This document shows positions 1 to 64,000 of a stretch of 64,000 nt of DNA, piece after piece. Below the pieces are notes generated by a model. That model was not told the DNA's origin. It saw nothing but the letters and a program-made list of their open reading frames with translations, and did no database searches. The first letter of the stretch is position 1. The number at the start of each line of letters is the position of its first letter. Origin of the DNA: Octopus vulgaris (taxonomy: Eukaryota). The stretch is taken from positions 81,282,001 to 81,346,000 of the forward strand of contig OX597820.1 of assembly GCA_951406725.2 (NCBI GenBank). The letters run 5' to 3'. The translations under genes were made by a program, and so were the position numbers.

Positions 1-116
1 TTATTTATTTTTACAGTAACATTGTATGGTAGGTGTGAGAGGTCAGATCTGGTTGGTTTGAACATAAAATTGGTACTAAATTTGGGCCAGATATGGCAAG
101 TTTAAATGTTAAAGGG
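1..116. mobile_element. piggyBac-type MITE, 3' part (same family as 35455-35655)
   Basis: Ends ...TTAAAGGG|TTAA (TTAA at 117-120). Internal sequence (acattgta..ggtgtgaga..cagatctgg..agatatg..tttaaatg) matches the copy at 35455-35655. Confidence 0.65.
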
Positions 117-1657
117 TTAAAATGCTAAACCAGTGACCCACTTCAAAGAACAGCAGTGCAACTGCCCTACATCTCAGCAGTACACAGCTTGGATCTTGTG
201 ACATCCAGCATCCAGAAAACATACAGCCAAATATCTTACACTGGACATAACCAAGCAAGCATAACAATGAAGAAAAGAACAAAAACATAACTGAAAAAAA
301 TAACTTTTCTATAAACTCTGCAAATTTTTTACTTCCAAACATTGTTACTAAAATAAATTTCCATCCTGCAAACTTCATGCTAACCACATGGTGACATGTA
401 TATAACCCTAATAGTATAGCAATGTTCAACTTTCTACCTTATGTACATCACATTGTTCATAATCTGCAGACCCACATTCATGTGCATATACATTTTCATG
501 GTATCCTATTCTCTTGTGTACACACCAATCACCATGCATTCATATCGCACATTATTCTCATACTTCAACAATTTGGCTGTTGCTATCTGATTTGCATATG
601 AATGCTTTGTTTCAGGAGACTCAACTGTTTCTACATTTTTATTTGTTTAAACACAATAGTAACATACATTCAATATCACACATACCTTAGAATTTGCACC
701 TTCAGAGATTGTTTCCAGACCTATGTCAATCCGAAGCTATAGTTCTCAAAATTATTTATCAGTTGCTGCACCTAGTGACATTTTACACAGCCCTATTTCA
801 CATATTTTCTATTATTGAAATCACTACACAGCTTAACTTGACCAAACCTGTTAACACTGGCAGCTATATTCTCCAGGTATTTTCAATAAGGAAAATTAAC
901 TACACTTTCTGCACTCTTTCTTCCAGCTATTTATCCTCTTCTCTTTATGTGACCTCACTCAGGTTATAATGTACATAGGGGAGTTTATTTATCCCAGTGC
1001 ATCCACCATGTCCTTTGTGCCTTCCAATATTTGTTTTACCCACAACAAATACTCCTGATCACAATGTCAGACACACTTGGTCTCTACACTGCTTTCAAGG
1101 CATCTATCTACTCAGCTGCACACACAAATCACCAGAAATCTTCTTCTTATACCATGGAATGAGAATATACATTTTTCTCAGCTCTTTGCAATGCAAACTG
1201 ACAGCTACACAAAATTCACACTCATTTGAATATTATATACTGCACCTTATTTACTTGAATATTGCACTCATGCAATCTCACTATTTAGATGCAATTCATA
1301 TTCAGACCTACTCAAATATGTGCTTTTGCATTCCCTCATACAACAGTTCAGATTCACTCACCAAGTGCCTAAGAAGCTTAGCTCTGATTTTCAATGTATA
1401 CTGTTTGTGTATACATTAAAAACCACATTAGTATTCACATAGTTATTGTTTATCAGCTGTAGAACATGTTAACATCAGTAGAAGAGCCTGTATTTTGATT
1501 TTGTTCATTGTTATGAAGCCTACTATCTGATAGGGGAGTAATGTATCAGGCCTATATTTTGATTCAAACACCAGACATGTTTTGAATTAGCAAATTCTTT
1601 GTAAATGATAACTAAAATTTTGGCCAATTGAGTAGTAATATCAGCAAAAATCTGGCC

Positions 1658-1960
1658 CAGTGGTTTCCAACTGAGGTCTACATGACCCCTGTTGGTCCAT
1701 GCAAGCAAAATAGTAAATAGTATATTAAGGGTCCATGAAAACATTTTGCTTTAGATGTATTTATTGTAAGAAATGGTCAGGTTTAATTTTCTAATGTTTT
1801 ACATAGTTCAACTTACACCAATAACTGTGTGATGAACAAAATAGAAATTTTGAAAGAAATACCTATAAACTAGTTTTTACACATCAAATGGCAATGGGAA
1901 TACACCAAAGTAAAGTAGCAATGAAAGGGGTCCAGAGGTAAAAAATGTTGAGAACCACCT
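1658..1960. mobile_element. hAT-type MITE
   Basis: Imperfect TIRs CAGTGGTTTCCAA / TTGAGAACCACCT. Perfect 8-bp TSD ATCTGGCC at 1650-1657 and 1961-1968. Confidence 0.85.
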
Positions 1961-4171
1961 ATCTGGCCAATATGTGAATAACTCCCAGATTTTTCAGTAA
2001 TGATGTAGCCATATATTAGTCCAGTTAGATTTGTTGCGGAGTGTACTAAAAGAGACTAGATTTATAGAGAGAGACAAGTAGTCACAGGCAGAAGCAAATG
2101 ACAGAGAGGTAACTGACAGACAAGATAGAACAGAAAATGCAGTCATGTATTCCTGTCAGGTACTGCAGTTGATGAGCATGGACAGACCCATCAAATGGGA
2201 AGAATTTACAACACGAGTGACATGTTCCTGCTAGCATAAAGCTACATTATGGTCACTAACACTTTCATCCATTCCTTCATCTTCTCTTTCTCTCTCATCT
2301 ACACACTCATAAAAACTGTCCAAGTCACTACTATGAGCAGACATAACTGTGTTTTTATTTTCCTTTGCCCCCCACCCCCCAATATTTTGGGGATAATATG
2401 TATTATTGATTTGATAGAGCACTGAACAACTAATTAAGAGTTCAACAGTTAATGGCATGAAACTGGAATTGTGTTGAGTCAAATGTCAAAAACACTAATC
2501 ACACTCATATACACACAAACGTGTGTGTGTGTGTGTGTGTGTGTCCCCCAGTTTAACCCCAGTACAAACAGGATAGTAAAACCTCATCTATAACAAAGTG
2601 GCAGCACCATAAAAGACTTATTGAATTCAATCTTCAGTGTTTCCAAGAAAGCTACCTGACATAGATAAAAACTACAACAATTGTCTACACTAGATCCATA
2701 GAAGTTCCTGCTCTGTAGACAGTTATAGTAATCTTTAACTAGAATACTGTAAGAATGAGGAAGTAACATTTCAATCAAGTACAAGTTCATATGAGTTGTT
2801 CTATATGTAAGTATCCAGGGAAAGGTTCTAGTGTATGACTGTAAAGATAGGTATGTAAGCAATCTGAACATTTGGTATTTTATCAACAGTAAGAACTACA
2901 ATTTTAGTACTTTGTATTGTGTTTCATCATCTCCAGGGTGTTTATATTATTCACATTGAATTTTGTGCACTTGTTTTCTGACAATCAGAGAATCTTTTAA
3001 AGTTCATATTTATTAATTTTGATTTAAAGTTCCAAAGAAACACATTGCATATACATGCAACAATGGACTGAAAAAAAAAAAATCGAGCATGTAGATTTCT
3101 TTTATTTATTTATTTATTTATTGCATGTGGTGGTGTGATATATAATCAATGCCGTGACCTTTCATGAACAACTGTATAGTTCAGTGTTATTGACCTTTTC
3201 ACACAAAATGTACAACTCATTCTTAAACACTTAAGTGAATTGAAGAAATATAAAAAAGAAAAGTAAAAAAAAAAAAAAATAGAAAACTTGCACCAGATTT
3301 GAACTCATGAACTATGGGTCAATAGCTAATCTACTTGGCTATTTAGTAGGTACATATGTATATTTATGTATTATATATATCACAATTTGTGAACAATAAT
3401 ATCATTGTGACAGGTTTCTAGTAGGTTAATCAGTGGCTCAGTGCATTTTGACAGCAAGGGAGTGTTTGTAAATTACTGCAGAACAAATGACACATGACTT
3501 TGCTACAAAAGAAACCTCAATTTTTAGTTTCCTTGCAGATTTATATTGGCTATCTATCTGTCTGTCTGTCAGTCTGTCTATAAAAACACACATAGCTTTG
3601 ATCGCAGGGGCATCAGATAACCTAGGGGGTTAAACATTGTGTTTGTTTAATCCAACATATAACACAAACAATATATACACAATCACATATCTATATGTCT
3701 ATCCGTCCATTTATCTATCTATATGAAGAGATAGAGGGAGAGAGTCAAGTAGCTAAAAAACAAAAGAGACAGAAAGATAGATATATAAACATAGTAGCTA
3801 TATAGATATATAAACAGATCAAATAGATAAACAGATGGTAGACAGACAGTTAGCTAGTTAGACTGATAGACAGGCAGATACATAGACAGACAGATCATGT
3901 CACTCAACACATGTTCTGACATCTACATATCCATGTGCTGCCCACTCCAAGACTTTTATTGTCTAGCTACGAAGATAAATTTATTTAACTTGCCTATATA
4001 GCCATCCACCCATATAGCTATTCACAACTACATGCATGCATGCATGTATGTATGTATTTCTGCTCAGTTTCCATGAACCTAGTTCCATTCATTTGTCATT
4101 GGTGAACTCAAAGGTTAGTGGGATTGAACCCTGGATCAAGTGATTCTAAAGATACTTTATTAACCATCATA

Positions 4172-5428
4172 CGAGGGGGTGCTGAAGAGTTCCTAGCTTC
4201 AAGGGTATCATGAAAGGGTAGAGCTGTTACCTTTACAGGGGAGTTAGAACAACTATTTAGAAGAAGATGAGTAAAAAAAATCATGATGTTATATGTTTTT
4301 CCCCTTATTGCAGATTTAATGCATGATGACAGCTCCTACAAAGGATTTTGGTAGAACTGAAGCACAGGCAGATGAAGTTTCTCCTTTTGCAAGGCAATGG
4401 AACAGCAGAAATCCATGGTGAGATGAAGGAAGTTTTAAAGGATGGCTGCCTATCTTACTCTATAGTGAAAATCTGGGTGTTAAGGTTTCAGACTGGTCAT
4501 TTCAAGGTCAAAGATGAACCCCAGTCAGGATGGCCAACTTCTGCAACCACGAGGACAAAGCTGACACTGTGCATGTCATGATTCTTGAGGACTACTGGAT
4601 TTCAGATAAAGTTATAGCTGAGATTCTGGGGATTTCCCATAAAAAAATTGACCATATCATTCACAACATACTGGACACAAGAAAGTTTTCAGCAAAATGG
4701 GTGCCAAAATACCTGAATACAGATCAGAAGCACATCAAAGTGACAACATTAATGAAGATTTGTGACTGGTTTGCAGTAGAAGAGTCTGATTATATGGCTC
4801 ATTTAGTCCCCATAGATGAAACTTGGCTTCATCATTATGATCCCCAGACCAAGCAACAATCAATGGAGTGGTGCCACAGTGGTTCACTACATCCCAAGAC
4901 GTTTTGAACCCAGAAGTCAGCTGGCAAGATTCTGGCTTCAGTGTTCTGGGACAAAGACTGAGTACTCCCTATAAAATATCTGCCAAGTGTTGCACCACCA
5001 ATTTAGAATAGTACAGGTCTCTATTAGATGAACTGCATGAAGTTTTGAAGCAGAAATGCTGTGAATAGCTGAGCTTCTGCAGGACAATTCACCAGCACAC
5101 ACAGCATATGAAACTACAAAAAAATACACGATTTTGTCTTCAAATTTATAGACCACCCACTTGGCTTGATCTAACTATCACCCCTTTCCAAAACTAAAGA
5201 AACATCCCAAGGAAATTAAATTTCACTTTGATTCAGAAGTGATTGCTGCTATAGAGATCTGGTTGGAGGCCCAACCTTCTGAGTTCTTTTTACAAGGCTT
5301 AGAAAAACTGAAGGACTGCTGCAATAAGTGTGTGAATCTGAGAAGGGAATATGTTGAATAAAATCATAATTAACTGATCCTCTTGTATTTTCTTTTCTCA
5401 AAGCCAGCAACTATTCAGCATCCCCTTG
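4172..5428 (+). mobile_element. Full-length degenerate mariner (DD34D) transposon with frameshifted transposase
   Basis: 28-bp TIRs matching 23/28 (CGAGGGGGTGCTGAAGAGTTCCTAGCTT vs revcomp of 5401-5428). TA TSDs at 4170-71 and 5429-30. ORFs 4348-4581 and 4530-4907 carry an HTH region and the WVPKYL, DETW and YDPQTKQQSMEW motifs. Confidence 0.95.
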
Positions 5429-5764
5429 TACAGTTCAAGCCTGAAACCATATTGAACCAGGAAAATAACAGCTGAAGCAATGTCTCAATTACATCCAATT
5501 GGTTGTGGTCATTCTGAAGCAACAGTATCATTACAGTAAATACAGTAATGAATTGTGACATCTTGAATAATGAACTCCCAAGCTGGAATAACTATGGTAA
5601 GTTACAAAGCTTCAAAATAAAGAAAATATTTGAAAAAGTAATTAAGTTATCAGTTTGGATATATTCCCAATGTATAAAAGCCACAGTGTTCCATCAGTTT
5701 TATTCCTTCTCATAAGTTTTCAAATATTCATGCTCTCTTCCATGAAAATAAATCAATACCTCAT

Positions 5765-5809
<45 letters not shown>

Positions 5810-6219
5810 TACTTCATCCCACTTACAGTTTAGAATTGAGGAGATAAGGAAAGGGAAAGAAAAAAAGCAGATATCAGTACAGTTTTGTTGCTATGCACAA
5901 TTTATATAATGTGGAAGAAAGAATATAATATGAGCAAGTTGTGCATAAATGTTAAATTTATTTGGCAATTGAAATGATTTGCAAATCCACCCTAACTCAA
6001 TTTTTTTATATTCCTTAGCCATATTTGCTAGTGTCATAGAGATGACCCTACAAGCTGGATTTAAATTTATATATTGTCCTTTCATACAAAAATGATGGAT
6101 CAACATTTGTTAGGCCAGTTGTACATAGAATGTCATGTGAATTTGATTTGAAAACCTCATATTCATCCTCATCTCTCATGATGATGGTTGCAGTGATGAT
6201 GATTACGATGATGATGATA

Positions 6220-6605
6220 TCTTTATATATAAAAGAGAAGTTGTGTCTGTCTCCTACGATTTAGATTCCTAACTACTCCCACATTTTGCGGTGCAGTTTA
6301 ACCAAAACAGGGTATCTTATAGTTGTGATTCATATCGAGCCCTTCTGGGTATTAGGATGAGTCTACGATTTAAAAAAAAAATTACCATAATTTTTTTCCA
6401 TTTTAATGCATTTTCTTCGCTATTATATAAGGGAAGTAACTCTCTAAAAATGTCTACGATGAGTCAACGATTTATAAAAAATTTTACCATCATTTTTTTT
6501 CCATTTTTAATGCATTTTTTTGCTATTTTTTGGCTATAACTCTCTAAAAATGCTTATATAGTTATTTCCCTTACAAACCCGAGCAATGCCGGGCGATACT
6601 GCTAG
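6220..6605 (+). mobile_element. Non-autonomous Helitron, copy 1
   Basis: 5' TC, 3' CTAG, inserted in A|T with no TSD. Subterminal GC hairpin CCCGAGCAATGCCGGG. Internal partial tandem duplication. Near-identical copy at 13573-13973. Confidence 0.85.
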
Positions 6606-6749
6606 TTTATTATAGAACATTTCTTTGATATTTTAACAGATCTATCTATCTATAAATGTCTTATTTAATAAATCATATGGTATAGACCTGGTAGTTTAAT
6701 AGTAAAGCATGTTCACTTTCTCAGTGTTTGCTGGGTATTTGATTAACAA

Positions 6750-7050
6750 GATGGAAGATGGAAGATACGAGAATGTTTATTGATCACTACAATTGTTTCA
6801 ACCCATCTAACATTGATTATTCATGAGTGGGATACTGAAAGGAGTTCATAGCTATGGACTCTGTGTGGGCAGTCATCTAAGAGTTTTTGTTCATCTTGAT
6901 GCTGACATAAGTTCCTTGTCTTTCCTGATGAGAAGGCGGCATAATGCACCCCTTATTCCTTCGAAATTAGGAATATGCAGCCTTCGAAACATATGTCGAA
7001 AATAAAGGAATTTTGTTAAATCGTCGTTCAACTCCATTCTTTCATTTATT
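6750..7050 (+). mobile_element. ~300-bp hammerhead-bearing unit (Penelope pLTR or retrozyme-like)
   Basis: Hammerhead followed by AATAAA, the tail TCGTTCAACTCCATT and (TA)n. The 3' ~130 nt are homologous to 57215-57350. Confidence 0.65.
6921..7001 (+). ncRNA. Type I hammerhead ribozyme with enlarged stem II
   Basis: Stem I TTTC/GAAA; core CTGATGA 6925-31; stem II GAAGGC...GCCTTC (6932-6985); GAAA 6986-89; palindromic stem III ACATATGT; GUC cleavage triplet ending at 6997. Confidence 0.85.
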
Positions 7051-8559
7051 TATATATATATATATATTGTTAGTGCTGTCAAGAGGGAGTACTAATCTTT
7101 TAAACCATCAGTTGAAATGACATTGGGATCAACTTTCTTTTTTGCTTCTTCCACATTGATGAAATCAATGAGAATGCTATCAATCAAATATTATTAGCAC
7201 TGACATTTTGTGTTATAGTGGTTAATCATAAATTTTAAGGAATCATTAGAAAAACAAGTGTCCTGACCAAGACTCGGAGACAGTAAAAATCAAAAACATA
7301 TATATCTAAAAGAAAATTAAAATAATTAAGAGGAATTAGAACTAAATTAATAATTATTTAAAAAATATACCTAATTATTAAAGCAGTTCCCATTTCCCAG
7401 ATATTTGCAAGTTAAAGCTTGTAAAGCTTTAGAATGAAATAAACATGAAGATATTTAGAACTTTATAATAAATTGCAGCAGAATCAGTGCTGTAACTTAA
7501 GGCTATTATCATATTCTTTATTTACTCTAAGAGGCTAGAACTCCTGTACACACTTCTCTTTTCAACCATATGGTCTGCTTTCTCTTTCAATAATCTTCAC
7601 AAGACCACAGGCTTGCATTTGTTATTATTTCCAATATGTGTTTGTTATTGTACTGCTTCTCTCAATACTTTTCACTGCTACCAAGACAACTATTATTCAT
7701 TGCATGGTACACATTGCAAGAATTAATCTCAAACTATTTTATATGCTTAGAAAAATTGCCATCATTTACTATTAAGTAGAGCTCAGGCTGACAACAAAAA
7801 AGTGACACAACAGAAAGATTCTAGGACAGGGAAACAGTAAAATTTTGGATAAAATACCTCAAAGTATTTAGTTATGTTCCTTAACATTCAGAGATCAGAT
7901 CTAACCAGTAACAACTGTGATTTTCAATATTACAATTACCAGTAAGTTTGGGGTCCATCTAGTCATTGCCAACAAACATGTAACCTTCCACCAATTTAAG
8001 AAATCATTAACTACACTACTTTAATAAACAATTTTTCAATCTAGCACTAATTAGTTGGATTAAGAATATATCAAACTTTTTATTTTACATCATTCCACTT
8101 ATGTAAAAAGGAGCTTGTCTTAAATCTTAGTTCCCCTCTCCAAATAATTTTTGTTAATTTCCAATTTCTATATTGTAAACATAATTGCTCTCTACATCAT
8201 TACTTGTACAAATCAGGAAGCCAGTTCTTTGGGCAAAAAAATTAGTTTACATTATACTTTTCATTCATTAGAAAATAATTTATCAGTTGTTCCACCTTCA
8301 GCTCTAGCTGTGCCAACACTCATACAAAATTAATTAAAGGTGACACATCAAATACATGTACAAATAACAGATGTCTAAATGGCCTTTGTTAAGTTTATCA
8401 TCAAGATAAATTAAACATATTATCAATAATTACAAATCTGAAATGTAATTTAATTACATACTTATAAATGAAATTACTTATTATATATCCCTAATAATTA
8501 GTAGCACTAGCAAAGAACTGTAAATCTTATGATTACTTAAGAAAAGCTAGGCCTCTCTT

Positions 8560-9380
8560 CTTCAACCTTCTTTGTCTTTTGTTTATATTTGCCTTTCTTT
8601 CTCTACAACATACCACTATTTTCCAGTCACTATTTGCTCACCCATTATCACTTGACAATAAGATGACACTACTGAGAAGGAATCCTTCAGCTCCTAGCAC
8701 TAATGTTGAGTCAATTTTTTCCATTATACTCACAGTTGTAACAAGTAGTAGCAGTTCTTCATACTTGCTGTCATTGTTGCTTTCTTTCCCTCTTTTCATA
8801 TCCAGCTTCTTTAGCAGAAAGTGTCCCTTCCTTCCACATATATAACTGGGTTCTCTGCCAAACACCATTGGTCTCCTTTATGGGCCTATGATAGGATACA
8901 ACTCAAAAATAAATTCATGGTCTTCCATACAGAACCCACTTAATTATTATTTTGTGTCACATCCAAACTCACAACCTGTTCATACTGATGCAAAGGTGTC
9001 CTAGGCATAACCCTGTCTGTCAATGTCCCAGATATGACCTTTGTGTTTTGTTGCCTTATATATTGCAGCACCAGGCTGTAAGCAGGAATGTGCTGCACCT
9101 ATCTGCCAGTCATCCCACATCATCCTTGACATTAAAGATGAGGCACGCACTTCTATAAGCACACCCCAGACAATGGAACACATATCTTGCTGCCTAGTGT
9201 TACTTCTGACTGTTTATTTGGAAATACGTGGAGGCATCTTTCTTACTTCAGGAAAAACAGAGTTATATCGCTCACCCACTTTCTTGTTCCACATTGTAAT
9301 GAGCAAGGAGATTCGATCCTATGTTCTTTTCTTGCAGCCAACTTATTTTGAATACTGCCAATAATACTGCTGCTACTATT
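8560..9380 (-). pseudogene. Degenerate L1/Tx1-like ORF1 (gag-like) relic
   Basis: Minus-strand VFGREPSYICGRKGHF resembles the zinc-knuckle region VEGRKPRCYKCGKKGHI of the ORF1 at 58258-59758. Multiple stops and frameshifts. Confidence 0.4.
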
Positions 9381-10851
9381 TTAAGTATTTTGTATTTGTT
9401 AAATTGAAAATATTTGCTTCATCTACTCATTCAAATGTATATATTTTTTGCGCTTGTCTTTTGTTTATATATCTAGGTCATTGTTTTCAAGATTTGTTTC
9501 CTTGGGGATGACTATGTTTGTGACTTGCAACACTTACTGTCACAGCAGAAAAAGAAAAAAAAAAAGAATAGTAAAAACCTTTTTTCAAGTACAACATAGT
9601 AAAATCTGACGTAAAAACATCCTTACTACTACTACTACTACTACTAATAATAATAATAATGATAATGAATAATAATTTTACATTAACTTTCTCTGCTGAG
9701 TAATAATAATAAAAATAATAACTTTTCCCACAAGAGCAAAGGCTACACATTTGTAGAAGAAATATAATCGATTGAATTGACCCTAACCATGATTTGTACG
9801 TATTTTATTGACTTTGAAAAGATGAAAGACAAAGTTAAGCCAGTAATATTTGAACATAGATTTAGTAATAGATGTTCTATCATTCCCCCCCTCTCAAGTA
9901 ACTGCCATGATAATTATAACAACAGCATTAATAATAGTCCACTCATATTTCTTGTAAAGTAAATTTGTTATAAACTTATTGTGAAAGTTTAAAATAGAAT
10001 ATTGGCTATTCACAAGCATTTCTTAGCAACAAAGTGCCATCACCATCATCATCATAATAATAATGATAACAATATATTTGAAGAGTTAATTATCTTCTTG
10101 ATAGAAAATTCAGACAATGCATGCATATCAACCAAAACTCTATTTGATACATTGATAGCATGAACAAAAAGTAATTTTCATTTATAATACAAACACACTC
10201 ATTTCTTCCCTTTCAAACTAAGTCAGCTTATCCTGTTTTTGAATTTCATCTTCTGCCAATATACCTCCCCTAACTCTTCCTCTTTATCACTATTCTCATG
10301 CTGTTTCTTAAGTGAACAGTTATTCACATCATGTGTCTCTATCTAGATGAATCTTAAACAGTACATCTCCTTTATTTAGGTCAGTCTTTCAGTTTTCTGA
10401 TATTTTAAAACTGAGTCTCTGTCTTTTTAAGTTAGTTTTTGTTATAAGCCAAACATACTACACCACTATTTATCACAAGTTTCATACAGCGATCACTAAA
10501 AATATCTTGTATGTGCATTGAAACACTAATCTAATCATACTGTAAGATGATCTAATTGACTCTGCTTTCAGATTGCTTACAACGGAAATGTTGCTCACTC
10601 AATTCTAAAACAATCTGATACAAAGAAATTATTTAGTTTCTTTGTTGTTACCTAGTTTGTTTGCTATCTGACATACAAGAACAAAAAAAACAACAAAAAA
10701 AAACTAAGCAGTATAGAAAAGATTAGCCAGTAGCATTTGGAAACTTTTAATAGGTTGGTTACAAAAAGGGCCTTATTATTTAGAGTTATTTTAAAACAAG
10801 TGAAATTATATAAGACATTATAACAAGGTTATATTAAATCATACTATCAGG

Positions 10852-11139
10852 CAGTGCTACTCAAAGTGGTGGTCCACAGACTGGTGTCAGTCTCCGAGCC
10901 ATCAGCTACCAGTACGTGGCGAGTTTCCAGAAAAGAAGGGAATATTATAAAATGCTTACATAATATTGTATTATTTGTATGCAAAATAAATATAAGATGA
11001 AAAAAATTGTCGACTTTTTTTATATTCATTATATATATTGTTTCCAGTATAAATTAATATTACTAAGAAATATTACTAGTCCCTGGCACATTGGAAAAAA
11101 ACAGCGGGTATTCCACATCAGATAGTTTGAGAAGCACTG
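10852..11139. mobile_element. hAT-type MITE
   Basis: TIRs CAGTGCTACTCAAA / TTTGAGAAGCACTG. 8-bp flanks CTATCAGG and CTCTAAGG match 6/8. Confidence 0.8.
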
Positions 11140-11814
11140 CTCTAAGGGATTCTTGAAGTCCTTTGGAGTATTTAGCCACTAAACTACAAGCCAATTAAAT
11201 ATCAGTTATAAAGTATTCTCACATCAATGAACAATGCTTTTCTATGCAATCCATTTGCAGTAAAGTGGACTGAGCTATTAATTGTTGAGCATCTTTTACA
11301 TACACACACACTGCTATAACTGGTAAAAGAATACAAACTGCAAACTGTTCAAAGAACAGAGAAACATTAAAATCTTGGTCAACTTTAATAAATGACCTGT
11401 GACAATTTTATGAAAAACAAATACATTTTAAGTGTGGCAATTGAAAATTGTACATCAGCAGTGTTAACACATGGAACTCAGACTGAAGAAAAAACAGGCT
11501 CAATCTCTGCTTCACAGCTAATGTGTTACTAGGTTATAAGTAACAATCCCATCTAGAAGCTGTAGATTCTCAATGAGAAATACAGCCTTTCAACCTCCAC
11601 CATACAACTTCATCTCCTCTTCCCTGTTATCAGTCAGTCTCATATTTACTATCAACTTTCTTCTTGTGCTTTTCTTGATGTTGCTCATTCACTTTTTCTT
11701 CATGATATTCCTGTTACTAGGGCTTTGTCTATGCATGACAATATTAGTTAGAGATAGGGTGTCATAATGTTCTATTAAATATTATACAGGATATAACTAA
11801 GTAAAACAAAGTAA

Positions 11815-11987
11815 AACCGATGCTGGTGTGTTTACGTCCCTGTAACTTAGCAGTTTGGCAAAAGAGACTGATAGAACAAGTACTAGGCTTCCAAAGAATA
11901 AGTCCTGGGGTCGATTTGCTCAACTAAAGGCAGTGCTCCAGCATGGCCACAGTCAAATTACTGACACAAAAGAGAATAAAAGAGAAT
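11815..11987 (+). mobile_element. SINE family A, 3' half
   Basis: Matches 54835-54998 (gatgctggtgt..taacttagc..aagaataagtcctgggg..gctccagcatggcc..gtcaaat). Confidence 0.85.
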
Positions 11988-11989
11988 AC

Positions 11990-12940
11990 CTAAGTTTTGA
12001 CATCATCTCCTTCAAAATGGTCACCTAGCACAGCAATATATCAGTCCCAGTGTTCCTGTCCCTTTTGTAATCTAGCCTGGAAGTCATTTTCTGTAAGCAA
12101 ACCAAGGACCTTCTGTGATTCATTCTGGACCTCAACAATGTTGTTAAAATGGGGGCCTTTAAGCTGCATTTTCATCTCATGGAAGAGATGGAAGGCCACA
12201 GATGCTAAATTTGACGAATAGAATGGGTGTAGAAGCAATACCATGTTGTTTTCGGTGAAGAACTCACAAGAGAGGAGAGCTCAGTGACATGGTGCATTGT
12301 CATCATCAAGAATCCAATTCTTCATGCTCCACAGATCCAGGTGCTTTCGCTGAATGTCCTTCCTCAAATGTTTCAAAATATTGCAGTAGATCTCTAAATT
12401 GACAGTCTGGTCCCAGGAGATGGATTTCCAGTGTAAAATACCTTGGATGTCGAAAAAAATGACAAGCATGCTCTTGATTGAGCTGCGTCTCTGTCATGCC
12501 TTCTTTGGTCATGGAGATGAAGGGTTCTTCCATTGTAATGACTGCTGCTTTGTCTCAGGGCCATACCCATAGACCCAACTCTCATCACCGGTGATAATCC
12601 TTGACATGAAGGATGGGTCATAAGTAGCATGCTGATGGAAATCTTGACAGACTTCAATGCAATGTTCTTTCTGCTCAGCGGTCAGCAGGTGGGGGACAAA
12701 CTTGGCAGAGACATTCTGCATGTTCACTTCAGACATTAGGATTGCCTGCATGGACCCATATGACAGACCAACAACATCAGCAATGTCGTTGATTGACCTC
12801 CTGCAACCCTCATGCACAAGCTGATGAATTTTCTCCACAGTTTTGGGGGTCAGGTTCGTGCTAGGTCTTTCAGATCACTCATTATCTTCCAGAGATGTTC
12901 TGCTTCTGAAGCACCTGTACCACTGAAAACATTGCTTACC
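11990..12940 (-). mobile_element. Mariner transposase relic, truncated
   Basis: Minus ORFs contain KFVPHLLT, IITGDESWVYGY.PETKQQS, WILDDDNAPCH and a degraded YSxDLAP motif; frameshifted. Same family as 22351-23210. Confidence 0.92.
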
Positions 12941-13016
12941 TCATAGATACAAACACCTGTCTATCTGTCTATCTACCTACATACATTTATACATATATAT
13001 GTTATTTAATAAACAG

Positions 13017-13318
13017 ATGTGGCTGTGTGGTAAGAAGCTCGCTTCCCAACCACATGGCCCCAGGTTCAGTCCCACCTTGGGCAAGCGTCTTCTACAGTAA
13101 CCTTGAGCCAACCAAAGCCTTGTAAGTGGATTTGGTAGACAGAAACTGAAAGAAGCCTGTCGTATATGTATATATATGTATGTATGTATATGTTTGTGTG
13201 CATCTGTTTGTCCCACCACAATCACTTCACAACCAATGCTGGTGTGTTTATGTCTCCATAACTTAGTGGTTCAGCAAAAGAGACCAGTGCAATAAGTACT
13301 AGGCTTACAAAGAATAAA
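13017..13318 (+). mobile_element. SINE family A (tRNA-derived), 3'-truncated
   Basis: Head gtggctgtgtggtaag...ggttcagtccca (A/B-box-like) with internal (TA/TG)n; matches 54596-54998. Confidence 0.85.
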
Positions 13319-13572
13319 ACACAGCAGCATATAAAAGCATATATTATGTTTATTAAATAATATTCATCTCTCACCAGATGGAGTACTTTTTTTGTTGATC
13401 TTACCATCATGAAACAATACACTACACACATACACACATACACACACACACACACACATATATATATATTGTTTTTGGCATCCTTTTGTCTCGGGAGACA
13501 ATGGAGTTGCACATAGAGTAATCCAGTCTGGTTTTCACATTCCATGCCATTTACATTATATACATATATATA

Positions 13573-13973
13573 TCTTTATATATAAAAGTGAGGTTGTGTG
13601 CTGTCTGTCTCCTACGATTTAGATTCCTAACTACTCCCACATTTTGCGGTGCAGTGTAACCAAAAGCAGGTATCTTATAGTCGTGATTCATATCGAGCCC
13701 TTCTGGGTATTAGCGCGTGTCTATGATGAGTCTACGATTTTAAAAATAATTTACCATCATTTTTTTCCATTTTAATGCATTTTTTCGCTATTATATAAGG
13801 GAAGTAACTCTCTAAAAATGTCTACGATGAGTCAACGATTTAAAAAAAAATTTACCATAATTTTTTTTCCATTTTTGATACATTTTTTTGCTATTTTTTG
13901 GCTATAACTCTCTAAAAATGCTTATATAGTTATTTCCCTTACAAACCTGAGCAACGCCGGGCGATACTGCTAG
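13573..13973 (+). mobile_element. Non-autonomous Helitron, copy 2
   Basis: TC...CTAG termini in A|T, 3' hairpin CCTGAGCAACGCCGGG, near-identical to 6220-6605. Confidence 0.85.
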
Positions 13974-13984
13974 TATATATATAA

Positions 13985-14800
13985 ATTATTAAAGAGGATA
14001 ACAAACATTAAGGCAAAGCAAACATCTCAAGTCATATACATTATTATTATTGGAAAAAAAATTCAGAGTCTTACAGCTATTTCAAAAATTCAGTGACTGG
14101 TTGATGCAATAATGTGTATAACACAAACAGGTGTGCATACTGATGTAGTAATATACATCAAACATAAACACATAAACATGAAATGTGAGTATATCCAAGA
14201 CAGAGGCATTGAAGTGTCAAATTTTTTCATCTGAAGAAGGAGTGGCAAAAATGTGATTTCTCTAGTGGCAGACTGATATTCAAGGGCATGGAAGCATTGA
14301 TAAAAAACTGAAGGACGGGGGGGGGATAGTGTTTGTGAGGTAGAAATAGTGATAGTAAGAATGATTATGAAATCTAGATAGATGTAAGAAAAGTGAAAGA
14401 ATGAGAGTAGAAAAGAGAAAATTAAGGAAAAACAAAAAAATAATGGAAAAGAAAAAATAGCAGAAAAAAAAGCAGAGGAAAGATGAAAGGGGTATAGTCA
14501 GTTTGAAAGAACTGGACTAGTCAAGCATTATCATAAATCAGAATTTGATAAAGACATAGTATAGGTGAAATATCATGCTCAGTTCTTTAAAAGTAAAGAA
14601 TGAAAGAGACAATTTAGGTATTTCTTTCTAAGTGGTGGCCTAAATACAGAATAAGCATCCAAGCATGTAGACAATACAAGGCAGGAACCACAGTGAAAGT
14701 GTAAAAAACCAAACAATGAGAAGCAAGAGAAAATACAATAGAATGGGAGGGATGAAACATATAATTATAAATATGATTTTAAAGTATTATAGGGATAAAA
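13985..14800 (-). mobile_element. Probable Penelope-like terminal relic with decayed hammerhead
   Basis: Minus strand reads TCT-TCAGATGA-AAAAATT...AATTTTT-GAAA-TAGCTG-TA-AGA (14237-14069). Surrounding sequence is degenerate and the extent is uncertain. Confidence 0.4.
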
Positions 14801-14809
14801 GCATTCTTT

Positions 14810-15176
14810 TATTTTATTCATTTACTTGTTTCAGTCATTTGACTGCAGCCATGCTGGAGCACCACCTAACAAATCAACCCCAGGACTTATTCTTCATAAG
14901 CCTAGTACATTTTGCATTGGTCTCTTTTGCTGAACTGCTAAGTTACAGGGACACCAACTTCAGTTGTCAAGGAATGGTGGGTGGGGGTGGGGGGACAAAC
15001 ACAGACACACAAACGTATACATAAATATAGATACATACAACAGGTTGCTTCAGTTTCCGTCTACCAAATCCACTCACAAGGCTTCAGCCTGAGGCTAGTA
15101 GAAGACACTTACCCAATGTGCCATGCAGTGGTACTGAACCTGGAACCATGTGGTTGGGAAGCAAACTTCTTACCAT
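14810..15176 (-). mobile_element. SINE family A
   Basis: Reverse-complement match to 54596-54998 with small deletions. Confidence 0.85.
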
Positions 15177-15889
15177 ATTATAATTCTAATTAGATCTATT
15201 TCAATTTATGGTAAAATATATAGAGAAGGATATATAAGAAGCTAAGACAAGGGTGTTAGGTTAAATCATATGTTATTTAAGATGATTGGAGAATACTGAT
15301 CTACAATAAAAAGTAGATCTTTTAAAAAGCAATGACCACAGATTGTAATTGCATCTCACTTAAGGAGAAAATTCCAATCCTCTTGTAATATTTCCAGAGA
15401 TTCCCTACTGCACAGATAGCATGCAGTGTAGCCTTCTTGATAAAGTGTTCCAGTCTTAATAACAAACCATGTAAATCTCATAGGATTTTCTTAGCCAGGA
15501 GATGATGGATATAATTTGCTTATGTGGTGGAATACTTGCATTTAGTGCTAGAAAATGAGCTAAGTATTGTCTCTTGGAATTGACAGAGAATTCTAATGTA
15601 TATTTTAGTTAAATTCTTGTGCTTGATATAAACAGTACATTTGTAGACTATGTTACATTGCAAGCAATAACTACCCAGAGAATAAACTGTTGGGTATTCC
15701 AAAATTACAGTTATTCATATCACATGTTAAATTGCTGTTAGCAATGATATATTTATTATTAATATATCAATACTTCACACTATTATAACTAATACTGTGA
15801 ATACTATAAATGTAATTATTACTATTAATATAAAATAATTATTGCAATAATTGTAATAATATAACATTGATGGTATTGTAATTAACACC

Positions 15890-18100
15890 AATGGCTTGTA
15901 AGGTCTGTATGAAATATGAAGATGCAGTAAATAAAGTGAGAATCAATAATGATTTCAGTGATGGTATTTGTGTGAAAGTAGTTCATCAAAGCTCAGTTCT
16001 CAGCCCACTTCTACTCATAATAATCCTACAGGCAACAAAAGAGGAGTTTAAGACATGCCTATGGGAACTCAACAAGCTTTGAGCTAGATCTCATAGCAAA
16101 ATTTATAGTGGGATTAGAGAGGAAATTTTAGATATGGAAGGTAAAACTAAAATTGAGAGGCCTCAAGGTAAACTTAACAAATGTTAAAGTTTTAATAAGT
16201 AAGAAAGAAGATAGGACTCTGGTATCTTCTAGCTTGATATACAGAAAAGGAGTAGATATAAACTCCATATGTTGTATTCAATGTAAGACCTGGACACACT
16301 AGAGGTATAGAGGAATCACAAGCAGATTAAAAGGAAAAGTAACCTTTGCATTTAACATATGCACTAGAGCAAGATGTACTATGAATGCATTGAAATAGGT
16401 TCTCTTAAATGCTCGTATGATGCATGAGGCATTCTGGATTGGAAGACAGCATATCAGAGAGAATCAAGATGTTGTGGGAGAGAAGTGAGTAGGAATAAAT
16501 AACAGTTTACTTGAATTTAGTTATTCTGAAAAGAGGCATAGAAATGCTATGATGAAAGGCTATTAAACACAGAGATGGTTTGAGAGAAAGAGAGCCTTTC
16601 AAATGTTTACCCAACAAAGAGACCAGAAGTAAGATTGATAAAGGAATTAATGTTATGAGAACAGGGAAAGCCTCTGGTTTATCAGGAATTACTACTCAGA
16701 TGCTTGAAATAACTGGCAAAGTGGGATAAGACTTTGTCACCCATAATCTGGTTGCACAAGGGTGGCACAGCAGCATTATGGTAAACAGTTACCATAATGC
16801 TATAGGAGATGTTTTAGAGAGGAGTAAACATAGAGGTAACAAATTGTTGGACAAGGTCACAAAAGTTACAGAAAGATTGTAACTCAGCTAATTAGGAAGA
16901 GATTACGACTAGATGAGATTCAGTTCGGTTTTATTCTGGACAGAAGTACTATAGATACTCTCTTCCTAGTAAGGCAGCTATGGGAGAAGTATTTACCTAA
17001 AAGTAAACCTCTGTACTTGACTTTTGTTGACTTGGTTCACCACACCCTGACTTGGTAGTCACTGTGGAAGCTAGCAGTAGACAAATGGCTGGCAAAAGCC
17101 ATCCAAATCATGTACAAGAGTGCTGTCAGTAAGGTGAGACATAGCAATGAGTACTGTGAGGAATTTAGTGAGTAGGTAGAAGTTCACTAGAATTTGACTC
17201 TTAGTTATTTCTTATTTATCATTATAGCAAAGATTAAACTCAGGTGGTTGAGCGTTACAAAGAAGATGACAAAAGACTGACATGACTGATGATTCACTGT
17301 GCTCAACAAATTACATCAATCTCAGCAAAAATGAGGTCCTATTAGAATATCATTATGTCTATGTCCTCAAATCTAATCTGTCCCTTTCAAAATTTTATGT
17401 AACTCATTTTTGTAATATCTGTCCCTCTTTCAACCCTCTAACTATGGCACAATATCTTCAGCTGTTGTAATCATATGAGAGCAGAACTGTGCATATTCCA
17501 TCCTACAGTTTGTGTTACACTCTCTTTAAAACCACTTCCCTTGCCATCCATTCTGAACTCTCAGCATCATCTATTGCCACCTTATTTTCCATTAAACACC
17601 CATTTTTCCTCAACATCCTCTCATATAAGCCATCAATACTCCCATCCTATTTTGTCCCTATACCCATCTTACATGTCTCTGACCGCCATCTCTGTAATTG
17701 CACATCTTCTCTCCCCCACGCATTTCATATCATTTCCCTATTTCTCATCTTTGCAATTTTATTATAATGTTGTTCTCACCTTTGTTATGTATTGCTATCT
17801 ATCACCTCCTCCTTTACTACTATTTTCTTTTACCTTTCCCTAAATTGAGATTCACCACAGATTTCACTTCCCACCATGTTCACCAGTCTCTGCATTCACC
17901 TCCATCATCATCCCTACTGTCTGTCACTCTTCTTTCACAATTTTGTGAACCACCTACATAGCCATTCTTTATTCCCTATTCCTATTCCATTTTTATACAC
18001 CTTCTCGTACCTTTAATGGAAAACATATCTCATCTTCACTAAATTTTCTCCTTTTCCTGCAGGGCTAACCATGTATTTCATCTACAGTATGACACCTGAT
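15890..18100 (+). mobile_element. Degenerate RTE-clade LINE fragments in non-collinear order, plus pyrimidine-rich tail
   Basis: 15890-16400 encodes ..VHQSSVLSPLLLIIILQA..WEL.. plus a PHD remnant. 16400-17220 encodes LDEIQFGF..STIDTLFLVRQLWEKYL..LYLTFVDL. Both are homologous to 61280-62540. The C/T-rich tail resembles 40250-40580. Confidence 0.8.
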
Positions 18101-18295
18101 TTTGCCCCTCTTTTATATGTTAGCATCTCATCCTTTAGTCTTGTTAAGGACATGACATGACACACTATTGCTGGGACCATGAAAAAATGTAACCAAAACA
18201 GATCAGGAAGTAGAAAAAGCATTCAGCCACAAAAAGTAAAGTAGATATGAGTGAGATGTAGCCCATCAATGTATAATTAAGACACATACACACAA

Positions 18296-18545
18296 TGAGC
18301 TTGTTTCAGTTTCTGCCTGCCAAATCCATTCACAAAGCTTTGGTCAGATGGGGGACTGAAACTGCAACCATGTGGTTGAGAAGCAAACTTCTTATCTCAC
18401 ACTCACACTCTTATATGTATGTCTACAGGCACTGGCATGGATGTGCAGTTAGAAGTTTGCTTACTAACCATATGGTTTCAGGTTCAAAGGTTTAATCCCA
18501 TAATGTGACACCTTGGACAGGTGCCTTCAACTATAGCCCAGAGCC
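18296..18545. mobile_element. Two head-to-head SINE family A fragments
   Basis: Minus-strand fragment 18296-18400 and plus-strand head 18427-18545 both match family A. Confidence 0.6.
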
Positions 18546-18568
18546 AATTGATCATCCTCATTGTTTAA

Positions 18569-18784
18569 CCCTTTCGTTACTGTATTTATTTTGAGATGCT
18601 CTGTGTTTCTTTCATTTATTTTAAACATAACAAAGAATTTAGTAAAATAACTTAGATATCATTCAGCTAGTGTTAGGAACATAAATTGTGACTAAGGTTT
18701 GGTGGAAGATTTTAATTCAAAACTTATGCAAACAAGACAATTGTAGAGCCAGAGCCAGTTTCAGCTGGGTTGGTAATAAAAGGG
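18569..18784. mobile_element. piggyBac-type MITE
   Basis: TTAA|CCCTTTCGTTAC...GTAATAAAAGGG|TTAA; inverted copy at 50077-50297. Confidence 0.9.
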
Positions 18785-18789
18785 TTAAT

Positions 18790-18990
18790 GTCCATTTTTT
18801 ATCATGCTAGCATGGGTTGGATGGTTTGACAGGAGCTGGTTATCCAGAGAGCTGCACCAAGTTCTACTCATCTGTTTTGGCAAGGTTTCTACAGCTGATT
18901 ACCTTTCCTAATGCCAACCACTTTATAGAGTATACTGGATGCCTTTTACATGGCACCAGCATGGGTGCTTTTTATGTGGCACTAGCATGG
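18790..18990 (-). mobile_element. RTE 3'-UTR/tail fragment
   Basis: Reverse complement of the tail at 62560-62750 (gtggttggcattaggaaagg..ccaacccatgctagcatg). Confidence 0.75.
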
Positions 18991-19259
18991 GTTCTTTTTA
19001 CATATATGTGTATGTGTGTTGCTATGTCCTTGCTTTGATTTTGTGTGATAGTTGTAAACAATCACTATGCCAGTAGTCCATTTCCAATCTTCTGAGAAAA
19101 TATCAGGTCATGGAAAAAATTTTGATCTTCCTTGAAAATGGATGGTGGGTAGGGCAGGAAGGGAATACAGCTGAAGAAATACCTGTCACTACAAATTCTG
19201 CCCAATCCACATCGGTAGGGAATAGTGGAAATTAAAACAATGAGGAGGATATGCATATA

Positions 19260-19600
19260 TATCGTACTAGAGAAAAGCAGGGATCAGCAAAAACCCATTT
19301 TCCTTGTTTTTTATGACTTAAAGAAAGGCCTTTGATAGCATTGGAAGATCTGCTATGTGGAAAGTTCTACATCATTTTGGATGTCCTGATCACTTTATCT
19401 CTCTGTCTGGTTCAATGCATGACTATATCTGGATATGTATTCCACCAAAACATGTCAGAAGAATTTCCAGTCATATGAGCACTAAAACAAGGATGCGTCT
19501 TGGTACCTATGCTATTCTCCTCATATCTGGCTGCAATGCTTCATGAACTTCCTCCAGACAATCCAGGAATTGATATTAGACATCAGTATGAGATGTGTGT
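19260..19600 (+). mobile_element. RTE/BovB-type reverse transcriptase fragment
   Basis: Translates, with frameshifts, to FYDLKKAFDS..MWKVLHHFGCPDHFISL..KQGCVLVPMLFSSYLAAML. Confidence 0.75.
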
Positions 19601-20242
19601 TAGATGTTTAGATCAAAGTCTACTAAGACTGAAAAGTCCTCCGTCATACTGTTTTTATAATTTCTATTACTTTTTGCTAACACAGAACAAAATGAGTGTC
19701 CTTAGATCCTACTTACTAACTATAGTATGATCTTAATGTCAAAGCAAAGTTGAAAGGCAAACAGATACATTCTACCTCAGAATGAAAGGAATATAATTAA
19801 ATATTACAAGGCATTTAGTCATGCTGTCTTCTCATTTTGCAAAATTCTCCTTCATGGTTTCATAAATTATATATTATATATACAAGTGGATTATATATAT
19901 AGTGTGTAAAGCAACATATTCATAGTTACCCTTATTTGCATCCTTTGGTCAATCTGAATTAATACTACATTGCATGTTTCCTCAGATATACAAAATTTTA
20001 ATATTTTCCATTAAGTTATAATACTTCTTTAGTTGACGTCACTCAATCGTAAATCCCTGCAACTTAAGTCTACTCAATAGAAACAAAGTTTTGTCTTTGA
20101 TTTTCAGACATCTAAGACTACTTAATGCTTTTCCTTCCAAATTTGTTTCTTTATTTATCTTACTTCAGTGAATCCTTCATTGGTTAGTTTGGCACATACT
20201 ATTATTATTATTATCATCATCACCATCATCATTGTCATCCTT

Positions 20243-20455
20243 AAGGTTGTGAGCTGGCAGAATTGCATGCTGAACAAAGTGCTCATTGGATTTCTTCCAG
20301 TTTTACATTCTGAGTTTGAATTCTGCCAAGGTTGACTTCACCTTTTACTCTTTTGTGGGTTGATGAAATAAATACCAGTTGTGCACTGAGGTTGATATAG
20401 TTTACTAGCTTCCTCCCAAAAACTTCAGGCCTTGTGCCTATAGTAGAAAGAATTA
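20243..20455 (+). mobile_element. SINE family B, degenerate
   Basis: gagctggcagaa..ttctgagtttgaattctgccaaggttgactt..taccag; matches 54025-54256. Confidence 0.75.
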
Positions 20456-21107
20456 TTATTATTATTATTACTTTCTTAGTGTGGTGTCTAGTCACAAATT
20501 CTCCATAGAAGTACACTTAATATATATTTGAGTGTATATATACTCTACTGACTTGCATCATTTATATTTACAGGTGTACACATAGATAATTTAATGGAAT
20601 GTTCATGAAACAACAAACATAATTGTAATACAAGAAAATAGTTCATAGTTACTGAAGATCAAAGAAGTAATCAATGTGCATGATTCAACACTGTAACTGA
20701 AGATTGGTGCTTTTTGTTGACTATGATATAAACATGTTAAATAAGAAAAAGTGAGAGAACAAGAGGCTAACTAAGCAGAGTGATGTAGTTTCACAAGTAG
20801 TGATGAGCAGCTCTAGTCAGCCGTTGAATCTTTCTTTTTTTTATAAACATAAACCAAATTTTCTAGAAACTTGTAACAAGCCTTTGAAGTTTGCCATATC
20901 ATCATAACAAGCTAGCCAATGCCTCTTGGTTAAGCCATGTTTGTGTAGGCATTAATGCTTTTCTATGTTAATACCGCTGGTCATGGCCCTGAGCTGTGAA
21001 AATTTGAGAGTGTTAGTTCAAAACTCAGCAGGATCCTCACTGCATTCTTCTTCTTCTTCCTATTATTATTATTATTTTTATTATTATTATCATCATCATC
21101 ATCATCA

Positions 21108-21287
21108 AGGTGGTGAGCTGGCAGAATCATTGGTACACCGGGCGAAACACTTAATGGTATTTTGTCTGTTGCTATGGTGCTTAGTTCAAATTCTGCCAAG
21201 GTTGACTTTATCCTTTTATCCTCTTGGGGTTGATAAATTAAATACCCTCTCCCAAATTTCAGGCCCTGTGCCTTTAGGAGAAAGGAT
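21108..21287 (+). mobile_element. SINE family B, degenerate
   Basis: ggtggtgagctggcagaa..agttcaaattctgccaaggttgacttt..ggggttgataaattaa, flanked by (TAT)n/(TCT)n. Confidence 0.75.
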
Positions 21288-21510
21288 TCTTCTTCTTCTT
21301 CTTCTTCTTCTTATTATTATTATTATCCTTATTATCATTATCATTATTAGTAGTAATAGTATTGTTTCTCAAATGCCACTGAAGTCAATTTTCATCTAAT
21401 TGGGTTTAACAAAATAAGTACCAATCAAATACTGGAGATCAATGTAATTGATGACTTTCTTCCCTTAAAATGTTAGGTCCCTTGTGCTTAAAGTAAGAAA
21501 GAATTATTAC

Positions 21511-21544
<34 letters not shown>

Positions 21545-22350
21545 ATTATTTTGCTTTGAGGAGAATGATTTTACATTTTAGCCCCAAACAGCAACAACTT
21601 TTTTCTATCATATATCATGCAATTAAACTTCTGTACAAAATAACAGAAATAGATTTGCTCAAAGCTTATATAAGTTAGCAGCTAAAAATGTCAAGAAATT
21701 GACAGCATCACACTCTACACTTCCAGCACATTGAACACACCCAAATTCACTATTTTGCATAACCTATTAAACCACTTATTCTAAAAATCCTCTACTTTCA
21801 CATACCATTCACCACTGTGTGTATTTATAATCTTTCATAATTTTAGAATAGCCACTAAATTAGTGATCAAGTGACAAATTAATTATAGTATAAAGCAATC
21901 AAATGTTCTCACTTTATTGATGCTATTTTCCATTCATGATACATTTATTATTAACTTAGAGTGGAAGAGTAGATCAAATTGTTAAATACTGAACAATTTA
22001 ATCACTGACATAAACAGAAGTTTATTTTAACTTCAGAGGAAGAAAATTCCAGATGAAAACTCAACTTGAACTCAAAAGTACTGGAAAGGATACCATATAA
22101 TCAGTAATATAGATTATATATTTTTGAATCTCTTCTTTCTATTCCAGCTCCTTATTGTAAATGCTAAACTTATTGAGTGGTTATTCAAATAATTATGAAA
22201 GGCAAACAATTTGCATACTTGAATTTGTAGGTGTGATGAACCAATCATAATATTTTAATAAAGTTTCAAGAATGTAAAGAGAATAACACTTCTAAGACAA
22301 TCCTGATAAATGTTAAACTGTACTACAGAATATGCCTATAATTTTATATA

Positions 22351-23210
22351 CGAGGTGATATCAAAAAAGTTCTGTAAGCCACCAACAGATGACAGCACAT
22401 GGTTGCATGCAGAGTGAGCTAGCATTGACCTTCAAGAGGCAGTGAGCTGTGTGACATCACTGTGTTTACTTCACAATTTGTGAAATTTGTGTTTTATTGA
22501 TTATGTGTATATTGTAGTCTGTGATTTTTGTCATGGATAGGAAGTTGGAACAAAGAGCCAATGTGAAATTTTGCATTAAACAGAGACATTGAACATGCTT
22601 TAGCAAGCTTACAACGATAGGCAATAGGTTATATGGAATGTTTTGAGTGGCATGGGTGCTTCAAAAGGAGTAGAACATTCTTGGAAGACAATGAGTGTCA
22701 GTGCCGGAAATGGGGAGAAAATTCATCAGCTTGTGCATGAGGATCGTCAGCAGACAATCAGTGGTGTTTTGAAGCATTTGAGGACATTTGGTGAAAGCAA
22801 CTGGATCTGTGGCACATGAAGAATTGGATGCTTCATGATGACAATGCACCCTGTTATCAAACTCTCCTCATGTGTGAGTTTCTCACCTAAAACAATATGT
22901 TATCACTTCTGCACCTACCCTATTTGCCAGACATAGCACCTGTGGATTTCCATCTCTTTCCCAAGATGAAAATGCAGCTCAAAAGTTGCCATTTTAATAC
23001 CATAGTCAAGATCAAGAGCAAACTGCAGAAAGTCCTTCACTTGCTTATGGAAAACAACTTCCAGGTTGGATTTTAAAAGTGGTGGGAATGCTGGGACTGA
23101 TGTATTGTTGCACAAAGTGACTATTTTGAAGGAGATAAAGATAAAACCTAGGTAAATAAGTTATTCTTTATGAAACATAACTAGTCCAGGAACTTGTTGA
23201 TACCAACTTG
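22351..23210 (+). mobile_element. Internally deleted mariner element
   Basis: Imperfect TIRs CGAGGTGATATCAAAAAAGTTC / GGAACTTGTTGATACCAACTTG with TA flanks. Shares blocks with 11990-12940 but jumps from the HTH region straight to the region before DNAP (~22760). Confidence 0.9.
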
Positions 23211-26200
23211 TATGATAAAACTTTATGGACAGAGAAAAGTGGGATCAATTGGATTAATATCAATTCTGCATTGAAATTTCATCAGTGACAATACTTCTTC
23301 AACTGTCCATTGGGATACTGCTACTATTACTGTTAATGAAGATATTACATATAAAAGTTTTTTAAATTACTCTAAAAATACAGAGCTGGTTAAAACTCTG
23401 ATATATTCTGTAGTACAGAACAGCATTGAGACAAACATTCACATACTAATAATTTAATCTTGATAGTTACAAATACCTTAACTTCTACACTAAAATTGTT
23501 GCCTATAATATACTTTTATTCTCATACAATCTGACACCCACTCTAACTCTTTCAACCACTGCTTTATTTTTGAATGTTTATCAAGGTCTTTGTTACATAT
23601 TGATCTCTGATTTATGTATAGTGATATCAATATGGCTACAATGCAGAATGATCCTATTCTGTATAAAGTTTTACTGTACTTTCTGAACAGATATTAAATA
23701 TGATTTAGAGTTAATGTCAAAGAATGAACTAGCAGCATTGGTTACGTGCTAAATAAAAAAAATTTTCACTGTGTAGTTGCTGTACATTCAGAGTTTAAAT
23801 CTTACTGGGGCTGACTTTGTACTTTAATTCTCTAAACTGGTATTTATTTTAACAAGAGTTAATTGAGTAATGGATTGTTTTGACTGGAGTGATAGTTTCA
23901 AGCTGTCCTCTGTTTTCACAAGACCACCTAGCCCTTTAGCAGTAACTGAAACACTCAAGCCTTAAGACTTTGTTAAAGAGAGCACTGCATGTAGCTGGGC
24001 CAGATCTTTGGTCTGAGAATGACTTCTTCACACCAGTCTTGAACACCACGAAAATAAATATCGTCTTTTATCCTCTGACCAAATCATAAAAAACAACTGT
24101 CTTAGACATTTCTTATTTTTGGCCAATGTAAGGATTCACTATTAAAAGTTATAAAAACCTACACTCGACGATTTGAAGATGAAATAGTGTACAGCTGAAA
24201 TTCCTACAATTTTAGCTGTACACTATTTTAACCAGCACAGAGAATTAAGTATGTATTATTAAAACAATAAATATTACACAAACCAAAACACATTCATCAT
24301 ATACTAAGTTAAAACACAATCAGTCATCCACAAATTCATTTATAGTCAGAGAGAAACCTAATGCAACATAAACTACTGTGCATACAAAGTATGAGGATTT
24401 CAAAATGGAGACATTTTCAGCTGTTACCTTAAATGTCTATAGATTGTTTCAGCACATTACTCATCTGATTCCAGATGCTACAGTGATTATATACTTGATA
24501 TAAAATATTGCGAATGGTAGAGTGGCGAAAACAGTGGACAATTAGATAAAACAACACTATTTAGCTATATTCTTCTATGTTCTGAGTTGAAGCTCTCTGA
24601 GAGACAAACAATCATGACCGTCTGTCCTCAAAACAAGCATCAAGTACGTTAAAAGTTCAAACCTACCTGAATACAATGTGCGACTTTATGTAAATTTATA
24701 GAAATGATAGAAAAGCAAGTTTGAAATGTCTAAATCAAAGAACATTTTCAGTATAGAACTAAGGTGACTAAACCTATACTAGTCACTTAATTTTGTCTTT
24801 CTCACCAATAATTCTTCATTAAAACTCATTATAGTTCTCGCAATATCACTCTATATTCAAATGCTTGCAACACTGCTGTTACTGTTATGTCTGTGCGAAT
24901 ATCTACAAGAAAATTATTCACCACTTCTTGATATCTTTAATATAAAATTTTCTTATGTATCTTCATTTTATTCTATTTCATATGAGTAATACTTTTTACT
25001 TTAGCTATTCCAAAAGATCAATAAATTAGCTTTGATCCTGTCATCAAGCCATGAGCTATAAGCTTACTCTTTTAACATCATGCTACATGAAAAACAATAA
25101 AACCAGATAAAAAAAAAAAAAGAAGTCATTGAGACATCAAAAGAAACAGAATCAAGAATAATTATTGGGCAGATCTGATGAAAAAGGGATGAACTGAGAT
25201 ACAGATTTCAAGAAATAAAGATTAATGGTATTATAAATTGTCTGCCAAAAGATGACCATTGATGTAGAAAGAACAGATGTTGGCGATTAAATGGTAAAAG
25301 ATGAACAGTTTATAACGTTTACAGATAAACATCTTCTTAAATTGAGTTGGTGTCCTAGTTACAATCTAAGGAATTAAATTAGACTTTGGTAATGGAAGTG
25401 ATAATACAAACTCTTATATTTACTTTATAATTATTCTTCAAAACACACAAAAACCTCAAGTTATCCTCAACATGGCAGTTTCTGAAGTTATCATTATCCT
25501 TACTATAACAACCCTAGTTTCATAATATACCTACAGTTAGGATTCACATTTATCTCAGTAAAAAATAAGCTAACTATAGATACTTTCAAGTTTGTAATGT
25601 ATTTACAGTAACTAGTAAGAAGTTTACAGAATGCTTTACAATGATGGCACTCACATACTAGTTGTAGATAGGCAGAAGTACCATCAGAGTATAATACCAT
25701 CTGTTAGTTGTCAGTTTAGTTATTCATCTGACAATATACCCCTATGGCACCACAGTGACAACTAAGTAGTGAAGACATAAGCACACAATTAGACATAAAT
25801 ACAGGTTGTTGAACATGCCACAAAATAATCTTATCAAAAATAAAAATAATAGCAAATAGTAAGTACAACAGGGACCTGCTACAATGAGGAAAATGGCTAT
25901 GCACAATATGCTATACTATTTCAGCGGTTTTTTTTTTCCTTGCCATTTTGGGATTTTTGTGGGAGTCAATGTAATGCTAAGTGCTTTTGTGAATTTGTTC
26001 ATTCATGATGTGGTCCAAGGGCATAATGTTGAAGATTTTAAAGCAGCATCTCATTTCCAATGGCTGTATCTTCTGCTGTACCTTGATAATGAGCTTCAAA
26101 ACGTCATAAAAATATCATCAAAAATAGGCATAAGAAAGAACCATGTACATACAAACCTTTAATGCTTACATGCCAGTTCCAAGAATGCATCTAATATGTA

Positions 26201-26272
26201 AATTGGTATATCCAATAACTTTGTGGTACCTATATAAGCAATGTGTTCAAAGACAGAAGTGGGTTAGATAGG

Positions 26273-26314
26273 TGCTGATGAAGGGGACCCCACCTCCGAA
26301 ATATGGCATGTACA
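26273..26314 (+). ncRNA. Minimal type I hammerhead ribozyme motif
   Basis: TG-CTGATGA-A-GGGG(ACCCCAC)CTCC-GAAA-TATG G CATG-TA-CA; GUA triplet ending at 26312; stem I only 2 bp. Confidence 0.55.
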
Positions 26315-26499
26315 GTCATTACCCACTTTTGTCTCCGATTTTATTGCTTGTTTATATTCGACATCTCAATACAAAATGTTGTAGCAAAAATCGGTACTGG
26401 CTATAGTTTCTATAGAATATCTCTAGAAACAACCTTAAAAATAAAGACATGCTTATTATACAGAGTAACTGAAATGTCAAGACAGAAAGGAAGGACAAG

Positions 26500-27330
26500 G
26501 TAACCAAGGGGGAAATTTATCAGTCTTTCATATAATGACACAAATAAGAGGAGATTGTGCCTTTCTAACAATTATAACAACACAGTCTATCAAACATCCT
26601 TGGTAAGAACAAAGGATCTTGTATATAGTCCTAGCATGCTCCCATCAAATCATATGACTGGACCAACTTTATCTTAGAACAAGGGTGGTACAAAATTCAA
26701 GTAAACAAATGAAAGTCAAAAACATTTTCAATAGCAGATATAGGTGATGATCATGATGTTGTGAGGATGAACAAGGTGCACTGAAGTGAAACAACAAGCC
26801 AAAAAACAGCTGGCTGAGATTCAACCTCACAAATCTTAAAGACCTTATCTCTAAAGGAATTCAGGCAACACTTGATGGAAAATTTGCAGCACTACTCCCC
26901 CTTGAAAAAAACCTGAAGACTACAACCCACATGCTCAATGCTGTGATGATAGAGACAGCATGTGATGTTTTGAGGGAAATCTACATGAATTAAAACTGTG
27001 AATTACAAACAAAATATTGGACATGTGTGACAAAAGGAAATAAGGGAAATAAAACAATGATGGACAACTGAACAACATGAAAATACTGAAGACAGCCTTT
27101 CTAGCAACAACACAAAAATGACTTTGCAATTGGTAAAAGAGCTCACCAAAGCAAGACACCAAGAAGTGTTCACCAACAAACATAAAAAAAAAACAAACAA
27201 TAAAAAATGATATGGTGGGCAGAGTATTGCTTGGAACTGTACAACTTCCAGAGTAGTGTAGATCTGAGTGTACTGAATGTACAAGAATCCTCACAATAGG
27301 TGGATAAGTGAAAGAAGTATAAAACTGTGA
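26500..27330 (+). mobile_element. Highly degenerate LINE ORF2 relic
   Basis: A-rich, coding-like strand bias with many stops. No diagnostic motif clearly intact. Confidence 0.3.
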
Positions 27331-28144
27331 TAGGAGAAAGTATGGTTACAGCATCCAGGTGGTTCATTGACGAAATCATCATTACTAGTGTGTGATCAAT
27401 ACCAAACTCACAAAGCAGAACAACAAAGGAAAAACTTAAGCCATTAAAGATTAATCAAGTATTTATCCTCACTGGTTTAACTGTGCAACTACAATGACAG
27501 GATGTTTCACTCAACAAGCATTCATATGTTTTATGTGAGAAGATTGGAACAGGTAGATGACTACTAAAAATTTAGTGACAGGACAACTGGAGCGACCTTC
27601 TATATCAGTGTGTGAAGTCATTGTAGGCAGCTGTGAGGGTAAAAATAATAATAGTCAAGGTATTAAAAAAAGAAATGTGGAATTAGTACTGCAATGGATG
27701 GAACCAAAGATGATATGTATGAAGACAACAAAGATCAATAACAGCAGTGATGGTGATGTAGATAATAACAGTGATTGATGTGTTAATAAACATTATAGTT
27801 AATAGTCACTAAGCTGAACATGGTGTCTTCATCTGTATGTGATAGTCTTCGGAAATATAATTTCGTATGAAAGATTAGACTTAAAGTAGAGAGGAGAGGG
27901 AAAAAAATATTGTAAATCATTATTATTAATAAAAGAAATCATTATTGACTCTTTCTTTCACACATATAGTCTCCCTCTGAATGTTATGGGGTTGTAGGTG
28001 CACCATTAATTTTCACTGTGTATAGTAAGTATCAGTGAGCTATAGAGGTAGTTAGAACTTGGTAATACCTTAAAAATATCTGCATTGTTAGTGAAATGTA
28101 AACTATCCCTAAATTAGGTATTCTTACAAAATAAATTTTAGGTA

Positions 28145-28550
28145 TACTCTTTTACTTGTTTCAGTCATTTGACTGCAGCCATGCTGGAGCACCACCTTTA
28201 GTCGAGCAAATCGACCCCAGGACTTATTCTTTGTAAGCCTAGTACTTATTCTATTGGTCTCTTTTGCTGAACCACTAAGTTACGTGGATGTAAACACACC
28301 AGCATTGGTTGTCAAGCGATGTTGTGTGTGTGGGGGAACAGACACACATACATATATATATATATATATAATATATGCATATATATACGACGGGCTTGTT
28401 TCAGTTTCCGTCTACCAAATCCACTCACAAGGCTTTGGTAGGCCCGAGGCTATAGTAGAAGACACTTACCAAAGGTGCCACACAGTGGAACTGAACCTGG
28501 AACCATGTAGTTCGTAAGCAAGCTACTTACCACATAGCCACTCCTACGCC
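28145..28550 (-). mobile_element. SINE family A, full length
   Basis: Reverse complement of 54596-54998 from the GGCGTAGGAGTGGC head to the AAAAGAGTA tail; internal (TA)n. Confidence 0.92.
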
Positions 28551-29446
28551 TATAAGTTCATAAATCATCAAAACAATTGCTAATTATAGTGTACACCTTA
28601 TCACTTGTAGTACCTTATGAACTGGAAAATAACACTATGTATAACTGTATGACTAAGATACAAATTTACTTTTCAAATTTGTTCCCTTTTAACTGTTTCA
28701 ACACTAGCCTAGTTGAGGTTACCTCCTGATTAAATGTTGTAACACTGTTCATATTAAAGTATTAATATCTTCCTTAAAACTTTCATGTTCTTTTTGTTTT
28801 TCATGATTGTTAACATAAAATTAAAGGAGATAACAGCTCTATTACTGTCTCACATGAGAAACTATTCTAAATATTAACTTAATACAAAGATATAGAAATA
28901 TTAAAAAAAAACACAGCTTCTTGTATAGGCCTGTAACATGATAGTAACAGCAGACTAATCTCCCTCAGATCCTATCCTGCTGTCTTAAAAAAGGATGAAA
29001 ACATTGGACAAGGCCATCCTAAAAAAGATAGGATGGTCATATTTGGAACGTTTTTGCTTATGAGTTGACTCAGAGATAACCTGCAGCTAAACAGCACAAC
29101 AAACAAGAGATACATAAACAATTACAGATACTTAAAGACACTCTTTTATAGATTCTTGATTATTTTGAAAATTAATTGTAGCCTAAACAGTGAATCAGTG
29201 TATTCTGGTATCAGTATGACCATACCTGGATTATACAACAATGATTCCTCACAATATCTTTAATTTTCTGAATCCATTTACTTTAATTTCTCTCCCTCAT
29301 TCCCTTCCCAGTTTGCTCTAACATCCTCAGTTGGTAACTTCTATGATTGAATCAAGTTAACCTAAGCCTTATGAGAGAAACTGGATAAATAGAAATAGTG
29401 TGGAAACTCATCAGAGGGTCTGCACTTATTTTTGGATGACAGACTA

Positions 29447-30505
29447 CCATAAAAACCCATTTAATTTACACACTTCTTTTTGCAAAAATAAAAATAAACA
29501 TTAGGGGCTGCGTAAATTACATGAGTAAATCATTACCAAAATTTTTTTAGAAATTTCTTTGTTTAAAAAAGATGTACAAAATGTAAACATTTGCACTGGA
29601 AGTTGACTCATTTAATGTCAGAATAGGATTTCACAGAAAAAATATGGGCTTAAATATAATGAAGTTGACTTTCATTTATGTTTTTATTTTTGTCTGTTTA
29701 TTACTAAGCACAGTTTTAAGAAGTTTATCTATCGTACTGTTTACGCCAATTTCGAACATTAGCTTCATTAACATTAAAATAACGTCTGGCAGCTCTATTG
29801 TCAGGTTCAAATGTATATTCAACATATCTAATTTCTCTTTCACAGTAAACAATTCATAAGTTACGCCCATACTGACAATAATGGTAATAACAAATTTTAA
29901 AGTTTGCTTGAAATTTTGTAAGTGTGAACGGGATTAAAATTTCGATACTCCGTATCAAAGGTCCTGATCAGAATAAGTGGAAAAAAATGTTTACATAATC
30001 AGGTTGATCAGTCGCCTTCCTCTGTCGGTTAGCAAAGTGTCATACAAGCTGATGTTTATAGGTAATTAAACTTAATTTGCAACACCTGTGCATATTTATC
30101 AGCTTTGTATTTGTTAGGAATTCTTAACTTTTCCTGTAATCATGATTTGAGAAGACATACAGTAGTATGATAAAGTTTGGACATAATCTCTTGTGGACAA
30201 GAAATGTAAAATAAAGATTATTATAAACAACACAAACATTTTGTAATTTAATAGCTTTCAATGTAATACCTGTTAAACAGAAATTATTTTTATTTCATGA
30301 AAATTTAATAAGATCTAATTATAAGTAAGTGAAATTATGCTAAATACAACTAAATTGAAGACCATTTTCTCCTGGCTATATCAGCAATTCTGAAAACTTT
30401 TGGGTGCAAATTTTACATGAGTAGAAGATTTTTTTAAAACAAATTTTACCCTGAAAATCATCTGTGTTAATTTCACAGGTGTGCAAGTTACATGGGTTTG
30501 TATGG
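29447..30505. mobile_element. Non-autonomous Tc1/pogo(Tc2)-type element
   Basis: TIRs CCATAAAAACCCATTTAATTTACACAC / GTGTGCAAGTTACATGGGTTTGTATGG with TA on both sides; repeated GGGTGC..AATTACATGAGT subterminal motifs. Confidence 0.8.
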
Positions 30506-30694
30506 TAATTTGTTCCCTGGTTTGACACTATCTTTCTTTCAAGGAAAAGCAGGTAGGGGTATTATAAAATTGAGTCCCTCACCAAAGCATTCAGGTTAGA
30601 TCTCTGCCTCATGCAAGATAAACAATGGTTTTTTTGTTTCATTCTATCAAGACCCTGCAATAAAGATGAGTACCCTACCTTCTATGTCATAGGC

Positions 30695-30715
30695 ACACAT
30701 ATACATACTCACATG

Positions 30716-30797
<82 letters not shown>

Positions 30798-30846
30798 CAT
30801 ATATACATATATATATATAGCTATACTAGCTATACATATATATATG
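30695..30846. repeat. Compound microsatellite (CA)n-(CATA)n-(TA)n
   Basis: Seen directly in the sequence. Confidence 0.95.
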
Positions 30847-33116
30847 TAAAGTTATGAAGTCTATTTTCAATCATATGGTTCTGAGTTATTCTTGGCAATG
30901 TACAATAATAATTTTACTTTATTTCTAAGTATTTAAAAGTTAAAATCTTTATATCTCAGTAACTGTATGATTGCAGCCAAACATTTAGCAATTCTCAAGA
31001 CTATGATACTGGCTGGTCTTAAAATGAGAGAATATTGAAATGAATGACTGAATCTGATAATCTTCACAGAAAGGTTTGGGTGGTGGTGGTGGTGGTGGTT
31101 GTCATCATCCTGTCATCATTGTTGTAATTTAACATTTGTCTTTGTCTGGAAAGTTCAATAAGATCTCAAGTCAAGAAGTTGCATTATGCTTCACTGTCTA
31201 CTTTGGCATGGTTTCTATGATCAAATACCCTTCCTAATACCAAACATTTTACAGTGTAGTGGGTGCATTTTTACATGCTACTACCACTACCTCTGCTGAG
31301 CATGATGCCAAATTGCATCTCATGTAGGTCAATTCTGCTCAGATTAAATTATCTTGTATGATATGATTCAAATGTCTCTATAGTTTCCTCCTCTCTAAGG
31401 CATCACCTTTGCCCTTGTACCTTATCAGGTTAAACTCCTTTATAGGTCTCTTCATATATAATTACTTTGTTTCATACAAACTGGTACACATAGCAGACTA
31501 TAAACGTTATAAAAAAAAGTGTACAGCATCTAACAAAGGACAAATAAACATTCTAGGTTTCCCAATTTTCAGAAGGATTTTTGCAGGGGTCACATTCTGT
31601 AGTTTAGAAGTCAATGAAGACACAAAGAATAGTTTAAACTACATATAAATATGTACTGCATGAGAATTACAAAGATATGGCAGAGAATAAAGTATGAAAT
31701 TTAGTCAAGTAGTCATTCTTCAGGTATATCAGGCCTTTCTTCAACCAATCATACAAGATAACTTGAAAATATTTATCATGGAAGAGTATCACAAAAACTA
31801 CCTTTTAAAGTAGTTTTGAAACTTGAACTTAGAACCAAAAGATATAAAGTTCAATATGACATAAACTAAAGTATTTAATCAGACAGGAAACAAGGGGCCC
31901 AATGACTCCAAGTTCATGGCCCTTTTTATGAAATAAGAGCAGTGACTATGATACCATTTTAAAGGGGCTCCAAGACTGGTGGAAGAAATATTTTGCTATC
32001 TTCAGACTGAAGACCTGGTCCTAATACTGACGACAGAATAGAATCCAATAAAAGCACTCTAATATGTAAAAATAAAAATATATAGGAGGGGTGTTTGGTG
32101 TGATTAGTGTAAAATAATGTTTAATTGGATCACTGATAAAGAGCAGAACTTTAGATGCACCAACTAACAGCTTCAGCTGTATTGTTGTTTGCAATAAGTG
32201 CAGCTGTGATAGAAAAACCATTATTTTAAATTTCTAACTAAAATATAATTTCATTTAATTAGTTAATTACTTTTGTCAGGTCAATATAAATGTGCTGTAA
32301 AGCCATCCAGCTGAGACACTTAGATTGTATGTTTGGTCTCTGAAGATAGCAATTAGCAGAGTTATCAGGAAAACACAATTCCCTTCAGAGATAGAATTCA
32401 TTAAAAAATTCTCTGTTTACCATTTATTGTCACAAAATAACCTGCTGCTTGCTGATTTCTAGCTTTTACTATATATTTATGAGCTGAGAAATTTTTTTCA
32501 AAGAACTCTATCTTCTGTAGAATTTCATTTTTTAAATTAATGGTTATTGCAAAGAAACATTCAAAGAGAAGAAACTAAGTACGGTAAACAACAGTTACAT
32601 ATTCTAGTTCAGTGAACAGAACACATTATTGTCATTAATGCCAATTTAAATATTCAAGATGTTGGCAACGCTCATGGGCAATAAATGGTTTAAATGTGAG
32701 TATAAGAATAAAGTCTGAATAAAGAAATTTGAAAGTCAACCAAAACCAAAAGTGGCTTTTTTTTTTATCATGCAAAAACACAATTTCCATTTCATTATGC
32801 CAAATATACAGCAAGTAGTAAAATTCTGGCACTATTTCAGATATTGCATTCTACCTTGGTTTTCTTATATAAAAAAAAAAATAATCATGAATTCCTTAAG
32901 AAATATTCATGATGAAATAGAGTGATTTAACCATAAGACAATTCACATATTTATTGATCCCAAACACTGGGATAACAGAGTCTTCTATTTCATGATCAGC
33001 CCTTGTAAATAATTTCTCAGAATCTGGACTCAAAAACAGTTCAAGAACTTAAACATTTTTATGTTCAGTCTACTATAATAGATAGAAGGACTATGTACTT
33101 AGTTTGTCAGTACAGC

Positions 33117-33150
<34 letters not shown>

Positions 33151-33360
33151 GTGGTGAGCTGGCAAAATCGCGAGCATGCTGGATGAAATGCTTAGCAGTA
33201 TTTTGCCCATCGTCCTGAGTTCAAATTCTGCCAATGTTGACTTTGTCTTTCATCCTTTCAGGGTTGATAAATTAAGTACCAGTGAAACACTAGGGTCGAT
33301 GTAATCAACTAGTCTCCTCCCTCCAAATTTCAGGCCTTGAGCCTATAGTATAAAGGATTA
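33151..33360 (+). mobile_element. SINE family B
   Basis: gtggtgagctggca..tttcatcctttcagggttgataaattaagtaccag, embedded in (ATT)n. Confidence 0.85.
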
Positions 33361-35454
33361 TTATTATTATTATTTTACTACTACTACTATTTCCACCACT
33401 ACCGCAAGATCATTGAGCCCTATGTTCAACTGGTATTTATCTTATTGATCCCCAAAAAATGAAAGACAAAGTTGAGCTTGCTCAAATTCCATCAAGGTTT
33501 ACTGCCTTTCACCCCTTTGGGTTTGATAAAATAGAACCAGTCCAGCACTGGGTTCAAAGTAATTGCTTAGATCATCCCCATTAAAATATACAGGCCTTAT
33601 TATTATTATTATTAATATCATCATCATCATTATTATTGCAAAGAAATAACCTATATGGCACAATAGTACTGAAAATTATAAACAAATTATGAGTATAAAA
33701 TGAGAAAATAATAATATATATCTAATAAAAATAATGAAGTTGAAGTGATTAAGACTATTATTACATTCTGCTCATATCACAACATAGAAAAATCTACTTA
33801 ATAGCTAGAATAATTCAACAATTGCATTTGTAACATTCCATGCAGTTATGCTATAGTTTATAGGGTAACTTGCAAAGATTAGAATCACAGAGCAAACATT
33901 TTATTTCACAGTTGAAACAATAAAGTCAAGAATGACAGGACATGCATATAATGAAAATGAAAACTCTTGTAACAATGGAGGAAAATTTAATTGAAGTGAA
34001 GAAATCACTGTATTGATAAAAAAAAAAAAGCCCTGTGATAAGAAGAAGGATTTTTACTAATACAATTCCCAGTGTAGCTGATCTAGAACCTACTGTAGAC
34101 AGTTAGCGAACTGATGTATTGTAGAATAGAGTGCTCTCTCGAAATACAGCTATTTGTGGATTTGAACTAACAACTTGTAAGCAGGTAAATCAATTTTTTA
34201 TCCACTCAGCCAAATCATCACTATATTATAGTGACTTTTTAAAAATTTGTCATATATATTGCTTTTTAAACAATATTTATATATAACAAATTAATTGCTA
34301 AAGTTTAAAATTATATTGGACATTATAATTACAATAATTTAAAACAAGAAAAGAACCACAGTGATAATAAGATTCAAAAGGAATAACCATTTCATGATAG
34401 ATTACCATGTTACTGATGACGCTACAAAATGCCAGTCTTTCTCTGTCATTAAGTACTATAAACAATTTTAATGGTTTTAACTGTATTACTCTATTCTTTT
34501 ATTCTTTTACTTGTTTCAGTCATGCTGGAGTACTGCCTCAATAATTCATCAATTTCTAGGTAAGACTTATTTCAGTGTACACGTTGCTATTTTCTACCAT
34601 CTTTCTTGAGATACATTTTTTTAACAGAATTTAAAGAAAATAACATCTTTATTTTTCCTTCGATGTAAAAGTATCAGTAAACCTTGTGCCCTAAGGGTTA
34701 AGTATTAGAAAAATTAAGGGAGTATAAGGTTATGTGCACTTTTGAAACTATAGATTTAAGACTTTCTTTTTTGTTGTTGTTTTATAATATTTATTTAGTT
34801 TTTGATATTTTTAATATTTTTGATATTTAATATTTTTAATATTTAATATTTTTAATATTTAATATTTAGTTTTTAAATATTTATTTGTATGGTTTCATTA
34901 TTATTCCTAACTGTTTTATAAATTTATATGTTAGCAAAGTTAAACGCAGACATTAACTATAGTAATCATTCATTTTGTAAATGGTTAATCATTTCTTTTT
35001 TTTTCAGTATTCAAAGCCATTCATTAATACTCTTGTTATGTATTCATCAATTTCTGGGTACTAGTATCTTTTGGTTTGTTTATTTAATGTTTGGCTGTTA
35101 AGAATCTTTTCCCATACTGCTGCAACTAATTCACTGATCTCTACATTGTGAATAAATCACAGGAATATGGGTAAAGATGTTGGTACAAACGAACTGATAA
35201 TGAAATAACAGAGAAGTTAATAATAATCTGAATGAGAAAATATTTTTATCATTGTTAAAAATGACTCTCCTAAAATATATCTATTTTAACAAACAATTTC
35301 AATCAAATGCAAACAAAAGAGAAATGCTACATAAAGATACTCAGATAAAATTGTCAGTTAAATATAGTGCAGTAGTTGGATAGAATATTTTTTTTTCATT
35401 AAAATACAAATAATTAATGTCGGTATAGATCCATTTAAACTATATTCGTTTTAA

Positions 35455-35655
35455 CCATTTAACATTCAAATTACACTGTCAAAATAATGTTTTGAATTAA
35501 TCATGCATTATCTCATAGCTTCGAGATTTGGAGATGTGATTGTTTGGTTTTAGAATGACATTGTAGGAGAGATGTGAGAAATCAGATCTGGCCAGTTTAG
35601 ACACCAAACAGGTAGAATATTTGAGTCAGATATGTCTGGTTTAAATGCTAAAGAG
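35455..35655. mobile_element. piggyBac-type MITE
   Basis: TTAA|CCATTTAACATT...AATGCTAAAGAG|TTAA; same family as 1-116. Confidence 0.75.
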
Positions 35656-35674
35656 TTAAATATTATATACTTAC

Positions 35675-35741
35675 TCTTAGCTAATTCTTTTTTCAAACTA
35701 TAATGATTTGGAAGCTTGGAGCATATTTGTATAACATTACC
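35675..35741 (-). CDS. Candidate 67-nt exon of an unidentified host gene
   Basis: Acceptor ttctctctttAG and donor AGA|GTAAGT. Phase-0 frame is open (GNVIQICSKLPNHYSLKKELAK). No homology recognised. Confidence 0.25.
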
Positions 35742-35829
35742 CTAAAGAGAGAATGAATCTTTATCTACAGGAAGGAAGAAACTCAGCACTGCATATCAAT
35801 AAATGATTTGTTAAATCTAGAATAGATTT

Positions 35830-36262
35830 ATTGTATACAATGGTGAGTTATACCACACTACACCAAAGTACCCACTTTGTTAGGTTTAAAGTGGCGTTGC
35901 ATACAAATGTGAGTTTTACCGCACCACACAAAATCATAAGTAGCAATATCTAATGTAGTATTTTCTGTTGTATACAATGGAGAGTTACACTACACCACAC
36001 CACAGAATCCACATTAAAATAGTGTTGTTGCATACAGGTTTGAGTTATACCACACCACATTATAGTACTCACTTAAGTCTAAAGTAGCAGAAGTAGTAGT
36101 ATCTGTTATATACAACAGTGAATTACACAATAGTACCCAATTTTGTTAAGTTGAAAGAATTGTATATACAACAGTAAATTATATGACACCTCAGGACCTA
36201 CTTTGTTAAATATATTGTGTTGTTGTATACAATAGTGAGATATATCACCTACCATATTCACT
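35830..36262. repeat. Degenerate minisatellite, unit ~50 bp
   Basis: Recurrent ttgtatacaatggtgagttataccacaccac...tacccactttgtta motif. Confidence 0.75.
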
Positions 36263-37191
36263 GTTAAAATGATAAGGCTTTCCTCTTGGATACACATTGC
36301 TGGTGATAGGATATGAACAGTATATCTTTTAGCTATTTTAAAAACTCAGCCATCTGAACAATTTCAAGCTACTTATTAAAACAGTAGATAATTATACAGA
36401 ACTCCACTGACAACAGAAATAATCTGAAGCTGAAGAAGAAACAAATTCAACATTAGCATATTCATCTATTATAAGACAATGGTAAGGGCAAAGGAATAGC
36501 AAATGTCATGCCCAGATAGAGTTTATCTTGGCCACATCTGATATGGCCAACACTAGAATTTATAGGTGTCTGGATGAGAAATTGTAGCCAACTCTCAGTA
36601 AAATTACATGCCACTGTCTTAAAAAATAAAAATCATATGGGACAATGTAATTCAAGAAGCTTAAAAAAAAAAAAATGGTTATGAGTGGAATGCATTTCAT
36701 AACAAGCTTCCTCAATCATAGCTGTAATCGTACAGGAATGGACTAGATAGTAGAAATTGTCACACTAAACCTACTTAACATATTTAACCACATTATAACA
36801 GGATATGTAGTATGATTGTCAGCTAGGTGGTAACACGGTACAACAGAACAACAGAGATCTGTGGGACACAAGTTATTTTATCAGCTGCAAGCAATCAATA
36901 ATAGCTGAACTAGCACTAAGAAAAACTACAAGACATGATTAACTGACACCAGACTAATGTGGATTTCTTTACTAGTTACTATCCTTGTCCTATTTGATGA
37001 AGTTGTAAATACATTATAGACATCTGCCTAGATTTCTGCAACAACATTTGGTAAATATTTGGAAAAGAAAAGATGAAAAGAAAGCAAAATACAAAACTGC
37101 TAATGAGGTACTAATAGGAAGGAAAACTGATTCAAAGTTAAAAAAACAAACATTTTTTATATGAAAAAAAACAAGTTTTAAATATAACATC

Positions 37192-37251
<60 letters not shown>

Positions 37252-37282
37252 GCACATGCGTGTGTGTATGTGTATAACTAAC

Positions 37283-37325
37283 CTTTCACAGGAGCTATTA
37301 CTTGGAGAATCATCAGTCTGGTAGC
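37283..37325 (-). CDS. Candidate 43-nt micro-exon of an unidentified host gene
   Basis: Acceptor ttatttatcatttctAG and donor AAG|GTTAGT. A complex-sequence island between (TG)n and (AAAT)n tracts. Open frame xYQTDDSPSNSSCE. Confidence 0.42.
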
Positions 37326-37839
37326 CTAGAAATGATAAATAAATAAATAATTAAATAAATAAATAAATAAATACATATATAAAAATTTAATTTTTGACAG
37401 ATACAATAAAAAAACTTGAAGAGCACAATCTGTAAGTCTGTATTTGGAGAATGTGTTAGTGTTGGTAGGTATGGGGGCTATGATTGGAGTAAACAAATGT
37501 TTAACTCATTGCTGGAAATCTAATGGACTTACAAAAAAAGAGAATGAGAAAAGCGATGGAATAATAGATAAAATAAACGCAAATGAAAATTTAAAAATGT
37601 TTATTATATATGTGCACATACATATATACACACATATAGACAAAAATACATACACACATTTATACCTACATACCTATGTAGACACATGAACAATTCTGCA
37701 TTGACACATACATATATATATATAAGCACATGTATAAATATATGCACACAGCTGCACATATACAGACACATGTACACACACATGTCCATGTTTGTGTGTC
37801 TATATGAGTGTATGTATACTTATGTACAAGTATATGTGC

Positions 37840-38738
37840 CTTTGGAATGTCATCCTCACTGTATGCGGCTGAGCATTATCCTGATAGAGAACATTTTTCG
37901 TCTTGAAACCAAAGATGGTCATTTTACATCTAGCACCGACTTAAGCCACTCAAGCTGCTCACAGTAGATCTCCTTTGTTATTGTTTGGTTTGAGTTTAAA
38001 AGTTCAAAGTTGATTAAACCTTTTATATTCCACCAAAAGATAACAACACCTTCTTTAGCCTACTACTGTCTTTGGTATTTGACACTTTTATAGAGAAACC
38101 GTTTCTCATCACCAGTCACTATTCTATCCGAACAAGGTTCACTCGTGAGATGTGACAGCAAAGAAGAGTACACATTCACTCACTGTGCCTGATTAGATTC
38201 GGAGAGTTTGTGAAACCCAATTTGCTGACTCTTTTGATGGATGCAGGTGTCAATGAATGGTTGAATGACCAAATCCAAGCTTTTCTGCTGGCTCTTCAAC
38301 ACATACGATGGGATTTTGTTCCACCAGGATTTGCAGGACGTCCTCGTTGAGTTCTACAGATCTTCCAAGAGGTGGCTCGTCTTCTAGGCTGTAGTTTCTG
38401 GCTCAGAATTTCTGGAATCACTGCTGACACTAGTTTACATTTATTATCCAATCCCCATATACTGCATTAATATTCCTCATACTTTCCATTGAGTTGTTGC
38501 TTTTATTAAACTCATAAAGCAAAATATGCTGAATATGCTTCTTTGTCACTTTCATTATAGCTTTGAAAAAATAACTGTCAAAATCGAACTGCACTCTTCA
38601 AAACTTGCATTAAGAATAAGTACAAAGTAAAATTACTACCTGCTTGTATAGCAAGTTGATACATGTAGTTTATCCCATCCCCGTCTGACTTTTAGTTCAT
38701 GCTATTGAAAAAACCAGATTATTTTTAGGATGACCCAA
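37840..38738 (-). mobile_element. Mariner relic (third family), 3'-truncated
   Basis: 5' TIR TA|TTGGGTCATCCTAAAAATAAT. Minus-strand motifs DRIVTGDEKRFLY and VLYQDNAQPHT. Confidence 0.88.
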
Positions 38739-38849
38739 TAGAAAAGGAAGTTTAGAGAATTATTTCTTCTGTTGTTAATAAAAAGCCTTTTTCTTCAGAG
38801 TGAAAGGCAGACTGCATGATGTGTGTTTATGAACAACAATAGTTCATGG

Positions 38850-40580
38850 TTTTGAAATATGAGCCATGAATACAGAAGACATGTGAACACTAGAAAGAAA
38901 TGAAGCTAGCATGATCTGCTGGATGTGTAACATAAGCGTGCATGCACAACAAAGTACAAATATATTATAAGTAGGGCCATCGCTAAGCCCTTGCAACCTT
39001 TGTGGCTACAGGGGGCCTCTGAAATTGAGGGGCCCTATGTTATGATCAAACTACGTATATGAGCCTTCTATTTACTTTGGTTAAGTTGTTAACAGAAAAT
39101 TTCAAGTCAGAGGAGGAAAAAAAATACGAGGTTGTACAGTAAATAACTTAAAAAGAAACAAAATAAGTAAATGTAAAAAGCTTTTCCACCAGGGAAATAA
39201 AAGAAAAACAAAAGAAATCCAAAACAATGAAAATAAGAACAACTTCAAGAGAAAAGACAAAAAGAAGCGATGATGATGATGATGATGAAAGGTGGGGGGT
39301 TGTATGCTTATACATACGTACAAACATATATAGAGGCATACATTCATACATACGCACACGCACACACACACACACACACATGCGCGGCTGGCTATTATCT
39401 ATTTTGGTCTACCAAGTCCATTCATAAGGCATTGGCCAGCTCAGAGAGAGTGAGAGAGAGACATGTATCAAACACGGCTCTTAGTCTCTCCCTCTTTCTC
39501 TATCCATTTCTCTCTCTCTCTCTCTCCCCACCCCATATATATATATATATTTTGTTTTTTGTGTTATTTGACATTGAAAAGCTGGTCACTTTGTACCCAG
39601 AAAGTGGCTTTGATCTCCTAAGGCAATAAAAACTGGAGACAAAATTCTTTCTGTAACAAAAACAAGTCATGCATATGTGAACACACACACGCACGCACGC
39701 ACACACACACACAGTAGTTTGTGTGTGTGTATGTATGTGTGTGCATCTATCTATGAACAGAAGGGTAGGAAAAAGATATACCATTGGGTTTTTTTTTATA
39801 TGTGTTGTATTTTAGAATCATTATAGCAGAGTCTGCTGTGATGATTCTAAAATACAAGCTGTAAGGTATTACGCTTGGGTTTTGTCGATAATAAAGGTGT
39901 GTAGAGTATGAATTTTGATTTATGAGATGGGGCCTCAAACCAAAAAGTTGCAGGGGGCATCTAAAAATCATGCGATAGCCCTGATGATAAGAAAAATTGG
40001 GTATAAGAGGCATCACATGTAAGTAATGTGCAAGAGAGAAGACTGCACTGGTATGGTGATATGATGTATATAGATGCATAATTAAAAGTAACAATCACTT
40101 AAAGTCAATGGAGCTTGTGGAAGAAGGAGACCCTTGAAGATGTTGGACAAAGTAATGAAAACCAACCTCAGGTTGTAAAACATCAGCAGAATAAAAAACT
40201 GAGATGGTTGCTGATTCACTTTGCTCAAGAAGTCTCATCCATCTCAAAAAAAAAAATGAAGTCCTAAAAGACTATTGTTTTGACTATGTCCCCACAACCC
40301 ATCTTCCTAATACCCATTCCTCCATCACTCTTCTAATTACAGCCCTACCTAAGCTGCTGTTTATTATAATGATATGGGAGCAGAGATGCACATATTTCAT
40401 CCCAAACACTTTTGTGTTACTAGTTATCTCTCTTTGGAGCCAATTCCCAACGTCATCCACCTCATATTCTCAATAACAAACAGTACTACTACTGCACACA
40501 ATTTTATATCAGCAATCAACTCCACCCCCTCCTATTTTCATCACTCTCTTCCCCCATATTCACTCCTACATACCTCTGAA
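38850..40580 (+). mobile_element. RTE LINE 3' relic split by a hAT insertion
   Basis: gaaagaaatgaagctagcatg..tggatgtgtaa before the insertion and caagagagaagactgcactggtatggt after it are collinear with 62290-62430. Confidence 0.75.
38972..39983. mobile_element. hAT-type non-autonomous element
   Basis: TIRs TAGGGCCATCGC / GCGATAGCCCTG. 8-bp TSD ATTATAAG / ATGATAAG matches 7/8. GGGGCC subterminal motifs. Confidence 0.82.
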
Positions 40581-41530
40581 CTGCAGGACTGTGTTGAGCG
40601 TCAATGTCAGCTTTGGCAAGATTTCTATAGCTGAATACCTTTCCAATTGCTAACCACTTTACAGAGTATGTGCTGGATGCTTTTATATATTTTTCAGGCC
40701 ATCAGCACTAGTGTAATTCCTGAGTTACTTTGCAAGGGAAATGGAAAGTCCCCTTGACTGAGAGTAGGATGTATCCAAGAGACAAAGTGGTGGCTTTATG
40801 CCATGTGTTGGGAGGCTAATGTGTGATGGAGGGACAAGTACAGGTGTCATGTTGTAGAGAGGATTTATGGCTACCTCACATTATATAAGGGTGAGTGGGT
40901 GCAGCTGGAAAGAATAAAGAAATGGTGGTGACAAGCTGCCAGAGCATCTCAAGATACAAGAAAGCAAATATAAAAAGTATATAGAGAGCGGCCCAAGGGA
41001 GGGGGTTAATTTCGTATGTCAGAGGAAGGTAGCAGATGGTTAGAGTTGGGGGTAGTAGTTCAGGAAGGATATATGAGAAAATGGGAGGATTTATGAGCAA
41101 AGTAATACACAATGACAGAAATGAGGGTCAGAGGTACATAAGGGTGGATGTAGTGAACAGGACAACAATGGTTGGCTTTGCATTGGTGGCGGCAGATATG
41201 AGAAAATGATAGTGAATATGAATAGTGTTAAAGATGAGGTATGGTAGCTCTCAGGGGAATGAGAAATAAATCAAAGCATAAAAAGGGGTAATTGTGTAGG
41301 AAGGGATGATAATGAGAATGAGGGATGGCTGTTAATAGGAAGTAGTTTCAGGGAAGAAGGAGACAATTGGTAGCTCAAGAAAAAGGATGGGACAAAATAT
41401 GTGCCAATTCTGTTTTCAATTCTGATTACAGCAGCTGAGAAAAGTGATAGAAGGAAGAGTGTTAGGAAGAGTGCAGGGTTAGGAAAGCAACATGTACAGG
41501 CATAAAGAAAACGTTCTCAGGATCTAATTT
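40580..41530 (-). mobile_element. RTE 3' tail plus long 3'-UTR relic, purine-rich on +
   Basis: 40590-40690 is the reverse complement of the RTE tail. The adjoining G/A-rich tract mirrors the C/T-rich tail at 17350-18100. Confidence 0.5.
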
Positions 41531-43042
41531 TTTTCCATGATGGACAAGTTTTAGCACAGTAAATCACCAATCATCACAGTCCTTTGTCAGTGCTTACTAC
41601 TTTATCTCGTGTCTTCTTGAGTCTCTCCCTTCCACATATTTCCTCCCCAATTTCTTTTTACAACAACATTGTTCATAACACACATAGGTTATTGGTGCAA
41701 GGGATTCTGCAATGCTGGTGCTTTGATATATTGTGTCTTGTCAGCTGGAAGTACCTGAACCTTTAAGCCAAAATAAACTGACATTGTTTATAATTTAAGC
41801 AAATAAAATTGTTTGCTGATCAGTGCTTATATCTGCCAACTGATAAAAGATCATTATTTGCACTGTGTACAGTGAGATCTGAAATGATTTGCATACTTAA
41901 TCATTGTCACTGCAAAGCATCTCAGTTTTATCAATCAAAATAACCTCTGGTACCAAAAGCATCCAGACATTATTCACATACAATGAGAGGTAAGTCTTAG
42001 TTTGATTTTTTTTCAACTCTAAAGATTCTGCTTATGCATTCACAGCAAACAAGGCACAGGCCTTAGATTGTATAGGTGTATTTTTACCCACTCTGATTTT
42101 TACACATGGCCAGTTATATGTCGCTACGAGTAGAGCAATGGACTCCAGTAATTTGAAAATTAGTGTCAACCAAACAGAAAATATCTAGAAAGAAGTTTTG
42201 TAATCATGTCGATATTATCAAAAGGAATATGATTCATAATTTAAATAAGGAAATTTGGGAACTTTGAATGTATAAGAGTATAAACAAGCATAAAATAGTG
42301 TAAACAACTAAAATAAAAGTATATCTATATAACATTTTTTTCTTATGTAGTGGTAGAAGAAAGCTCTAGCTTTTGTTAGGAGTGGTCTACATAACGATTC
42401 ATGGTACAGAGGCTGGGAACCTATTTCAATCTGGGAGTGAATTGTCATTATATGTCACTTAGTCACAAACATGTCATATAGCTGCAATAGCTGCATCACC
42501 AAAAATGATGTGATTTCTCTCAGACATCACTGAGTAATCTATCAAGTCTGTTTACAAATTTCTTATTACAGACTGCTGTTATGACTTCCTTCTCTCATTT
42601 TATGCCTCCATCATAGATGGGTAGATTTGCTAGTACTTATAATAATACAAGCTTAATAAAACAATTAATCAAATATAATTATAATTACTTCACTGAAGAT
42701 TTTCTAATTCTTAAATACTTTCAAATATATTTGATAAACATGCAGTGTATTGTTGTTAGAATGTTAAAGTGGATAGTAACATAATGTAATTAACCAACAA
42801 AGTTTAATTAAACTGCATTACAAGTGCAATGACGAAAAATAGTATTTTAATGAATAAGTCAAGCAAGGAAATAAAAGGGGAGAAAACACTGGAATTTAAA
42901 TGATTAAAAAGTAAAACCGAATTTGCTCTTTAGTAAAATAATGACAATTCTGGACATGTTTTAGTATTATAAGACCTCCTCAGCTGTGTCTAACTATTAC
43001 TTTCAGATCTTTGAATAACAAACACAAAACAACAGATGAAAC

Positions 43043-43115
43043 AGTTCATCCTGAATATTAGGAGTAGGTATAATTTGAAAGTGGAATACCTGCTCCTAAT
43101 ATCTAGAGATCAACT
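43043..43115. ncRNA. Pre-miRNA-like hairpin candidate
   Basis: 17-bp stem ATATTAGGAGTAGGTAT/ATACCTGCTCCTAATAT with one G-U, a 14-nt loop and an imperfect ~12-bp lower stem. Confidence 0.3.
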
Positions 43116-45374
43116 AAGACATGGGGTAGGCATGGAGAGGAAATCTTCCCAGAGATACAGCAAAATATTCACAGACAATTTGAGCTTGTATTCATATAGG
43201 TGATTGTTTTATACTTTAGCCATTGAAGTATTTTAACCTACTGAATATCCAGAGATATGTAAGAATGTTTCATATGCCAATAGCCATCATTAATTTTATT
43301 GCAAGAAATATTACTGCTTCTGTTTTAATTTCAAAGAATTTTCTCAAACCAACTGAAAGTAGTCTAACTGTAGCAATAAAACAAACAAACATTTAAAAAA
43401 ATACAATACCATGTTTGAAATAATTATTTTATAGATTTCATACATTTGTCCAGTGACCTGACAGCATTTGTATTAATTCATCTTTCTCTTTGTTCCAACC
43501 ACTCACCTGGCCAATCATAACAACCCATTCTCATCACATGCAATCTCAGTTTATTCTCCTGGAAACAACACTTGAGACTGATAATTCTCAACTTTACTAG
43601 ATAACAACATTTGTCTACTATTTTTAGTGCCACCTCACTGCAGCTCATGATTATTACATATACAACTGGTTTAATTGTTTCTCATGTCAGAGCAATTGGA
43701 AAGCTTTGTGTAAAAACTTAGCCAAACGGAAATGAAACTGCATCTTTTATGCAGTCACTGGGAGCAGCACATTTCTATTTATAATCACTGAATAGAATAA
43801 AAGGAAACCTGGACAATTGAGGTTATATGACTTTGTTATAGGAAGGAGAGTAGTACTTATGACCTTTACCAGGGCCTCTGAGACCAATATCACAGATCTA
43901 TATTCTCTTCTGGTTCTATATTGTGACTTATGCCATTCCCAATCATCAACAGAATATAAAGAATCTACAAATGGATTTCCTAGCATGAGCAGAAAAGATC
44001 TTTATAAAAACTGGTTAACACCTGCAGTTCCTAATCTATGGGATAAGATCCAAATTAGGTTGCAATATAATTCTGATTTGATTATAAAAAATATAATCTT
44101 TTACTTTTAAAATATTCGATATACTTTTAAATGTTCATATGTAATTATAATAAACCATTGACATAATAAAGGACACAACATTCACTGCAAATAAAAAACT
44201 GAGCTACATATTTTTCTAAAAAATATTGTGTCCTACTGGAATATTTAGAAAAAAATAGTCTTGGAGTCTGATTGCCAACATATGTTGTGATGGTAAAGGA
44301 TTGAGAAGCACTGTTTTATAATCAAAGACAAAACATCATAAACATGATTCTACACTAAATTTAGCTCAATTTACTAACCTATTTAAAAAGATATTTCTAA
44401 TGTTAACCAACATCTTTTAGCTTCCATCCAACCCCTTCTTCCAATTATACTTAGTATCAGTAGCAGTAAAGTCCCAGGTCAGTCATGATTGAGTATACTA
44501 TCAAAAATGCTCCAACCATGACCATTCAAACTTCTTATATACCAGGGACCACATAATCCAATATATGCTTCATGTCATAAGTCAATAGGTGAGGTTTGAT
44601 GAATATGTCTACTATTTTTAGCAGGTCTAGTGACCACAAAAAGGTGCCCTCATTTACATAAGTCAATCTATAGTGTTGACATATTTTTGGCATATATGAA
44701 ATTTTGCTACATTTTATTGTTCAGTTCCTGTTTCCATTGTCTGCATAACAGAATTTCTAACTACTTCCATTTAGGAAAATGATAAAGAGCTTTGGAGATT
44801 TCTAATAGTAGTTAATGCCATATTTTTCAAGTTACAAACATTTTTAGCAACCCTGAGATGAGCTACACAATGTGAATTGAAGTTAGTTTCTTAGAAAAAT
44901 TCCACTCTTCTCAGAGCATCTTTAATAGACAAGTCTTAGAAAGTATCATGTAGACATAGTCTTATATTCTTCAAACAGGGAGTTGTTTTATGCATTCAGA
45001 CTTTACTTACAACAGATTCACTTGTTTTCCCTATTCTTTACCACTCATACTGTGTCCCCCCTCCACCCCAAGGCTCTACACTAATCAAAAATACCCAGAC
45101 TGTCCTTCTTATTCATAACATTACTCACCAGAAATTCTCTCTTTGCCAATGTTCTTCTGGCAGCCATTATCTTAAAGATGTTAAAGAGAAACATTAACTA
45201 TATTGATGTCAGTTGTCTTGGAAAGTCTGTGTACAGTGTGGCTCTGGCCCATTCCTCCATACCAAACCATTAATTGGTAAATTAGTAAACATTTTAAGAC
45301 AAATCAATAGTTCAGTCTTTGACAGAAATGATTCCTTTGTGCAATACAAAACCAAACTGAACACTATATTTTTT

Positions 45375-45588
45375 TTTACTTATTTCAGTCACTTGACTGT
45401 AGCCATGCTGGGGTACTGCCTTGAAGTGTTTTTAGTTAAACAAATCCACCCAGGACTTAACATTTTCTTTTAAAACCTGGTACTTATTCTATTGAGCTCT
45501 TTTATCAAACCACTAAGTTATGGGGATATAGACACACCAATACCAGTTTTTAAGAGGTGTTGGGAGACAAATATAGATACAAACACAC

Positions 45589-45632
<44 letters not shown>

Positions 45633-45787
45633 GAGTTTCTTTCAGTTTCTGTCTACCAAATCCACTTACAAAGCTTTGGTCAGCCCAGAGTTATAGTTGA
45701 AGACACTTGCCCAAGGTGTCACAGAGTGGGACTAAATGCTGAACCATATGATTGGGAAGCAAACTTCTTACCACATAGCCACACCTA
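45375..45787 (-). mobile_element. SINE family A
   Basis: Reverse-complement match to family A with internal (TA)n. Confidence 0.85.
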
Positions 45788-45929
45788 CTGTAGATTTGCT
45801 CTGATACTTCCAAATATCATCACTCTATCATTAAAACTCTACTTTTCTACCAATGTGTTTCATCAATAACAAGTACTCCAAAGAAATCTCCATGGTGTCA
45901 ATCACTCAATTAGGAATAGCTATAAATAA

Positions 45930-46095
45930 TGCACTCTCAGAGTGGTTGGTGTTAGGAAGGGCATCCAGCTGTAGAAACTCTGCCAGATCAAGACTGGAGC
46001 CTGGTGCAGCCATCTGGTTCGCCAGCCCTCAGTCAAACGGTCCAACCCATGCTAGCATGGAAAGCGGACGTTAAACGACGATGTTGATGATGATG
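45930..46095 (+). mobile_element. RTE 3' tail insertion
   Basis: gagtggttggtgttaggaagggcatccagc...ccaacccatgctagcatggaaagcggacgttaaacgac(GAT)n; matches 62590-62765. Confidence 0.85.
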
Positions 46096-46324
46096 AATAG
46101 TGAGATATCTTTCAACTAACATTTTACTATCTTTAAAAACAAAAGGAATGACACATTCAGTAATGTAATCTGAGATACACTATGCCTGAAAACAAAAATG
46201 AATAAATAAGCTTCATATGTCACAGATGTACTGGAGCAATATATATCATGAGTACACCAGAAATAGATTCTCTTAAATGCCCTGATGGCACAGGCCCACA
46301 AGAACTAAATGTTAGCTTCTGTTG

Positions 46325-46560
46325 TCTAGGAAACATAATTGGGAGAGGAGGTGGTTGCTGTGAAAGTATAGTGGCTAAATTAAGAATGAGCTACTGTTGC
46401 CGGTAACAAAGTATTTACTCTCAGGATGAAAGTCAAATTGTATGATGATTATGGAAGAACTTCAATATTGCATGGTAGCGAGACATGGTCCTTGAATGAA
46501 AGAAGACTGATGAAAACTAGAAAGAAATGAAGTGAGGATGATTTAATGGTCAGTCCAGCA
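46325..46560 (+). mobile_element. RTE ORF2 C-terminal fragment
   Basis: GGGCCESIVAKLR..LHGSETW..LERNE motifs homologous to 62090-62310. Confidence 0.65.
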
Positions 46561-47679
46561 TTAACATCAGAGTACAAATGAGCTAAGAAAAGAAACTGCC
46601 AACCTCTCTGCTTGCAAATAAGTTTCCTCCCACCAATTCCACTCACAAGGCTTTAGCTGACCCAGGAGTCATCATAAATGACACTTGCCATAGGTGCCAC
46701 ACAGTGGCACCTTGGGCCCGAAAACATGCAGCTGAGAAGTAAACTTCTTATGACTTCACCTATATACATGCATGCATGCATATATATCATCATTATCTAA
46801 CAACTGTTTTCCATGCTGGTATGGGTTGGACAAATATATGTATGCTTTCTTGCATGTATGTATGTATGTGTGTGTGTGAGCATATGTATGTTTCTGTTTC
46901 CATCTCTTAACATTGCTTCATAGTTGTAAATGAGTATCACTGTCATTTATTTATTCTGTGAAAACATGTCTGGCTATGAGGAAATATTACCTTGCTTGAA
47001 AACGGGTATGTATTGATGACAGACAGTAGAAAATCTGACTCAATAAGCTTCGTCTGATCCAAGCAAGCATAGAAAAGCGGATGTTATGATGATGATGTAT
47101 GTGCATATATATGTACATACATCATCATTTCATGGATTCTGAATTGTGTCCCAGATTGATAAGTTTTCTGTCTCTTTGACAGCATCATTGGGTAACCAGC
47201 CAGGAGTGATGGCTAGGTAAGTTTACTTGGAGAAAGTACCATCACTGCCACTCCTACTACCATTATTACTCCCAAAACTACTACAACCACCACCACCACC
47301 ACCACCACCACCACCAACACTACTACTAGTCTAATCTTTATCTCTGATAAACTTGGAGAAGAAATGGAAACATCACACTTAAGAGTAATTTTTACTATTT
47401 AGAGAGAACTTAATCATGTGATGGTGGTGATGCTGGAAGTTGAGGTGGTACAGGTGAGGCTTACTGTTGGTAAAGTTATCAGTGGATTAAACATAAGCTG
47501 TCTTTGTAACAAGTTTGGTAGTGTGGTTACAAAAATGATTCACAATTACATGGTCCTCAGGATGCTAAACATTTCAGATGAGATGACAATGGACTGAGAT
47601 ACCTGGAGCCTTGCTGTACTCAAGAAGACCTGTACTCCATAGCAGAAGTGTTAAGGTGAATGGGATTGGCCTGCAAGAG

Positions 47680-47840
47680 TACTCAGCACACTCTGTAATG
47701 TGGTTGGCGTTAGGAAGAGCATCCAGCTGTAGAAACTATGCCAAATCAAACTGGAGCCTGGTGCAGCTTGCCAGCTCTGGTCAAACCAGCCAACCCATGC
47801 CAGCATGGAAAACAGACATTAAACAATGAGGACGATGACA
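47680..47840 (+). mobile_element. RTE 3' tail insertion
   Basis: tggttggcgttaggaagagcatccagctgtagaaac...caacccatgccagcatggaaa. Confidence 0.8.
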
Positions 47841-48329
47841 GTTCTAGTTTAGATACCACTGTATGTCATTTTGGGTAGATGTCTACTGGTGCAGCCTCAG
47901 GTTCATTGGAGCCTTGTGAAAGAAGTTTGATAGACAAAAACTGTGGGATCAACTGTGGTTAGTCTTGGGAGACAGACTTAATTGTCAATGACAGCTCTAG
48001 CTGATAGTTGGTATCATTCATCACACTATCCACTCTGTTGTAAGCACTTGGACCAGGTTTCTAGTCTGCAAAGTATTATAGGTTCATTGGTGGTGTTGTT
48101 CTTCTTCCATTAAATACATATTACAAAAAAAAAAAATGATGCATGGGGCTGGCGTAATAGGTGACATTTATGAAAATACAGTGAAGTTTAGAATTTTGTC
48201 TGCTCATCTGCTTTAATTATATCAATCTACATCAGTTCTGTCACCTGATTTACTTAAGTTATAGCAATCAAATATAACATTAGTATTCTGTATGCCAACT
48301 AATTTAATATAACAAATATTTAGCATTCT

Positions 48330-49045
48330 GTCAAAGTTGACATGATAAGCCTAAACTATAGTGTTGTCTCAGCTTGGATAATTAATCTAACCTAATTTTA
48401 ATGTTTTGTCGCTCAGCTGATCTAATTAGTAAAATATAGCTCTGGTCTCTTGCTGCTCAGCTAATCTAATAAATCAAACATAAGTTTAGTGTTCTGTCTC
48501 TCAACTAAACTAATTAATGATAGTGTTCTGCTACTCAGTTCATCCAATTAAACAGGTAGCATCCTGTCCCACAACTAAATTAATTAATGGAATGTAACTT
48601 TAGTGTTCTGCAACAGCTTACTAATTAGTCTAACAAAACTATACTGTTCTGTCACTCAGCTAACAACTGAGCTAATTAATCAAACAACTTAAGAGTTCTA
48701 CAACTCAGTTAATGTAATTAATTTAACTCAGCAAATCTAATTATGTATCCTAATTTTAGTGTTCTGTCCATCAGGTAACATAATTAGCTAACAACTTTAT
48801 TCTTCTGTGACTCAACTATCCTAATTTATCAAACAACTTCAGTTTTCTGTCATTCAGCTAACCCAATTTATCTAAGTGTTCCATCATTCAACTAGCCTCA
48901 TTAACTATACTGTTCTGGTACTTAACTAACCAAATTAGTCTAACATAAATTTGGTGTTCTGTCTAATATACTTCAGTATTCTATCACTCAGTTAGTCTAA
49001 AATTAGTCTAAAATAATTTTATTATTCTCTCACACAACTAACCAA
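48330..49045. repeat. Degenerate minisatellite, unit ~35-45 bp
   Basis: Recurrent tagtgttctgtcactcagctaatctaatta motif. Confidence 0.8.
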
Positions 49046-49097
49046 ATATATGTATCATAACTCTTGAAAATCCATGGAAAATATTTTTCTATCTTTT

Positions 49098-49466
49098 TAT
49101 CTTTTACTTTTTGCTGTCATTAAACTGCGGCCATGCTGGGGCACTACCTTGAAGAATTGTAGTCAAATGAATCAACACTAGTACTTTTTTTAAACCTGGT
49201 ACTTATTCTATAGTTTCTTTTGCTGAAATGTTAAGTTACGGGGACATAAACACACCAATGCAGGTTGTCAAGCAATGGTGAGGAACAAACACCCACCCAC
49301 ACACATAGGCTTCTTTCAGTTTCTGTCTACTAAATCCATTCACAAGGCTTTGGTTGGCCTGAGGCTATAGTAGAAGACACTTGTCCAAGGTGCCATGCAG
49401 TGTGACTGAACCCAGAACCATGTGTTGAGAAGCAAAATTCTTACCACAACAATCATGCCTGTACCT
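49098..49466 (-). mobile_element. SINE family A
   Basis: Reverse-complement match to family A. Confidence 0.85.
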
Positions 49467-50076
49467 ATGGTACCATATATTCCAAATTTTGCATTATATT
49501 CTTGTTTCATGAATGCACTTAATATGTTACTCTAACTAATTTATCCCTGCATCTGACAGAGGACATCTATCACCACGAGCCAAGCTTGAAGGATTTATTT
49601 CCCTCCATGAGGTGGCCAGTAAGAGAAGGCAGAATTTGATCCCAAAACCAAGAAAATCACAGATAACCATTGCAATATATCTTGTCAGAAACAAATACCC
49701 TATCAATCTGCCAATTCACTACTCTGCAATGGTACTTTATCATCTCCAGAAAGATGAAAAGTAAAATTGACTTTGGTAGGATCTGAACTCAGAGTGAAGA
49801 GATGCAGAGCAAATGCATTCTATCCAATGTGCTAATGAATCTCTCATTTATCACCATCTTTCAAATCCATTGTACAAATAGTAACTGGTCTTAAACATAC
49901 ACATACATTTCTGTGACCACTATGATTCATAACAACATTCACAAAAATTTGAGTTTTTATTATCAGAGTTCTTTTCTCATTGACTTCTTATCAGCCAACA
50001 TTGTAGACTGTACTACTCTTGTTTTTTAAAACATTTTTCAGTTTGCTACCTCTTTGCTCTTATGAAATCGCTTTAA

Positions 50077-50297
50077 CCCTTTTGATACCAACCCGGCCAA
50101 AACCGCCTCTGGCTCTGTAGTACAAATGTCTTGTTTTCATAAGTATTGAATTAAAATCTTCCACCAAACCTTAGTCACAATTTATGTTGCTAACACTAGC
50201 TTAATGATAACTAAGTTATTTTACTAAATTCTTAGCTATATACAAAGTAATTGAAAGAAACACAGAGCATCTCAAAATAAATATGGTAACGAAAGAG
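50077..50297. mobile_element. piggyBac-type MITE, inverted copy of 18569-18784
   Basis: TTAA flanks, CCCTTTTGATAC / GTAACGAAAGAG ends, high identity to the other copy. Confidence 0.9.
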
Positions 50298-51759
50298 TTA
50301 AGGTACCAATTGGCAGCTCTTTTATCTTAGATTACTTGGTATTCTACTGAAGGCACAAAGTTTCAAATGATAACCAATATTATTACAGGAATTGATGTCA
50401 ATACAAGCTAATAAATCATGTTAATTCAGTTATAATACCACTCCTGTGAGTCAATAAAGTACATACTCATTAACTTGTACAAGAATTCAACTAATGCTAT
50501 CTTGTAAATTGGAAAATAAATATATTAAAAAGAAAAAAGAAAAATGATTACCTGGAAATAACTTTTTTATCTCCTATGAAATATATTTCCTTTTTTTTTT
50601 GAGATAATTTATCTCAAAATACATAAATCATTAGTTAATTTAAAAGAGAATTATGAAATAATTAGTCTATATTTTCAGGAGAAAATAGTTATTTTTTCCC
50701 TATGAAGATAATTGCTAAAAAAAAAAAAAAAAAAACAGAAAAGAGAGACAGACAGAATTGATACAAAATGATGAAAATAACTATAATTCTAGATCATCCC
50801 AACAGGAAAGTTTTATACGACAAAGAGAATGTAATTAATTCCAAAGATTCTTCTTGTCATTGAATATTTTTCCAATTTTTAAAATTTAACTGTTTCCATA
50901 TTTTGGGTGCCCTCAAACTCAACATTTTACATAAATACTTGTTTATATTTTTAATATTTGTCTTTTGTTTTTTAAAACAGTTAGAATGGAAAGAAAACTG
51001 GTTGGATGTAAACTAGATTTTAAATGACTCATAATAAATAAAAATGCCTTTACTCAAAATGATAAGAAAAAGACCGGCTACCAGCAGATATTAAAATGCA
51101 TGTAGATAAAATGTGTAGGGGAAAAAGAAATTTATGTATCCAAGCATGTGTAATTTGATAGATTTCATAGTTGGTTGCCCATCCTAACACAAGAAAATGA
51201 TATCAATAAATATTATTGATTTGGAAACTATTTTAGATAATAGAAAATGTGTGAACATGTGTGATCACATGATATAACATTTATAGGTCTGTTTAGTCAG
51301 GTCTGACTTGGGGCTAAACAGCCAACATACAGAAAAGATCTTTTGGGGGAAAATACATAATAAGCTGCCAGGATATTAAACATTAGAAATATAGTTTGCA
51401 GATGTAGGGGATATTTTTAGAGAATATTGATGACTAGAATAAAGGTACCAAATTAGGTGTTACTGTTGTACAGCTTGTTTCATATTTGGTCTAGCAGTTT
51501 CTATTGCCATTTACAGTGTCCTGACCACACCTGCAAGTGAGGAATAAACACAACAAAATGCTGTGTGTAGGCTTCTTTACAACAAAGTTAAAATAAAAGC
51601 ATCATGATTTGATAACAGTAATGTACAAATGGATTTTGAATTTTCTGACCAAGAAATCAAAAAAAGAAAAGTTATGAATCTATAATATTAGGCAACTACA
51701 CATTTTCTTCAAAATACCAGAGCTAAAACCTTATTATACACATTCTTTAGCTGTGACTA

Positions 51760-54560
51760 TCTCCATATCCACTACCAATAACTTCAAATTTGCAGATGAC
51801 TCTGCTGTGAAAAATTGGATCTGTGATGTACCAATGAAGGAGCCACTATACAGCTGCTAGAAATAACAAATAAGACACTTGAACTGCAGACATTCAAAAT
51901 AAAACCAACATGTTAACTAAATACCAAAACAAATGACAGCAACTACTAACACCATCCATCCATCACCGAGGGAGTCCTCAATATACTCAACACAATCTGG
52001 TTCAAAATAATTTGAGCCAACTGAAAAATCCAACAAATAATACAAATGGAAAAAAAGTGATAAATAAAATACACCTCTAGTTATACAACCTAAATGGCCA
52101 GAGTCAACATCAAATGCAGTAATGTCAACATGGCATATGTCAGAAAACATCTAAACAAGATGCAAAACATAAGAAAACAAGAAAATTGGCAAATCTAACA
52201 AACTCTAAAAGAAACAGGGAAATTCAACAGAGGAATTAGCAATGTCAAGAACAAATCAGTTGTCACAACATATGTTACAACTGCAATCTTAGATGATAGA
52301 TCCACACTCTAACAGCAATAAGTAAATACACTGATGAAACATTTAATCACCAAAAACCACACAAAATATAAAAAAAAACATGCACTTTCCATCTAGATCA
52401 TGAGTGTTAATCTTTTTCATCAAACAAATACCAGAAAAGCAACAGAAAAATCCTAAAAGTCAAAACTGTGAGGAGCTGGTGAAATCCAAAACAAACACAA
52501 AACACTTAAAAGCTGAAGGGACCATTGTACTTACTCACCAAAAAGAGAGCCTCAAAACACCTGTACTTGTCCCTTTGTTATAATTTAGCCTTTTGATACA
52601 TGGCATATAGCCACTCATCTCTACCTTCCCCTCCTAAATACTTTTTCTTAGTAGTGGGAGCATTTTCATCCCTTTCTTTCCCCTTCTTCGTTCTTTTCTG
52701 TCTTGCAAGTTATATGGCAAACCTCACGAATGTCAGTGGTATGAAAAATGCACCCAGTATGCTCTGTAAAGTGGTAGTGGCACAAAAAGAGCACTCAATA
52801 CATTCTTTAACATGATTGGTATTGGAAAGGGCATCCAATTACAGAAACCCTGCCAAAGATGACATTAGAGCTTGATGCAGCCTTGCAATTCACTGCTTCC
52901 CTGTCAAACTGTCCTACTTATGCCAGTATTGAAAGTGGACGTTAAATGATGATGATCTCCCTCAAATGACACCACTACACCATGAAAATAAAATAACACC
53001 AAGTGTTGTCACAGATGTACAAAAAGTTGGGATGGGGAATCTTTAATTATAGGGCTGCTTAATCAGGGCCGATCTGGGACTAAATAACAAACTCTTGTAA
53101 TATTGCCCAATTCTTTGAATCTGAAAACTTTGCAAAATCACAATTCTAAATCTCATACACAACCCAAGTGAAGTAACATCATATAGAGCTATTTCATGTC
53201 TATATAGACTCAAATATTATAGAAAGCCTCATCATTAATATCACTAAACCACACATTATTCTTTATATCACAACATACATTAAGACCACTGCATTCAACT
53301 ATTTCATCACTCACAGATAATATATGGCAACTTCAACATTGAAAAAGCTCTCTACTCAACTCCCGTGCTTGCTATCCATTTAAATACAAAATACTCAATA
53401 TCTTACAAAACAAGTCAAACTGCTGGGTAGTAAACTACCAGCATACCACCAGTCCTAGTAGTCAATAAATACAACCAAAATTTAAGTTTCTTAAAAGTAA
53501 CACAAGGATCTATATTCTCACCCACTTCTTTTAACATATGCCTCAAAACATACATCCAAGATCATCAACATAGGACATCCTACTCAGATTCTCTCAATCT
53601 TACAACACCTAGAAAGAAACCTGATTCCTAAACATCTGAACAAAAGCTGTACCTACCAAATCCACAATCAGAAAACATCAACCAACAATCACATTCAACA
53701 ACATAAACACACACAGATAAGGTGAAGAAGTCTTTATGTAATCACTAATCCAGATAGAAATAGCAAATGAATTGCTCTAAAAACCATATCTTTGTCTCTT
53801 AAAAAACTGAAGATACATTGAATAGTGGAGTTTTGATAGATTGTCTAAAAATAAGATAAGACAGTTATGGCTGAAATGTCTTTGATCATGGCTTAATAAG
53901 AACTGATCTTGGGTTAAACAAAAACAAACTTTCACAACACATGGAAAAGTGTAAAAATGACAAAAGCACATGCCTTCATATGTACCTCATTAGGCAGAGG
54001 AAAAGAAACCCTAGAGAATAAACTTGATTGGTGGCGAGCTGGCAGAAGCGTTAGCACGCTGGGTGAAATGCATAGCTGTATTTCGTCTGCTGTTATGTTC
54101 TGAGTTCAAATTCCGCCGAGGTTGACTTTGCCTTTCATCCTTTTGGGGTCGATAAATTAAGTACCAGTTACGCACTGGGCTCGATGTAATCGACTTAATC
54201 CGTTTGTCTATCCTTGTTTGTCCTCTATGTTTAGCCTCTTGTGGGTAGTAAAGAAATAGAGAATAAACTCTAGATGCAATGAGTATTATGTCAGCTCTGA
54301 TTGAACCATTAACCACTCTGCAATAAACTACAAAGAACACAAAACTATGTACTATATATCATCACATACTGTATACGGACCACTTACACAAAAACAAAAA
54401 TACCAAAAGTGAAAGACCATGCCACTGGACATGTAATTTCAACCTCTATAGTCCCTATCATTACATGAAAAATCATCCCTAAATACCCAAACACATATAC
54501 AACACTTCACAATTCTACTATAACATCATCTAAACACAATAGCTCACATTCTCATCCCTG
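51760..54560 (+). mobile_element. Old fragmented LINE (CR1/Jockey-like RT remnant) interrupted by younger repeats
   Basis: A/C-rich strand bias. ~53495-53545 reads VTQGSIFSPTSFNIC, matching the RT motif xPQGSxLSPxLFN. Interrupted by an RTE tail (52720-52955) and SINE B. Confidence 0.45.
54025..54256 (+). mobile_element. SINE family B, full length (tRNA head plus Meta/MESC-like core)
   Basis: Head GGTGGCGAGCTGGCAGAA, B-box-like GAGTTCAAATTCC, core GCCTTTCATCCTTTTGGGGTCGATAAATTAAGTACCAG. 13-bp TSD TAGAGAATAAACT at 54012-24 and 54257-69. Confidence 0.92.
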
Positions 54561-54595
54561 ACAATAAAATAAAATTAAATAAAAACACAAACATA

Positions 54596-54998
54596 GGCGT
54601 AGGAGTGGCTGTGTGGTAAGTAGCTTGCTTACCAACCACATGGTTCCGGGTTCAGTCCCACTGCGTGGCACTTTGGGCAAGTGTCTTCCACTATAGCCTC
54701 GGGCCAACCAAAGCCTTGCGAGTGGATTTGGTAGACAGAAACTGAAAGAAGCCCGTCATATATATGTATATATATATGTGCATGTGTGCGTGTATGTTTG
54801 TATCTGTGTTTGTCCCCCCTAACATCGCTTGACAATCGATGCTGGTGTATTTACGTCTCCGTAACTTAGCGGTTCGGTAAAAGTGACCAATAGAATAAGT
54901 ACTGGGCTTACAAAGAATAAGTCCTGGGGGCGATTTGCTTGACTAAAGGCGGTGCTCCAGCATGGCCGCAGTCAAATGACTGAAACTAGTAAAAGAGT
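54596..54998 (+). mobile_element. SINE family A, full length (tRNA-derived)
   Basis: A/B-box-like TGGCTGTGTGG and GGTTCAGTCCC, internal microsatellite, 7-bp TSD AAACATA. Confidence 0.93.
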
Positions 54999-55333
54999 AA
55001 ACATATATTAGGTTGTACAGAAAACAGATTCTATCACATGCCAGGGGAAGAAACTAACAGCATTGAGAACCTGGAAACATCACATTTATTGCACCAATTA
55101 TGAGTTGCTCATGTTTCTTTGTTGCCATCTGGTTGTTAATATTATTTAACTCCAAGTCATCCTCCATCCAGCAGGCCTGAAATCATGGATATTCCAACCA
55201 TGACCACCCCACTTTAAGATATCCAGCACTACATCATTCAGCAACATCTCCTTTGTTAGATTATACAGTGCAACCTAGCATGTTAAGTGACAATATAGAG
55301 GTTTCTAGCATTAGCTTGTTGCTACCTGGCAGC

Positions 55334-55777
55334 TGCTAGAGTCACATCTGGTTTCTGCTAGAGTCACATCTGGCTTCTGCTAGAGTCACATCTGGTTGCT
55401 GCTAGAGTCACATCTGGTTGCTGCTAGAGTCACAGCTGGTTGACGCTAGAGTTACAGCTGGTCGATGCTAGAGTTACAGCTGGTCGATGCTAGAGTTACA
55501 GCTGGTAGATGCTAGAGCCACAGCTGGTCAATGCTAGAGTCACAGCTGGTTGATGCTAGAGTCACAGCTGGTTGATGCTAGAGTCACAGCTAGTTGATAC
55601 TAGACTTACATCTGGTCAATGCTAGACTTACATCTGGTCGATGTTAGACTTACATCTGGTTGCTGCTAGAGTTACATCTGGTTACTGCAAGAGTCACATC
55701 TAGTAGCTGCAAGAGTCACATCTAGAAGCTGCAAGAGTCACATCTAGAAGCTGCAAGAGTCACATCTGGTAGCTGCC
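55334..55777. repeat. 22-bp minisatellite, about 20 copies
   Basis: Unit TGCTAGAGTCACATCTGGTTGC with positional variants. Confidence 0.97.
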
Positions 55778-56160
55778 AAATAATTGAAAATCAAGAATAA
55801 TTTTTAGAACTGAAACAAAGCTAAATACTAATCTCTACTATTGTGACTATGTGCGTATGCATGTAGATGTATTAATGTTTATTCTATATTTCCACTGTAA
55901 CAATATAATAATTGTATTACCACTGTTGCAATATCTGCTCAATGAGTGAATCAATCAATGACTATACATGCATCACAACAATAAATACTATAACAATAAC
56001 ATAATTATGATAGAAATATGATTACATTAGTAAATATGTATTCATTGATACATTACAAAACATACGCCTACATTCATGCACATATACACAAATATACATT
56101 GTAAATGCACAGAAAAACACACTACACACATACACACATACGTACATATACACATACATA

Positions 56161-56965
56161 TAGGGTGTTCAGGCTAAATTTAATAATTTTTATGTCTTCT
56201 TTTTTCAGGAACAGCATAACGTATTGGTGAAAAGTCAATGGCATTGGAAAGTATAAATAATATTAAATTTGTAGCTGAGGAAGAGCTGCCTGACATGGAG
56301 TTGCTTGTATCTTGATGATTCATGCTGGGTGTCAAAATGCTAACGTCATTACTACTGCTCAATGCTCTGTTGGCATTGTAAAGGTTATAAGGAATGACAT
56401 GGACAGGTGCAACAGAGACTGCAAAGCTGTGGGAAGGGACACAGCAGGCACTCTGACTGTGTCCATGCACCAGAGTTCATCCACCAATTGATGTGTAGGC
56501 CTTACGCTCAATGAAGACAGCTATGTGAAGTTGTAGGAGACTTTGGTCAAACCCTGGCTGGAGAAGGTTGCTGCTGGAAGGTCATGTGTGTGACAACGTG
56601 ATTCAGCTCCAGAGTCGAGAGGGGTCAAAGAATTTGTACAATTTCACCAGCCCTAATTTCTTGCTTCCTAATTCCTTCAATTATAATCTTATGGATTATA
56701 ATGTGTGAGGTATAGTTAAGAAAGACACCAACTGCTCTGGTGGCCAAAATCAAGGAGGAGTTTGAAGATCTTCCCAGAGACACAGTGAGGAACACATGTG
56801 TCAGGTTTTAGAGCTGTCTTGAGGCCATAGTGGAAGCTGAGGGCAGCTATTTTGAGTAAACTGTTATCTAGTTGATATCAAGTTTATTTTTTAAAATACA
56901 TTTATATTTGTATGGGACATTGTGTTTTATTTTTCCTTTACACAAACTGTCAAACTCTCCCTATG
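56161..56965 (+). mobile_element. Degenerate Tc1/mariner element of DD37D (maT)-like type
   Basis: Remnant motifs Q..DSAP (~56595-56610) and FLLPNSFNYNLMDYNVxG (consensus WPPNSPDLNPxDY). TAGGG.../...CCCTA ends. Confidence 0.65.
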
Positions 56966-57072
56966 TATACACACACATTTCATTACATACATGAATATAT
57001 ATCTGTGTGTTTGTGTGTGTGCATGTGTGTAATAATCTATCTATCTATCTATATATATATATATGTATATAT

Positions 57073-57356
57073 TGTGAAATAGAAAGATGAATAATCTTGT
57101 TGCAGATTAATCAAAAGTTTAATCAAGAGTTTGGCCATGGGCTCTTAGGAGCCTCGTTCGATTTGTCTTGCTCCGCCTCTGTTCTGTTTTTGTTTTTTTC
57201 CAACGGATTTCCTATTTCTTCCTGAAGAGAAAGACACAATATGGTCTCCTTATTCAATCGGAATTTGGTAAATTGTGCCTTTCGAAACACGTGTAGAATG
57301 CAATAAAACGATTTCTGTTCAATCTTCGTTCAACTCCATTTCTTCAATTCACTAAT
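57073..57356 (+). mobile_element. ~285-bp hammerhead-bearing unit inside a (TA)n tract
   Basis: Bounded by (TA)n on both sides. Hammerhead, AATAAA and TCGTTCAACTCCATT tail are shared with 6750-7050. Confidence 0.7.
57219..57298 (+). ncRNA. Type I hammerhead ribozyme with enlarged stem II
   Basis: Stem I TTC/GAA; core CTGAAGA 57222-28; stem II GAAAGaCACAAT...ATTGTGcCTTTC; GAAA 57284-87; palindromic stem III ACACGTGT; GUA triplet ending at 57295. Confidence 0.85.
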
Positions 57357-57564
57357 AATATATATATATATATATATAGAAACATATATATACACACACA
57401 TAAATCAGAAAATGTATATATATATTCACACGCTCACAAACACAAATCTATACATGCATTTATGCACACTGGCTCAGTATACATTTACATAAATACAAGC
57501 TACTTTGAATAAAACAGTGTTACGTCTTCAGAAGTGTGTTGTTGGCTCTATTTTGTTGAGGCCT

Positions 57565-58236
57565 CCACCTCAGTTGTGGACAGCTAAGTATTTTCTTATT
57601 TTTCTTTCTAGTTATGATTCTATCTATGTAAGATCTGGACGACCCGTCGTTTCTTGCCCAGGTCCACGCTGGAGTGTCTGGGTGGTCCAGTCTGAATCGA
57701 TCTGCCAACTCGAAACGACTTAGCAGATCGTTGAGGTGAGGTAATCCCCTCCTATTCTTTCTCGAGCCAACATAATCTATGCATGCATCGCAAATTATGT
57801 TGAAGTCACCTAGCAGTACTACGTGTTCGACGTGCCAAGAAAATTCTCTAGGCTTTTGAAATAATATTTCTGTTGGGCATTTCCTTCGCAGGGAGCATAG
57901 ACAGCGACCAGCCTGAACACTTTACCACTGCTATGTGTCACATCCAAAACGACTAACCTGCCTTCCGGATCTATAAAGACAGTTCTAATCTCTAAATCCA
58001 GGTTTTTTCTGACCAGCACTGCCACTCCTCCGCCCCCTCCAGGTTGACAGGGAGAAACGTATTTCTCGTAGCTGTTTAGCAAGGGTGAAAAAGCCTGCAG
58101 CCCACTCAGTCTGGATTCGGTAATTACAACTACATCCAAACGATGCGACCCAAGGTCGTTAAGGAGGTAGCCTTGCTTCCAATATGACCCCAGGTCGCGA
58201 ATATTTAAACAACCGGGTTTAAACGAGAATGTGAAA
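57565..58236 (-). pseudogene. ORF2 apurinic-like endonuclease domain, disrupted and truncated
   Basis: Motifs CLNIRDL, DVVVITES, GGGVAVL, DPEGRLV, VAVYAP, LLGDFN and SYIDR. In-frame stop at 57819-21 plus a frameshift. Ends before the SDH motif. Confidence 0.9.
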
Positions 58237-58257
58237 AATCAGTCGAATGTTTAAAAC

Positions 58258-59758
58258 TTACTGTTTTAATGGGAGAGAGGGTGTAGTTTCACCCTCCTCT
58301 TTTTTGTTTGCGAGATCATTTTTTTTTGCGAATTGCCTGTATAGATGGCTTGAAAAGTTAATCTGTAACGGGCCAACGTCCTCCGAAAAAGATTTTTTTA
58401 GTTCAAAATAGTCAGAGTTACCTATAGTATAAAATTTGACATTTTCAAGAATAGTATTATTTACATCTGTTGAGATATATTTTTTCGCCGATTTCATTAA
58501 AACAATTTTGTCTCTTAATAGTTTATAATTTTTGTTTATTGCCGTGAAGGTGTTTCTCTTTTTTATATTAGGCGATTGTGGAGGGGGGGTGCTTGTTGGT
58601 GTGTGTATGCTTGTAGAAGCGTGGGTGTTTGTAGGTGTATGTGTGTGTGTTTGTGTGTGCTTTTTACAGTGTGTGTGTTTTTTTGGCTACGTGTGTGTTT
58701 GCGACTGTATTTGTGGGTGTGGGTGTGCTTGTCTGTCTCGGAGCATAGTCCTGTGTATCCGAAGAAGGTGGGTTTTTCCGTTTCCGTCTTCTTTTTGAAG
58801 GTTCCACGGTGACCCACTCCTGGATGTTGTTGTTGTTTTCTCCCGCTGTCGGCTGTACTTCGGCAATTGGGGTGAGTGACGTGGCTGCTATTTGTAGCGG
58901 TGTGGTCATTGTCTTTGGCGGCGTGCTTGCCTCTTCTGCTGCGTTTTCTTTGGCTGTCTTCTTACAGCTCGACCTTATGTGGCCTTTCTTGCCACATTTG
59001 TAACATCTGGGCTTTCTCCCCTCAACTACCACCATCATGCTGGTATTTTCTCCAATTGTAAGGGAACTGGACAATGTTTCTAAGTCTGAGGGGTTTGCTT
59101 GGATGACAAGCTCTAAATCTTGTCCAAACCAGTTCATGTGGTGGTATCTCTTAGATTGAAGAATTGAAATTTCTTCTTCTTTCCCTACGAGAATAGCGGC
59201 TATGACAAAGGCCACATCTATTTCGGGTGGTGTATCCATGACTGTGATTTTTGAAGTTCTCTTTCCGAAGTAAGTCGGCTGGAGAACTACTTCTTCCGAC
59301 TTTAATGTCAATGTTGAATGTTCCCTAGCTTTTTCTTCGCTAGGGAAACACACCTCTACAGTGTCGAAGCGACTACCCCTCGTTATGTAACTTGTTTGTT
59401 GCCATATCAGCCTCAAGCATTTTTCTATGGCTTCCCTCGGTACAAAGTCGATTTTTTTATTTTTGACATTATATGTTTTATATATTACCGTCTTTCTCTC
59501 CATAACGTAAATTAATTCACTGGGAGGGAGCAACTTCACATTATCACCTTCTTTGTTTAGTAAACCTAGGTATTTCTTTAATTCTTCTTTGTTAATAGCT
59601 ATATTTTCGCAGGGGCGAGTTGCTGCACTTGCAAAATTTATTTTTGACTTTTCCTGTTGTGTAGTAGCTTCTCTAGACATCTTGTCGTCTGCTTTTGTAA
59701 CGCGCGCGTGAGACGCCTCTTTACTTTTACCTTCCTCCTCCCACCTATTCGCCTTCAT
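58258..59758 (-). pseudogene. LINE ORF1 gag-like nucleic-acid-binding protein, frameshifted
   Basis: ATG at 59758, CYKCGKKGHIRSSC zinc knuckle, basic NLS-like KRRRKRK. The frame is lost in an (AC)-rich linker at ~58600-58700 and resumes to a stop at 58258. Confidence 0.85.
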
Positions 59759-59975
59759 GCCTTCAAACAAATTTTCAGTTTTCCTCCGACTCGGAAGAAA
59801 TTGGTGGCAAATTCATATTTTTCGTCGCTTCCCCCTTGAAACAAGCGGGAAATAATAGCAAAACTCTGCTGCAACAGCAGAAAAGAAGTGGTCTCGACGA
59901 CCAAAACAGCAAATTTTCAAAATTTTCAGCACAAAAACAATATTTCACTGCGGAGCAAAGAATAACACGACCGAT

Positions 59976-59998
59976 GAGAGAGAGAGAGATTGAGAGAG

Positions 59999-60080
<82 letters not shown>
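59976..60080. repeat. (GA)n-(GATA)n microsatellite
   Basis: Seen directly in the sequence. Confidence 0.97.
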
Positions 60081-60081
<1 letters not shown>

Positions 60082-60740
60082 TTACCATAGTTTAGCAAAT
60101 TGTATTTGGAAAGAAATGGTTGAAAGATAACAAATTACAAAAGATAATTAGCTTCCCAGAGCACCAGAGACCCTGCTTTCACCTGGACAGAACAGAAAAA
60201 TCCAAGAAGCTGAACAATATTCCAGGTAAAATATTATTTTCAAATATCTCATAAAAGATATCACACTAAAACTCTTGCAGGAACAATTATAAATTATACT
60301 GAAGACGTAAACAGAGCAAAAATATCAGAAACATATCATGAGAAAGAAAGTTTGGGAAATGTAAGGAAAGTAGTTAACAGGAACACCTACCAAGTGACAG
60401 ATACATGGTTCACATCCTGTCAGAGGGTTGCTGTTTCTATTTTCTGTTACAACTTTATATAGATATTTAATGTTTTTCGTAGTAAATTGAAGTGGTGAAT
60501 GCACTCACGAAAAAAAAGCCGCCAATCAAAGGGAAATAACTCCTCCGTTAATGTTTAATTACTGTCATTTTATAAGGTAAAACATTACAATAGCGTGTTC
60601 AAAGGCCGAAACCCCCGAACATATCTCATTATCAGCACTGAAATGCGTCTATGACAAGGACCTAATCATGCGTCTATGACAAGGACCTAATCAAAAAAGG
60701 CACAATAGGATGGTAGGTATGATTACCGAAAGCTGATGAC

Positions 60741-61153
60741 GGGCGAGCTGGCAGACATGTTAGCGCGCCGGGCGAAATGCTTAGCGGTATTTCGTCTGTC
60801 GTTACGTTGTGAGTTCAAATTCCGCCGAGGTCGACTTTGCCTTTCATCCTTTCGGGGTCGATAAATTAAGTACCAGTTACGTACTGGGGTCGATGTAATC
60901 GACTTATACCTATGTCTGTCTTTGTTTGTCCCCTCTATGTTTAGCCCCTTGTGGGTAATAAAGAAATAGGTATTTCGTCTGTCGTTACGTTCTGAGTTCA
61001 AATTCCGCCGAGGGTCAACTTTGCCTTTCATCCTTTCGGGGTCGATAAATAAAGTATCAGTTTCGCACTGGGGGCGATATAATCGACTCAATCCCTTCGT
61101 CTGTCCTTGTTTGTTCCCTCTATGTTTAGCCCCTTCTGGGCAGTAAAGAAATA
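60741..61153 (+). mobile_element. SINE family B with tandem headless second unit
   Basis: Unit 1 spans 60741-60968. Unit 2 restarts at GGTATTTCGTCTGTCG (60969) and ends at TAAAGAAATA. Confidence 0.92.
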
Positions 61154-61279
61154 TATATTAAACAGCCATTAATAACTGCCAAGTGCAAAATTAAAATATT
61201 TCTTCTGTGAGTATATAAGATGAGAGGGAGAAAAAGAGTGAGAAGCTTGACGCGATTGAGTACCATAAATGCGGATTTA

Positions 61280-62766
61280 TGAGAGAGAGTTAGTTTAGAT
61301 GAGATGCAGTTTGGGTTCGTGCCAGGGAAAAGTACCACTGATGCTATATTCCTGGTAAGGCAGCTGTAGGAGAAATACCTAGCCAAAGATAAGCCCCTGT
61401 ACCTGGCTTTTGTTGACATGGAGAAAGCCTTCGACAGGGTCCCCCGATCCCTTATCTGGTGGTCAATGAGGAAACTAGGGATAGATGAATGGTTAGTGAG
61501 AGCTGTGCGAGCCATGTACAGGGATGCTGCTAGTAAGGTGAGGGTTGGCAACGAGTACAATGAAGAATTCCGGGTAGAGGTAGGGGTCTACCAAGGCTCA
61601 GTCCTCAGCCCCCTCCTATTTATCATAGTCCTCCAGGCAATAATGCAGGAATTCAAGACAGAATGCCCCTGGGAGCTCCTCTATGCTGATGACCTTGCTC
61701 TAATTGCTGAGTCACTATTAGAACTGGAGGAGAAGTTTCAGGTGTGGAAGCAAGGATTAGAATCGAAGGGCCTTAGAGTCAATCTAGCTAAAACCAAAGT
61801 CCTAATAAGTAGGAAGGTAGACAAATCACAAACGCATTCAGGTAGATGGCCCTGCTCGATCTGTAGAAAATGTGCAGGTAGAAACTCTATAAGATGCACC
61901 AAGTGTAAGCTATGGTCACATAAGAGGTGCAGCAATGTCAAAGGAAGGCTAACTAGGAAGATAGTCTTTGTATGTGGCAGATGCTCAGGAGCAATAAACA
62001 CTGAAAATGATCCGAGACCAACTTCTGCCACATTCCAGGGAGAAAAACTAGAAATAGTTGATAGCTTCTGTTACCTAAGTGACCAAGTCAGTAGCGGGGG
62101 CGGGTGTGCTGAAAGTGTAACTACTAGAATAAGAATAGCTTGGGCAAAGTTCAGAGAGCTCTTACCTCTGCTGGTGACAAAAGGCCTCTCGCTCAGAGTA
62201 AAAAGCAGACTGTATGACGTGTGTGTACGAACAGCCATGCTACATGGCAGTGAAACATGGGCCGTGACTGCTGAGGATATGCGTAAGCTCGCAAGAAATG
62301 AAGCCAGTATGCTCTGATGGATGTGTAATGTCAGTGTTCATACTCGACAGTTCATACCTTGAGAGAAAAGCTGGACCTAAGAAGCATCAGTTGTGGTGTG
62401 CAAGAGAGACGTTTGCACTGGTATGGTCATGTGGCGAGAATGGATGAAGATAGTTGTGTGAAAAAGTGCCACACCCTAGCGGTTTAGGGAACCTGTGGAA
62501 GAGGCAGACCCAGGAAAACCTGGGACGAGGTGGTGAAGCCGTTTACCAGACTCGTCTGGCACCTGTGCCGGTGGCACGTAAAAAGCACCCACTACACTCA
62601 CGGAGTGGTTGGCGTTAGGAAGGGCATCCAGCCATAGAAACATTGTCAGATCAGACTGGGCCTGGTGCAGCCTTCTGGCTTCCCAGACCCCAGTTGAATC
62701 GTCCAACCCATGCTAGCATGGAAAGTGGACGCTAAACGATGATGATGATGATGATGGTGATGATGA
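61280..62766 (+). mobile_element. 5'-truncated RTE-clade LINE with (GAT)n tail
   Basis: Motifs QFGF..STTDAIF, FVDMEKAFD, QGSVLSPLLF, LYADD, HGSETW, LHWYGHVARM and GRGRPRKTW, then a 3' UTR ending in (GAT)n. Confidence 0.95.
61418..62317 (+). pseudogene. RTE reverse transcriptase fragment with inserted PHD-like zinc finger
   Basis: 299-aa ORF with YADD, bounded by premature stops. C4HC3 motif at 61853-61984. Confidence 0.9.
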
Positions 62767-63275
62767 CAAGGTTTCACAAAACCTCACAGTAACCTGTCTC
62801 TGACCACTTCAAGTTCAACAATACAATGTTTCAAAATCTACATATGCAAACTGAAATTTTCCTTTAAGTTACGTTCTAAATACCAATAAATACCATAAAG
62901 TTACTTATCTCATCATTTCTCCAAACTTTTAACTATTTTAAAAATTACTTAGGTTTTTAGTTGAAATATAGCTGTATGTTGTTTTACTGAAATATGGTCC
63001 CGGCCATGTATATTCTTGGATCAGTGAATAATTGATTAAATTTGACCTCTCCATCAGGCTATCTAGAATAATGATAATAACTGTGTCTAATTTAGGCACA
63101 CAAAACCAGTTAATTTTGTTTAGTTGATTACATCGACACCAATACCTGAATGATAGGATGAAGGACAAAGTTTAACTTGAATAGGATTTGAACTTAGACT
63201 GTAAAGTGAGAATGAATATTGGAAGATATTTTGTTTTCCAACAACAATTATGCCCTAATAATAATAAATTCTCAC

Positions 63276-63318
<43 letters not shown>

Positions 63319-64000
63319 GTTCCAAAGTGTTGGGGGGAAGTTAAAGATAATTAAATCGAATCCAGCATTTGATTTTGTTAATGATCGGTAAAGTTAACCT
63401 TGGTTAGACTTCAATTCCAAAATCTATATAGGTTTTGGAATTGAAAACAGCACAATTCTAGTGTAAGGGAGATAACTCAGTCGTAGAAGATGACTAACCC
63501 AGGCATGTATGAACAAGTGTGAGATTCAATGATGTCACAAGATCGTCCCATCCATCTCCCTGCTTTTCTGGGGGCTGCAGGTTTTTTTTATGCATTTAAG
63601 TATAAAGAACACCCACTAAAAATTCGGGTGTTGTCTATGCTTAGCAAGGGAAATTTCATTTTGTTTTAACTTCCATCAACAGGTTTGACAGAATTAGTGA
63701 AGTCTCATCTCTATATTCTGAGTTCAAATTCCAACTTAGTTTAATTTCGATGAGTGGGAGAGGAATGATAACTAGCAGCACAGAAAAGGCGATGATATAA
63801 TATATAGTAACAGGTGCAGTTCTCATTGAATTAAAGCAGCAGAATAATCCAGGAGATAAAAAAAAACTGATGAAATAGGGGAGTAGCAAGGGGAGAGAAA
63901 ATGGAGAAATATATCTAAATCAATCATCAACTATCAGATAATACCGAATCATATACTTTATTAAAACACTACACAATAGCAATATCTATATATATATATA

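Follow-up and report, generated by a model that had tools for sequence, protein, structure and literature searches.

Two hammerhead-bearing repeat families, probably Penelope-like, lie head to head at a locus of Octopus vulgaris

The repeat unit examined here, for which a ribozyme on each strand had been suggested, is a composite of two different hammerhead-bearing repeat families, L and R, joined head to head, probably by two successive insertions of the Penelope type, L first and R second. Both families are likely to be pLTRs of Penelope-like retrotransposons (PLEs), an assignment based on RNA anatomy and on the pattern of insertion. The preliminary description of this DNA had offered two readings of the unit, a bidirectional, ambisense ribozyme cassette reminiscent of viroid-like RNAs, or two inverted pLTRs as in Penelope insertions. 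The second reading stands as far as the opposite orientation of the two arms is concerned, and falls where it would make them one element and its inverted copy, since L and R share no significant similarity.

Methods

The window, by which we mean the whole 64-kb stretch of DNA analyzed, is AT-rich animal-type DNA, rich in microsatellites and dispersed repeats, with LINE fragments. Both of its strands were scanned with a descriptor modelled on the sense ribozymes, consisting of GAAA, a perfect 6-nt palindrome, UH and a polyA signal A(A/T)TAAA within 18 nt, and 200 block shuffles served as the control.

Copies were compared by aligning the contigs of four public runs (X1, X4, X14 and X10, with 2571, 2172, 853 and 84 aligned contigs, respectively) to positions 6615-7214 at an 80% likeness cut-off. 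Altogether 24 runs under five organism labels were available, 20 of which contain part of 6620-7700, and four were used. X1, X4 and X14, with organism labels A, B and E, are probably DNA runs, and X10 is RNA by guess only. All runs consist of contigs and show neither strand nor RNA ends, X10 being silent on both strand and expression. The comparison as listed covers 40 of 97 letter rows, 15 of 17 joints, 24 of 512 loose-end rows and 32 of 5767 contig pieces, and 30 letters are visible beyond each alignment break at a loose end. L, R and the flank have very different summed contig depths; these are not copy numbers and served only to place boundaries.

Results

The first unit of the window (unit 1) contains the following features.

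6640 to 6653, (ATCT)n run at the left end, which is the 3' end of L
6655 to 6839, minus strand, family L fragment, the 3' end of a hammerhead-bearing repeat with its 5' side cut off inside stem II (from contig alignments)
6661 to 6735, minus strand, optional 3' extension of family L, found only in some copies (loose ends before 6749/6754, 46-99 contigs per row)
6842 to 6861, 20-nt near-perfect palindrome at the L/R junction (self-inverted match, 90%)
6851 to 7047, plus strand, family R copy with leader, intact hammerhead and AT-rich 3' end (contig pieces 6851-6966, 6865-6999 and 6866-6950)
7051 to 7067, (TA)n at the right end, which is the 3' end of R

The two families meet at about 6840-6850. 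Within unit 1 the listed contig pieces form two groups, one at 6615-6839 and one at 6851-7020; the stretch 6839-6851 is not crossed by any of the 32 pieces listed (of 5767), although rare copies with L joined to R may exist among the others. Seven listed pieces reach 6835-6839 from the left, and four of the five on the plus strand continue with another 54-143 letters that do not match; from the other side, piece 13 begins at 6851 with 58 unfitted letters ahead of it. In X14 the bins 6855-6874 and 6955-6974 are without cover, L is covered and one piece spans 6615-6800, a coverage hole that would agree with an older L and in itself proves nothing. We regard L and R as two families because each has other neighbours elsewhere in the contig rows listed, where the preliminary description had allowed for a single unit whose left and right halves belong together. 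Neither a microsatellite remnant nor a target duplication is seen at the junction.

L and R of unit 1 share no significant similarity (989 of 1000 shuffles, and in further comparisons 436 and 1861 of 2000, score as well), and each family matches its own relatives at about 80-98%. L does align weakly with the 3' end of the second unit (unit 2), with 19 of 2000 shuffles scoring as well in a global and 52 of 2000 in a local alignment. Among the 40 of 97 letter rows listed at the 80% likeness cut-off, X1 outvotes the window letter by a single other letter at 10 positions of L versus 2 of R, hinting that the L copy of unit 1 is older than the R copy.

Many contigs of all four runs align within the L fragment (6652-6839). 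Behind 6817 lie loose ends of 55 (X1), 67 (X4), 59 (X14) and 3 (X10) contigs among the 24 of 512 loose-end rows listed, and the loose ends behind 6808-6817 keep the register of the window as far as about 6839, after which they are unlike the right half. L stem II would be an extended one of about 49 nt with an R-like inner hairpin, as the last loose letters can pair with the strand before GAAA, and the L core would be expected about 10-16 nt beyond the break, just past the visible loose letters. At the other end, many L copies stop near 6735-6749 in AT-rich or (TA)n sequence and some reach about 6661; a variant at 6731 is carried by some 40 contigs in each DNA run. None of the three reading frames of the L 3' end and its extension is free of stops. 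The 15 joints listed (of 17) all fall within 6688-6839, none being listed for R, and 10 of the 15 change strand and connect L with L, as expected for PLE inverted copies of L. In five listed joints within 6688-6776, 34-81 nt are missing between the extension of L and its body, which suggests that the 3' end of L varies in length.

Both units contain a sense hammerhead without any deviation in its core and with a palindromic stem III.

6921 to 7001, plus strand, canonical type I hammerhead of unit 1 (CTGATGA 6925-6931, GAAA 6986, palindrome CATATG, GUC site 6997)
57128 to 57357, plus strand, unit 2, a diverged R-type copy with a canonical hammerhead, flanked by (TA)n runs

In unit 1 the ribozyme has a 4-bp stem I, a 6-bp stem II around a 54-nt span and C at 11.1; in unit 2 (CTGAAGA 57222-57228, GAAA 57284, palindrome CACGTG, GUA site 57295) stem I has 3 bp and stem II 5 bp around 55 nt, again with C at 11.1. 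The stretch from 6922 to 7067 is 73.5% identical to 57219-57373 over 155 nt (E 4e-19), and in both units the ribozyme is followed by an AT-rich end and then (TA)n. Family R is a dispersed repeat of about 200 nt, its two copies lying 50 kb apart with a common, defined 3' end. Its leader is pyrimidine-rich; the leaders of the two units share no significant similarity (396 of 2000 shuffles score as well locally, 140 of 2000 globally), and we infer their homology from where they lie and from letters that two X10 loose ends have in common with each of them. No tandem array covers either unit among 40 rows of the repeat listing.

The palindromes of the GAAA arms can self-pair in all three arms (-8.4, -12.3 and -8.4 kcal/mol, the antisense arm at -8.4), which in the folding model is in line with cleavage as dimers. 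A stem II region of 49-55 nt with an inner hairpin and similar letters (ATYC...GRAT) is seen at 6932-6985 and 57229-57283, and by inference at 6800-6839. To judge from the letters, the inner hairpin may be a structural element shared by related families, as this similarity suggests.

No further copy of L or R was found elsewhere in the 64-kb window, and two stretches with weak matches to the 3' ends (3097-3121 and 3234-3249) contain no hammerhead when read. Pattern scans gave 0 matches for family R in metagenomes and 0 each for family L in metagenomes, prokaryote genomes and viral contigs, as expected of animal repeats. An Rfam search (42 matches to E 5) returned no hammerhead family and missed both intact sense ribozymes as well, which makes it uninformative.

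On the minus strand of unit 1, three features bear on the antisense ribozyme that had been proposed there.

6776 to 6787, minus strand, 3' strand of stem I (GTGATC) and AATAAA
6788 to 6805, minus strand, 3' half of a type I hammerhead, with the 3' strand of stem II (6805-6800), GAAA, the palindromic CAATTG and a GUA site
6873 to 6879, minus strand, TAGATGA, the core proposed earlier, which is no hammerhead core and lies antisense within the R leader

Every letter quoted for this motif was found in its place: CTC at 6883-6881, TTAGATGA at 6880-6873, GCCCA at 6870-6866 and TGGGT at 6805-6801, followed by GAAA (6799-6796), CAATTG (6795-6790), TA (6789-6788), GTG (6787-6785) and AATAAA (6781-6776). 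The descriptor matches three sites in the 64-kb window, at 6986 and 57284 on the plus strand (both sense hammerheads) and at 6799 on the minus strand. In block shuffles the mean is 0.125 per window, 11.5% of the 200 shuffles have at least one match, and for a distance of up to 300 nt from a given site the expectation is about 3e-4 matches. We take the antisense 3' arm to be real because three sites stand against 0.125 per shuffled window, so that the antisense palindromic stem III arm, the GUA site and the polyA signal of its own are borne out beyond chance. This L copy has T at position 11.1, where most other copies have C: an A>G change at 6800, seen in 107-112 contigs per DNA run (54-61% of depth), restores, on the minus strand, the conserved C that precedes GAAA.

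The 5' half of the drawing, the core, does not hold up. TAGATGA breaks C3 and U4 and leaves one contiguous stem I pair, and a hammerhead built on it would have T instead of C at 11.1 and would need offsets to reach five stem II pairs; when the arm was kept and the sequence ahead of it shuffled, 25.6% of 3000 shuffles yielded a core and stem as good. A nearer candidate, which the earlier reading had missed, is CTCATGA (6827-6821, minus strand), the sole core within one mismatch upstream of the antisense arm. It breaks G5, which like C3 is essential to the hammerhead, and 14.9% of shuffles give a match as good. No core without a mismatch lies in the 100 nt upstream of the arm. Nor do other copies restore CUGANGA at either candidate position in the contig rows listed: 6827-6821 reads CCCGTGA (X1, X4 and X14) or CCTGTGA (X10), the loop of the inner hairpin, and 6879-6873 reads TAGCTGA in two X10 contigs. 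A G>A change at 6881 (62, 58 and 8 contigs) abolishes the proposed antisense strand of stem I. In a PLE hammerhead, a single mutation of C3 or of G8 abolishes cleavage (PMC11167929). The predicted fold of the minus strand is not hammerhead-shaped and is no more stable than those of shuffles (z 0.08).

From its letters, then, the antisense ribozyme of unit 1 is predicted to be dead, its CUGANGA half missing. The proposed core and the 5' strand of the proposed stem II sit in the R leader, and the 3' arm sits in L; the ribozyme as drawn is a chance "core" of family R put together with the true 3' arm of family L. At most, we speculate, a complete L ribozyme might cleave the arm in trans.

A weaker antisense echo had also been reported for unit 2.

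57117 to 57165, minus strand, the "echo" of unit 2, a 5-bp hairpin (57140-57153) with neither GAAA nor a usable core

Below 57200 the minus strand lacks GAAA, and nowhere in 57060-57290 is there a core within one mismatch of CTGANGA. Its hairpin corresponds by position to 6857-6870 in the R leader and is likely the leader hairpin of the sense element. One result leans towards the earlier reading: a loose descriptor, fitted afterwards to the echo with G12 dropped, matches nothing in the window but the echo, and matches in 7 of 100 shuffled windows. To the left of the sense copy, the minus strand of 57072-57127 resembles an outward-pointing retroelement 3' end, with ATTAAA, a pyrimidine tract and (TA)n; its similarity to the 3' ends of L or R is not significant (231-1951 of 2000 shuffles score as well).

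Discussion

How could two different repeats come to lie head to head? In the sequence of events that we consider probable, a PLE endonuclease/reverse transcriptase would nick AT-rich or microsatellite DNA and reverse-transcribe from near the RNA 3' end, which would place that end (hammerhead arm, AATAAA and optional tail) at the microsatellite and leave the 5' end truncated. Family L would have inserted first, pointing left. Later a copy of R would have inserted into the L remnant or right at it, in rightward orientation and with (TA)n at its 3' end, and would have left a small fold-back palindrome at its own 5' junction, the L core having been lost through truncation or deletion there. In active elements the ribozymes with their palindromic stem III would cleave as dimers.

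Several published features of PLEs fit such a history, among them AT-rich targets and an internal start of reverse transcription (PMC11167929), palindromes at PLE 5' junctions (PMC3846280), a tendency to insert into or beside older PLE copies (PMC6765202) and the insertion of Pen2a into Pen3 in opposite orientation (PMC3846280). The outer ends of both units lie at simple repeats, (ATCT)n and (TA)n for unit 1 and (TA)n on both sides for unit 2, and the loose ends of other copies are AT-rich. Against two successive insertions stand the lack of target DNA at the seam and of any recognizable L remainder to the right of (TA)n (7079-7214 has one long contig per DNA run among the pieces listed), unless these were deleted, and the left piece of unit 2, which also resembles an outward-pointing 3' end. 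Against the pLTR assignment, the L extension of about 75 nt exceeds the published tails of 30-40 nt; as to PLE identity, no RT/GIY-YIG ORF is linked to L or R among the six window ORFs scanned.

In the accessible text of PMC4209133, PLE hammerheads have a short stem I (3-4 bp), a long stem II and a palindromic stem III, occur mostly as solitary truncated copies, and in Schistosoma mansoni form dual minimal hammerheads on opposite strands, 100-700 bp apart. The octopus ribozymes share the type I topology, the short stem I, the long stem II, a palindromic stem III suited to dimers and the pairing on opposite strands. They differ from what is described there in a stem II that spans 54-55 nt with an inner hairpin, in a 6-nt stem III palindrome between GAAA and UH, in an opposite-strand partner that comes from another family and has no core, and in the absence of an attached PLE ORF. 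Likewise, EN+ PLEs are described with inverted 5'-truncated copies, tails, junction palindromes and simple-repeat targets (PMC8557442, PMC3846280). Unit 1 is like their head-to-head pLTRs in its outward 3' ends, 5' truncation, junction palindrome, optional 3' extension and simple-repeat targets, and family L, like those elements, forms self-inverted joints at other loci. Unlike the units in the portions of these papers available to us, the arms of unit 1 are not copies of one another, the extension is about 75 instead of 30-40 nt and no target duplication is visible.

An unlikely alternative is that unit 1 arose in one step from two templates, a dimeric PLE protein having primed on both nicked strands of a microsatellite, with L RNA on one and R RNA on the other, and the two cDNAs having been joined at their truncated 5' ends. 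In its support, simple repeats lie beyond both outward-facing 3' ends, and the sequence between the ends shows no target DNA; in vitro, the PLE protein of Anolis cuts both strands and extends them, and it has been modelled as a dimer (PMC11167929). Unit 2 is laid out in a similar way, and its left piece bears on the idea. Yet, compared with R, this L copy seems to differ more from the majority of its family (10 versus 2 positions among the rows listed), the left piece of unit 2 lacks significant similarity to the 3' ends of L or R, and the inverted joints listed are all of L with L. Its general form is a little harder to believe: PLE RNPs would load two family RNAs per insertion and weld them 5' to 5', so that chimeras such as unit 1, and perhaps unit 2, would record cross-family twin priming and would account for the formation of inverted PLE structures.

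We are more doubtful still that L and R are non-autonomous derivatives, either dispersed retrozyme monomers or hammerhead-bearing SINE-like elements, mobilized by PLE enzymes and neighbours at this junction by chance. The short, dispersed R with its defined common 3' end in two copies 50 kb apart would suit such elements, as would the absence of a PLE ORF among the six window ORFs scanned, and animal retrozyme monomers have been described as PLE derivatives (bioRxiv 10.64898/2026.07.22.740005). L and R resemble animal non-LTR retrozymes in having a non-coding unit of about 200 nt, a type I hammerhead, low GC, dispersed monomers and a relationship to PLEs (PMC7229834; bioRxiv 10.64898/2026.07.22.740005). 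Retrozymes as defined in the accessible parts of these sources are tandem, whereas neither unit here is arranged in tandem; moreover, the optional extension and inverted joints of L are features of full PLE insertions.

The ambisense viroid-like cassette, a single unit with a ribozyme on each strand and RNAs of both polarities, is very improbable and is largely refuted by the contig comparison, in which the listed copies gain no antisense core at either candidate position and the two halves occur apart. In its favour, a true 3' arm with palindrome and polyA signal does lie opposite an intact hammerhead about 190 nt away, the fitted echo descriptor gives its one window match in unit 2, and the plus strand of unit 1, treated as a circle, folds somewhat better than shuffles (z -2.24). 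But a canonical antisense core is missing from this copy and from the two candidate positions in the other copies listed, L and R have other neighbours in the contig rows listed, unit 2 lacks an antisense GAAA arm, and neither unit is arrayed in tandem; the circular folds as a set are branched, with 4-7 hairpin loops, 47-69% pairing and z values between -2.24 and +0.85. Avsunviroidae viroids and HDV-like circular RNAs are replicating circles with complete ribozymes in both polarities, of type III in the HDV-like cases, according to the available text of PMC6765202 and PMC7936874. Unit 1 resembles them only superficially, in having hammerhead sequence on both strands; it is genomic DNA with one complete type I ribozyme and half of another, derived from two unrelated repeats.

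The remaining possibility, one pLTR facing its own inverted, 5'-truncated and since decayed copy, has the head-to-head geometry of PMC8557442 and PMC3846280 and the weak alignment of L with the unit 2 3' end to its credit, and is nonetheless ruled out by the separate L and R families in the contigs, L and R being not detectably similar, their palindromes different (CAATTG and CATATG) and each half too close to its own relatives for decay to explain the difference.

On the reading of two successive insertions, the locus adds two hammerhead-bearing repeat families, likely of Penelope type, with an unusually long stem II. It is also a warning that two abutting repeats can be misread as one ribozyme spanning their seam. 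Should the one-step, two-template variant prove true at many loci, it would bear on the origin of PLE head-to-head inversions, for which self-priming on an antisense template and priming on both target strands are rival explanations. A study of an octopus lists 31 recently active Penelope-like families, and in the accessible part of its text the word "ribozyme" is absent (PMC13282606). We found no published description of families L or R or of one-step two-family chimeras in an incomplete search of the literature, and supplementary consensus libraries may contain the families.

Surrounding sequence

A repeat present in two copies, 6361-6607 and 13731-13977, about 89% identical, ends in a GC-rich hairpin, CTAG and then T, which we take to be a Helitron-like 3' end; the first copy stops about 50 nt to the left of unit 1. 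About 160 nt to the right of unit 2 lies the 5' part of a LINE (57520-59812, minus strand), with a zinc-knuckle ORF and apurinic-endonuclease fragments, and further on a reverse transcriptase fragment (61370-62317; RVT_1, E 1e-21) precedes a weak match to a PHD finger that falls short of the Pfam cut-off. No tRNA gene was found in the 64-kb window, and a GIY-YIG domain is absent from the six ORFs scanned of the 18 long ORFs listed. The ORFs at 4518-4907 and 12509-12874 resemble fragments of a mariner-type transposase by eye and have no Pfam match at E 0.001. Two repeat arrays complete the set, a 22-nt minisatellite of about 20 copies at 55332-55776 and a loose array of 42-44 nt repeats at 48379-49042.

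Follow-up and report, generated by a model that had tools for sequence, protein, structure and literature searches.

The 64,000-nucleotide stretch of Octopus vulgaris DNA analyzed here (the window) carries two hammerhead motifs, one near 57 kb and one near 6.9 kb, and both are truncated 3′ ends (pLTRs) of different subfamilies of a young Penelope-like retroelement (PLE). The 57 kb motif is real, structured and mobile, yet it is a piece from the end of a retroelement whose kind is already known, and an ordinary product of Penelope-like retrotransposition. We consider it highly probable that it is the type I hammerhead sequence carried by the pLTR of a young, Hydra-like Penelope element and that a truncated insertion with two arms left it inside a (TA)n tract, with its predicted cutting likely limited to dimers and to a minority of transcripts. 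The initial annotation had assigned both motifs to a mobile non-coding family, either a retrozyme or a solo Penelope pLTR; the non-coding and retrozyme assignment is not supported and the pLTR alternative is borne out, since in longer copies of both families the flanks run upstream, on the same strand, into an ORF with reverse transcriptase (RT) and GIY-YIG endonuclease (EN) domains.

The 57 kb hammerhead can be read directly from the forward strand at positions 57219-57298: it is of type I, with an intact core, a palindromic stem III and a 55-nt stem II. The 5′ strand of stem I (TTC, from 57219) and the core CUGAAGA (57222-57228), which the descriptor scan also finds, take up 57219-57228 and are followed by stem II (57229-57283, GAAAG...CTTTC with CACAAT/ATTGTG), which consists of a 12-bp lower helix (57229-57240 with 57272-57283, one mismatch), an internal loop and an upper hairpin. 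Then come the core GAAA (57284-57287), the self-complementary stem III with the palindrome ACACGTGT (ACACGUGU; 57287-57294), A17 at 57295 with a GUA triplet and the predicted cut after it, and the 3′ strand of a stem I of only 3 bp (GAA, 57296-57298). The sister hammerhead (6921-7001, forward strand) has the core CUGAUGA at 6925-6931, a 54-nt stem II at 6932-6985 (GAAGG...CCTTC with GCATA/TATGC), the palindrome ACATATGT (ACAUAUGU), a GUC triplet and a predicted cut after 6997. The type I core (CUGANGA / GAA / UH with stems I, II and III, stem I open) is present in both, and a generic hammerhead descriptor applied to both strands of the 64 kb gave three matches, at these two sites only. At the window motifs, an Rfam scan returned no hammerhead among 24 matches at E<=1, a result that concerns library matching and is not a biological criterion.

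The two regions align at 73% identity over 155-165 nt (E 5e-19 under default and 9e-25 under permissive scoring), which confirms the proposal of the initial annotation that the 57219 motif is a diverged homologue of the 6921 motif. The differences and likenesses it had listed are likewise there to be read: the shared inner motif and tail occur in both window copies, GAAGG/CCUUC in stem II corresponds to GAAAG/CUUUC and GCAUA/UAUGC in the upper helix to CACAAU/AUUGUG, U is replaced by A at N7 and GUC by GUA in the triplet, the palindromes differ as given above, and the stem II lengths are 54 and 55 nt. With the 12-bp lower helices of stem II placed in register, four pairs show two-sided changes (G-C/A-U twice, U-A/A-U and A-U/U-A), one pair is broken and one is gained. 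When two 57 kb copies are cofolded, the palindromes are predicted to pair as an 8-bp duplex (-10.3 kcal/mol), and two 6.9 kb copies are predicted to pair likewise, in line with the dimer model described in PMC4209133. Against shuffled sequences, the single 57 kb motif folds no better than expected (z -0.33; its stem II alone, z -1.2), and the 6.9 kb motif has a z of -2.4.

The 57 kb copy is a 289-bp composite of an inverted and a sense arm lying inside a TCTA/TA tract, the left part of which is a (TCTA)n/(TA)n microsatellite (57035-57072) and the right part a (TA)n tract (57357-57378). The inverted arm (57073-57122, reverse strand, 50 bp) corresponds to about +167 to +216 of the element counted from the cleavage site, ends at the distal end site described below and is 96-97% identical to the opposite strand of intact elements (L078 and L031). 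The sense arm (57122-57361, forward strand, 240 bp) is the 3′ UTR/pLTR of a PLE from about -173 to +65, ends at the proximal end site and is 96.7% identical to the ORF-bearing L078 and 98% identical to L031 and L032. Without an ORF of its own, the copy is most likely inert as a mobile unit. The 6.9 kb copy (6848-7055, forward strand) is a sense arm, the 5′-truncated 3′ end of the sister subfamily, of about 208 bp and with no inverted arm seen; a (TA)n tract (7051-7067) follows its proximal end site, and it is 96-98% identical to three loci (L044, L050 and L060), all of which have the end of an ORF upstream on the same strand. The ~285-300-bp unit suggested in the initial annotation thus dissolves into a two-arm composite and a shorter copy with one arm.

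The genome around the window is 2.8 Gb long and microsatellite-rich, with 1,557 candidate places for the 57 kb unit and 2,283 for the 6.9 kb unit (40 scored for each). With an RT segment as query, 11,883 candidates were obtained; of 150 that were scored, 20 sit in an 899-codon open frame, and the twenty regions retrieved share one layout, in which the ORF is followed by 757 nt from the stop to the predicted cut and then by ~268 nt up to the next ATG. One locus holds a tandem trimer of three 3,624-3,625-bp units that are identical but for 1-nt indels. The 3,624-bp parent unit has a single ORF (e.g., L077:1016-3700) of 895 aa from the first Met, with an RT domain and, C-terminally, a GIY-YIG domain. 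The protein contains the motifs RIRW, SDKT, FDIASFYPSI, PMGSSD and YRDD and, at the C-terminus, a Y..YVG endonuclease core with CxxC..E and CxH, a set that agrees with the Hydra ORFs published in the supplement of PMC8557442. RIRWL, in which the K of RWK is replaced, and SDKT were found in all three full-length ORFs examined, and in an alignment judged by eye CxxC and CxH stand beside a conserved E/N in four of four ORFs, with no CCHH in the EN. The 895-aa ORF alone matched no Pfam family and no PDB RT; a profile of 23 homologues matches a retron RT (E 0.007), and RVT_1 and GIY-YIG are each matched by three of the 23 members. The library scores are weak and the motif alignment is clear: a single ORF with RT and C-terminal GIY-YIG, as in EN+ PLEs, is present. 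Other EN+ PLE traits present are the pLTR/tandem arrangement, the inverted truncated arm, the tail at one end and the hammerhead in the pLTR. Contigs of three presumed-RNA runs and one other cover the pLTR, with no bearing on strand, ends or level; none of the four joints in contigs of four runs is GT..AG, and contigs of this kind cannot show that a pLTR intron is absent.

The parent resembles the Hydra clade as described in PMC8557442 (Hydra-1_Obim, Penelope-n_HM) in its single ORF, in RW and DKT, in a divergent RT4, in the C-terminal GIY-YIG with CxxC and CxH, and in its (TA)n targets, 3′ hammerhead and inverted truncated arm. It differs from that clade in the linker, where the CxCX5C zinc finger was found in none of 16 ORFs (L065-L082; two are the same genomic copy), whereas CxCx4-7C is present in 23 of 26 database homologues. 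The linker is N/S-rich and, at 165-205 aa, about three times longer than in the homologues (about 50-85 aa), and the unit measures 3.6 kb compared with less than 3 kb reported for Hydra elements (PMC8557442). Because both the linker CxCX5C and the length below 3 kb fail, we file the parent as a Hydra-like EN+ PLE and not as a member of Hydra.

The ends of the insertions tell how such copies are made. A 34-mer taken from the tail has 849 exact occurrences, and 91 of these arms, all from contigs C1 and C2, were examined. The 3′ ends of 47 arms fall near +54 to +69 (proximal site) and those of 43 near +212 to +220 (distal site), with a single arm ending elsewhere; these two fixed end sites, ~155 nt apart, delimit the PLE 'tail'. 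The sister family has the same two ends, at about +50 and +200. (TA)n follows 90 of the 91 arms, so that the mobility and the (TA)n association proposed in the initial annotation both stand, and 88 arms start upstream of the cut and read through the scissile bond. In an unbiased sample the arm lengths are continuous, from +6 to beyond -1,200. One insertion lies inside the CA/TA tract of a host repeat, six other occurrences of which (five places) hold the plain tract, and therefore in that case the target predates the insertion. The 16 best look-alikes of the 57 kb copy have inverted arms starting at +138 to +174 and sense arms starting at -145 to -184; since they differ in both arm lengths, they are separate events and not one amplified unit. 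Amplification of a 276-bp unit was accordingly rejected, the junctions of the look-alike copies being different.

No sharp peak of 5′ ends is seen at the cut, and therefore the genome gives no cleavage footprint: 12 arms start at +1 and 16 at -1, compared with 9 at +16 and 7 at -35, and several of those 28 starts are internal deletions while three represent one duplicated event. Pairs in which both arms end near the cut are no commoner than symmetric junctions elsewhere (about 7 of 26 pairs). In the same set (L085-L154), 20 of the 91 arms have 5′ ends between -25 and +6 and 7 have them between -75 and -25; this cluster may stem from a pause of the RT at the foot of stem II or from two palindromes folding back.

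Whether the fold has been under selection was assessed with 30 subfamily representatives, 16 of which came from a search whose pattern fixes the core, which makes core invariance circular for these 16. Pairs were counted without the upper hairpin of stem II, which MAFFT had aligned out of register. Pairing is preserved in 87.9% of 660 cells, compared with 36-51% in slid registers, and 11 of 22 pairs show two-sided change; two of five pairing measures are not clearly above shuffles (38/500 and 451/500). RNAalifold, unaided, recovers the lower helix with two-sided change in 5 of 10 pairs. Relative to a custom tree-aware null, kept/(kept+broken) is 0.58 vs 0.35 (p 0.002) and tips are paired in 90% vs 72% of cases (0/500); among 21 single pairs the best p is 0.008 and none is significant after correction. 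The selection on RNA structure put forward in the initial annotation is thus upheld for the aggregate, in which pairing is kept beyond the tree-aware null (p about 0.002), and not for any individual pair. Stem III is paired in 99.2% of 120 cells, and its hexamer is self-complementary in 17 of 22 motif clusters, in the form of seven different sequences, in a search that did not require palindromy; four of the five exceptions are singletons with a stem I of 0-1 bp. Selection for the fold would have acted on active master elements while the subfamilies diverged, and the covariation between the window copies would be its trace.

By analogy with Poseidon, the 57 kb copy may have arisen in the following way. 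It was shown in vitro for Poseidon PAc of Anolis that both target strands are nicked and extended, that RT starts at two internal sites bounding the 'tail', that uncleaved RNA is the main substrate and that the hammerhead cuts only with the protein present (PMC11167929). In the octopus element, the endonuclease would similarly nick both (TA)n strands, reverse transcription would begin at two internal sites on an RNA continuous across the ribozyme, and both cDNAs would stop early and be joined back to back, which would give the inverted and sense arms at 57073-57361. We infer this mechanism for the 57 kb family because it predicts what is seen, namely two fixed ends, arms joined back to back and insertions that read through the cut. 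Where units are transcribed in tandem, two hammerheads could pair their palindromes into stem III and release unit-length RNA. The likeness to Poseidon PAc extends to the two end sites bounding a tail and to insertions that read through the hammerhead; the tail is about 150-155 nt long here, compared with the 30-40 bp given for PLEs in PMC11167929, and the ATG lies about 268 nt past the cut and not inside the ribozyme.

Alternatively, cleavage might be efficient and a circularised 3.6-kb RNA might serve as the template, so that cDNAs cross the cut and form tandem multimers. We regard this as unlikely, although it is the model proposed in PMC4209133 and would account for the identical tandem trimer, for the more-than-unit copies and for the more-than-unit copies of the 583-nt family described below (8 of 26 loci), because the same DNA is explained by uncleaved multimeric transcripts, and because insertion by Poseidon drew mainly on uncleaved RNA and persisted in vitro when the ribozyme was mutated (PMC11167929). 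It is still less probable that the fold is kept mainly as a platform for protein binding or folding, or as a promoter or leader element, with negligible catalysis. The lack of a 5′-end peak at the cut and the 3-bp stem I of the youngest subfamily point in that direction, as does the 12-bp lower helix II, which, judged by the fold given in PMC4209133, would displace loop II from its usual contact with loop I; however, the core nucleotides and the UH triplet persist in elements chosen by RT similarity alone, and stem III palindromy maintained through seven hexamers fits dimer catalysis better than a protein site. Finally, a non-autonomous retrozyme of ~285-300 bp, amplified as its own unit via small circular RNAs, is very improbable: 16 top loci do match the whole 276-bp query at 92-100%, at one locus (L108) two short arms on the same strand flank a (TA)n stretch, with a period of about 235 bp, another (L150) has a 592-bp duplication, and the genome does hold, at other places, a genuine tandem family that has a long-stem-II hammerhead and no ORF, but the arm starts vary across the 16 loci, arm lengths form a continuum in the unbiased sample, none of 34 loci with the tail of the 6.9 kb family has a same-strand neighbour, and among 132 loci (some overlapping) with the tail of the 57 kb family the motif-search neighbours lie at 3.6 kb (four) and 592 bp (one).

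The L108 arrangement is the only retrozyme-like one seen in the 57 kb family and is doubtful. Non-LTR retrozymes consist of two or more short ORF-less tandem units, each with a hammerhead, and are further marked by abundant circular RNAs of 170-400 nt; the window families were rejected as such on the tandem arrangement, and their parent has an ORF. When copies were checked for Penelope ORFs beside them and for tandem arrays, as the initial annotation had advised, the link to the ORF was found, and the only repeated same-strand period at loci with the 57 kb family's tail was 3.6 kb.

PMC4209133 describes pLTR hammerheads, which mostly occur as single truncated copies, and PMC8557442 calls hammerheads universal in Hydra elements; general background is given in a review (PMC6765202). 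The objection that a catalogued Penelope pLTR hammerhead would remove the novelty thus largely applies at the level of the class. Within the searchable literature no earlier account of the 57 kb family or of a long-stem-II class turned up, and the novelty of the long stem is not secure. The PLE minimal hammerheads of PMC4209133, including the D. virilis Penelope variant, share with the window motifs the type I fold, the short helix I, G10.1-C11.1, a palindromic helix III with predicted working as a dimer, and an occurrence mostly as single copies tied to truncated PLEs, with opposite-strand pairs 100-700 bp apart. Their helix II is 6-8 bp long, in contrast to the 12-bp helix, internal loop and hairpin found here, and in both window motifs A9 is directly followed by G10.1, with no extra unpaired base. 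Stem II has 53-60 nt here, whereas in File S2 (PMC8557442) none of the 26 Hydra rows exceeds about 24 nt, and stem III here, unlike that of the Hydra rows, is a loopless 8-nt palindrome. The long stem II has a precedent in the same file, where PLE-X1_sMoe has one of about 53 nt and PLE-X1_sTam likewise has an extended stem II region; these are EN-less, rDNA-targeting spike-moss elements, in which the feature is an isolated deviation and not a genome-wide class (PMC8557442). Non-LTR retrozymes (PMC7229834; preprint 10.64898/2026.07.22.740005) resemble the window families in the type I hammerhead, low GC and PLE kinship, and their organization as short ORF-less tandem units fits the 583-nt family and neither window family. 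The main text of the octopus repeat-annotation paper (PMC13282606) reports young Penelope families and does not contain 'hammerhead' or 'Hydra'. Hammerheads of PLEs are known as such; the differences seen here lie in the length of stem II (47-60 nt), in the missing linker zinc finger despite continued insertion into (TA)n, and in the long tail.

A degenerate long-stem-II pattern gave 8,769 matches genome-wide, and the same pattern reversed, as a control, gave 10. Motifs with a stem II of 47-60 nt number 8,769 or more, the figure being a lower bound because further families escape the pattern. Other, unrelated long-stem-II hammerhead families (L203-L232, L205, L242, L245 and others) carry the palindromes CGGCCG, CAATTG and CGCGCG. 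A separate family, family F (L246, G000:C6:67328562-67332018; L233-L257, L160, L169), has a 583-nt cut-to-cut unit without an ORF (longest stop-free stretch 69 aa) and a hammerhead with a 60-nt stem II, a 6-bp stem I and the palindrome ACGUACGU; its copies are ~98% alike (2,459 candidates), at 8 of 26 loci they form tandems with a period of 583-584 bp, and its two-arm insertions have ends near +194 and +300, in (TA)n. This retrozyme candidate carries the PLE signature of two start sites, seen as two-arm insertion ends, and family F looks like a young retrozyme moved by PLE proteins. Family G is old, with copies about 80% alike and 1,912 candidates. An ORF link was looked for in both, and a Hydra-like match was present in 1 of 25 loci of family F and 3 of 30 of family G, none shown to belong to the same element.

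The 57 kb family matters moderately, and stronger leads adjoin it, namely family F and a lineage that has lost the zinc finger yet still targets (TA)n. The role of the hammerhead in EN+ PLEs is stated to be unclear in PMC8557442, and the thousands of young copies in this genome show that insertions derive from RNA continuous across the cut. According to a hypothesis in PMC8557442, the linker zinc finger guides insertion into (TA)n, and an active lineage that has no such finger still shows (TA)n at 90 of 91 arms. The core search in PMC8557442 allowed a spacer of 7-17 nt, which stems of 47-60 nt would escape, and thus 'HHR-less' calls in other genomes may need re-examination. Family F provides structural evidence for PLE-driven retrozyme mobility. 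Tentatively, the long stem II may be a functional module of its own that defines a structural class of PLE hammerheads, one that short-stem descriptors would miss, spanning the zinc-finger-less Hydra-like lineage, unrelated families and the 583-nt retrozyme. If so, it will become testable what docks the PLE reverse transcriptase on its RNA, whether PLE proteins move retrozymes and whether (TA)n targeting needs the linker zinc finger.

Other features of the window include pieces of other retrotransposons, namely a 315-aa RVT_1 fragment (E 1e-21; 61370-62314, forward strand) and, at 58667-59812 on the reverse strand, a frame of 382 aa that contains a zinc knuckle, as well as a 22-bp tandem repeat of 20 copies (55332-55776) and a 102-bp duplication (6356-6552). 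The segment directly left of the insertion (56500-56860) possibly resembles the decayed end of a Tc1/mariner transposase.
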